Notes: generated by a model from the letters alone, not told the origin. 64,000 nt of DNA from Isurus oxyrinchus (GCA_026770705.1 JANJGN010000007.1:34162001-34226000); one strand, 5' to 3'; shown: positions 1 to 64,000, counted from the first letter of the stretch. Made by a program: numbers and translations.

Positions 1-200
1 AAAACATAACTTCTTCTCCTTCGTTTTCCAATCCACTTGGATAAAAGCCAACATTGAATCAGCATTTTGGATCTGTCCACTAGCTTTCATTGGCTTGTGT
101 ACATAGACACCCAATTCTCTCTGCTCCTCCACAGTTCCTAGCTTCTTACCATTTAGAAATGTATTTTTCTTAAATTGAAAGTGGATGACTTCACAGTTTG
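1..200 (-). mobile_element. Decayed CR1-type LINE RT fragment (older copy, appears to continue at ~950-1250 and ~1900-2090)
   Basis: Resembles the other minus-strand CR1 RT segments in the window (e.g. 830-945, 61480-61930); interrupted by a younger CR1 and other insertions. Confidence 0.5.
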
Positions 201-227
201 CCTTCAGATCAGAAAAGATAGGAGTGG

Positions 228-945
228 TGGATCGATCGGCACATCGAGCCTGTTCTGCCATTCAATAATATAATGGTTGATCGGATTGTGGCCTCAAGTC
301 CACTTTCCTAAACCTGGGCCCCGTAACCCTAGACTCCCTTGCAGATCAAAAATCTGTCTAACTGAGGCTTAAATATATTCAGTAACCCATTGCTCTCTGG
401 GGGGAGAGAATTCCAAAGATTAACAACCCTCAGTAGAAATTCCTCCTGATCTGTCTTAAATGGGAAACCTCTAATTTTTAAACTGAGCCCCCTTGTTCTA
501 CATCTCCTCTCAACATCTATTCTATCAAGCCCACTCAGAATCTTATCATTTCAATAAGATCACCTCTCATTCTCCTAAACTCCAATGACTATAGGCCCAC
601 CCTGCTCAACCTTTCCTCATAAGGCAAGCCCCTCATCCCAGGAATCAGCCTAGTAAATCTTCTGAACTGCCTTTAATGCAAGTATATCCCTCCTTAAATA
701 AGGAGGCCAAAACTGTACACAGTACTCTAGATGCAGTCTCACCAATACCTTGTACAGTTGTAGCAAGACTTCCTTTCTCTTATACTGCATCCCCCTTGCA
801 ATAAAAGGCCAACATTCCATTTGCCTTCCTAATTGCTTGCTATACCTGTATGCTAACTTTTGGTGATTCATGTACAAGGACAGTCAGATTCCTCTGTACT
901 GCAGCATGCTGTAGTCTCTCTCCATTTAGATAATATTCTGCTTTT
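228..945 (-). mobile_element. CR1 LINE 3' end (RT C-terminus plus 3' UTR)
   Basis: ORF 650-877(-) LLQLYKVLVRLHLEYCVQFWPPYLRRDILALKAVQ matches the CR1 ORF2 C-terminal motif LY..LVRPHLEYCVQFWSP. Confidence 0.85.
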
Positions 946-3309
946 CCATATACTATCTGCCTTATTGAACTCTATTTTCCACCATAGTGTTCAATCATTT
1001 AACCCGTCTATATTCCTTTGTAACTTCTTGCTCCAGTACTTACAGCACTTACGTGCCTCCTATCATAGCACTATTGTAAAACTGGATATACAACTCTATT
1101 CTTTCACCCAAGTTTTGAATAAATTTGATGGAAAGCTGAGGCCATAGTACAAAGAAACACCTCTTGTCGCATCCCTACAATTAGTGTTCTCTTTATCCCG
1201 GCCTTCCAAGCAATTTCCAAACCATGTTACAAAATTGCTTCCAATTCCAAATTGTAAGCAGTTTCGAGACCAGACAATAAATTTCAGATGTAATGGTATT
1301 AGGACAATTTATTAAGCAGGACTTAACAAAAGGCAGCAGTCACTATCCCAGTTCAGGTGGTTCTTGCTTCACACTGACTTTCGCAGTTACAGGCGGCTCC
1401 TGACTTCATCCTCTTTTCATGCCCAATGTCTTCCTCAAATCTGCACACCAAATATTTTCAAGTGAGTTATTCTATCCTCTGTAGCCAGGGGTCGTCCTGT
1501 GTTCTGATGTTGCCATTGTGCTTTGATCTCGTTATTCCATTTGACGATGGTCACGAACCCACGGTTGCAACCCGAACAAGATACTTTTAACACCTAAACA
1601 GCCCATCATTAATTTTTTTTCTGTGTAACTATTTTCCAAACTTAACAATCCTTACACTAATTTAGTTATAACTCCAAAGTCCATTGATCTATACATTTCA
1701 AAGTATATCCTTTGATCACAACTGTTAACATAGTTTGGACATCTGTCCCTACTTCCCATTTGTTATTCACACCACCAATTCCTGTTACAGTGTGATTCTG
1801 ATGTAACTCAAGTCATATGTCTAAAATTAACCCTTCATATACTAGCAGATCATCTAAAATAAAAAAGGGCTTCATAATACACAGTATAAAAAGGTTCACA
1901 TTTCTTGTTCGATGCACTTTAACTTGTTAATGATCTCTTGTTCAGAACCTTATCAACCTTAACAACATCCACTGGAACCCCTCTACTCACCTCATTAGCG
2001 ACCTCCTCAAAAAAAAATTACTTGGACGAATTGGACATGATTTACTCTTCATAAATCCATTCTGACGCAAATCAGCTCATACTTGACCACATACAGATTC
2101 ACACTCAAGAATTCACCTGTTAAATTTCCAGGCATTTCACAGAAATTATTTGGAGAAATTCAACTGGAAGGTGGGGATTTTCTAACAATCAATAAGAAAA
2201 CTGCATTCAAAAGTAAAGGATTAATTCAATGGTAGGAACCTAGAAACATGTTGCCCAACTCAGCAAATGATAGAACAAAGACTTTCATCCTCATCCTCCC
2301 ACAATATTACAGCGCTTGCACAGAGGTTGCTTTACTCTAGCAGAATAACTGGGTTCTTTGTTTGAGTCAGGAGATAAATAGCAAATCTTATTAAACAACG
2401 GGGAGATTAAGGAAAAATTTCCACTCAAAATAGCAGAGCTTCTGAAATATAAAACGACACCCAAGAAAATTCAGATGACTTATCTATTTTTTCCAACAAA
2501 TTGACAAGAAGTTTTGTTTTGCTCTACCCACCCACAAAGATAGGAAAGCTGGCTGCTCATGATAGTCTTAGAGGAGAGGACACAAGATAGAAGCAAAAAT
2601 AGAACCAAATATATGACAAGTTAAATTAGCCCAATTTTGGGTCAAAATGTTCTTTGGTATAAACTTTTCAACACTAAATGAAAACAAAGGTGTTTATATG
2701 CCTTTTCTTGGTACCCTTTCACTCTTATGTACACAGCAAAATACAAAGGCATCAAAATACTGTTGGAAGTGGAATTAGGTCACTGATCTCATTAAATAAT
2801 GGAACATGCTTAAAGAACTAAGTAGCCTACTCCTGTCCTTACGAATCATGGTTTGCAAGTACTAAACTCAGAAGATGCTAAAAAATTAACTCAAATTTAA
2901 CAAGTGCAAAAAATTAAATATTTGAAACAAATAGTTTGATATATTTTGAGAAAAATATTTATTTCTTACAAAATTTGATCAAAAAAGGACAACTTTAGTA
3001 ACCAATAAATTTTCAACTGTTATGTGCCAAAAACAATACCTTACTCCGCAAACAATAACAGCATCACATAGACTATTAAACTTTAGAATGCAGAACTTAT
3101 GAATATGCAAGCAAGTCAAATAAATGCAAAGCACAGTACCCAAATCAAATATCTTCTTTGTGGATATCCATAATATCAACAGTGAGAATAATGCATTTAA
3201 GGTTTGGAAATTAATTGTCTATATTTTATATGTAAATTATTCTATACAGCAATTTAACATTGAGGAATGTACAATAAACTTTCAAAAAGCAGAATGAAAG
3301 GATGAACAA

Positions 3310-3640
3310 ACTTGCATTCCTAGCAGTCATCAGTTCTAAGGATGCTCCAAAGTGCTGAACAGCCAAAATATTACTTTTCAAATGAAACAGGGGCATCAAG
3401 GTCCCACAAACAGCAAGTGAGATAACAAACTGATCTGTTTTTTGGTGGAGGGGAAAAAAAATGACCAGACCACAGAGGACGCCACTGCTTTCCTTCAACT
3501 AATGTCATAGGATCTCTTATGTCCACTTGAGTCAAATGTGACCTCAGTTTAAGGTCACTTCTGAAACACAGCTCCTCAATCGATATAGCACTCCTTTAGT
3601 ATGTTACAGTCCAACTGTGATTACATTTCACAAGTTCTTT
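3310..3640 (-). mobile_element. Deu-domain (AmnSINE1/SacSINE1-like) SINE remnant
   Basis: Shares blocks with the 24650-25090 copy (ccaaagtgct..acagccaa, gtcccacaaacagcaa..gagataa, atctgttttt); family assignment from recognition only. Confidence 0.55.
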
Positions 3641-4759
3641 ATTGGATTTGGGATATTCTGAGGATATAAAAGATGCTATACAATTTATTCTTTTTAAACA
3701 CTAAAAATGAAATCTGTGCATTTTGACCTTCTTTGCCCTGCTGATTGTGCTTAACAGTTATTTGTAAATTTTCTGACAGTTGCATACACTAGTTATTGGC
3801 ATTCTACAAGAGCAGAATGAAGGCTACAACTTCCATCCTACATTTCTCTTACACTTGCACACATATACCATTTTATTCTATATTAACTGGCAGCAACCAA
3901 ACCCAGTTTACTTTCCAACTCAATTCCCAGACTCCAAACAAAATGAAGACCAATAATAGGGACAGTTTCTAACAGACATTTTCAATGTTAAATGACTAAT
4001 TCTAAGGATAAACTTATATTTTTTCCAATTATATTTGGTGCATTTCTGTAATAAATGTTATTTCCAGCTGTACAGAGATTCTGGAGCATAAATGAAAAAT
4101 AGCAAAATGCAGTATTATGAAAATATCCAAGTTATAGGAGGGGTCAACTTGTGGTACTTGCTGGCTCATAACTAGCAACAGCTTGAGAAAAAAAGAGGAA
4201 ATTAGTTGCTCAGTTTTCATTTCATTATTCATTCATTATTAATTTTTTTTAAAATTTGGTCACATTTTGTCAGATATCCCCATAAACTAAAAAAGAAAAC
4301 ATCACCAGGTCCATGAATTTGGTTATTAACTGACTTGGAGCCAAACTTTTTTTGCCTGAAGAGACAATTGGGGCTTGCATTGCAACCCTCATGGAGCACA
4401 GTATCCGTAGGCCTCTGAGGACAGGCTGAAGATCTGATGACAAATGGAGAATCATACAAGCTACATTCCTCTCAGAATATTTGGACATTACAGCCTTCTT
4501 AAAGCCCCCATAACCAGGGTTCAGTAGGGCAGCTGTAGGTCTCTTTCTAGCACAATCCCAGCCAGAGGTTAACCTGCATTGGCTGTGTGCCTGGGCCATA
4601 TAAATCACCTAGATGACTCAAGTCCAACCCATCTCTGACAGATGTACTGTACCTCAAGTATGCTATCCCTAACAGGTGCACAAAAGGCAACCCAGAGAAA
4701 AATTTACTCTTTGGAGTCTAGGGATACGGGTGTTAATCATGTGAACTGCTCTATTTTGC

Positions 4760-5340
4760 ATAATGTTGATCCTGAGTGCTGTTAGGTCTGTATGCATCAA
4801 CAAATGTTCAGTATTCCAACACAGTTATGAGTTCAGTCTTACAAATGATGGATAGATTTCGAGGTTTCAGGAGGTCAGCTGCTGTGATTTTCTTGCAGTC
4901 ACTGGATATGGCTAGCCTAGTTAAGCTTCTATTCAATGGTGACCTCCAGGATGTTGATGCTAGGCAAATTGGCAATGGTGATGATAATAATGGGGTGTTT
5001 TCTTGTTGAAGGCCATCATTGCCTGGTATTTACATGGCAGGAATACTACCTACTAAGATGTATGGGATGCAGATGCTGCCATAAATCCCGTACAGCAATG
5101 GCTTTATGCCATGGCAATTGGACTCAGGGTACCACAACCATCTTCCTGTGCATCAGTTATGAATCCAGTTACTGGAGGGATTCCCTTGGACCATTCATTG
5201 TTCTTAGTTTCAATAGAGCACATAGGTGTCACATTTGGTTGAATGCTGCTTTGATGTCAAAGGGCAGCCGTTCTTGCATCGCAAACGGCATTCAACTCTC
5301 AACTCCATGTCTGTCTGTGACTACGTCTAGCGGCACACAG
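4760..5340 (-). mobile_element. Decayed LINE (CR1/L2 group) RT fragment
   Basis: Minus-strand 5227-5262 reads FDIKAAFNQM*H, the degenerate RT motif LDIKAAFDRVWH. Confidence 0.6.
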
Positions 5341-5479
5341 TTCAATTATTTAATTGATTTTTGCATGTGGGCATTGGTTATATTTATTGCCCATCCTTAG
5401 TTGCCATGAAGCATAAACAATGGAGTGGCTTGTGAGGCCAATTTAGAGGTAGTTTAGGAGTGAATCACAGTTGTATGCC

Positions 5480-5850
5480 ACTAGAATGGCTGAAGGTACT
5501 GGATACGGCAAAGGCTACAGGCCCAGACAACATCCTGGCTGCAGTATTGAAGACTTGTGCTCCAAAAGCATCCACATCCCTATCTGTTCCAGTACAGCTA
5601 CAACACTGGCATCCACCTGAAAAGGTGGAGAATTGCCCAGGTATGCCTTGTCCACAAAAAAAAGGGCAAAACCAATCAAATTGCTGCAGTCGACTCTCAA
5701 AGTGATGGAAGGTGTCATTGACAATGCTATGAGCAGCACTCACTCAGCAATAATTTGCTCTCGGATGCTCAGTTTGGATTCCACCAGCACCATTCAGCTC
5801 AAGGTCTTAATATAGCCTCAGTCCAAACATGCCATGGACAAGTTGACACT
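5480..5850 (+). mobile_element. LINE RT N-terminal fragment
   Basis: LKVLDTAKATGPDNILAAVLKTCAP (K.a.GPD.I pre-RT motif) and STLKVMEGVID. Confidence 0.75.
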
Positions 5851-5859
5851 GGAGCAGTC

Positions 5860-6960
5860 AGATGAGATGAATAAGTGGCTAAAGGGCTGGTGTGGGAAGA
5901 GGGATTCCTTTTCATGGCACACTAGCACCAGTTCAGGGACAGGAAGGAGCTATACTGATGGGATGGGCTCCACCTGAACTCCGATGAGACCCATTTTCTA
6001 GCAGAAGGGGTAAATAGGGAGATGGCAAAAGCTTTAAACTAGTAAAGGGGCGAGGGATCTATAAGAAATGTAAATAGTCTCATTGCAAACATAAGAGAAC
6101 ATAGGAAAAAATAAAGTAAGGAAGCACATTGATGGCAAGGGAATAAATAAGAATAAAGGAATGGGGATCTAAAAACATAAGAGGAAAACCTATTAAAAAT
6201 GAGTTTAAGTGTCTGTACAATGTACACAGTGCCTGTAATAAAACAGGGGAGCTGGAAGCAATCAAGCATTGGGAGAGAGCAGACGTGGTAGAGATACTGA
6301 GTCATGGCTACAGAAAAATCAGGACCGGGAATTAAACATTGCAGGGTACAACATATTTAGAAAAGACAGAGGGGGAATCAGGGAGGAGGCGTATCTCTAC
6401 TTATTCTGGATAACATAATAGCAGTAGAAAAAAAGGGATGTAGCTGTCAGCAAACCAAAAATATAATCCAAAATAAAAAGAAAAAATACTGGAAACATTC
6501 AACAGTATCTATGGAGAGAGAAAAACAAGAGTTAATGTTTCAGATCATGATCTTTCATTAGAATAGTTCTGATGAAAGGCCACAACCTAGACCATTAATT
6601 GTTTCTCTCTCCACAGATGCTGCCAGGCCTGAGTATTTCCAATATTTTCCATTTTTATTTCAGATTTCCAGCATCTGCAGTATTTTGCTTTGTAAGAACA
6701 GAATCCATATGGATAGAGATAAAAAAATAATAAATGATCAATCACACTAACAGATGGCATCTATAGACCACTTAGTTTTGTGGTGGGGGGGGGAAAGACG
6801 GGCATGGGATGGGGAAGAAATAGGGAGAGAAATTAGGGAAGAATAAAAGGCCTAAAGTAATGATCATATGGAATTTCAACTACCCTGATCTTAACTGAGA
6901 AGAAGAGGTGGTTAAAGGGATAAAGGAACAGAGTTCCTGCACTGTACACAGGGTAGTGCA
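5860..6960 (+). mobile_element. CR1 LINE fragment: end of ORF1 (SGNH esterase) and start of ORF2 AP endonuclease
   Basis: Decayed frames read WLKGWCGKRGFLFM..H..FRDRKELY..DGLHLN (ORF1 esterase) and CLYN.., FRKDRGG..GGGVSLLI, YRP, FNYP (APE). Confidence 0.75.
6470..6692. mobile_element. Penelope-derived miniature palindromic element with two decayed hammerhead motifs, nested in CR1
   Basis: Right arm gttctgatgaaaggccacaacctag...ccacagatgctgccaggcctgagtatttcc...tttccagcatctgcagtattttgctt matches the 21634-21769 tail; left arm 6470-6564 is its inverted, shorter counterpart. Confidence 0.75.
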
Positions 6961-7329
6961 CTCAAGTCATTTGATATCACATGAACTAAGATGTGGCAGG
7001 ACTGCAGAACTTTGATCTAATCCTTAAGTTGTGGGAATTCTTAAGTCTGTCTTTAAAGTGTGCCATGAAAAGGAATCCCTCCTCCTACATCAGCCCTTTA
7101 GCCATGTGTTCATTCATCTCATCTGACTGCTCCTGTATCAATTTGTCCATGGCATGTTTGGACCGAGGCTATATTAAAATCTTGAGCTGAATGGTGCTGG
7201 TGGAATCCAAACTGAGTATCGGTGAGCAAGTTATTGCTGAGTGAGTGCTAGTCGTAGCATTGTCAATGACACTTTCCATCACTTTGAGAGTAGACTGCAG
7301 TAATTTGATTGGTTTTACCCTTTTTTCAG

Positions 7330-8260
7330 TATGCGTATAGTTTGGTGTCAGTATCACTGATTGGTCCCTCATTTTCAAGTACACCTTGTGCTGCTTCAGG
7401 CATGACCTACACACCAGGCTTGATCACCTGGCTCGACAGTAATGCTAGATTGAAAGATATATCAGGTCAGGCGGTTACAGATGGTGGTAGACTATAATTC
7501 TGCTTCACTACATGAATGCTCAGTTTTGAGCTGCTAGATCTGTTCTGAATCTATCCTATTTAGCAGGGCGATAGTGCCTCACAACACAATGAAGAATGTT
7601 CTCAGTGTGAAGGTGGGACTTGGTCTCGACAAGAGCTGCATAGTAGTCACCCCTAAGAATACTATCATGGACATATGCATCTCTGACAGGTAGATGAGTG
7701 AAAAACCTCTGGATCTTGTTTTTACCAAACAAATGCCGCCAGCTATATCTGGCAGGTGTGTCCTTCATAATTTGCCAGCTTGATTGGTGGTGATATTGCT
7801 GGTGATGGACATTGAAGCCCCCCACACAATGTATATTTTATACTCTTGCTACCATCATTGCTTTTTCCAAGTGCAATTCAACATGGAAAGGTACTGATTC
7901 TTTTGCTGAGGAAGGGCAGTAGGTGGTAATCAACTGAACATTTCCTTGCCCGAGTTTGATCCATGGAGTCCAGGGGTCTATGTCGAGAACACCCAGGGCC
8001 ACTTCCACCTGAGTGTATACCATTATGCCCCCACCTCTGATAGTGGGTCTTCCCTGTTGGTGCAACAGGACAAAGCCATTGAAGTATGGAACTTTGACAG
8101 ACGAGTACAATTTCAAGAGTACGAATATGTCATGATGTTTCTTTACTAGTCTGCATGACAGCTCTCAGATTTTGGTACAAGTCCCCAGATGTTAGAGAGG
8201 AGAACTTTGCAGGGTTGACTGGGCAGGGTATGGCTCTGTCATCTGTGAATCAGGTGCAGA
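7330..8260 (-). mobile_element. LINE (CR1/L2 group) AP-endonuclease region
   Basis: ORFs 7838-8116 (RGGGIMVYTQ..ALGVLDID, LITTYCPSSA) and 7556-7825 (GGFNVHHQ, equivalent to GDFNVHH) are APE motifs. Confidence 0.75.
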
Positions 8261-8339
8261 CAGCAAAACCAAGTGGTTCCTCTACCAGTGATAAGAATAA
8301 AACACATGTCTTTGTTGCAGATTGATACAGTTGAGTAGT

Positions 8340-8590
8340 CAGCAATTAAGAGTCAACTACATTGCTATGGGTCTAGAGTCACATAGGGAGGTTCCATCCT
8401 TAAAAGGACATTAGTGAAGCAGTTGGGTATTTACAACAATTTGATAGTTTATGGTCATCATTACTGATACTAAATTTTTATTCCAATTTATTTGTGTATT
8501 TTAACAAACTGAATTCAACTTCACAAACTACCATGATGGAATCTGAACTCCCATCTCCAGATTATTAGCTCAGGCTTCTAGATTACAGTC
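8340..8590 (-). mobile_element. tRNA-derived SINE
   Basis: Minus strand shows a B-box-like gagttcagattcc in a tRNA-like head (~8530-8585), followed by a body and a LINE-like tail. Confidence 0.55.
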
Positions 8591-8719
8591 GAAGCATGTG
8601 CGACTCTTTCCCTTTGTCATAGGGAGATTGAGGCAGTCACAGACAAATCCAGAAATACAGAATGGCAACTGAAGTCTATATGCAGCACAGATAACTGTAG
8701 GAAACGAGCAGCGGTAGAG

Positions 8720-9750
8720 GCCCAGAATTTTCTCAATGCGATTTACACTAACATTGCACCTTTAGAAATAAAACAGCTGTAAAGCAACTGAGCCTCTAGG
8801 AAATTTTGTGCAGCCTTATAAAAGCACAGTTCAGCACCCTGGGAGACAAATAGATAAGTCACAAGCACCACCTCTCTCTTTCATCTCTCCCTCAAATGAT
8901 TTCAATGCATTTCTCACCAATACCTCAATTATATTTCAGCAAGGCTATGTGCAATCAAATGCCATCTGGGAGGAGATACAGCCAAGAAAAGGACTTAGAA
9001 CTTCTCTTCCTTCAAATCATCCCAGATGAAACTAAAAGGAGTCACTGACTCCACCAAACTAGCCAGGAATCTGTCATGCCAGGTGGAGGAAGGCAGCACT
9101 GGCATTGACTATCAACTTCCTCGTTCCTAAGGTTGGAGAAACAGGCAGAAATAAATTCAACAATTTAATCAGGGGTGGCAAGGTAACACACTCCCCTTTG
9201 ACCACATTCACCTGCACATCATATTTTTAATCTCCTCGGCACCAGACTTTGAGACGGGGGAAGGGGGGGGGGGATTAAATAGCATTTGTGAAGAATTGGC
9301 ACCAGGTGATTCAATGAGCACAAGGACCCTGACAATCTACCCTCATCAGCAGAGGCTGATGAGATTGTTGCCCGTAGCTTTGAGTTATGTGACCAAGACT
9401 CATGAGTACTAGCACGAAAAGGATAGTTCAGAATTATCACATCTACACATGGCTTCAAGGATAATCTCCCATGATGCACAACAACTGACAGGTGTAACTG
9501 CCCAAGCTTCCATTCTCCTTCGTGACATCCCAAGCTTCCTGTTCCTTGCATATACCAATGTAAAAGTAGCAGCTGGTCCTCAGTTAAGAAGCAGCCAGAG
9601 ATCAATTCTGACTCCAACTCCATGGATACACAGACTGCAGCTCTGCATCCATGAATCATGGCTTCCAGATCATAGGCACAGCCATGCTCAAGGCTTTCAG
9701 GACCTATAGCTGACATGAGACTGGCCTTTCCACTGATCAGTGGGACTGCA
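8720..9750 (+). mobile_element. Probable PIF/Harbinger remnant with Myb/SANT-like exon
   Basis: Starts ggcccagaattttc (similar to the other Harbinger-like ends here); ~9080-9185 reads ..LTIN..RNKFNNLIR..KV, resembling the Myb/SANT motif QCRKKFNDL. Confidence 0.4.
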
Positions 9751-10039
9751 GATCCAATATCTTAGCTTTAACTAGAAATCATTTGCAATTTCCATCCCAA
9801 ATTTAAACTATTCCATTTTCATGACGGAGCACACACTGCCATGGAGAAAGCAAAATGGCTTATAAGAACTGGAGCACTGAAATACCAAGCATGCCTGTGA
9901 CTCTACAGATAACAAAAAATGAAATAAACACATTTTTAAAATCACTGTATAAAGACTGCAACAAAAAAAATCAAGAGATTAAAGCACTTAAAGTATATTG
10001 CTGAGCTACACAGACCAAGGTCTCCATATTCAATCCCTG

Positions 10040-10180
10040 GTTTATGTTGAGAAGGCGGTGGGAACAGATAACCATCACTGTCAATGCAAGTGGACTAGCC
10101 CCAAGGACCTGGATGTACTGCAGGAAGAAGGGAAGAAGTTTAATGGCCTCATACAAGTGGTCAGTCAGTGAATGCACCTT
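10040..10180 (+). mobile_element. Harbinger-associated Myb/SANT-like coding remnant
   Basis: RRRWEQITITVNASGLAPRTWMYCRKK matches W..Ia..vNa.....Rt..qcrKK of Harbinger Myb/SANT proteins. Confidence 0.55.
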
Positions 10181-10669
10181 CAAATGCCATATCCTTACAA
10201 CTAAACTACTAGCTTATCTGGCAAATAGCACAGATATAACCATCTTCAATGTTCGTGACTAAGGTTTGGGAAAAAACAATAAACAGCCAAGATTCTCACT
10301 CCTAATTGCCACTGTTGGGTTGTTGTACATACACGTCACACAGGAAAATAATGAAAATTAGTATGCTTTCATCGATTAAAGGAAGCTTTATGTTTTAGGT
10401 TTAGCCAGTTTGAAAATGATGAATTTGAGGAACATGTGATTCTGCAGCAGGCTTCACTTTGAGAACTAGAAGAATCTCACGTTATTATCAACAAATAGGA
10501 AGTACAGAAGCAATTCAAGTGAGTGAATCCATGGAAAGCATGCAGCGCAGGTCAGCAAAAAAGTCCTTAAGGAATGTGCTCATCAGCTGGCAGCTCCTTT
10601 GTAGTCTTTCAGAAATTGTTCAACATATATACTGTTTCTTGCTGTTGGAAATCAGCCATTATCACCCCA

Positions 10670-11700
10670 GTTGCTAAGAAGTCATAACCTGCTGAGCTGA
10701 ACGATTACTGACCAGTTGCTCTTCCATCAATAGTCATGAAGTGCTTCGAATGCATTGTGCCAAAGCATCTTTTAGATTTGCTTGTTCCACATATTGCTGC
10801 GTTACAGTTTACCTATCAGCCTCGTTAGTAAGTTGACGATGCTATTCTGACCTTGGTCAATCTGATTCAACAGCACATAGATAGATATAAGAATCCTTAA
10901 GTATGCAGATGATACGGTGCGTGCAGGTCCCATTAGGGATATAGGAGGAGACAATAGGAAGGAGTTTGTAAAATGGTGCAATAACAATTCTCCCAAATTG
11001 AACTAAAACAAGGCAAAAGAACTAGTTATAGACTTTAGGAGAAAGCCAGTTCACGATATTGTTCCTGTGAAGATTCATGATGTGGATATTGAAATAGTTA
11101 CAAACTGCAAGTATCTAGGTGTCAAAGCAGATGATAAGTTGAACTGCAGACAACAGTTACAGATGTGGTGACCAAGCGACATACACTATCATATTACCTC
11201 AGAAAATTAAAATCCTTTCAAGTAGATCCTATAATCATAACAGTTCTATATATGGCTGTAGTTGAGAGTGCTATCCTTTTTGTATGTCTCTCTTGCTATT
11301 GTCATCTGAGGAAAGCAGACTTTTTAAGGCTAGAGAGATTATTGAACCAGGCAGGAAGGATATTTGATAAGCAGATCTTTCTTGATGAAATCTGCTCTCA
11401 AAGGATTTGAGGAAAGTAGAGTGCCATGAATAATGAAATCATACCTTGCTTCGGTGTAATCGCTGGTTGCGTTCAGAGAAAAGGCTACAATCCCTCAGAT
11501 GCAGGGCAAATCAGTTCCTGAACTCACTCTCTGTATTTTAACAGGAATAGTTTTTAATACATATTTTAATTAAAGTTAGATTTCTGTGATAAAGTAATTT
11601 TCTTTTATTGTTATCATTCATTTAAACGTAAGCTGTTAAAAAATAGCAATGTACCCAAAATGAATTTCCATATGGTCAAGAAAGTGAATTAAATTGAAAA
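10670..11700 (+). mobile_element. Rex1/Babar-like LINE RT, 5'-truncated, internally deleted and decayed
   Basis: LNDY*PVALPSIVMKCFECIV (~10697-10760), KYADDT (~10899), K.KELVIDFRRK, KYLGV..DDKL, YYLRKLKSF. Confidence 0.75.
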
Positions 11701-12289
11701 GGTTATTTTTCCACCCGCCTTGAATGTCATTATTTTTCTGTAAACTGTTAATGGACTAGATAATTATTTTAAATCATAAAATATTTCACAAACAAGCTTC
11801 CAATTGCTAAGATAACAGTTGCAAAGTTTTTCTTGTGTGTTTACATTTATCAGTCAGCCATTCATGCAGGTGTCACTGGATGTCAAGTTCAGATGGGAGC
11901 AAGCAGCTAAATTAAGTTTTACATCAAATAACAGTTAAAGGAACTGGAGGTTTATTTTTAGAGTTGAAATATAATACAGGAGTAATGCACCTTCTAACAT
12001 GCTCATGAAATACAGGAGTGACCTCTCAGATTTCTTCATCATTAATATTTCATTAATACATACAATACAGCTGTGTTTACAACCAGCTATTGTGCAGTTT
12101 TGTGTCCCATTTCCAGAAGTAAAAAATTATGGATTCAGGGATAATAAACACAAGGTCCAGCAGGCACCACAAAATTTCTGATGAGAGCTGCTAAACTGAA
12201 ATTCAAAAATACCACATCTGCCCCAATAACAGCTCGATTATCGTCTAACACAACTTATTTAATTAAACAAATAAGAAAATAAAGAGCTA

Positions 12290-12850
12290 TCTGCGGCTGG
12301 CGAGGAGAAGGAGGAGGAGGGAGGGGGAGAATCAGGAATGTCAGTGTTTTCAACGTGCGTTAACTGACTCAGGTCGGCCTTTGAAGGGACGTGCAACAAG
12401 GAAGCATTAAGAATGAACACACACGCTCGACGTCCCGTTCAAAAGCAAAGCAAGCGACTTGCCAGGCGGGCCTTGCCCAGGTCGGAGCCCGGTGAGGGGA
12501 GGGGTGGCGCGGTACCGGGGATGATCCAGCCGGCAACGCGCCGTTGCTCTCCGGCTATGGCACCGACCCGAATCCCACACTGACAGAGAGAGAGAAGGCA
12601 CACATACACACCCACCCCCATTCCGCCTACCTTCCTGCTGCCACTTCTCCCTCTCCGTCATTCCAGTGAGGCCCTCAGTCGCTAAGGGAGTTACTCCATC
12701 CTCCTCCTCTTCCTCCCTCTCTCTCTCCACCGAATGGCGGAGCCGGTTCCTTGGGCTAGGAGCCGGCTTGGATCACGTGACTGAATGCTAGCACGTGGGT
12801 GGGTGTGGGGCTGGTGGGGGGAAACACTTCTCACTTTGCAGGCTAGCAGA
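12290..12850. promoter_or_regulatory. CpG-island promoter/first-exon-like region (candidate promoter of a minus-strand neighbour gene)
   Basis: Local GC/CpG spike in otherwise CpG-depleted DNA; YY1-like AATGGCGG 12733-12740; TCACGTGAC 12773-12781; CACGTG 12792-12797; no TE hallmarks. Confidence 0.6.
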
Positions 12851-14099
12851 AGGGCACTTAACAAGCAAATCAGCACTAGCCCACAATATTTCCAAAAGCC
12901 ACTAAATTAGGAAGATGCAGTTGAAGGATTTGTCTCAATTATTATACGAAAAGGCAATTTTAATTTCACACTGAAATGCAGAGTGCTGCCCACATTGCGA
13001 GAAAGAATGAGCCCCACCATACGTTGTACAGTGAGGGGAATAAAATGAGCAGGAACTTTGAAAAAAGACCCAGGAGTGACAATAAAGGGTCATTTTCAGG
13101 GTGTATTCGCACTGAAGTTTAACATCAGTGTGAAGCAATTTTAGCTTTTTCACGAACACAATACTGACAATGTAAATCCAGAGTCTGGGACAGACCAACT
13201 CTGGAGTGAGACCTCCCAAAGGTGTGAATAATTTCACACTGGTTTAGTTGGACTGTGCATGGAGTGTAAATCCAGCATAGCCCCCACATCTGTTATGCAA
13301 AATGCTTCGGAGCATACTTCCTGTACAGTTTGCAAACCTTCCTGACTTTAATTTAATTGTTGAGAAAGTAGAGATTCTATAGCCCTGTTTCGTAAACATT
13401 TAAATACCTAACTTTTAGGAGATATTTCTGCCTCTGCATGCATCCAGGTATGTGTAGAAATCTCCTCATTAGGGTATTTAAAGTTCCACCCTACCAGGGG
13501 CCAAGCAGAGTTTTGAATGGCAAGAATCCAAAATGCTACTACTGGTCTCAGCTCCATAAGTGCAATGTAAAAGCACCATCAATGTGAAGAAGCAATTTAA
13601 AAAGTGAAAGTATCGGGTAATGTTAAACTTGCAATGTAAATCTAGAATCAGATGAGCCTTGACTCTGGAGGTGGAAGTATCCCACTATTTGAGTTTGAAA
13701 CATGGTGTCAGTTTTGATTCACAAATTACACTGAGGACAACGCACTCATCCATCTCAATGCCACTACATTCCTACACCCGTCCCTCCCTCTCCTGATGAC
13801 CAATCTTTAAACGTACCTGACAGTAATTAAAATGTTCTAGACACTGGAAATTCTCAGCTCTCCCCTATGTACAGGGCACACTGCAGGGAGTGAAGGCTTG
13901 AATACCTTTGCCTTGATAATAAACTTCACATTGGCCATTGCCCAATCACAATATAAACTGATGCTATGTGATCTTCTGGTCAAGCTAGTTAACAAATTTG
14001 TTGACTAATCATTTAAATTATGAAACTTAAAATAGTTACTACCTTCTCAAAAAAGACAATCAGCAACATTTTTACAATATTTAAAAATGACAGGTCTAA

Positions 14100-14385
14100 C
14101 ATCAGGAAACATTGAGAGATATTAACCAGAACAAAATGAATTGGTACTTAGAAAATGTGGCTTATTAAATGAAAGCCACCACAGATTTGTTAAAAGGTAA
14201 ATCATTTTTGACTTACTTTATTGAGTTCTTTGATAAAGTAACGAAGAGGGTGGATAAGGGTTATGCAGTTGAGTTTACGTATATAGATTTCCAAATATGT
14301 TAAATTATCATGTAATGGACTTGATAAAAACTTGATACCCATGGGATTATAGGGTCAGTGGTGGCATGGGTACAAAATTGTTAAG
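14100..14385 (+). mobile_element. CR1 LINE RT fragment
   Basis: Decayed LINESH..FVKGKSFLT..IEFFDKVT..VD.G.AV..YIDF, i.e. the CR1 QHGF..GRSCLTNL motif. Confidence 0.75.
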
Positions 14386-14553
14386 GCAATTCTCAACTTT
14401 TTTGGGTTGAAAGACCCTTTTCAGATAGATTAGTAATCACAAATCCCATCTAAATTATAATGATATGTAATATGCAGAATATGAAAGTACTGCATGTAAA
14501 GAATGTTTTAATAATGTTTTTAAGAGAACAGGTTATAACTTATATCAAAGATA

Positions 14554-15831
14554 GGCAGCTGGATTTTCAGGGCCAATCTGAAAGTGGGAACAGAGGCAGA
14601 GGCACCACAAAAATGCCAGTGGCAAATAAAATCACTGTTGTCTTGAACCTCTTCACTTCTGGCTCCTTTCAAGGAGCAGCTATGGACCTTAGTGACATCT
14701 CAAAAATTGCTGCATGCCATCACAATTCACTGGTCACTGATGTCATTTTTGCCAAAGCTGACATTTAATGACAGACATAGTCCTGTAGGGTCAGAGGACA
14801 TCAGGTTTCACCTCCATTGCTGGATTGCCTCAGATTCAAAGCATCATCAATGTACCCATGTTGCCATCAAGGCACCCAGTGAGATCCATCAACAGGAAGG
14901 GCTTCCACTCCCTCAGCATTCAACTGGTCTGTGATCACAGCAAGAGCTTCCTCTACGTGTGTGCTCACTTTCCTGGCAGCTGCCATGACTCCTTCATCCT
15001 CCAGCAATCCAGGCTGCCTCAGATCTTCACTCCAACCCCCAAAGTGCATGGATGAACCCTAGGGGACAAGGAATATCCCATGAAGAGATGGCTGATGACT
15101 GCTCTGCTGGAGCCCCAGACAGAGGCACAAAGTCGATACAACCCCAATGCCACCTGCTCAATAGGACAAACATTGAGCAGGACAAGGGCTTCTGAAGATG
15201 AGATTCTGGTGCATGGATCAGCCAAGTGGTGCTCATCAATCTCTTCCTGCAAGAGTCTTGGTCATTGTGGTGGTTTACTGTGCTCTCCATAACATGGCTC
15301 TTCAGACAGTTGTGGACCTTGAGGTCAGTGGGGCCCTGAAAGGAGACAGCTCATCCAGAGAGGAGCAGGAGCAAGAGGAGTGAGATGAGGACGAATTGGA
15401 GACAGATTGGGGAGGGAGGGCAGAGAGGCCTCCTCTTGCCACCCTCCTAGATGAGGACTTTCCTCCTCTCCTTCACAGCAGCCAGCAGTAGATCCAGTAC
15501 AGCACCAGGTGCTGGGCCTCCAACTCTCCTGTGACATCTCACTTTCCTCTAGTGCAGTGAAAGGCTTTGGTGAAAACCACACATCTTTCCCTCAGGACAA
15601 CCAGCAGCTTCAGCAACAGCTGCTGCGGGAATCTAAATGAGTCTCACACTTCATCTGACCCACCTCTATTCCCACCCCCATTGGCTCTAAGTGGACAGGA
15701 AACATGTCTCCATATCAATTAAGGGCTTCCATATGTGAAAATCTAACTACAGCAAGTTTTCAGCAGAGGCAGGATTCTGCCCCAAAAACAGACTGGTTCC
15801 TGTTTCCACCTCTGTGGTGAAAATTCAGCCC
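14554..15831 (+). mobile_element. PIF/Harbinger DNA transposon with disrupted DDE (HARBI1-like) transposase
   Basis: Frameshifted pieces PVANKITVVLNLFTSGSFQ, CTHVAIKAP, NRKGFHSLSIQLVCD, FPGSCHDSFIL, LGDKEYP..WLMT, CALHNMAL; imperfect TIRs ggcagctggattttca / tgaaaattcagccc, each flanked by ATA. Confidence 0.85.
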
Positions 15832-15964
15832 ATAGTGTGCCTGCCTCTCACTGCATAGTCTCTCTGCCCTCAGTCTAATGATTGACAATCACATTCTTCT
15901 CCACTTCAAAACTGGACATATACTTGGCCTTGCAACAACTCTGCTCTTTTCAAAAGCTTGTATT

Positions 15965-16639
15965 TGTGAGATATCCCTTTAAATCCAAAGTGAAACTAAA
16001 GAGTTTTATGGAACAGGGGTATAATTGGATTCCTAGCCATGAGCTTATTAGAATACTGAAAAACTAACCTGACTTCCAGTTGCTAGGGAGATGGAATTCA
16101 GATTAGCAACAAAGCCATGAACTGGCCTGTGATCTAGTTTGCTATGTTAGTGAGAGTAGCTAAAAAATAAAGATGAACATCTGCAGTAGTGCACACAGAA
16201 TTCTTGTGAGGAGAAGAAGCAAATTTCTCTCAGCAAGAGGTCAGTTTTTCTCTAGCAGAACAGGAGACAGGAACTCTTGGAGGCACTGTGCAAGCTGGCG
16301 AAAAAGATCTAAAACCTGGAAAGCTGCATGAATAGCATAGAGATGTGAAAGAGTTGGATGTTTTAACCAGAAGTGGCCAAACCATGAACTGGGGTGTTTC
16401 CAGTTGGGTGGCTGAAAAGGAATTCTGGAAAGTTACACCATCAGGACTGTTCTGACCCAAGGGAGTGAGTGTACCTAGAAATGTGTCTTGCTGATGAAAA
16501 TCATACCCATTAAATTCAGATGTTTGACTGTTACAAAAAAAGTTTTAAAACATGAAATCTTGCCCATCAATACCTTTCATCAGAGTTGTTTGGGAATCCT
16601 TTTCTTTTCTGTTTATTGGTCTCTACGGGAATCGTAATA
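15965..16639 (+). mobile_element. Candidate solo LTR
   Basis: Begins TGT, ends tcgtaata (decayed ..TAACA), flanked by gtatt (15960-15964) and gtctt (16640-16644), a 5-bp TSD with one mismatch. Confidence 0.4.
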
Positions 16640-16959
16640 GTCTTCGTTGCTGCCGTAACATCTCCCTGCACGTCTCTTCCTAGGTGCGATAGTCATACCA
16701 CTCTGCATTGCATATAAGATGGTTACACTCCATCCCCATTTCCTGGTTCACATCAAGCCCTTTCCAGCCACCACTCAACCACTTCCTCTTGACCACGTCG
16801 CTACCCCACCCTGCCCCCACCACCAACCCCAACCACAGCACCTTAGTCAGTCACTTATCGTAAAGCCAGTTCTGCTCAGTAAGCAGCTTCACTTTATTTT
16901 GTGGACCCCTGGAAAGACTTCGCGGGCTGCTATGATCAGCAAACCCCATTTTGAGAAGC

Positions 16960-17790
16960 AGTGAGATAAGGGACAGAAAGCAGAGAGTAGGAGTGAATGA
17001 TTGTTTTTCGGGCTGGAGGGAAATTTGATGAGTGTCCCCCAGGGGTCAGTGTTGGGACCACTGCCCTTTTTGATATATATTAATGACCAGAACTTGGGTA
17101 TGCAGAATATAATTTTGAAGTTTGCAATGACATAATGCTCAGAAATATAGTAAACAGTGAGAGGATAGTAACAGATTTCAGGAGGACATAGACTTGTGAA
17201 ATGGGCAGAAACATGATGGATGAAATTTTAAATGAAGAAGTGTAAATTGATTCGTTTTGATTGGTAGAATGAGGAGGGGCAATATAAAGTTTCCTGGAGG
17301 GTGCAGAGGAGAATTCTAAAACAGTACCAGGGTGGAAAGACCTCAGATACATGAAGAGATTAGTGAAACTGGGCTTGTTCTCCTTTGAGCAGATAAAGTT
17401 AAAGGGAGATTTGACAGAGATGTTCAAAATCTTGAAGGGTCTTGATAGACTAAATATGAACAGACTGTTACCAGTGGCAAAGGATGCAGATTTAAGGTAA
17501 TTGGAAAAAGAAACAGAGGCAACATAAGGTGGAGGGGAGGTGGGGGGGGGGGGGCGGGGGGGAGAAATGTTATGCAACAGGTTGTGATTATCTGGAATGC
17601 CTGGGTGAGGGAAGTAGATTCAGTAATACACCTTTCAAAGGCAATTGGGTGAATGCTTGGAGGAGAAATATTTGCTGGGCAATGGGGAGAGATCAGCTAT
17701 TGGTATTAATTTAATATCTTTTTAAAGGAGCTGACACAGGATGATGAGCCAAATGACCTCCTTCGCTACATCAAACCATGATTCTAACTT
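16960..17790 (+). mobile_element. CR1 LINE 3' portion with 3' UTR
   Basis: VPQGSVLGPL..IYIND, KFA.D, GLFSFE..KLKGDLTEMFKILKGLD motifs; interrupted by a poly-G tract at ~17530-17562. Confidence 0.85.
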
Positions 17791-18286
17791 TAAATTAGTT
17801 AATGAGTGGTGAAAATTAAATATAAATTATGTCTTTCCTATTTGACTGCTGATTACAGGCTCTGATACTTGATCAAACTGTCTCAAAATTAATGGTCCAC
17901 TCACCGCGTCATGAAAGCTATAAATATAATGTTCTGTTCTCTTCGTTTTGAACTCCTCCATCACTTATAAATTGGCTTAGTTTGCATCATGCTCTGTAAG
18001 TTAAAATAAATAAAATTCACCCTTTTAGCCAAAACTGTTAAATATGTGTCCTGGACTCTATACCAACAGTTACTACCATATCACATTAAAGATTATAATG
18101 TAACCAAATGCATCAGAGATCGCTATCCAGTCCCTTCTTAAGAACAATAACAATAAATTCTACATGTTATTAGTTTATTCCAATAGATAGATCCTAGTTT
18201 CCAAACAGAACATAGACATTTATGGAAACATGAGAATGTGATTTCTGAAAGCCAACCAGTCAAGGTTGAATAACTTATTTATTTTA

Positions 18287-18444
18287 TAAAAACAAAAAAA
18301 CTGCGGATGCTGGAAATCCAAAACAAAAACAAAAACAGAGCAGGACAGTTCTGTCGAAGGGTCATGAGGACTCGAAACGTCAATTCTTTTCTTCTCCACC
18401 GATGCTGCCAGACCTGCTGAGTTTTTCCAGGAAATTCTGTTTTT
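18287..18444. mobile_element. Miniature Penelope-like insertion (inverted tail plus hammerhead motif)
   Basis: Near-identical to 21634-21769; flanked by ttatttatttta at 18275-18286 and 18443-18454 (TSD). Confidence 0.85.
18347..18385 (+). ncRNA. Minimal type I hammerhead ribozyme motif
   Basis: agtt-CTGTCGA-a-gggtc-atgag-gactc-GAAAC-GTC-aatt. Confidence 0.65.
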
Positions 18445-19770
18445 ATTTATTTTACATTAGTTCAAGGGTTTCTTTTTTCTCTAATTTTCCTCCCTTTTCT
18501 TCTCTGCTTTCCTGAATCCAATGACTGTGATTTGCTCCACAGGCAAAGCAATTATTGAATACCTTCCCAATGGACCACACTTCTTGTGTAAGCTGAACAG
18601 TGAGGGGGTATTTTCCTAGCAGGAAACAGGTAGGCTTGGGTTAAGTCTCCAGTTTTTATACCCTGGACAATTTTACTCCCCATGAAAATCAATGGAAAGT
18701 AAAATCAGGCTGGCTGTAAAAAAAGGCCAAACTGCCCAGGCCCAATAAATTAAGTTATAATTGATGCCTGAATGGCAGCAGGTTATTTTTTTTCAAGGGA
18801 AAGTGAAATATCAGTTATTTTTTCTCACAGCACTGATTTGACATCGCAATCACAGTGGTTACTAATTGTAATCAGGCTGACCTTTTCCACTCCTTAAAAT
18901 GAGGATATCAAGACCAATGTTAGCTCCTCCAAGACTGTTCTGGATTAATATTCATTAGCTCAGTCTAAACCAGAGATCAAACCTGGAGCAGGTATGATTG
19001 TGTGGCTTATTCTGGTGGTTTCATTTCATTGAAATTCAGGGGCCAGGAAGAGGGACATGTTTTTGGAAGTTTATTGGAGGTGTGTGTGAAAGTGCAAATG
19101 TAAGTGATTGAAATTTTCTTTATGGTAATTCATTATGTATGCAGCAATATATATTATTTTATTCTACTTGATTCTATTCTGGGGCCATATTTTAATGGGT
19201 AAGTTAAGGATTCATCCAGTTATGGAGACTGATATTGCATCAATTTAAATGCCATGGTTCTAGCTGAAATAACTAATTGCAAGAACAATAGAATAACTAT
19301 TATATACAAGATTACCTCTCCGTGTCAAAAGAGACATTCACTTCTTAGGAAAAGCATTTGTAGAATTATCAAAAGTTAACTTACTAAATAGTTGTGTATT
19401 AAATATGGCCGACAGTTTAGTTCTGCAAGTGTATTAACTAAACATTCATAATCAGTAGAATTGTTTGAAGATTTTAAAATTAATTAACTCTTTTTAAATA
19501 CAGTGATGGGTAGCCTTATAATTAAAATAGAGAGTTAGAAATCTACCTGGATGGCTTTGTCATGAACTTGAATCATGGCCTTGAATGAAAATGTTCCTCT
19601 CTAACTGAATAGATTTTGTTATTTCCGAAGCAGACCACAAGGTGGAGAAATGCAAGAAAGCAGAGTGCTTCATCTTACATGGGGGAGGTGAGTAAAACAA
19701 TCACCTAAGAGAAAAACAGAATTACCTGGAAAAACTCAGCAGGTCTGGCAGCATCGGCGGAGAAGAAAAG

Positions 19771-19809
19771 AGTTGACGTTTCAAGTCCTCATGACCCTTC
19801 GACAGAACT
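19771..19809 (-). ncRNA. Minimal type I hammerhead ribozyme motif (left arm)
   Basis: Reverse complement: agtt-CTGTCGA-a-gggtc-atgag-gactt-GAAAC-GTC-aact. Confidence 0.65.
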
Positions 19810-20212
19810 TGATTTCGAGTCCAAGAAAGAGTTGAAATATAAGCTGGTTTAAGGTGTGTGTGGGGGGGGGGGGGGGGGGGCGGAGAGATAGAGGGAGAGA
19901 GAGAGTTGGTTGTGTAGACAAACAAGCAGTGATAGAAGCAGATCATCAAAAGATGTCAGCGACAATGGTACAAAAGAACACATAGGTGTTAAAGTTAAAG
20001 TTGGTGATATTATCTAAATGAATGTGCTAATTAAGAATGGATGGTAGGGCACTCAAGGTACAGCTCTAGTGGGGGTGGGGGGGAGCATAAAAGATTTTAA
20101 AATATTTAAAAATAATGGAAATAGGTGGGAAAAGAAAAATCTATATAATTTATAGGGAAAAAAAAAGGAAAAAGGGGGGAAACAGAAAGGGGGTGGGGAT
20201 GGGGGAGGGAGC

Positions 20213-20890
20213 TCACGACCTAAAGTTGTTGAATTCAATATTCAGACCGGAAGGCTGTAAGGTGCCTAGTCGGAAGATGAGGTGTTGTTCCTCCAGTTTG
20301 CGTTGGGCTTCACTGGAACAATGCAGCAAGCCAAGGACAGACATGTGGGCAAGAGAGCAGGGTGGAGTGTTAAAATGGCAAGCGACAGGGAGGTTTGGGT
20401 CATTCTTGCGGACAGACCGCAGGTGTTCTGCAAAGCGGTCGCCCAGTTTACGTTTGGTCTCTCCAATGTAGAGGAGACCACATTGGGAGCAACGAATGCA
20501 GTAGACTAAGTTGGGGGAAATGCAAGTGAAATGCTGCTTCACTTGAAAGGAGTGTTTGGGCCCTTGGACGGTGAGGAGAGAGGAAGTGAAGGGGCAGGTG
20601 TTACATCTTTTGCGTGGGCATGGGGTGGTGCCATAGGAGGGGGTTGAGGAGTAGGGGGTGATGGAGGAGTGGACCAGGATGTCCCGGAGGGAGCGATCCC
20701 TACGGAATGCTGATAAGGGGGGTGAAGGGAAGATGTGTTTGGTGGTGGCATCATGCTGGAGTTGGCGGAAATGGCGGAGGATGATCCTTTGAATGCGGAG
20801 GCTGGTGGGGTGATAAGTGAGGACAAGGGGGACCCTATCATGTTTCTTGGAGGGAGGAGAAGGCGTGAGGGCGGATGCGCGGGAGATGGT
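20213..20890 (-). CDS. PLE ORF C-terminal fragment: RT thumb/linker, Cys-rich linker, GIY-YIG endonuclease
   Basis: RVPLVLTYHP...AFRRDRSLRDILV, CPRKRCNTC, NLVYCIRCSQCGLLYIGETKRKLGDRFAEH, ..LQPSGLN; open frame without stops but 5'-truncated. Confidence 0.85.
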   Translation of the reverse strand, partial: TISRASALTPSPPSKKHDRVPLVLTYHPTSLRIQRIILRHFRQLQHDATTKHIFPSPPLSAFRRDRSLRDILVHSSITPYSSTPSYGTTPCPRKRCNTCPFTSSLLTVQGPKHSFQVKQHFTCISPNLVYCIRCSQCGLLYIGETKRKLGDRFAEHLRSVRKNDPNLPVACHFNTPPCSLAHMSVLGLLHCSSEAQRKLEEQHLIFRLGTLQPSGLNIEFNNFRS

Positions 20891-21245
20891 CCAAGGACAC
20901 AAACACTGCTTTCAAGTGAAGCAGCATTTCACTTGCATTTCCCCCAACTTAGTCTACTGCATTCGTTGCTCCCAATGTGGTCTCCTCTACATTGGAGAGA
21001 CCAAACGTAAACTGGGCGACCGCTTTGCAGAACACCTGCGGTCTGTCCGCAAGAATGACCCAAACCTCCCTGTCGCTTGCCATTTTAACACTCCACCCTG
21101 CTCTCTTGCCCACATGTCTGTCCTTGGCTTGCTGCATTGTTCCAGTGAAGCCCAACGCAAACTGGAGGAACAACACCTCATCTTCCGACTAGGCACCTTA
21201 CAGCCTTCCGGTCTGAATATTGAATTCAACAACTTTAGGTCGTGA
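20889..21245 (+). CDS. Second copy of the GIY-YIG endonuclease domain (right arm)
   Basis: FQVKQHFTCISPNLVYCIRCSQCGLLYIGET...GLNIEFNNFRS identical to the left-arm translation. Confidence 0.8.
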   Translation, partial: VQGHKHCFQVKQHFTCISPNLVYCIRCSQCGLLYIGETKRKLGDRFAEHLRSVRKNDPNLPVACHFNTPPCSLAHMSVLGLLHCSSEAQRKLEEQHLIFRLGTLQPSGLNIEFNNFRS

Positions 21246-21633
21246 GCTCCCTCCCCCATCCCCACCCCCTTTCTGTTTCCCCCTTTTTCCTTTTTCTTTC
21301 CCTATAAATTATATAGATTTTTCTTTTCCCACCTATTTCCATTATTTTTAAATATTTTAAAATCTTTTATGCTCCCCCCACCCCCACTAGAGCTGTACCT
21401 TGAGTGCCCTACCATCCATTCTTAATTAGCACATTCGTTTAGATAATATCACCAACTTTAACTTTAACACCTATGTGTTCTTTTGTACCATTGTCGCTGA
21501 CATCTTTTGATGATCTGCTTCTATCACTGCTTGTTTGTCTACACAACCACCTCTCTCTCTCTCTATCTCTCCGCCCCCCACACACACACCTTAAACCAGC
21601 TTATATTTCAACTCTTTCTTGGACTCGAAATCA

Positions 21634-21672
21634 AGTTCTGTCGAAGAGTCATGAGGACTCGAAACGTCAACT
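21634..21672 (+). ncRNA. Minimal type I hammerhead ribozyme motif (right arm)
   Basis: agtt-CTGTCGA-a-gagtc-atgag-gactc-GAAAC-GTC-aact; stem I agtt/aact, stem II gagtc/gactc, predicted cleavage after GUC at 21668. Confidence 0.7.
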
Positions 21673-23237
21673 CTTTTCTTCTCCGCCGATGCTGCCAGAC
21701 CTGCTGAGTTTTTCCAGGTAATTCTGTTTTTGTTTTGGATTTCCAGCATCCGCAGTTTTTTTTTGTTTTAATCACCTAAGAGGATCACCTTCTCCAGCCA
21801 AGTTTATCCAGTCATTCTCAGCTAAAAGAATAAAGCAGCACATAATGGCAGATGGGTCAATGAGAAGAAGTGTGTACATATAGAGAATAACATATCTTTA
21901 ATAACAATCTGTTATTGAGAACCCTAGGTTACAATTAAAGCGGTTCAGAGTGATTAGAGCAAAAATCAATTTTGGCTTTGCTCCAATGCCATTGACATAG
22001 GTGATAACCTGAAATTTTACTGTCCCGACCCCACCCCAACACTGGACACAGCAGTGCACCCAAAGTGCAGTGTTTCTGTCCAGGTCAAGAGGTACTGCTG
22101 TTTCTTGTCCTGAACAATCAACATGGCTGGGCCTTAGATCAAAAAAATGACACAATTTTAAACACATCAGAACACCAAAATTGTGGCCTTTTAGTTACTG
22201 ATGGGTGCGAGCAGGTAGGAGGCTATAATTGCATTCAAACATTCTGGGAGGAAGTGTAAAATCAGTTTGCTGATCTGTGTGTACTGCCTTCAGACCCCAT
22301 GCACCAATAGAGTTCCTGGGGCAGACAAAGTGCTAGAGGAATTGGCCTCACCTCTCCCCACCTGAAGGGAAACTCCAGTTATCCCAGGGCATTGTGAAAG
22401 AAAGGAGAGTCAGCGAGTAGGTGTTTGCCACTTTTTTCTGAGTTTGCACCCAGAGAAATGGAAATTTCCCAGGGGCAAAGGTCAGAAAAGTAGGCACTTG
22501 CATTTTTTGCCAATTTTAATGACTCTGGTCATTGTTATCAATCAGATTATACATTTTTCTATTTTATCTTTCACACTAATTTCTGGTATCACTAGTCTAC
22601 CTTCAACATCTTACATGTAAATACTGAAAACACTGATAGCTAAAGACAGAAAATATTTTCCTAATCCTAAAGCAGTTGTAACTTGTACAGTGTGGAAATC
22701 TGTGTGGAAACCAATTATAGGAAGTCTTACCTAATGTCAGTGACATCAAATTTATAAGATTTCCTAGGATCACTGATTCCAGTAAAATCACAAACATGCT
22801 CTGAAAAAATGCTTTCATGACTTTTCTAGAAGTAGCAGTCAGATTCAATCTTCTTACTAGGCTTATGATGGTATGTGCTCTTCATCAGCACTCCTTTGTT
22901 CACTGAGAGTGCATACCAGGAATCCATACACGTGCCACCATGATTTTCTGTTCTCAACCCCCAACTCTACATTTAATGAGCAGAAAAAACAGGGTTTATG
23001 CATCTGGATTCTCAAATGTGCTCCATGTGCACAAAGCTGTGTTCTGGCTGCACTGAAGATGAACATTTACCCCAATGTCAGCAACATGCTAACCCAAAAA
23101 TGGTGAATTGCACATTCCAGACATTTTCTGTCATCTTTGGGGGGAGGGTTAAATGGTTACAGGGTAACTTCAACATCAGAGAAAATAAATTGGCACTATG
23201 TCAAATATCTTTTTTCAATCATATTTTGATTGTTTTA

Positions 23238-23412
23238 GTGAAGATTTTGAGAAATATGGTGCTACTTATGCATCAACGTACAAGTTAACAAAACAAACTT
23301 GTTGTAATTCCAAGAACACTATAAAGTTGATAGTTCTTGGAATTACAACAAATGTGTTTTGTTAACTTGTAAGCTGATGCATAAATAGCACTGCTTTTCT
23401 CAAAATCTTCAC
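23238..23412. repeat. 80-bp-arm inverted repeat (hairpin) with 15-nt loop
   Basis: 23238-23317 vs reverse complement of 23333-23412: 9 mismatches in 80, no gaps. Confidence 0.9.
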
Positions 23413-24649
23413 AATGCAACACTATAAAGTCAAATGTGTTCCATTATTTTATAACTCATCTTTTAAAATTGCTGACAAATTAACATTGTTGACATTCTGT
23501 GAATAAAGGAATGGTGTAGTCCATCAACAGTACAACCTGGGCCTCAAACACAATTTTCTGTATTTCGGACTCAGTTATAATATCAGGTGAGGAGCTGATT
23601 TGAGAACAGCTGCATCTTCATAGAGAGGAAATGTCTCAGCAGATTACTGTCACAAAAGCATATAATATAAGAAAAATGAAGTATGGACTTAAAGGCTTAA
23701 AGACAAACAAAGCAATTCTATAAACGATGTTGGAAAAAAGGGAAGCATGTTTTAAATACTGAAAAAAATGCATTTTCAGTAGATTAATTATCTATTTCCT
23801 CATTACCTAACAATGAAATTACAAAATAAATAACTATCATGGGTGTATTACTTTAACTTAGAATTCGCCAGTGCTGCAAAACAAAACAGAACTAGATGCA
23901 AAATAATAGTCAGTATGTCATTTGTAATTTATGTCTCACTCTCAACACTTATCCTTATCCAAATATAGAGATCTTAAAGTTCAAAATATTTCAGTCATAT
24001 AAATATTATCTGTAAACTGGTGTTTGTGATGATTTGACTGTGAGTCAGGCAACCTTTTGTCCATATCGTTCACATGTTGCCTAGAGATTACCTTGATTGA
24101 GAGCAGGCCTTTGTTTACTGGTTCAGCAAACTGCAAGTGAAGTTTTAACTTAAACTATGAGCTGGATGCTGCAATCAACAGCAAAGCGATGGCACTCACT
24201 GCTGATGTCGAAGAAAGCTACCCACCATATTAAATTGGCTCTGGTAGATACTGGAGCTTGAACGGCTTTTATATTGGCACTAAGTTTGAATTCCAAAGGA
24301 CTGATGACTATGTGATTAGTCCTTAAGTTTATACAAGTAAATCCAACTGTCTTATCCCAGCAGCAAAACCATTGATCCAGGAGAAACTGGATGATGTGGC
24401 CTGTTTGATTTGGTAATATAAATTATAAGAGCAGACTCACAGATGTTGATCTCCGAGATTCTGAATTAAACAAATGCCAGTGCAAAAGTGGCTCTTAAGA
24501 AATTGTACTGAGATACCACTGGTAACAGATTTCTGTAGTTTAGCACATTCCTTAACAACTTATTTTCAGCAAATATTGCTAACCCTGACATTCTCCATAT
24601 TCTTAACAATGCTACTTTTAAATTGGATCCAGGGAGACAAATAAGGACA

Positions 24650-25090
24650 AGAAATAAAGTATTTGCAATTGTACAGTCCTATTTTTATCCTCAAGATGTT
24701 GTAAAGTGCTTCAGAGCCAATGAAGTACTTTTGAAATGCTGTCACTGTTGTAATGAATGCATCATTACAGCCAATTTATGCACAGCAATGTCCCATAAAC
24801 ATCAATGAGATAAATGACCAGATAATCTGTTTTTGTGATGCTGGTTGTGGGATAAATGTTGGCAGAGACATTGGAAGAACTCTCTCACTCCTCTTATAAT
24901 AGTACTATTTCATCTTTTGCATTCATCTGAAGAATAGTTGGGAGCTTAGTTCAATGTTTTAACCAAAATATTGCACCTCTAACAATGCAACATTCCCTCA
25001 GTACTGCGATGAAGTATTAGCTTGGATTATGTGCTCAAATCTCTGGGATAGAGTTGAAAACCCATGATCTTCCCACTCAATGGCAGGAGT
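24650..25090 (-). mobile_element. Deu-domain (SacSINE1/AmnSINE1-like) tRNA-derived SINE
   Basis: Near full-length pattern aaagtgcttcagagccaatgaagtacttttgaa..cagccaatttatgcacagcaa..attccctcagtactgc; tRNA-like head at the right end. Confidence 0.65.
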
Positions 25091-28000
25091 GATATCATGC
25101 TGCCACTCTCAGAATTAACACAATCTTCCAAGAGTGCATAATAGCTAGAATGAGATACAAAGCTGCACTCTGCTGGTTTTCAAAATACACTGGCATGCCA
25201 TTCACTTATAAATAATGCACAAACTTTAAATCAATGAAGCAATTTGTCTTCATGTTTTTATTATTTATATTATTGTAGCTGTTCAGTATTTGAATAGTTG
25301 ACTTCTAAAGTGATGTTTTGCAATGTAAATTAATGACCATAAATCACTTCATGAAATATTCAGTAATATTGAGCATTTCTTAAGCAAAATAGTTGTATAA
25401 TTTCAATTGTTTGACCAGTATGTTGAAGTGGTAATTTACTATTTACAAGCAGATATGAGATGCTGTTTGATATTCTTACAGTGCTCGTTTGAAAACGACC
25501 CAAAATCAGCTTTAGTAAAACTCTAAAAGCTTTCTGAGTTAGTTAGATGACAAATTATTGTCATGGAATTAATAGGCAATGTGGTCGTCAGGAAGTAAAC
25601 CTTCTATTTTTGAACAAGGCTTGAATTCTGTTGGGAGAAAGTCATCTGCGTGATTAGTAAAAGTGTTATACAGTATTTGGACTGACTAAGCGGATATATT
25701 TATATAGGGAAGTGTAACGTTGTGGATTCTATTTCAGAAATATACAAAAAGCATGTCTACATTGCAATAATGAGGGATCCATTACACTTCCACTTTTGCA
25801 ACACTGCATATCAGTTTCCACTGAAGAAAGACGGGAAATCAGTGAGGTCAGGTGATACCTGACACTAGAAAGGAGTGGTGTGAATCCTTTGGAGGATCCT
25901 ATATCACACTTTGTTTGATGCTGCATGAATTATTATTCCAATGGGCACCAAGCCGACCTTCAAGGTCCTTAGAGATCCATTAGATCCCCACGATAATAAA
26001 AAAAATTGAGCAGAGCTTGTTTAAATGATTTGAAAGTGCCTTGCTTGGTGCTGCTAGCTGCAAATCAATGCCACAGCTACCTACCATGCATTTTCAGCTA
26101 CCGTTCAACAGTTGTCTCCGAAAATAGTATGATTCAGCATCAGGTAATTAGTTACGAGAAAGGATAGCAATGCAAATCTGATTGGACTTTCTGATTAAAC
26201 TATATCGAATTTATAGCGTTAGAATGCATGCGGTTATTTTCTTTCGAAACTAGTAAAGGCGGTTAAAAAATCGGAAGCATAGGGAATTTGAGAACATTAT
26301 GAGGCTTTGCTTACTTCTACCGCTTTAACATTATTGGGAAATTTTTCACCAAAATTTTGAAGATCCCTTGAAGTCCATGGGCTAATATGTTGGCTGTGTC
26401 TATTATTATTAGTCAGCTATATACTGCCCAAGAATGAAGATCTGTCCAGTTTTGTGTGATCAGATTCAGTACATTTATATAAAACTGTTTAGAAGGATTT
26501 CACCATCCTCGCGTCACAGGTTTCTATTTGATAAACACGACCACAGCAGTAGACATTCAAGAGTCTAGAAAAGTTACTGGATTGCATGGTAAACTGGACC
26601 TAATCTTGATTTATCTTAAGTCAAAACTGATCCCTCATGTAAATTTTCAATTGTGACGCAGTCACTGATTAACTGGTAACTCCAGAAAGTAAATATAAAT
26701 TTCTAGAATCTGAATGATCTTCTACATACTTTAGGTTCTGTTCTATATTTCCTGTGCTAGAAGATATCCCAGGGTTCCAGCATCTCGGTTACAGGATTGC
26801 TCCCACCTTCTGGCTCTAAAATATTAACGACAGGGAAAACGTATTAGATTTTAATTTGGATACGTTAATTTCTAAATTGTACACCATAAATAAATAGCGG
26901 TGAGGCAACTATTGTCCTGAAATCAACTTCCAGCATTGTTTTAGGAAACTTGCGGCGTTACCTGACGATGGGCAAAATTACCCTGAATTGTACATATCAT
27001 TATTGAAATACGTGCATTCGTTTAAAGGACACAATAAAGACAAACATTTTATGACTCTGGCAAAACACACAGCAATGATTTCCCTTCGAGACCGCAGCTT
27101 CAGCAGGTTTCCAACTCAATCGCGCTTTTGAATCTGAAAATGTCAAACGTTAAGAATCAGGACGTTCGCTGCACACTTCTGTAAACCGTAAGACAAATAT
27201 TTTTAAATCAAATGGTTAATGTTAATATGATATATTAATAAATGAGATATTTTCCGGAAGTGTAAAAAATACACGAGTCACTCGTGAATCTTCAGACCCG
27301 TCTAAATACATTAGGCTTTTACAAAAGTGTTCAAGAACATGAATCATTATTAGAAGGTTGCACAAGAGTTACCAGCTGATCATTTAAGCAAAATAATGAT
27401 ACATATTTTGAGTCTAGAGAGCAATTAATTGACCAGCTAAACATTGGATAGCAATAACAAAATTTGCAAGGGTGATTCGACATTGAAATCCGAAAGGTTA
27501 TCAACGAAGCAAACAGTCAGTGCCACTGCAATGAATGGCCTTTTACAACGGCAGCACAAATGGAATGAACCCGTTATATTCTGTGAACCTTATATCAACT
27601 CTATCTTGTAACATCCTTCAATTTTTGGGCTGTTACTCAAAACATTTTTGTTTATATAATGTATTCACCTACTTCAATCATCAAGTACCATTTTATTTGC
27701 TATACGGATTTTTTTTCCTCTCTGTTTACCATGTGCCCGCAACCACCTGTAGCACCGCAGCGCTTCATTTAGTATTTCCAGTATCGGTAACTCTTGCAAT
27801 AGTTAAGGAATTCCGCATGGACAATAGACAGAGCATTTACCCAAAGTCGGTATTTGAGTGTAAAACAGGCGCTCTGAGCATTTGCTAGCAGTATACAGGT
27901 TGCTTTGTTGGACAAAAGCTGTATCAATGCACCCAGTTTCATACATCCTAAGAGATAAATGCATTGAGTACCGAAAGACGTTATGTTCCTCATCAGTATG

Positions 28001-30192
28001 CGACCATAATAAATTGCATTTAAACTCCAATTTTGGACGGAACCTAACAACTGGCGATCAAATATTCTTAGCGGTAAATAGGAGCAAGAAGTGCTAAGTA
28101 TTTTGAAAATATTTTATGTTCATTCAGTGACGTATTTATTTAAGTTTATGGATTCTCTAGCAGTCATTCCAAATGAATAGAATGGCTTGCCTGAAGTTAG
28201 CTCTTCAAATTACTTTCTGTTCGCATTTTTAGTTACAGTGGGAGAATTATGCGCAAAATTATAGTCTCTAGTATATTACAGATTATTTGAATCAAAAAAG
28301 GTTTTGAATAGTTCAGTGTATTTAGAGAATTGTACCGTTATGATATTCGAAATACAGATATATAACAAAGAATATATCTTATAGTTCTATAGAGAGATTG
28401 TGATAAAAAAAATTCTGGATTTTCCTGGAGAACAATGGAGATAAAAATACAGAAGCTAATACAAAAATTATCTTAAACTTGTTCAGTTTCTATTCGTTTC
28501 AAACCTAAAAGAAAGATGCTCAGCACAGAGATGCTCTTCATTTTAATGTTCGTATTAACCCAAGGTCAGGTGCGGGTCGATTGGAGGAAAGTGTAGTCTC
28601 GGAGACTTTTGCCTGGAACGTTGGTTTCCAGAATATATCAAATCCTTAGCAAATGGTTCACTCACAAAATACTAACTGAATTCCTCTACTAGTAGCCACC
28701 TATCAACTTAAAGGTTAGTAACTTTGCATTGTTCTATAGAAACTAACATTTCTTGTGAAATTCAGCTTCCTAAAATAATTTGAACGCGGGTTAGAAGCCA
28801 AGGTTATTAAGGTTTTTAAAAGTTAAGTAGTTAATCAGAAGTTTTATTGGCCATGAGAAATAATTGCTATTCATAAATAATCTTCGTTTTCAAAAAGGCT
28901 CCTTCAGTTATGCCTTCGATATTTCACACATGTTTGGTTGTGTGAAATGTACTATAATGTAAAAGTTCAGAAAAGTCTTTATGTCCCACGTTTTCTGTCG
29001 GTACCCATTCCGAGCTCTCGCTTAGATTTTTTTTTTACTAATTGTGCAGTCGGAAATCAAGCAGCAGTTTCTGTAATCGGCTGTAGCATAAGTAAATGTG
29101 TTTCGTTATAAAATAGATTCTGTGCTCAAAACAAAATTTGCCGTTTAAAACGAAGCGGCGTCATTTTACAGTGAATTGAGAGAAACAAATAAAGCGAACA
29201 CAGCGTTTGTTACATGTTTTAACATTTCCAGTCTCTGTGAAAATCATCTAAATAAAATTACTAGATATTCGTGATGAAGATAGCGGCATCAACTTTCATA
29301 AAAGGGCATTTCAAAAATTAATTACATATTGAGCAATTGTATCATTTAGATGGCCTTTAAACTAATAGTTGCACTTGAAGAGTTAGTGGTAAAAATACAA
29401 GTACCTAATAAGCACGTAAAGGTAAATGGAGAGAACAAATCTAGCTGGTTTTTAAAAATCCTGCCATCGGGTTAAAGAAACACAAAGTGAACAAGGACAT
29501 TAGGTAAAAGTTCAATAAAAAGCTCACCTACAGCAGACGTATGGTAATTTTAGAGTAATTGTTATTGGGCTGTACCTGTGTTGTTTCACAGTAACTTAAT
29601 GTAACTTAGAAGCACTTTAATGTAACTAGCAGCTCCCAGTTGTTTTTGAATGATCTCTCACATGTGTTTCAACGAATAATCTATATATATTTAAATAGAG
29701 TTTATATCGTCGGAAATGTCCGCAAATGAAACTCCATTGTCAGTCCCTAAGGATAACTACAGTTTAAGGCTAATTGTCTGCAGGTCACAAAACGTAGTCC
29801 ATTTACAAGACGACCAATAGGCAATTCATCTGCAAATTAGAATGAATCTACCTATTCTGTGCTAAGTTTTAATATTAATTAGTAGAAAATGCAAGTAATA
29901 TTTTCTGCTTAGATAAATAATATTGTTTTACATGTGTGTATGTATCTGATGTCCGATATCAAAGAATGAAAGATCCAAATTCATCACATACTAAAGGCAT
30001 TAGAGGCGCAACAGGTATCTTTAATTTTTGGGGTGGAAAATCGGAGTGTCTTCTTAGCTAGGACGGGGGAGCGATAGGAATTGAGATTTTATTGTAAACT
30101 CATCCAGGTGGGACAAGGAACTCATGCTTGAGAAACATGGGATTCAAATAGTGGAAAATATAACATGTGAACCATGTGCGAATGCTGCGTAT

Positions 30193-30280
30193 GGGGGAGT
30201 GGAATGGGGTGGGGGGGGGGGGGGGGTTGTGCGTGTGTGTGTGTGTGTGTGTATGAGATGGGGGGGGGGGGTGGGGGAGG
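30193..30280. repeat. Poly-G tracts and (GT)n microsatellite
   Basis: Two long G runs flanking a (gt)n array. Confidence 0.9.
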
Positions 30281-32904
30281 TGTCATGATTTGAGGGTCAG
30301 CTGAACAATACCGTACACCGAAGATCCACTGCCAACAATATAGTTTCCAGCTTTTTTTGAAAGGAACGTTACTAGGAATGGGTCATTTGTCAAGTATTCC
30401 GTATGTTAGCCATAAAATTCTTTCAGCACCGGCGAATTTCTAATGTTTTTATGTGAAACTCCGCTGCTTGTTTTATAACCCATAGAATGATACCTAGTGG
30501 TCCCCATGTCTGGATTTTGCCCCGGATTTAAATAGTAATTTTATTTGCGATAGAAAGCAGGAAGGTAAATACAAAAAAGTATCAGAACTCCATAGATATT
30601 GACAGTTCAGCAGATTCGACGATGCCCGAATTTCCACTGTATCCCAGATTATATTTAGTTTACACCGATAGGGTCGAACCTTGTTTTGATTTTCTGGCAG
30701 CGGTGAAATGTTATATTGAAAATAGTATTGCAGTAACATAATCGATCTGAAGTAAAATGGTTGAATCAAATTACTGTTTTCGAAACGAAACGATACTTAA
30801 CATTGCGAAACGCCTTTGAGGGAAATCAGTGCAAGCTTTCGGGGCAATTGGAAACGGTTAACTTTCGATAACAAAACATTAATAAAATAATACGTTTCTT
30901 TGAGTCTTATGCCGGAATATTACGTGTTAAGATCCTCTCAATTGACCGTGTTATTTCTACTGTTTACACTGGTTGATGACAGGCGCAAGTTACATCTGCA
31001 CAAACACATTTAGCTGTCTATCTGAATTAAAATTTCAAAAAATTAAAAAGGTGTACTCCAAGTGTCAATCAGAACCAAATTGTAATAGTCCCAAGTGAAC
31101 TATTTGTGTCACACCAGATACATTGATATCATGTGATGGACTTCACTTTATATTTGGAAAATGTTTTTTGATACTTTACTCTGTCACATAGGGAACAAGC
31201 ATAGGCAACCATAGGACTTAGAAATGTTTAGAATATCGAAGTTTCATTTAAAAATTGATTAAGAGGGCCCTCTTAGCAAAAGTATTTTAAACACATCGGC
31301 GTGTTTATTTTTTTAATGTTATTAACCAATGAGTGTATTCGAATTTCTTCGTAAGATGCGTATACTATACAGAGCCAAGAGAAATGGTCAGGCCAGTTTT
31401 AACAGGGCCTTCAATTACTTGCCATACATTTGTGTGACCATGTAAATCTCTGAATTAATATTAGTAGATTCATCCTATAGAAATTTTCCGCCAATTTAGC
31501 AATATAAAGGGAATCCGGAAATGTAAAGCTTCGCGTTTTTTTCTCACACTTATAATGTGGTTATCAAAATTATAATAGCACTTAAAGTTTTTTTCCCCAT
31601 TACATCACGCAATCGTTATTATTCAATACCGGGCTGGTATTCCTAATTTTACAAAAGAAAGCAGTATCCATTTCCTCATTAAATCAATCCAGCCTTCTCA
31701 ATAATAATCGATTTTAAAACACAGTGTATTTTTTCAACGGCTGCGGTTACCCTTTGATATTGGATGCAAAGTAGCTTCTTGGGCTCTATTGCCATTTCAC
31801 GTAAGTGACACTGCTGTGTACAAGTGGTTGTGTAACTCCGAAATCAGGTTGGCGACCTGCCGCCCTAGCACCTTAAAGCTAGGAATATAGCCGACGTAAA
31901 TCAATCAGCCATTTCTAAAAGGAGTTTGTGATTATGTGGTTGAAATTGGAATGCCAGTGGGAAGGATCAGTCATGATGTGGATGATTAATGGATTGCGGA
32001 ACACCAAGGTACAAACTTCAACGGAGGAAAAATCACAACTTTGGCTTTTTGAACGTTTTGCCTGTGTTTAAATTTCCTACCTTAGGAAATCCAATTAAGA
32101 GGCCACATGGCTCACGTCTCATTGAAGGCAAAGGGTTCCATAAGTCGAATGGCCTTTTGCTATTCTATAGTTCCTTATAATTTTATCTCTGCCAGGCAAT
32201 TCCATCCTCTAATGGTGCCCTTATACTCCAGCTACTGGTCTCAAACCACCATCAGCAGTATAAGCTCCAGCCAGACTACATCCTGTTTACAGCTCCTAGT
32301 TCCTGTCTGACTGGAACTCCATTTCTCCTACCAAGAAAATTGTGCCTGCATGGCTCTGTGCATTCACACCGTTCCCCTCCCTCCCAGCAGCTCATATGTG
32401 TCGAAACATTTTAAATATAACCGCAGTTCATTTAAAATTTTCAAAGCAGGTACCTTGGGAAAAAAAGCCACTTGAGTAACAGTGCATTCACAAACCATAT
32501 CTAGCATTGCTAGGAAGGCATTCCCTTCGGTTGTACAATAATGCTAAAGATGATCAACAGCATCTCCATATCCGACTATTAAACTCTAACACCTGTTGAC
32601 TTCAGTTGCATTACTGCAGAACTCACAGTATAAACATTCCAGCGCCAAATAATTTCTTTAATGTCAAAAATGAAACCCCAATTGAGGATGAAGTTCAAAC
32701 TATTCTGGGCTATAGCTATTAATCGCCATAGACAATTTAAAAACTGCTTTGTTTACATTGGTTCCGAGGTCATGACATCATAGCATCGCCACAAAGGAAT
32801 CCTCGGGCTCAGATTGGATTTGGGATGCATTGTCTGAGTGGGACCTTCACCCCCAAAACAGCCTGGGACTCTATAGACGGACATGAGTCCTCTTTGGTGT
32901 TCCA

Positions 32905-33370
32905 AAGTCACAAAACATTTACAGCTCAGAAAACGACCATTCGGCCCAACAGGTCCCTACCATTTTTATTCTCCACACGAGCCTCTTACCCTTCTTCAAG
33001 TTTTCTTCTAACCCTGTCAATATATCCCCATTTTCCTTTCTCGCTTATGCATTTATCTAGCTCCCCTTTAAATGCGCCCATGCTCTTCACCTGAACTAGT
33101 CTTTGTGATGCCGAATTCCACATTCTCATCACTCTCTGGGGAAGGAAATTTATCCTGAATTCCCCATTGAATATATTAGTGACTATCTTATTTGCGGCCC
33201 CTGGTTCGGGTCTGGACCATAATGGAAATTTCTCCTTCACTTCGACCCTATCAACCCTTTCATGATCTTGAAGACCTCTAACAAGTCATCCATCAGTCTT
33301 CCCGTTTCTAAAGAGAAGATCTTCAATCTTCCTGGATAAGCATATTAATTTAGTTCTGGTATCATTGTAT
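32905..33370 (-). mobile_element. CR1 LINE 3' end
   Basis: ORF 32986-33240(-) FRINFLPQRVMRMWNSA..FKGELD matches the CR1 C-terminal FF.QRVV..WN.LP..FK..LD. Confidence 0.85.
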
Positions 33371-36300
33371 GTGATTTCAAACTAAAGTCAGGGTCTACTT
33401 CTGCTTTTGGCAGGGGTCAGATCTGCTCATTGTGGATCTACACTACAACTTTGTCATTCCTCGGGGACATTCATTTCCAGCGTAAATACACTCTTAGACT
33501 TCGCACAAGGTGTGTTTCGTGTTCCGCCTGTCGAAGTGATGCGGGAATAGACGAGGAACTTTCTCAATGTTTTCATGCGAGGAAAGAGAGCAAAAATTAT
33601 CAGCTTCTTCGAATATTAAAGAGTCTCCTCACAATGAGCAGAGGTTTACGTATACATACAAGAAGATCTCCTTTGAGGCTGGAGACGGTGCAAGGTGCAG
33701 CTGGTAGTGTTACTGGACCCTGCCTGCCGTCTGAATATCGCACTATAAAGGCTCAAGTTTGAGATGGGCAGCTGTAGTGTCTCTGCAGCCACAAATATTT
33801 GTGTGATAGGACTTCCGTTAGAATGGTGGAAACTTTTACAGCCCCACAGAAGCAACAGTTTCATTTTATGCATCCGCAGTATTTAACTTTTATCTTAGAG
33901 TTTCTTTTAATAGTGTGTTAATCATTCGGTTTTATATTTCTTCAAATAACTGAATCTTTCCCGTCACTTCCTGGTGTGCGCTCAAAAGTGCTAAATCGTT
34001 TACATTTTGCAGATTTGGAGTTTCCACGATTGTAGAAACAATTTAGAATAATGCTGATCCGAACCGTTATAATACAAAAGCTAGATTTAAAAAAAATAAA
34101 TTGCCCTTTAACAGCAGAGTCAGAATTTCCGTCTGTAGTATTACTTTAGTTGTCTGTTCTACTGTTTAACTTGGCATTTTTTTGAACTGCCAATAACAAT
34201 CATGTGACAAGGGAATCACTCAGTGTATTCCTATTAAAAGGGACGTGTACGACATGAGTAACTTTGAAACTTTGCTTTCTCTGTCGTTTCCCCGCTGACT
34301 TCCTCCCACTATCCTCCCTCTCCTGAAGGCGGCGGTCTTCAGTCCTGATGTTTCTTTTTCTAAAGAACAAGAACTTGTATTTATAGAGTAATAAATGCAT
34401 ATATTTACATAGAAATAAATCATTCTTATCCATCATGATTTGCACAGCCTTTATGCCCCTTTCCATGTGGCATGAATTTAATCACCTGCAACGTTCATTG
34501 GTTACTTTTCGGCTGTAATTTCCTACCGAGCCGCTTAGAGAAAGTGAATGGGAAAACAGTTAAGAAGTCAGTTTCCACGTGTTAATGCAGTATGGTTGTA
34601 AATTTTGCAAAATTGTGTTTTCTATGACTAGATAGAGACTGTATATGGATTCATAATATAGGTAGATACTATAAAAATTATCTTCTTAATAACGTGATTT
34701 AGGCGAAGTGTCCAGTCCAGTACTTATTGAGATATATCTGAAAAACAGTTATCGTCATTTTTTGGACAATTTAAATGCTGTTCGTGCACATTTTGTTTTC
34801 TTTTAAGCAGTCAATACTATTCCGTTATTGATTATTGGCAAGGAAATGTTATTGTTGGTGAGCTTTGCTGAGCTCCAGGAATATCAAACGTCATTAGAAT
34901 GTTAAAGTGGAAGTTATATTGACTAATTGACCCATGCTGATGCCCTTGAGCCATGGTTTTCCCTGGATATACTGTCGAGCTTCCCAATGCGGGTCACTTC
35001 CAATTACAAACATATGTTATGCAGGTATGCCACTGCTGCAATGGGCATATTGGCTACCCACCCACATAGTGTGCCAACATAACATTACAACTTGCAGATG
35101 CAGCGCAGCGCTATAATATTGCTCCCTTGCCGACTGCGCACTGTCACCGTTTGGGGCATTAATAATCCGATGAGTCTCATAAACTTCGTCACCAAACGTA
35201 ATTATATCAACTGCTGAGACGTGTTGTGAGCCTCAAATACATTTAAAGGAGTAAAAATACGTTATTCGGCTAATTTCACGATTCGTCTAACTTTAATATT
35301 AACGCAAGACCAGTCTACAGTTTAAGAACATGGGAGCCACGTTTTGTATTATTAACAGTTGACCTCCTTTCCTTGCAAAAAAAACCCCCGTACAGATCGT
35401 CTCCTTACAACAAAATATATAGTTTCCAGGCTGTTTGAAGATGTTGACAATTGCATGAAGATTCACGCTATTTGATGAAAACCACACGACCTCAATGGCA
35501 AAAATGACGTGTCTCTCTGCCAGGATAGTAAATCAGATTTAAGTTCTGATAAGGAACGTCTACTGAACAGTGGCTGCTCAGCGACGCATGTACATACAAT
35601 GAAGCAAGAAAACTCCAGCATACTTTCTTTTTTAAAAAAAATCAAGACCCATTCACTATGTCAAACAACACTGACAGGATCAACCGAATGAAAACGTTTT
35701 GAAACATTAAACATCTCCGAGCAGCACCACTTTCCATAATCCTGCACCTAATACACCATCATCAATAAGTTACACTTATATAGCATTTTTAAAGTAGTAA
35801 AATGTCCCATAGCGCTTCAAAGCAGCGTTATCAAATAGAATATAATCAGCATCCTTTCCGACGTGAACCAGGGTAGGATACTTGGTGATCTTCTGGAGCA
35901 AAGGCTTGTAGCAATATTTTGAACGGAATCCTGTCTGGCAAAGAATTTAGCCGACTGAGTGGAAAGTGCACATTCCGAATCTGGATTTACAGCAGGTGTC
36001 CCGCGATTTAAATGAGAAATCATCCTTCAAAAAAGTCAATCGGGCTGTAATGATTAATTATGTCTGACTGTTGTAAGCATGTCTATAAATGCTTCATCCA
36101 TGTAAGAATTGTTTAAATGTATCGATTTAGTTCCTTTTCTCTTCTATTGCTTATACATATGTAAAAAAGAAAACAATTTATGCTACTTTAAAATATTTTT
36201 TCAGCTTTAATCTAGAAAATACACTCTTTCTTACCTTCCTTGACATGTCTCTTAAATGCGATGTGCTACACTCTGCTGCAATCTTCCCTCTTACACCGAA

Positions 36301-39300
36301 AATCTCATCCAACTAAGGGATAGGAATGCGGCTCCTAACGTTGTTGGTCGTATTTGAATTTTATTATAAGGCAACCGACGCTTTCAAAACGTTCTGCTAG
36401 CGCAGCATTTTAGCAAGAGACACCGTTAAGAACGAAAAGACCATCTGGTTAAATCGGAAGAGTGAATCACAAGCAAAAGTGGGTCAGGAGGACAAATGCT
36501 TTGTCACTTGCAGTACCTTTTGTTTTTCTTGCATTCGTTTGGAATGGTAATCGAATTAGTTCCCACTGTAGGATTATTTCTTACATGTAACGATATCGCC
36601 AAAAAAGTAGCATTAAATTGCCCTCAAAACGTTTCAAATTAAATATAGAATATGAAAAGTTTTTTTTTCTCTCTGTGTGGTCAAAACGTTGTTATAAGTC
36701 GTATAGCAACGACAGGGTGATAATATTAATAGGGAAGATAAATAATGGACAATTTATGTGTGCACAGTAATTGATATCTACATAATTCTTTAACTCGTGA
36801 TGAAACCGGCCGTTTCCCAAGCAGTTTAAACAAATTATGTTCTGTTAGTATTTGACTCCTAACACGCAACTACAAAGCTCTCGATCCTGTGTCATCATAC
36901 GGAAAAGGAATCCATAACAATGTGGGATCCCGTGAATGTCTTGACTTGTTGAAACCTTCAGAAACACACGAATCTTGTAATTATGATGTTTTGTATGTGG
37001 CTCATTAATTGAATATATATTTCGTCACATTCACTCCGTCTATAATGTTTACTTTCTGTTTTTATGTGATATCAGCACATTGTCATTTAGTACTATAACT
37101 GTCAAACCACATTCACTTTCCCAGCGCGTAACTGAACGAAAACCAGCGTCTCTTTTTCGATTTTAACGCTATTACTAATTGCACGCTGTATTGAAACTGC
37201 AAAAAGGTTTTGTGGATTCGTTTGAAAATGAAGAGGAAGAGGATAACCCACAATCGTGGCGATCGAATCAAACAATTACTGCACATGTGAAATATTCCAC
37301 TTCGTCCAGGAAGAAAGTACGATTCAACCTGTGAAACGGCGGGGTTTCTAAGGCCAAAAACAGGCAAGAGTTCTGCGCTGAATTAAAGAACGTAAAACTT
37401 TCAGCACCGATTGGTCTGCTTGTGGTGGTAGATTTATGCATTAATTTCTTTCCTGCGGTTTTCTTTGTGCTTCACATTGAGACTCCACCTAGTGCACAGA
37501 GTGTAGAAACACTTCCCCAACGCGCCTTTGGAAAAGAAAACGGGATCCAGCTTTCGCGGTCACCAATTTGATTTATGCCAATTTTAAAATTATACCAAGA
37601 ATCAAGCGTTTTGCCTTTGGGATACTTCCCGTGTTTTGATACACCAGAAAATTAATATTCTGTTTCTTTACCGAGAAAAGATGGGAACAGGATAGGGAGC
37701 TAAGCCTAAGTGTGCGCATATAACGCCTCGGAGTGAACTGCATACAATTCATGTGGAGCGGTGCATTGGGTTGTCCTCGCACTCAAACTCACTGACTGTC
37801 CTTAATGTTGCAAACGTGAAACTTAGTTCACCTGAGTGAAAGAATTAATATTTGTGACTGCAACAAAATGCAGGAGTATAAATATTCAAATGTTTTTTAA
37901 TGTGATGGTTTGATTTGAGGGAATAATGATACAACCAGCAATAGACTCACTCCCATTCGTTTAATCAAAGATGAAGTAAACAAGACATTAATCAAAACAT
38001 GCCAGCGTGTCAAGTGGCCTAATTACGTTACAGCCATAATACATTATCATGACACTTACATTTACAACATATATTTTATGCAATGTCCTGGAGCCTTATC
38101 GTTTTGGTTTAAAATGAAGAACAAAAACTATTCTACCTGGACAGACACATGGGATGTGTGTAAGGCCTCTTTTAATTAATTTACCTAACGTTCTCCTCTA
38201 ACTCCCAGGCAATTTATAGTATAATCTCATTCGAATTGCCATGGCATTAGAATCTGTCATCAAGTTTCGTAATTAAAACATTCCGTACAGTTTGTGTTCT
38301 ATCTAACTGAAATGCAAATTGCAATTAAAATATTTATTCTATATAGAAGTGGTTATTTCAACATTAAAACGATTCATGCTTTACTCTAATAATTGAGATA
38401 GAAATGCAACACAATTAGATAGCTCTTTCGATCTCAAGTTCACGCTGAGATGCAGGTGGATGAGGTTTAGTGGAGGTTTAGTGGATGTGAAGTTTGCTTG
38501 TAATTGGCAGCTTTCGATCATTCCATTTTCATGGGAGAAAAGGGAAAAGTGGGTGGATTGTTGCAATTAAAATAAACTTTGCAGAAATGGAAAACATTTA
38601 ATTGCCTAATAAATTGATATATTTAATATACTATAACAATATTGTATTTCTATGATAATTTTAATCCAGCATTTTCCTTTTGGATAATGCAAAATGGAAC
38701 AGGAAGCATCAAATTTGGTAACAAACTGTTTTAACGACACCTCACAATCTTACGCTTTACATTCAATTATTGTAACAAGTACCGAACTGTAAAACAGCAT
38801 TTTTATGACTACAGTGGAACTTCATTAGAGGAAGTCTTATAGATAGAAGCTAACTAGGAGGCAACGCGCCGTTCCGGACTGCCCGTCATACAATGTCCCA
38901 CTCTCCTGTGGACACCGGTGTCTCCTGTTATTTCAATATGTGTAATACAAGCTAATATTGGCGGCAGGAATTTTTCGTGGTTGATTTCCATTTTATAAAA
39001 TAAAAACAAGACTGAAAGGTTTGCAACGCCATGGTTATTCTGTCTCTCTTTACAAGTTGAATTCTCCGCAAATTGGGAGTTGGTGGATAAGGGGAAGGGC
39101 GGGGGGTTACTGTTGACCATTGCCAACAAATGCCACTGATCACTGGAAAAGTCGGGCAAACAATTCTTACTTGTGCAAAGCAAATTGGCGATTTTTTCTC
39201 TACATCTAAACGTAGGGCAAAAGATTATTTGATCCTTGCACGGTGTGTGTAAAACCAAACTGTTAACCTGTTAGAAAGTATTAGGCGAACAGTCTGTCAT

Positions 39301-40599
39301 TGGGAAAATGGACAAAAGAAAAATAAAATATCGAAAACCCACATTTTCAAATGAGGGGGTTGAGAGCACTTACATTATTTTAAAATTTTACAGACTGTAA
39401 TTGCCAGGAAATAATAGTCTGGCTTAATGCGTAGAAAAGAAATGCTGGGCTGTATTTTATGGGGGAGGGGATATATGTCTACTAGTGATCTGACACCTAT
39501 AATCCTGCCGATCTAGGAATTAGGTTTACGGTGATTGTGACCGTAGAAAATATTTGCCTAGCTGGACGGTACCAATTTGTACCCTTTAACTTTCGATTGC
39601 AAACTACTACAAAAGCTCGCAATTGCCACAAATCATCGTTAAATCAGGAGGAAATCAGTATCTCTGTTCCGAAAGCTACGTTTCCAACATCTAGACGTGT
39701 TCTTTATGACTGAACATTCAGTATTATGCAGCTTCTGAAAACGTTTTCGATGTGCTCATGCACACTGTTCTGCTATTACTTGAAACTCATCCCGAAATGG
39801 AGCGATCCGCCGAGAAATTTGTGTGGTTACGAATTACGGGTTGCTCATTTTGGTAACATGTTTAAAGAACTAGAGACACGAGTCCTCAGCGCCAAATCCA
39901 CCATAATCATTTCTCAGGGAACGGCATGGTACTGCGGCAGTAATATTCACGGTACAAGCGGAAGACAAGTGGCATTGTGCTCAATGTCAATCCTCCATTT
40001 TCGGCATCTGAAAGTGGCCCCTTTCGGGAGGGAGAGCCACGTGACATTAGAAGATTAATTGTCGGTGCAATCGGGCTGATTAAAAAAACACATCTTAATT
40101 CATTATTTGTTGTGCCAGGTTTCGCTAGTTTCCTTCGTTGCAACTGGTTAGAAAACTTAACGACGCAGAGCAAAGTAAATAAATCAGAGCCATGCGCCGT
40201 CCTTCCTACCCACAGCTTCAGAGCACAATCACTCAGCAGTGCTGAATAAAATCAAATTCTCTTGTATATGATGCCTTTCAGTAAAGTGCGCTAAATGGCC
40301 AATAACCTACAGTAATTGAAGAAATGCCGAACCGTCTACTTTCATACTAAGTGAAAGAAGAATTCATTGCCATAGCTAATGGTTTAATAATCGTGTTTGC
40401 TGTTAAAGAGTGCCGATTATTATTATTTTTTTCTGGAACATTTTAAGTTTTGGGTCAAATTCGCTCTGTTTAATTAAAGGTGCTTCGGAAGCGCAGGATT
40501 TGTGAGTAGCCTAAGCCTGTGTCTGCAGCCGGGATGTTTTTCAGTTCATGAGGAATAAGGAGAGCTGCTATAGGCTGGATGAAGTGCTGGGTGGCTCCT

Positions 40600-41024
40600 T
40601 TCAGGGCGGAGAGAGAGGGGGGAGAGAGAGAGAGAGAGAGAGAGAGACGAAATCACGTGAGTTAATGATGTTGCAAGCCTCCCAACTCTCGCTCTCTCCC
40701 GACAAGATCGTACGGTTTAGATATCCGGAAAAGTTACAAATCAGTCCAAGTGAATAAGCAACAGCACGGCCGAGCGAGCTAGCGGCTCAGAGACAGGATC
40801 GCGCTCTTTAAGGCTACCACTTTCCCTGCATCCTAAAAGAGAATGTGTCAAAATGAAGTTTGTTGCCTCGAAATGAAACCTCGCTCTGGTGTGGAGCACT
40901 GAACAGCTCAGAACTTGTGGAATTCAGTGAGCAGCCGCAGCAGTATTGAGGGGAACATCAACCTGCATTATTGGTGTCTTTCGCCCACCCCCCCTCTTCT
41001 CAGCTGCATTGTGGCGTAAAGAAA
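40600..41024 (+). promoter_or_regulatory. BARX1: BARX1 proximal promoter and 5' UTR
   Basis: (GA)n 40609-40647, TCACGTGA 40653-40660, CpG-rich, directly upstream of the start codon; TSS not locatable from sequence. Confidence 0.6.
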
Positions 41025-41229
41025 ATGATGCAGAATCCCCTGGAGCTGGAAGCTCATTACCTGCCTCACGAGCCGATCCATGATTATAGGTCTCACCGAT
41101 ACAGGAGCTTTATGATCGAGGAGATACTGACTGAACCCCCGGGCCCAGGCAAAGTCACGAATGGGGGAGAGCTCCTCAAATTCGGGGTTCATGCCCTGCT
41201 CAACAGTCGGCCCTACCACAGCCATCTAG
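41025..41229 (+). CDS. BARX1: BarH-like homeobox 1, coding exon 1
   Basis: [43 protein letters not shown] with eh1/FIL-type motif; donor G|GTAGGT, phase 1. Confidence 0.95.
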
Positions 41230-42662
41230 GTAGGTGGAAACCTTTCCTAACTCTTAGCCTCCTTTATGTAGGTTACGTTATTAAAACCTGGCTTCCAAAT
41301 TATTCTAATCTGCTCCCTCAAAATGCTTCCATTTGTAACACAAGAACAGTGTTTTCCACAGTGTGCAAGCTGGTGGCTGGTTATTTCACAGATGGAACAT
41401 TCACTCTCCAGCGACGACACTGTCAATTTAATTTAGCTTTACGTTGTAGGTGGCACGTAATATGCAACAAATGACACAAAATGGAATTATCCTGGATACA
41501 ATAATCTCACAAATTGAAACAGAGAATGAAATAAATCGAAGCAATGTGATGAAATAGTTGGCCACTATAAATATTTTGTCGAGGCCTAGGCAAAGTGGTG
41601 CAGAAATGCAGGCACTGAAGAAAAGCTGCCAGAGCATTGTAAGCAGACCGCAAGTTTGATATTAGACAATAACTGTTGCATATTTTTCATATGCTATCTA
41701 TAATCTAACAAAAATGTATCCGGTGTTTAAATTTTCTCGCATTATTATCCAATACTCCAGGCATATTTTCCTAGAATTTGCAGTATGTGCTCAGGTCGGA
41801 AATACATGGTTGAAAGGTATTCTAACCCCAAAGCCCCAGTGTAATCTCAGCGTTTATTTTGCAAAGGAGAATCTCACCTCTTCCAAGGCACAAACACACA
41901 CGCGCGCGCATAAATGACCAGCATTACACCAAACTTTAACATCCTCCAAAATCAACCCTTACTTAAAATAGTAAGCATTTTTCACAAAAATGTCACAATT
42001 CTTTCAATCGAAATCCAGAGTCGTGTCATTGCACATCGTGGAAAAGAAATTTGTGAATGATGTGGCAAATTGAATAATTTCCTGTTTCCTTAAAGACAAC
42101 TGGCGTATACAAGACAATTTTGCAGTGCTGCTGCAAAGGGTAGTATTTATCACCTTGTTACTAAATGAAATTATACTCAGTACTGTAAAGGAATGTAAAT
42201 AATTAACAGATTCCTATAATGAAGAGTGCAATATAATTTAAAATGGCATTTTTTTTGTTCGAACAATGAATTACCAGCCATTAAAAAGCTGCAGTGAAGA
42301 AATGCGAGATATTATTTTCGCTAGTAAAAAACAAAGTTTGAATATATTTTAGATATTGATGTTTGTTTTAAAGTCTGATTTTTTCCCCATATAATCATGA
42401 CAGCGTGATGCAATTGTTCTTGGGGAACCGATGGTTCCACGTTAATCTATATATTTAAATAATATCGTAGTTACGTGTAACAAAATGGTGCAGTGAAAAT
42501 GTATTTTAAAATGTTACAACATTTCACTGACATTTATCAATCTTTGTTAAATATATTGTACGTTGTGTCCACGAAGGCAGATTTAATTAGCGATATAGTG
42601 AAGTACAAGTTTTGAGTTCACTCCAACATTGGCCGTAACATTTGTGCCCGATGTGCTTACAG

Positions 42663-42957
42663 CCGGCCTGAAAACAGACCACACTGGAGTTTTTAAGTTC
42701 CCGCTGGGTCCGATCTCGTGTAGTCTTGCCGCGCCGTTGGGTTCAGCGTTGGTATCTGGAGGATCGAGCCTGCCCACCGGGCCCGGAGGTCCGCACCTTC
42801 CCTTAGACCTGCACCTCCGCTCCAAGCTCGAGCAAGGTCCCGAACCAGGAAACAAAGCAAAAAAAGGCAGGAGGAGCCGAACAGTCTTTACTGAACTGCA
42901 ACTAATGGGACTCGAGAAACGATTTGAAAAGCAGAAATATCTCTCAACACCAGACAG
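42663..42957 (+). CDS. BARX1: BARX1 coding exon 2 (N-terminal part of homeodomain)
   Basis: Acceptor cttacAG; [15 protein letters not shown]...[32 protein letters not shown]; donor AG|GTAACT, phase 2. Confidence 0.97.
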
Positions 42958-43669
42958 GTAACTTTGTAAATCGCCCCTTTATTTTTTTAAAAAAAACTAG
43001 ATAAATTTTAAAAAGCATAACTGGACACTTTTCACAGACACAACTCAGCAGAGAACGCTAGTTTGCATTCTGCTGCCCAGTAACATTTAATTTTATATTA
43101 TTTTAGACATTTAATTGTTAACGATACTGTAACGGTTTATTGCGTTGAAACCTGTTGTTTTCAGTTGAAGGAGATCAGAAAAGTTTCCACCCTTCTCCCT
43201 TAAAATCACTGATAGTTTTGATCATTTACCCTGACCCCCACAATGAACAGGCCAAAACAAACGAGGGTATAAATTTAAAAATACAGAAACTGATTCACCA
43301 GCTAATGAGCAACATGAAGAACCAGTGTGGCGCATCACCATTTCATCCAGTTGATCTCACAGGGATATTCCCAATAAATTTTCTCTCCACAACCTAAACA
43401 TGCAGATTAATTCTAATGGCAAAGAGGGCAAGTTGTATCTTGGGTTTAGCATCTGTATAATCGGGGAGGTGGAAGGGTAACGACAGGCAACCCAATGTTA
43501 ACTACACCAACGGTTATTGCGCATCATTTTCAAAGTGCAGCGTTAATTTACAAGCCCCGCAGACCGTTCAACACGTGAAATTGCTGTACCATCGACTCTC
43601 ATTGCTATTTGAAGTGCATTACATTTTGATTTGCCCAAATATATCTACTTATTTTTTTTTAAAATACAG

Positions 43670-43754
43670 AATAGACCTAGCAGAATCTTTGGGCCTTAGT
43701 CAACTTCAGGTGAAAACTTGGTACCAAAACCGAAGAATGAAGTGGAAGAAAATA
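43670..43754 (+). CDS. BARX1: BARX1 coding exon 3 (homeodomain helices 2-3)
   Basis: Acceptor tacAG after a T-tract; [28 protein letters not shown] with the Bar-class TWYQN; donor |GTAAGT, phase 0. Confidence 0.97.
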
Positions 43755-43842
43755 GTAAGTATTCTATGTCATGGGTTTTCAGCAACGAAAATGTGCGTGG
43801 AATAGTAGTGGCTCGTTGCTAAGCTAGTATTTTATTTTAAAG

Positions 43843-44007
43843 GTATTGCAAGGTGGAGGCTTGGAGTCCCCGACAAAGCCGAAAGGTCGTCCAAAGAAGA
43901 ACTCCATTCCTACAAGTGAACAACTTTCAGAGCAAGAGAAGGTAAAACAAGCCGAAAAACAAATCGAGAATTCCCCATCACCTTCTGAAGTTAATCAGGA
44001 AGAATAA
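43843..44007 (+). CDS. BARX1: BARX1 coding exon 4 (not in the ORF track)
   Basis: After an 88-bp intron: [54 protein letters not shown]; exons sum to 205+295+85+165=750 nt (249 aa plus stop). Confidence 0.96.
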
Positions 44008-44929
44008 CGCTTCAAGATGGTTAAAGTAAAACTATATACATCCTCATGTGGTGTTGACGCCAATTTTACAGACTGACCTTGAAACTCCAGCGAGCCACGT
44101 GTCTAACGATGTTAACGCGTCATACATATGGAATTTACACCCAAACTGTAAATGTCAGCTCCACCTTTGAATTATACTGTTTTCCCTCTCTCCAAACACC
44201 AGCTGATGGAATTTATCGCTGACAGATTCACCAATATTATATTTTAATAAGCAATTAGTTACACATGGAGTTTGGATCAATTTGCCGTTGATATGGAAGT
44301 TTGTTGCCTAACGCATATCCGGTTTTATCAAATTGTTTTCATTCCCTGAGTAAGATTGTCGAGACAGAACTCAGAACTGTTTAGTGCAACAAAATGATCA
44401 CATTTCTCTTCGAATTATAAGCAATTTAGCATTTTAGCGTCTTTCTTACACACGTTTTGGTTACATAAAATTAAAGCTCAGAATTACACTTTGTGTAAAC
44501 AGTCTTTCCAACACCTTCTCCTACAAAATGTCAGTATTGTTGAGGGAGATGCAGTTATCGTGACTTCTATTTTAGGTTTCAGCCTACAATCCTGTGGTGC
44601 CTCTCTGTCAAGTTAGTTTTATAAATATTTTGACCAAAGCAGTTTGATAGTAAGTACAATATGTTATGGCTCAGTGCAAAAGAGCCACAGCTGCAGTAGC
44701 AGATTTGAAGTGTTTGTACCAAGTACCGAATTTATATATGATTTCATACACTTGTGAAAGGTAGGAGAAATTGTAAATAATTCTTGAAACAATGACTATG
44801 GCTCAATGCCAAAAGCGTGTCTTATGCCTTTCGACAAGAGAAAAGTACAGAAATTTTGATATCTAATTAAATGTGCTTGTATTTTTAAATTTATATTTCC
44901 GTTTATACTACCCTTACACGGATACAAAC

Positions 44930-44935
44930 AATAAA
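44930..44935 (+). terminator. BARX1: Candidate BARX1 polyadenylation signal
   Basis: AATAAA ~920 nt after the stop, with U-rich sequence upstream and downstream. Confidence 0.6.
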
Positions 44936-45984
44936 AGATTAGCCAGTCCTCGTATTTATATATTTTTTATTATTTTAATACTTTAAAAAAAAGTCTGCGC
45001 GCGGTTAGACTCGAAAATATATTAAGCCATTATAATTAGACGAGGGTTGGTATTTTTGTGTGCAAGTTTAATCCTCAGGGCGCATATTATAAAACAATGT
45101 TATATTTATATTCCTCACAGGATTCCTTCCTTAAATCTTACAACTTATAACGGTTAACGTTTTTAGCTATCGTACATAAACAGCAAATAAAATCCTGCAT
45201 TGGATGTTAAGGAAATTCAAACTGTTTAGATTCCACATATTCAGGAAGACGAGGTACTCAGTTAACCATAAGTTAAATGCATATGTAAATGCTAGTTACA
45301 CGTTTTTACAAATCACTGCTTTCCCTGCAACTGTTCATTCGCAGTTTGTTCCCGCTTCCGTCTCCAATCATGATTATGTTGTTCTGTTCCCATCAAATCC
45401 TCTCACGTACTTTCAATTTTAATATACATTGACTTTTCTTGGTAGCTGCCACATAGTAAAAGAAATTATTTTTTCCTCCTTGCCAATATTGCCACACGAT
45501 TGAAATCAAACGGCTAAACATAGCTATGTATTCTGACTGATTGGATGCAAAACCACTAGCAAGTTGGTGAATAACCCAAAGATTAATCAAGTTTATTAAA
45601 GTTATGTTAAAAGAATCTTAGGCGCAGGGAATGCTGCTTCCCTGCACTGCAAACAACTCTGTGCAGAAGTACAAAGGCTCACTGAAAGGCAATGATTGTT
45701 AACTTGCCGTTTCCAAAAAAAGTGGGAGGGGGTGCTGGCAAAAACCGAACTGCTGCTATACGCAGGACGCAGCTTCACCGTTACGGGTCTGTGATTTGCT
45801 TTTAAGTGGTCCGGTGCCACATGACCTGTGCCCCACTCAATTATTCCAAAAAGAGGTCTGCGTCAGTCAAAAAACATTACATATCGAATAAAGATATGAT
45901 ATACTCAGGCATAAAGCGTGCCGGACTCCTTTACGCTTGTTGTTCCGGTAGATCACATATCATTCCCTAGGGAAAATGTTGGAA

Positions 45985-47220
45985 TCTATTATTAGGGACA
46001 TGGTAACAGGAAATCATAAAGTGAAAACCGAAGTTTAATACAGATTTGTGAAAGGGAAATGGTGTTTGACAAATCTGTTGGTGTTTTGCGGTTGTAACTA
46101 GTAAGTTAGATAAGGAATGTGGTGTATTTGGATTTTCAAAAATAAATGATAAGGTACCACACACGTGGTTGATGTACAAAATTACATCATTACATGGGAT
46201 TGGGGTAACATACTAGCAAGGACTGAGGGCTGATTGACAGACCTGGAATAAACGGCTCATTTTCAGGTTGGCAGGCTGGAACCAGTGGATACAGTGCTTG
46301 GGCCTCAGCTACTTACAAGCTACGTTAGTAATTAGACGATGAAACCGAGAGTAGGTATCCAGGTTTGCTAAGAATACAAGGTTAAATTGGAAATTAAGCT
46401 GTGAGGAGGACACCAAGAGGCTGCAAAGGGATATAGACAAGTTAACTATGTGAGTGGGTGAGGTCGAAGCAGATGGGATTATAATGTGGCAAAATGTGAA
46501 GTCTTCCACCTTGGCAGGAAAATAGAAAAGTAGATTTTTTTAAATTGTGAGAGATTGAGACATGTTGGTATTCAGACGGACCTGGGTCACTTGCACACAA
46601 ATCACAGAACATTACCATGAAGGTACACCAGGCTATGAAATCAAATGGTATGTTAGCCTTTATTACAAAGGAAGGTGTCTTACTGCAAATATATAGGGCC
46701 TGTGTGAGGCCACACCTGAAGTACTGTGTACAGTTTTGGTCTCATTAGCTAAGAAAGGGCATACTTGCTTTCAAAGGACTGCAACAACCGTTCACTAGAC
46801 TGAGTCCTGGACTGGGAGGATTGTTTTATGAGGAGAGATTGAGGAGACTAGGCCTTTTTCTGCTCGAGTTTGGAAAAAGGAAATGTGATCTAATTGAAAA
46901 ATATAAACTTCTTAAGGGACTTAGGGTCAATGTTGGGAGGATATATCCCCTAGCTGAGGAGTCATAGTCTTAGAGCATAGGGTCAGTCATTTAGGACTGA
47001 GATGAGGAGAACAGAATGTTTGGAATTCTCTACCACAGGGCCGTGGACGTGCAGTTGTTGAACATATTCAAGAAAGAGATTGGTAGATATTTTAGATACA
47101 CGGGAATGTGGGAATTGTGCAGGAAGGCGGAATTAAGGTAAGAGTTAAGCCATGGCCATATTGAATGGGGGAGCAGGCTGGAAAGGCCGAACGACCTGCC
47201 CCTGCTTCTTATATTCTTAC
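45985..47220 (+). mobile_element. CR1 LINE 3' ~1.2 kb, decayed
   Basis: DFQK..DKVPH, LQRDID, KCEV.HLGR, RPHLKYCVQFWS motifs and a CR1-like 3' UTR ending ttcttatattctta. Confidence 0.85.
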
Positions 47221-50200
47221 GCACCTGGTAGCCTAATCCAAAACCAACATACTTGTTTTTTTCCATCTTTGTCGACCATCTTATTGAAGTTTTAGGATGC
47301 CAATTCAATTTTGGATTATGTAGAGATATGACTACTTTATCAATCTATTTATGCACTGTATAATTGTGGATTACTGCCAATGCATACTTCAAACAAAAGC
47401 AAAACTAACTTAAGCTATTAAACAATTTTCTCAGTGTCTGACATCTCTCAGTTTGCCTTAATATTTAAGATGTGTTTTTAACCAAAACTGTTTCGACTTT
47501 TTACTGTCAACTGCGTGGAAAATAAATGTAATTACACAATCCTTAAGTTGTTAACTCTTGAAATATAACTCCCGTTTAGCCTAAATGATGAAAGAACAAA
47601 TGCTTCATGACTGTTGTCGCGGATATTCAATCCTAAAACTAACACATTCATTACATATAAGTAACAATTATTATTGTAGCAAGAACGGATTCTAGATCCC
47701 ATAACTTTATGTTCGCTATCAAGCCGTTCGGAGTTAACGATGAATTCTAAACTAAGATGGTTCACATAATAGGATAGAAAGTGTATTTACAAGTTAACTA
47801 CAAGGCCAATTCCGACGAATGGAACCTAAGTAAACTTTGCAGCAACGGGTATTGAAAATTCAAAGCGTTTTAAATAGAAAAAAATACAAATATAACACCC
47901 CGAAGCATACAGGTTTAACTCCACGTTTGGCTGATTCTGATTATTCCGATTAATCTAATATTCAAGAGACACGCATATTCCGATTCTACAAACTCAAATC
48001 TGAGAGACGAAAAGGAAAACACTACATTTCTACAATATCAACTCGGAAAAGTACTTCGGTCAATTGCAAAATGTTTTAAATTAATAACGAAACTGTTTTA
48101 GTGTTGACAGAATTATTGTCAATTGGCCGGTTTAAATTTAGTTATCCTTATTAATCAAACTAAATATTATGAAGTGGAAAGGTGCTTTAATTTGACTAGG
48201 TTTAATATGTACACACATCATATATCGGTATTTACATATCATACACAAATAGATATGCAACTAACTGGAATGATGCAATGAATTCGCGTTTTTATACTTT
48301 TGAATGAATAACAGGCTAGAGAGGCCAATACTTACTAAAGTTAAAACAAATACTTGCCCCCTGAAAATATGACATTCATATTTGCTGTGAAAACCTGCAT
48401 GGGGTTTGGGGTATGGGTGAGGGGCGCGGTGGGGGAGTAGGTTAATGCGGGAATGTTAACACGACATCATGTCTATTTAAGCTAGGATCATTGCAATATT
48501 TAATTAGAACAATGTCATAATAATTATTACATTTGAAAATAGTAATTTTATTCAAGTTCAGTTAAAACAATGCATGCATTACCAATTTACACTCCTGTTG
48601 ATTCGGTCACCCCTTTGCCCACACTGAGCTTAAAAAGAACTTCGGCCATATAAAATCTGGCTGCTTCCATTTTATTTGTTACCTGTACTGAACCCCACGT
48701 GATAAAATAAAATAAAGACAAATGGGGATATAGGCATCGGGGAAAAAACGCTAGGTGGAAATAGTGCTGCTTCGATGATGCTTGAAACATTTCACCATAT
48801 TTAAAAGCAGGCTGAAAATGAGGAACACACTAACTTTCCCCCAGAGTTATATCAAGTGAAGTTCTCTTTTAGCAGGCCAGGAAACCCTGGAGTCAAAAGG
48901 TGAAAAGGTGCGCCATACAGGTGTGGAAACCCAGGACTGCAGTTCGTGTGATTGACATTTGCAGAATAACAATGTCAGCACTGTGCTCCCGTGAAGGCTT
49001 GAATCTGATGGTTATCAGATGAGCTACTGGCCAATCCCACTGAAATCAAACACAGCTGGCCAAAATTATGCCAGCATCCTAACACTTTGTAATAAAGCAG
49101 AGTCCAAAATAAGCATTTTCCTCGGTCTCTTTAAATATATATATATATTTTAGAACCTATGGAGCTTAGAGTGTACTGAACCGCAGTTTCCTAACTGCTT
49201 TTCAACTTGATGTTCAGCATAGGAATCAAACAGAAACACGTCTATTTTAAAGACACATGACATAATAAATTCAGTCCTCGTGGTTCAACTGAGAAATTCA
49301 ATCTAAATCGTTTTTCAACATATTTCAGGCTTAGAAAACAACCCAGACAGTTGTTTAAAATAGTTAATATTGTATAAACTAAACGTTGACTTCGGTATTT
49401 TCTCAGTATTGCTACAATGCCCTGTTATTTATACTAAGTTAAACTTGTTGAGAAATATTAGGCATGTAAAGAAAGCTTTTGTATGTATGATTTTGTATGT
49501 AGAAGTCAGCCCACATGGGTCTATTTGGCATCCTGTCGATTCAATAATATATTTCCCCAAGTTAAACAAAGAAGCTGTAGTGCAATTTGACGAAGCCACA
49601 GTAAAATTCAATACAAATCATAGATACAAACCATGCAGACCGGTACACAATTGCATTCTAACACTAATGAGAAGGGCAAAGAAAAAGTGACACACCAAGC
49701 AATACCGGTTGGTATGCAGTGAACACATGTTAGAATTAATGCACTGGGATGATTAGGTTAAATAGGCAATTAACCTTTCATTTCATTGGAGAATTTCTCC
49801 TAATTTGGCCTAATGGCTAAAGTTATTACGACTATTTAGTAGAATGATTGTAATGACATAACCCTTCTTCAAAAAAAACATTCAGAACACATCGTTAAGA
49901 AAATAACTGAGGCTTCTCAGAGAGGGAATGGAGAGTCAATTGTTTACTTCTGAAACTGCCTTTCCAGCTAATGTTTCTAGCCTTGCTCTACGTCATACCA
50001 GTTTCTTAGGTAAGGAAGGTATGCCACAAAACAGAGTGCTATTGATAATTGAATAATTGAATAATTTCCTTGCTGTATGTTAACAGCAAGTTAGGGTACA
50101 TGGCAATGATAATAAAGCCGGAACTATCTCGTCAAATACTCAACTTTCTTTCTAGTTTGGCTAAGTGATATTTTAACTAGCCTCAACGGTTGAATTTTGT

Positions 50201-51690
50201 TTCTCCTCAGTTATGGTTGTGATGTAGGAATACTTAGGATCACGCAATTCCCTTTAGCCTTTGCAAAGTATTGACCAAAATTATTGTATTAAAATTCGAG
50301 ACGCTATTTCTTACGATTCGATACGGTTACTTTAGGTGCTTTTGAAGCCATGCAATACACTCGTAAACACGAGTTAATAATGAAAGTGCAATACAAGTGC
50401 TCAGAGAAGCTACGGCTCTCACTTTAAAATCACTTCAGTAAAATGTACATGATAGTAATGATCCGAGTTAACAATCAGCCGTTCAAAAGCGCGAATTTGT
50501 TTTATATTCTTTGATACTGTCAATATGCAATCTCCTCACCACTCAATCACGTCGATTTGTTGATGAGTGTAATTTTAAAACATTAGGTTCTGTGGAATTA
50601 AAGGATGTAAATTGGCTGTGGAGTTTTCCCCCTACATTGCAACAGATGCCACATTCAAGAGTACCTCTGACTGAAGAGCTTTGGATCCTCCCGACAGCGT
50701 AAAAAAGCAGAAATGCAAGTTTATTTTACTTCTTTCAGAATAAATTACACATGTTTTCAATATGAACACCAGAATAATACATTAATATGTGAATGACATT
50801 CTTTTTATTATAAATATTACACGATTTAAATCATGATTCTTCACGACTTGTGAGATTAGTGTATACTGAATAATTATATCCTAGATATCAATTATATTGA
50901 GTTTGAATGTGAATGTTCTCAAGCTTGCAACCGTACCGGAAATCTGTATACATCTGGCTGAACATAAATAAAATGCATTATACCTTGTAATGAGGTCTGG
51001 TGTAGGCGCCGGTTTCCATGTTACATCTGTCATACATTTCTGAATCACTGTTAAAAGATGTGATACCGTAGTTTCTTTCATTGTCATATGCCATCATTAT
51101 GAGACATGTTGTCAAGCAGCTCCCGATCTGAGGAGTACTAAAAACCATGAACATTGCAATAAAACTGCAATAAACAAAGACTCGTTTGTACCGAGTTACT
51201 GAGCCAGTTGTAATCTCGCCATTCACATATTTCACGGGTGACTGGATAAATACTCGCAAGCAATACTGTTTCTTAGAAACTATTGCTACTACAATATATC
51301 TTTACTGAATTGCTCTTCGTTTGCCGAAGGCAGACAAGGCCAACCTAATTCCTTCTGATTTTCACGTGGTCAAAGCGCAAAATATAGAGGCAGAGAAGGG
51401 AGCAAGACTTAATGGCAATATTCATATTACCCAAGCATGGAGTGTATTTCTGATGGTGAATACTATCCTGTTTACAGTCAACACCGTGCCTGGGTGCTTT
51501 GCGTAGACATGGTTACATGCATTCAACATTTTTATGTTTTACATCCAATAACATGATCCATACAATAAGAAGCACAAGAGCGAGTACATCCTGTACATTG
51601 CGGAGTTTATAGAATTTCTCACCCTGCGACCAAATGACGAGCTTCTGAATTGTTTTAATTGACTATATATTATCAATGTAAACTGCAGGT

Positions 51691-51774
51691 CCACAAATGC
51701 TGCCTGACCTGCTGAGTATTTCCAGCATTTTCGGTTTTTATTTCAGATTTTCAGCATCCGCAGTATTTTGCTTT
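51691..51774 (+). mobile_element. Isolated 3' tail of the Penelope-derived family
   Basis: ccacaaatgctgcctgacctgctgagtatttccagcatttt...ttcagcatccgcagtattttgcttt matches 21685-21760. Confidence 0.75.
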
Positions 51775-54551
51775 AGCAATATAACTGCATCCCCTCACAC
51801 CGGCGTTATTTTTGCTCCTAAAATGTAACGCCTGACTGGAGTTAGAGTGCTTTGTTTTCCCAGTGGCAAATAAAACTCTTCCATTGAACCATTTACTGCG
51901 CCAAAGAAAAAACACACAGGCAACCTCACACCCTTCAATAAAAATTCCGATACTTTCCTAGATTAACTCTTCTTATCTAAATCGACATTTAAAACCTGCT
52001 TCTCAAAAGGGCGTTGAAATCATCGTGTCCATTCCCGGGAGTCCTCTGGGTCAAATTTAAAATGCAGACTTGGTGTACTTAGCATCCCTGTTACATTTTT
52101 AGCGTCAGTTTGTACACTTTTCTTTGAATATTATTCACAGTTTAATTCCGTTCCCTATTTGGTTTTCCACAACGTTTATCAGACAAAGTGCATTTTTAAA
52201 AAAAATCATGATTTGAAATCGATAGTCCACCCGGAAAAGGTCTGAGTACAGCTTTATTTTAAATACCGGAATTCTGCTGACGGATGAAGAACACTGGTTA
52301 GAGTCGCTCCAACCGCTTACTTGGGTTTGCTAGTTGTTAATGCTCTGTATGTGCGCCTCATAAAGGCTGGGAGAAATCTGCTATTCTTATCCTCCGAATT
52401 GCAGTGCAGTTTGCAAAGATCTTCATTTTCTGACATAGAATCTTCAAGCTTTTGGGAAAGTAAATTTCAGATGGGATCCTTGAGTTCACCAGCTGTTGGT
52501 GTACATGATTCCAGCTTTTTCAATGCCTCATAACCTGTGCTGTATATTGCAGATTGTTTTTGTTTTAAATCACGGGAATATTCTTCCACCTTGTTGTCAC
52601 CAACATTCCACATCCTTCAAAGTACAGCCAAATTTGCTCTATCCATTCAGTCTCCCTTACCACACCCCGTTACATACTGCATTAACGGCAAATGCTAAAA
52701 CAAAAGGGACATTGAATTTATGTTGGTGCGTCCGCATGTTCTTAATGGAAAACCGAATCCCATGTGAAAACTCACATGCATTAATGTACTTGATTTAACA
52801 ATTCACATAAGCAGCCACTTCCCGAAAGATAAAAGTGCAAACGTCCCACTCACTGGATACTTTTAGAATAAAATACTGAATTAAAATGTTTGAGTCCGCA
52901 CAAGGACTTAGCTCCAGTACTCCCATATCATCTTGAAATACTGGAAAAACGTAATGTGGGGACAAGGTAATGGTTGTGCTGAATTCAAATGAATTTTTCC
53001 CATCGGAAATGTGGATAGGAAATGCAACATGTGCGTACATATACAAATAATATACTTATGCGTTTTCCCAGGAGTACATATTGCTATCTTAGGCACCCGT
53101 TGGTTGGTCTTGTGCGGTCAAGTCTATGTGATCTGAAGTGGTTTCGGTTACGCACTGACATGGGGGCAGGTGACAGGGCAGGTTTCAATGTGAAATCCAG
53201 GAACCTGCAGTACTCCGTATCACGATACCTAGGATTGAGAAGGAGTTGTTTAACTCCAGCCAGTATAAAGCCGCACTTTAAAATGCTAAGATGCCAGAAA
53301 TAATTCATTAGATCTCCTGAAAAGTATTCATAAGCTTACCTTTAACTCTCTTCGATGTTAACGACAATTAGAAACGTTCAAATTAAATTGTGTTGAAGTT
53401 AAATGTTTCATACTATCATTAAAAATAATAATGCCCAGTGGTTTTCTGTGTTTGAGCGCAGTGCAGTCGATAGTAGAGACCAGGTTATTTCCTGGACCTT
53501 GCATTCTACAGCTTTAGCGTAACGTATGATCGTTATAATCCCGTTATAATCGGCGCTAAACATTCTATTATCACCTCAATTGTAAATCTTCAACCAGGAT
53601 CTAAAGAATCGTCAATACTGTCCAACAGTGTAATGGCACTGGATTTAACTAGCGTCACTTTTGACTGAAAGTCAATGTTAGAATGTTTGAATAAGGCCTG
53701 TAAGACAAAACGGTGGAGCTATTGCTTTTTACTAAATTTACAACAGGTTACACCGAAAATATTTTGTTGCAGCTCTTAAAAACAGGTTTACCCAAGATTA
53801 ACCTCTATATAATGGACTGTGAAGCATAGTTAACCAGCATTGAGAATCTACATTTTATTTCAGCATCGATTCTAGCTCGAGCTTGTTCTATGTGTGACTC
53901 AAACATCCTTTAGGCGCAGCAGGCTCCTAAAGTGAAAGTTACCGCCGCCAGTCGTTGTAAGAGCAGGCAAGAGGCAAATCAATCTTTCTGTTAAGTATAA
54001 AATCTCAGAAATAACACAATTTTAAACACTTAAAAAAAGCTACAGTTCCCAAAATACATAATTAGTAGTCAAATAAATCCCAACAGAAATAGTTTGAAAG
54101 GAAAACACCATAAAGAATGAAGCATTTCCCAAATGGCAGCATAACCTAATACAAAAACAGTCAATTCTAATTTCTGCCTAAATAATCTGTGACCGGAGTT
54201 ACTGCACTGATTTATACCAGGAACATTGCTTTTAAAAACCTCCAATATATGATGCTCAAAGGTCACATCTTTTTCATGTTGGATTCTGAATCCAAGTCCT
54301 CTAACTGGAAAATATAGAGGATAAATGCTGACATCAAACTTTGTAATGTCTAAAATGTTGGGCATGAATTGCATAAGTTACTGAGGTACTTAATGACATA
54401 GACAGGTTTATTTTTGGGATGAAGGTATTTGCAGATTTCCAGGAATCTGTCAGGTCATGCTTTAAATCGTTTTTTTTTGATGTGTTGCCATGGAGTCCTT
54501 TTTGAAAATAAAACTTAGGCAAATACTGACACCTACAAAGTTATTAGTTTT

Positions 54552-54940
54552 AAATAAAAACAAAAAGTGCTGGAAAACCTCAGTAGGTCTGGCAGCATCT
54601 GTGGAGAGAGAAACAGAGTTAGCGTTTTGAGTCCAAAATGACTTCTTCAGAACTGAAGAGAGGTGGAAATGTGATAGGTTTTAACACTGTTGAAAAAAGG
54701 GGGGAATGGGGTTAAGGGAGGAGGTGGAGCAAAAGGGAAGGTCAGAGATAGGTTGAGGGTGGGTGAGATTAAATACCAAAGATGTCATGGAGCAAAAGGC
54801 AAAGGGATTCATAATATTAGTATTAAAGAAACAATGCATTGGTCCAACATAGGTGTTAATAGCAAAATAAAGGTCAACTCGGTCTGAAAGCAAAAAAAAA
54901 ATAACAAGATGCAAACTGGCACTTGGGGTGGGGGGAGGAG
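54552..54940 (-). mobile_element. Older Penelope-like pLTR/3' fragment with decayed hammerhead (54617-54654)
   Basis: Reverse complement agtt-CTGAAGA-agtc-attttg-gact-caaaac-gct-aact; aaagatgtca..caaaag and cataggtgttaa shared with 19950-19995. Confidence 0.7.
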
Positions 54941-54999
54941 ATATTAACTTTAACATTGCTTTGCTGTTGATCTTGTTGTCAGCTTGGTTCAACTGATAT

Positions 55000-55500
55000 C
55001 AGCTTTGTCTCTGAATCAGAAAGTCATAGATTCAAGCCATATCTGAAACTTGAACATCTGGTCTAACCTGACAGAGTCCCAGTGCTGTATACTGTCAGGT
55101 GATATGTTAAATTGAGGTCTTCTCTGGTTGTTCCTGTGGTTCAGATTTGTAACAAGAACAAAGAGTTCACTTTGAGTTTTGACAGTTATTTCTCCTTCAA
55201 CTAATGCCATCAAAATTTGATTATCTCAAACAATGATGAGATTAATAATCACTGAGGTAAAAAAAATGTTCATCTTCAATGTAATGATTCTGGTGGAGTG
55301 CAAATTAGGTAGGTTGGTCCAGATACCAGACAGGCAATTCACTCTGCCAGATTCCTACCCATGTGGAGAGGATGACCATTCACCTCATTGTCTGCCAAAT
55401 TTGCACATATGACAACAGTAACTTCACCTCAAAAAGGAAATCATTATGCATGTGGTGTGTTGGGAAATTTTTGATTGATGTGATAAGGAACCATAAAAAA
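55000..55500 (+). mobile_element. tRNA-derived SINE (Deu-type), decayed and interrupted
   Basis: ctctgaatcagaaagtcatagattcaagcc tRNA-like head; body resembles the reverse complement of the 24650-25090 copy. Confidence 0.5.
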
Positions 55501-56743
55501 TTCAACTTCTTCCTTTTTGTTAATTTTTAAAAAAACATTGATACCATCAGGGATTCTATCTAACATGAATTATTAAGATGGACCAAACTGACACCAGTAC
55601 AAATACCAACATTAATTTAGTTTACATTTACTCCCTCACTTCAAACTATTATTGAAATAAACAGAAAATATACATTGAACATCAAAGTTAATGATAATTT
55701 CTGGGAGTTTAACTTTTTGAGTCCTAGTCCTAATGGTGCCACTCACACTTTAAGTAAATAATCTTTTAGTTGTGTTAATTAATCATTAGGAGAGTGCTGC
55801 ACTCTTTTGATCTTGATCTTAAATATATTCCAGCTTCCAAAATGTCATGAATCTTAAAAATGAATGAGAATTATAATGTATTGGATTTTGAATACACTTT
55901 AATCCGTGAAGGTGAAGTGCGCTTTACATGAGCTCTTTTGTTCAATTAGAGTATATTTACTGGTCATTTTTTAAATAGCCAATGCTGAGCAATGGCGCAC
56001 CATGTTTTTTTAACTACTGATGCATAGATAAGGCCATGCCAGGGTGCAGAAGATATTCAGCATATCAGCTTTTACAAAGCCATATTTACTCTCAAAGAAC
56101 ACATTATGCTGTCATCATTAAATGCACATATAAACAGAATGAGTAAAATCGGTGATAGTCTGTCTCAAAAAAATGAAAGTAGCTTTTGATTAGAGCATCT
56201 CATGGTAATGGAAATCTTGGGCAATATTTTAACTCATTCAGAACCTATCCACTTACACGGAGCTGAATCAGGTGCAATGCTGAAAGATCTCAGATTTTGA
56301 AAACAATTTGACAATTTAAACTAGTTATTTAAAAAAAATTAAATTTTACATGTCATATATGCAATTTGTCCAGGACAGTAGATAATTATCACAATTGATA
56401 GTTGACAGAGAGATTTGCCCCATTTTCCTCCTATTGGATAGATGTGCCACGTGATTTAGAACTTTGCAGGTACAGGTTTAAATTCCAAGAACATCTAGCA
56501 CGTGCAATAACTTTTACTAGAATATAAATGCAGGTAGGTGACGTTAACATGTCCAGTGCATTTTATTTTGTTAAATGTAAGCACTGAAGTTATTTGTTAA
56601 CCATTTCTCGAAGTAGGTATTTTACTTTAACTGGGTATCCCATGACAACAGCTTAATTATTGGTACAGACGAGATAGTTACCAGAACAACTCATCGTAAT
56701 TCTCAGTATGCATTCCAAAATTCCATATAATTAGTTTTATCAG

Positions 56744-57780
56744 ACTAACATGTAAGGCATAACTCTCTGCAACAAACAGGCCATTTTATTCCAACATGGC
56801 TATTGCAAATTAAATATAATATTTATGGCATCCAAAGTAATGTCCACAACATTTCTGCACATATCCTGCAGTAAGCAGAATTAATAAGTCCTCTCTCCCA
56901 GAGAGGTCTGAAACCGAAACTGGGGGCAGAACCTTGGGGTTCTTGTCTGGCAGCTGGAAAGCCAATGGGTGACCTGCGATACCTCTTTTCGGGAAGACCC
57001 ACACAGTTACATGTCAGACAGGCAGTGGCGAGGCCGCCTGTGGGCCTTCCTTCCCCTGAGATCAAGACCCAGGGGCAGAAACCCCGCCTAACGAGTGCTG
57101 CTGACCAATCGGAGGCCGGCGGCTCAGCAGCGCCACTGAGGGGCGGGGTCGCGGCTGCTGCCGGAAGGACAGGCACCGGAGTCCCAGGATCACAGAAGTC
57201 GCAGGCCACAGTCAAATACTGTGGGAGGGGTGGTATTTTGCAGGGGGGCGGGATCGCAGGAAGAGGGGTTGGAAGCAAGGGTAGGAGGCTGGCCCTCAGC
57301 GCCCCCACCCTTTCCGATGCCCAGTGATCAGGCACTGACTGCCTTTAATTGAGGGATTCACGCCACCATGCACCGTCCCCCGCCCCCAAGAGGTGACAAA
57401 GCTGGTTCACCTTTCGTGTACGCCCCATGGTAATGGGCCCGCTTGCAGCTGCATTAATCCCAGCTGCGATGGGATGAGGTATGACTTAAATGGCCATTAA
57501 TTGGCAATTTAAAGGCCTCAATTGGCAGCGGGGCCGGAAGGGCGACCATCCAGAACTGAATTCCAGTGGAGGCGGAAAGGTGGCAGGATTCTGGTACGCC
57601 ACCATCCCACCTAAGTACATTCCCTTCCTGCTTCCAAGTTCACCACCAGTAAGAGCAGGATATGTGCAGAAATGTTGCAGACATTACTTTGGATTCCATC
57701 AATATTATATTTCATTTGCAATAGCCATGTTGGAATAAAGTGGCCTATTTGCTGCAGAGAGTTATGCCTTACATGTTAGT
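56744..57780. repeat. 126-bp inverted repeats (56744-56869, 57655-57780) enclosing a GC-rich transposon-like insert
   Basis: actaacatgtaaggcataactctctgca...atttctgcacatatcctgc and its reverse complement, ~90% identical by eye. Confidence 0.9.
56876..57646. mobile_element. GC-rich non-autonomous DNA transposon-like element (same family as 62391-63078)
   Basis: Shared blocks ccaatc(g/a)ga..(c/t)ggc(g/a)g and gggatgagg; central palindrome ggccattaattggcaatttaaaggcctcaattggc. Confidence 0.55.
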
Positions 57781-57899
57781 GTGATCAAAGGTCTAAGTGA
57801 CACAGCAACTAATTATGTTGCAAGAGCAGAAGATTCCACCTCTGGTAGGAGTTCTAGGCTGTTACCGTTCACTGCCTTTTTAATGAATTGAACAGTGGT

Positions 57900-58620
57900 T
57901 TTTGGAGTATGGTTAGCATTTTTTGCAGATGACACTAAAAATTGTGCAAGTGTTGAGTAGAAGAGTACAATCAAATAGCTTTTAATGCACCAGGGCAGTG
58001 GGACACACAATGGCAAATGGTTCTAAAATTGGATAAATAGTGCCAGGCATATTGGTAGGGCCACATGTATCATTTGCAGGGGGAAGCAATACTAAAGTAG
58101 ATTGTGAGCAAAAAATGTTTTGATATTGTGCATATCTCTACATGCCTTCAAGAGGGGGCTGGACAGTTCTTGAAGGGGCAGAGATTGTATCAGATGGAAG
58201 GCGAGTATCTTTAAAGAGAACACATGGTCTATATGATCTTCTGGACTGGTTTCACCACCTGAGGGTATTGGAGAAGAATTTTCCAGAATTTTTCTATCAA
58301 GGCTAGGTTTGGTCCCCTACCTTTTCCTGCCTAGCATAAGATTTTATAGCCTAAATTATTTTGCATTTGCATGGTTTATATGTTAATACATTTTAAATGT
58401 TTATATTTCTTGTTTAACCCACCTTTGTAATAAATGCCACCTTTTTTGTATAAGTGACATTTATCGTCGTTTACTATTACATGGCTGCAAGGATGAGGCT
58501 GGGGAAGGATGGTGGTGGTAGAACGGCAAGTGTCTAGTCACAATGCTTCAGCTATCATGAGGTATGGGGAAGTTCTGATGGACCAGCTGGTCTTTTCCAG
58601 CCAGTCTATTTTATATGTTC
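57900..58620 (+). mobile_element. Heavily decayed CR1-like LINE 3' end
   Basis: FADDTK at ~57922, W...WQM, FKRGLD.FL and a 3' end atggaccagctggtcttttcc..tatttt.tatgttc. Confidence 0.55.
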
Positions 58621-59488
58621 CTCGGAAGTTGCAGACTTCAGACTCTATAGCAGTCAGTACAGGAAGTGTTATTGATTTGGATACTATGCAAAAACACTTT
58701 TTCTGTAAAAACAGTTTGAGTGAATTTTCTGGCCTTCAGTTCTTGGTTTTATGGTCCATTTCCAGTCAACCATCCTACAATATTAAACATAAATACTAAA
58801 GTATTTATGGGGTTAATTATTTTAAAGCTGCTCAGTCCTTTGTAATGTAATGGGAAATGTCTAGAGAATGTATAAACCAATGAAGACATACAGATTGACT
58901 TACTTTTGTGAAGTAATTTAGAACTGAATAACAGAACAATTGTGGTGATACTATTCAAGGAGTAATGATGTATTGAAACTGAACCAGTTAGTACCAGCTG
59001 CATAACTCAGGATCATCACAGGTAAAAGGTACAAGTGAGTTTTGTCACCTGTGGCATGAGTGTTTTATCCTCTGTGAACCACTTGTAATCATGTGTTCTT
59101 TGACAACTAAAATGACATATTTTAAATTGTGATTGGAATAGCGAGCATTTAAAAAAAGTCTTAATGAGCAGATCTATAATTGGTGAATAAAAAATTAAAA
59201 TTAGATTACTTTGCACTGATAATTTAATAAAAGTCAGTGTGCTGTCTTGGTAATGTGCCAATTAACAAATATAAACTATCATGTAGACCTTATATTTTGT
59301 AAGTTTTCATAACCCTACATGTATGGGCTACCTGCATGTAAAGGATAAGACTTTATAGCCTAAATTATTTTGCATTTGCATAGTTTATACGTAAGTACAT
59401 TTTAAATGTTTATATTTCTTGTTTAACCCACCTTTGTAATAAATGCCACCTTTTTTGTATAAGTGACATTTATCGTCTTTTACTATTA
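58336..59488 (+). repeat. 144-bp direct duplication (58336-58479 and 59345-59488)
   Basis: ataaga(t/c)tttatagcctaaattattttgcatttgc...gacatttatcgtc(g/t)tttactatta, about six substitutions, no gaps. Confidence 0.92.
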
Positions 59489-61439
59489 AATAAAATAGTG
59501 TTAAATAAAATAATATTAAATAAAAAATCTATGTTTTGGGAACACACTTCATTGTATAACTATATAAATAATGACAAGAACTGCATATTTCAAAGGTATT
59601 TAGGGTTAATTAAATGGGGTTTTTATTAAATGGAAGAACACCAGGGCATAAATCAGGGCAACACATTAATAATTAACTTTGCTTTTTAGTAAAAACTGTA
59701 AAGGAGCCAAAAATGTGCTAATATATTACATGTTGATCTATTGTTAGTTAGCACTGATGTTAAATTTATTTTTTATCACTGCTGGTTTACTGGAGTTAAG
59801 GGCTCATATCACAGGAAGTCATGCAGAGATTTTTACACTCAGGTACAATTGATTTCTAAATTATTGCTGTTCTCATTTAATTTAATTCTAATGCCCACTA
59901 CTCTGTAATAGTTCAATAAAAGCTGCTATGATTGAATGCGTTCAAATAAAATATTTGATTTACATAACCACTCCAGTATGGGCAATAGTAAAAATAAAAT
60001 AAAGTGTATTTACTGAGTAATAGCATTTCACCTCAAACACAATGAATGTGAACTTTCATTTTAAGTTTATGTACATCAACATTAATAAAATGTAATGAAC
60101 TGTAAATCATCAAAGTATGATATTTATTCTGCAGAGCTTAACTCAATGCTGGAGAGATCTTTATTAAAATAAGTCTTTAATTTGATACATTCTCATAAGA
60201 TTCATCATTGTTTTGAAGCAAAATCAGAATAACCCTCCATTACTAAATCCATATCACAGAATCTTCACGTTCTGCTTTGCCTATCCAGTAATGTACACTT
60301 GAATCTGACCTGAAACTAAACAAGAACAATTCCAGAGACCTTTCAACTCAGAACACTGAAGATGAATTATTTTCCCCTGTTTATTCAGGAGGCTGCAATG
60401 CATCTTCTGGAAATATGATGTAATGTGCTTTATTATGCAATTAATATCCTGTCTGCATCTGTAATAGATATTTTGGTAATACAGCTGGTATGCTTATTTC
60501 AAATTATAGATTTACAATCTCCTCAATATAAACTAAAAAATAGCAAGCTGGTAAACAATTAAAAATACATCAAAAGGTAAGAGAACTTGAAACAATTGCG
60601 TGCCAAAAATATAAAAATGAAAAACAAAGTATGATATAGTCTGATTTCATGTTCTTCAAAATATTTCCTAAATTACCCACTGATTTCAATCAATCAATTT
60701 AAAAACAAAATTGTGTGGTCAAATCAGTCTAATAGGCTAGTGAATTGTGTGTCGGCTAAATTTCTAAATAGACTCCAGACGATTCTTGTTAGCAAGTGTC
60801 CACTTTGAAAAATATTATTGCATATTCCTGTGCAATATTATTGCACAGTTCCTTCAATGGCTCATTAAGCAAATTCACCCTTAAGTGTGCTGTACAGATT
60901 GAAAAGGTCCTTACTTTACTGTCCCATCCATGCTAAATTGGCTGATAAATCGCTTTAGACGGTAATAAAAAATACCTCCATGTCCTGCGATGAATTAAAT
61001 GCATCCCGGTTCCCTACTGCTAATTGCTATTCAGTGACCCCTGTTGGAAAATGTGTGAGTTTGAAGTGGTTCAGGCTTTGTTCTGATGCTTTCTATAGTC
61101 AAACAGCCCATAAACAATATAAGAGTTAATTTCCAGGGGGGGTTCTCCTGCTTGGCCACTGTAACTTCAATGGAAGAGCCACAGAAAACTTGGCTAGATC
61201 AATTTTTCCAGGATTTCTACTCATTGTGATGAATCGCAGCACACAATCAGAACAGCCCTGTGAAAATTCAGCCTATCCCTCTAGGTTCACACTGACCAAA
61301 TCAGCAATGTGCAGGAAGATTGCTGGTTTTTCTGGAACCATATCCCAGTGTGTATAATCACTTTAGGAAAGAAAGGGAGAAAATTGGATGAAGAAACAAA
61401 CAGAATTCTGATCTTATTGAATGAACAGTAAATTTTGCC

Positions 61440-62380
61440 AATGTACCAGTTTTAACTTACAGCATGGTCAAATTCTTCAATTCTCCCCATCTCTTCCACC
61501 AAAACGTAAGACCTCACATTTCTCTATATTAAATAACATTTCCCACTTGTCTGAGCATGCTGCAAGTCTATCCATGTCCTGTTGTAGTCGATTGGTATCT
61601 ATATAGATAAAAAAAAACAATAGTCCTTGCTCTGAACTTTGGGAACACCACTGTCTACCACCCTCTAGTCTGAAAAACAACCATTTATCTCGACTCCCAT
61701 TTTCGATCCTTCAGCCAATTTCTTTGCTGAAGCTGGCACTGACCCTCCAATTCCGTGAGCCTCAACTTTGTTAGCCATCCTTTTATGTGACACTTTGTTT
61801 GACGCTTTCTTAAAACCAACATAGACAACATCCCCTGCATTCCTTTCATCAACTTTCTGTTCATTCATCAAAAAGTCCAATTAAATTAGTCAAGCACAAT
61901 GTGTCTTCTACAAATCCTTGCTGGCTCTCCTTAATTAACCTCACAAAGTGCCTGTTGATTTTTTTCCCCCTGATAATTGTTTCTAAAACCTTACCCACTA
62001 CAGAAATTAAACCAACCAGCCTGTAGTTACTCAGATTGCCCTTAAACCCTTTCTTGAGTAAGGGTGCCACATTTGCCACTCTCCAATCCTGCGGCACTTC
62101 CCTTGTTTTCTCACTAAGGCTGGATGATTATGGCAGGCCCTTCAATTATCTCCACCCTAGTTTCTTTAGCAACCTGGTATGTAAGCCACCTGGACCAGGT
62201 AACCTATCAAGTCTAAGCACAGCCAGCCTTTCCAGTACATTGTGCTTAACAATTTTCCTCCTATCCATTATCTCTACCATTTCCACTTCTACCATCAATT
62301 TGCCAGCATCCTTTTCCTTAGTAAACACCAATGCAAAGTATTCTAGCCTTGCCCTGCGCCTCTAAACATATGTTACATAA
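61440..62380 (-). mobile_element. CR1 LINE ORF2 RT fragment (resumes after 63078)
   Basis: PGPGGLHTRLLK, PQDWRVANVAPLLKKG..NYRLVGLISVVGKVLE, ESQQGF..CLTNL, DVVYVGFKKASNKVSH, LQQDMDRL..W..FNIEKCEVLRFG. Confidence 0.9.
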
Positions 62381-62390
62381 ACATATATCT

Positions 62391-63078
62391 TGGAGCAGAA
62401 TGTTGAGGAAGTGAGTCCAGCCACAGGCTGGAGAGCCAGTGACAACCCCGCTATGTCATTCTGGCCACCCCCCCAACTCTATTTAACACCAGTCTTGGTT
62501 GCTGACAGGGTCTTTGGTGTCATCAGGGGAAATTTCCCCCTACGAGAGCTACCAGCCAATCAGAAGTTGGCAGTTCTCCAATACTAACAGTGCCACTGAG
62601 AGCAGTGGCAACTGCTGGTACTGTAGTAGGCCCGAGGCTGAGGATCAAAGCTGGAGCCCTGGAGGAAAGGTAAGTGAGGCGGACTTGCTGGTGCCAGTCA
62701 GGGAGAGCCCAGTGAAGTGGGGGGAGAGGGGTTAGTTTAGAGGGCAGGCATGGATCTTCACACAAGTGTGCCCCTTGCCACTGGTGGGACCCTCCATTGG
62801 GCTACCTAAGTAGGGGGGAGGAGCACCTCCCAGGCTTCAGGCATACCTGCCAGTGTTCATCTGGTGGTTTGTGTACATGGCATAGCCCCTGCCTGCTGCT
62901 GGTTGAATACCAGTGGCGGCGGGATGAGGCTGGCTTCCACGTGAGAAGCTATTCCTCAACTCTTCCTACCATTGACTTAATCAGGAGGAGTCAGGAAGGC
63001 AACTGGCTCTTCACCTGCACTTTCTCATCCAATTATACAGACCCAACCTGCCTCCAGGGTGAGAATTAAGTTCTGTCC
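62391..63078. mobile_element. GC-rich non-autonomous TIR element inserted in CR1
   Basis: Ends ggagcagaat.. / ..agttctgtcc are imperfect inverted repeats; CR1 sequence continues on both sides. Confidence 0.6.
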
Positions 63079-64000
63079 TTTGTCTCTAATGGTTCCCACC
63101 CTGCCTCTGACGACTTGCTCACTATTTACATGCTGGGAGAAATTTTAGTGTTACCTTTTAAGTTAAGCAGAAAAATTGTAAATTTAGTCAAGTTCAATTT
63201 AGCTTTTATCACAAATTGTGCAGGAATAAAATCTATTTTTGATCATCTTTTTGCCTCACATCTTGTATGCATAACACTATGAAAAACTAATGTTGAGGAT
63301 AGTCCCACTTTAGGATTTTTGGGACACAGACTGAACACCAGGTGGTTCATATGACCCATTATTGTAGTGACATAGTTCCTAGCTGCACTGCCCTACAATA
63401 ACATTCTTACTGAGCTGTCTCAAAGGAAGTATTTAAAGACATGGTGTGCTACATGTATATTTTTTGGAACGTTTGTTACCAGGCCACTCTCTGAATAAAA
63501 CATTTAATTATAAAACTTCTCAGAGAAAGCAATTCTTACAAGCTCATAAAACCTATTGGAGCTTTTTGGATATCTGAAATCAAAGTTAAGGTAACTCTTA
63601 AAACATTAGTAAGGCATTATTCTGGAAGCTAATATCCAGCACAAGTTCATTGTTGCCACAACAACAGGGAAGACAGCCTAAACCTCATTCTCCGCTAGTC
63701 ACTGTATAGCTTTGAATTCTTAAAATTTTACACCAACATCAACAACTGACATTTATATAATAAAAAGAATTCCCAGTGCATATCACAGATAGGCATAAAC
63801 CAAGTCAGGATAGGGAAAATTAGGGCCTGTTTCAAAGTCTGGCCAATAGTTGGATTTTATGGAGGAAAGCGAATTGCTTCTAGAGAGGGAGCTCCAATGT
63901 CAGCCAACAAGGAGGTGTGGAAGAGGAGCTGGATGGCCAGAGGTTGACTAGGAATTGAATCTATAAAGCAGGAGGTGAACAAGATGAGCTTAAAAAAAAC

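Follow-up and report, generated by a model that had tools for sequence, protein, structure and literature searches.

Penelope-like insertions at the locus

Between positions 19712 and 21769, the 64-kb window (the whole stretch of DNA analysed) holds two 5′-truncated arms of a Penelope-like element (PLE) arranged head to head, which are 97.2% alike over 856 columns and differ by about six substitutions in 832 aligned columns (Table 1). Both arms are enclosed by a single 13-bp target site duplication, to be compared with a longest match of 10 in about 2,000 pairs of randomly placed segments. A tail of 30–40 nt at a single end is a Penelope signature (PMC8557442 and PMC11167929), and an inverted, 5′-truncated arrangement with a tail of this length on one end is what the insertion displays.

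In the minus arm a frame containing a GIY-YIG endonuclease is open from 20213 to 20911 (232 codons), the corresponding frame of the plus arm stops at 21245, and the domain (PF01541) scores above cut-off in both. The end of the open reading frame shares 50% identity with the C-terminal part of a protein that carries both reverse transcriptase (RT) and GIY-YIG, and the best named relatives of the arm protein, out of 26 hits, come from sharks and rays and are 55–65% identical. The closest of these (58–65%) have RT motifs upstream; both arms in the window end before RT, and neither a full-length element nor a start codon was recovered from the window insertions. A solved structure matching the endonuclease part was sought and none was found. 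On the basis of its layout, the element is putatively of the Poseidon type.

A second, ORF-less insertion lies upstream, its target duplication of 12 bp having copies at 18275 and 18443. The original prediction had described three copies of a 39-nt hammerhead motif, and the three motifs are present, with the letters correctly read, but they do not represent three independent copies: because two of them lie in arms that share one 13-bp duplication, the window contains two insertions. The subfamily had also been called young, which the few differences between the arms support in a relative sense only, since the family is common to two organisms and to a white shark record. Older relatives with an adenosine at position 6 had been pointed out as well, and both exist: CUGAUGA at 6569, kept in the plus arm of an old head-to-head pair in which the GAAA box and the stems have decayed, and CUGAAGA at 54650 on the minus strand.

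Table 1. Coordinates of the hammerhead motifs and of the insertions and relatives that carry them.
Feature	Position	Strand	Remarks
Minimal type I hammerhead motif, plus arm of inverted insertion	21634..21672	+	U6 = 21641
Hammerhead motif, minus arm of the same insertion	19771..19809	-	U6 = 19802
Hammerhead motif, separate short copy	18347..18385	+	U6 = 18354
Minus arm of 5′-truncated inverted Penelope-like insertion	19712..20888	-	ORF end, 3′ UTR, hammerhead, terminus without tail
Plus arm of inverted insertion	20889..21769	+	GIY-YIG C-terminus, 3′ UTR, hammerhead, terminus with tail
Target site duplication, 13 bp, left copy	19699..19711	+	
Target site duplication, 13 bp, right copy	21770..21782	+	
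Tail of about 34 nt, one end only	21736..21769	+	minus-arm match stops at about 21735
Partial duplicate (13 nt) of stem II 3′ strand + GAAA	21621..21633	+	also 19810-19822 (-)
Short ORF-less copy	18275..18454	+	inverted tail 18288-18334, short linker, hammerhead + terminus 18347-18448
Old head-to-head pair, related family	6465..6693	.	both arms start at the hammerhead 5′ edge
Old copy, related family, 79% alike	54552..54654	-	core CUGAAGA, G12 decayed

The plus-arm motif consists of stem I (AGUU/AACU), the core CUGUCGA, an extra A and a 5-bp stem II, followed by GAAA and the palindromic ACGU, with a putative cleavage site 3′ of C 21668 (position numbers and the functions assigned to G8 and G12 follow PMC6155905 and PMC11300833). 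All three window motifs (3/3) read CUGUCGA where minimal hammerheads have the core box CUGANGA. The other hallmarks of the class are present, namely the GAAA box, a UH cut triplet, a palindromic 15.2–16.2, an extra base after A9, and G10.1–C11.1. Every full motif within the window keeps an intact cut site, and hammerhead C3 lies 393 nt past the end of the ORF, the same element position as that of canonical PLE hammerheads. In the long form, a partial duplicate of the motif sits just upstream of stem I.

A covariance model trained on 21 hammerheads from related elements (20 with A6 and one with G6, chosen from 33 matches) gave nine hits in the window, of which the top ones were exactly these three motifs, at 21.5–24.7 bits (E 5e-5 to 5e-4, as rough values); the next hit scored 14.6 bits. 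Since a model built from related elements ranks them first, the three motifs are true hammerhead relatives, and together with the GIY-YIG domain and the one-end tail this match bears out the proposed Penelope-like family with a minimal hammerhead. The hammerhead family was absent among the 12 Rfam matches obtained for the window up to E 10.

The closest published counterparts are the metazoan minimal hammerheads of Cervera and De la Pena (2014, PMC4209133), which share the terminal-repeat position, the type I layout, the short stem I, the extra nucleotide after A9, G10.1–C11.1, GAAA-C-G-UC and the palindromic ACGU. They differ in that the descriptor and the alignment rows examined from that paper all have A6, whereas the shark family has U6; the core variant that it reports is U3–A8. 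Because it combines the minimal layout with a departure from CUGANGA, the shark motif is best described as a variant rather than as a demonstrated member of the active class.

The uridine at position 6 across the family

Four of 24 listed public sequencing runs were mapped on 21590–21752 at 80% likeness with a 2% share; the raw-read run X24 contributed no reads, and the three covering runs were used: X3 from organism A (89,062 contigs, a count for half of one run that possibly comes from the same sample as the window), X5 from organism B (49,232 contigs) and X15, also from organism B (4,922 contigs) and only guessed to be RNA. As the X3 count alone indicates, the family is very abundant in sharks. 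The consensus core in the contigs of both organisms is CUGUCGA, as had been predicted for the subfamily, and in all three runs A at position 6 (21641) stays at or below 2% of depth. The figure follows from the T>A places per run (1, 1 and 0), all of which are accounted for by 21709 and 21675, and it applies to contigs that drop rare variants, to depth rather than copy number, and to families within the mapping, outside which lie A6 families more than 20% divergent. The T>G place is likewise accounted for by 21675, and one unplaced T>C variant could be U6C.

Named records point the same way. In white shark, the motif is translated as LSKGHEDSKRQ, consistent with U6–C7, in a RefSeq model (XP_041052712.1, COMMD9), a basking shark gene model contains the 3′ half of the motif, and a zebra shark relative has LMKG at the corresponding place, consistent with CUGAUGA. 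On these grounds a mackerel shark is the probable source of the window. Translations that read through the motif gave one protein match each, and two in a representatives library of which one was unrelated, too few for a census of species. Overall, the family carries a real, family-wide A6U variant of a known minimal Penelope hammerhead and not noise, an error of sequencing or assembly being excluded by two insertions, three runs and one named record.

The direction of the change was addressed with 82 related Penelope-like loci (80 of 120 metagenome matches were kept, most of them from one sample set). The arm protein had two relatives in genome contigs and none among viral contigs, and a DNA motif pattern that left the core letters free had no matches in metagenome contigs or in viral contigs. 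Of 74 alignments of the related loci, 72 show A at position 6, two show G and none shows U. The related metagenome family (L001–L081), which is mostly one metagenome sample set and hence one family rather than a survey, resembles the shark element at 45–50% protein identity in the endonuclease part and carries a hammerhead, CUGACGA-A-GGGC...GCUC-GAAAC-GUC, whose letters are almost those of the shark motif, but it retains A6 (72/74) and has a stem II of 4 bp. With A6 so prevalent and the CUGACGA motifs otherwise near-identical, A6U is a derived change of one step, in keeping with the core change originally proposed, and it would have arisen once in the source element.

Stem II tells a different story from the one first proposed, in which its variation was taken to preserve pairing through wobble. 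The family form is GGGUC/GACUC, which is also that of the 18347–18385 motif, with G at 21647 in 97–99% of depth. The plus-arm motif has a rare A at 21647, and in the minus-arm motif alone C11.1 has become U at a CpG, replacing G–C by G–U; T at the equivalent position (21660) makes up only 1–3% of family depth. Two rare transitions on the two arms of one insertion are not informative, and since pairing survives 6 of the 10 transitions possible in stem II in any case (p = 0.36 for two such changes), there is no covariation signal and covariation in stem II was rejected.

The rest of the core behaves differently from its free position 7, where U accounts for 16–24% and G for 0.4–4% of depth. No variant at or above 2% falls on another invariant core letter among the variants listed, and G8A and G12A are absent from these same variants. 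CpGs at 21665, 21684 and 21687 show 7–12% decay in the DNA runs, with one CpG half at 20%, a value raised by a sister family; in the CpG-poor parts of the window depletion affects TCGA no less than other contexts, so the word itself is not spared. This pattern fits selection on source elements after A6U and speaks against full decay, as a hint only: seven variants in the covering runs are unplaced (including three G>A and one T>C), the unplaced G>A variants (three in X3, two in X5) may themselves be the G8, G12 and C11.1 sites, and the simplification of contigs biases rare-allele counts at core CpGs. Coding constraint from the endonuclease frame was excluded as a source of the pattern because the frame ends well before the hammerhead.

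Cleavage, folding and copying

The literature covered yielded no rate for A6U itself, the nearest values being those for A6C. In a fast ribozyme A6C lowers kobs from 0.3 to 3.55e-6 per min at 0.3 mM Mg2+, a loss in Mg2+ of up to about 10^5-fold, while 0.18 is retained in Mn2+; a natural C6 ribozyme cuts at 0.004–0.05 per min at 1–3 mM (all PMC7151607), and the natural A6C of phage Bcep176 has low yet detectable activity (PMC3088659). In a full mutant scan every single mutant in this core loop was low (PMC9901934), and the minimal hammerheads of PLEs have little activity even when they carry A6, cutting only in dimeric form (PMC4209133). A6U is therefore likely to cripple self-cleavage, to judge from these neighbouring mutants.

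Predicted folding is more equivocal. In the isolated motif stem II forms with P of about 1 and stem I with P of 0.2–0.7, and a closed hairpin that joins core and cut site is predicted at −11.3 kcal/mol with A6 versus −7.3 with U6 (37 °C), so that U6, by weakening the closed hairpin by about 4 kcal/mol, might shift the balance towards the active fold. With the long upstream sequence included, the predicted P of stem II at 37 °C is 0.00–0.11 with U6 as against 0.44–0.95 with A6 substituted, and at 20 °C it is low for both (0.00–0.06 and 0.02–0.30, respectively); here the duplicate at 21621–21633 is predicted to compete with the hammerhead fold. In predicted dimers the ACGU palindrome is present and unused (P about 0) for U6 and for a natural A6 relative alike, and because the duplex fails to form even for that relative, the dimer model is uninformative. 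Three other arrangements were rejected: an alternative core register via AUGAGGA in loop II, which by inspection leaves no room for stem II; an alternative helix from the two UCGA words (P of 0.02 or less); and a permuted hammerhead from the upstream duplicate, whose GAAA box is replaced by GAAC in 99% of the organism B depth.

Where copies begin can be judged from depth. Forms without the long upstream part contribute 87%, 47% and 68% of summed depth in the three covering runs, and depth climbs from baseline near 21627 to a plateau at 21648–21661, a ramp that fits starts near 21627–21635, at the 5′ edge of the motif, and not at the cut (21668/9), with the proviso that sister forms with different upstream sequence would yield the same ramp. 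The joints listed end at 21631–21648, apart from one at 21688 seen twice and one at 21703. Such starts are not special to U6, because the old A6 pair begins at the same edge.

Another close counterpart is PAc, the Poseidon of Anolis carolinensis (PMC11167929), which resembles the shark element in its C-terminal GIY-YIG, its AT-rich insertion sites and a hammerhead just upstream of an optional 30–40 nt tail, and differs in that its hammerhead cleaves with the help of protein, whereas the shark core is altered. In anole, reverse transcription begins in the tail, ribozyme cleavage requires the element's protein, hammerhead mutants leave insertion in vitro unchanged, no RNA-seq reads end at the cut, and uncut RNA is the main substrate (PMC11167929). 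Naiads are without hammerheads yet more numerous than other families (PMC8557442).

A corresponding route can be envisioned for the shark family. Reverse transcription would begin in the tail, 3′ of the motif, and traverse the cut site in uncleaved RNA; as that site separates the ORF from the tail, the layout implies that each long copy would have been made from uncut RNA, and if reverse transcription must pass an uncut site, a loss of cleavage may cost nothing. A6U would then have ridden along with a successful lineage, and the remaining motif, still intact, might be one step from canonical or retain slow residual activity. A minimal Penelope hammerhead crippled by A6U that spread with a lineage copied from uncut RNA is thus our best reading, to which we lean by a little, and a ribozyme both weakened and unneeded, which the original prediction had not considered, is the simplest option and the one that the published data favour (PMC11167929, PMC8557442, PMC7151607).

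Rival readings of the altered core

Perhaps the U6 core does cut usefully in the cell, slowly and aided by the element's protein, a dimer or Mn2+, with selection keeping the other letters. The invariant letters free of listed variants beside a variable N7 would be expected on this account, as would CpG decay at C11.1, G8 and G12 that appears below that at four other CpGs, and pairing survives in three of the four stem I variants listed; unplaced variants and contig simplification can, however, yield the same CpG pattern, and most transitions in the AACU strand keep pairing by default. The natural A6C ribozyme, active and Mn2+-preferring, and the protein-assisted anole ribozyme lend it precedent, and the predicted weakening of the closed hairpin by U6 is in its favour, but the weakness of minimal hammerheads even with A6 and the predicted misfolding of the long form are not, and the white shark gene model, itself a prediction, includes an intact sense copy within a coding exon that is translated across it. 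We consider useful cutting rather unlikely. A particular version, in which U6 acts as a slow switch, active only in the presence of the element's protein or Mn2+ and otherwise leaving the template whole, is similarly doubtful, and its conjunction with a fixed A6U, high copy across mackerel-shark species and retention of all other catalytic letters can be put forward only tentatively.

Instead of hitch-hiking, A6U might have been favoured, sparing the 3′ template from cleavage, so that more usable RNAs would have led to the expansion of the family. The position of the cut site between ORF and tail, where reverse transcription starts, the great abundance of the family (89,062 contigs in half a run) together with an A6 form of this stem II below 2%, and the suggestion of Craig et al. 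that absence of the hammerhead may even help (PMC8557442) all accord with this. Canonical A6 families are, however, also abundant among the related loci, and one lineage is one event that hitch-hiking explains equally well, which leaves a selective advantage improbable. That the motif is kept as a non-catalytic signal (a protein binding site, a transcription start or a splice boundary) seems very unlikely too: copy starts cluster at its 5′ edge, a D. virilis intron ends at helix I (PMC4209133) and older families show a pyrimidine tract and AG at that edge, but the 5′ part of the anole template, including the pLTR, is dispensable for insertion in vitro (PMC11167929).

Among known natural hammerheads, that of phage Bcep176 (PMC3088659, PMC7151607) likewise has a pyrimidine at position 6, but there it is C6, in a ribozyme that occurs at one phage locus only, has a complete stem III and has been assayed and found to prefer Mn2+; the shark motif has U6 in a very high-copy vertebrate retroelement without stem III. 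No natural A6U hammerhead was found in the literature covered, which left out Lunse et al. 2017 (the likeliest source of PLE variants) and some supplements, nor was a paper on shark Penelope hammerheads; the term A6U together with hammerhead returned one paper, in which it refers to twister.

The role of PLE hammerheads is described as unclear, and perhaps even parasitic (PMC8557442). A family in which an invariant core letter has changed and which has still expanded in at least two organisms constitutes a natural experiment whose control differs by a single base. Should U6 be dead, the family would offer evidence in vivo that Penelope-like elements can do without cleavage. Should U6 cut, the consensus for the hammerhead core needs widening, and entire high-copy families escape any search that insists on CUGANGA; and should the slow switch prove true, the sharks would harbour an exception to the CUGA rule, a natural hammerhead with U6.

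Genomic setting of the U6 copies

The CpG observed/expected ratio lies between 0.5 and 1.0 across a 28-kb CpG-rich domain (window 26000-54000), versus about 0.1-0.45 outside it, and this domain holds a Barx1-like homeobox gene whose top solved-structure match is BarH-like 1 (E 1e-12). The copies of the U6 family, the Penelope-like retroelement with U at position 6 of its hammerhead core (CUGUCGA), sit outside the domain and upstream of the gene, roughly 20 kb away from it. Three inverted repeat pairs and a direct repeat are probably the remains of further mobile elements.

Other features of the window
Feature	Position	Strand	Remarks
Inverted repeat pair, 215 nt	5658-5872/7112-7326		89-93% alike
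Inverted repeat pair, 80 nt	23238-23412		89-93% alike
Barx1-like homeobox gene	exons near 40983-41200, 42866-42946, 43680-43760	+	BarH-like 1 match; within CpG-rich domain
Tail-only copy, related Penelope family	51690-51769		inside CpG-rich domain
Inverted repeat pair, 135 nt	56735-56869/57655-57789		89-93% alike
Direct repeat, 150 nt	58333-58482/59342-59491

Element sequence in metagenomes and gene models

An 8.4-kb contig of an Endozoicomonas metagenome-assembled genome carries a locus (L081) in which the endonuclease is Penelope-like and the hammerhead canonical; the contig is probably host DNA placed in that bin. Of the words that make up the coding part of the shark element, 52% occur in a coral metatranscriptome run (X16), with cross-contamination as the likely explanation.

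Three white shark COMMD9 models (XP_041052711.1, XP_041052712.1 and XP_041052714.1; P0029-P0031) carry an insert of 29-30 residues that is the translated hammerhead and terminus and stops at the element's donor-like site, AG/GTAATT (window 21717); as modelled, it may be a copy exonised in the sense orientation. The 3′ half of this translation is also present in a basking shark AMBP-like model (XP_078405857.1).

The 5′ edge of stem I and the sub-lineages

In related families (window 54654-54690, - strand), stem I starts precisely where a pyrimidine tract gives way to AG, an arrangement whose sequence resembles a splice acceptor or initiator. The U6 long form has its 13-nt duplicate between the tract and the AG, and in the U6 family runs loose contig ends fall at window 21634.

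Core variants occur both within the family, where at window 21642 CUGUUGA marks a sub-lineage (16-24% of depth) and CUGUGGA is a minor form (0.4-4%), and among its relatives, two of which (L037 and L058) have G at position 6 (CUGGCGA). Organisms A and B, the coded sources of the aligned public runs, differ at window 21630: the base A accounts for about 47% of the depth in the former and 1% or less in the latter. The sub-lineage marked by this base likely expanded in organism A following the A/B split, in which case the U6 family remained mobile through that split.
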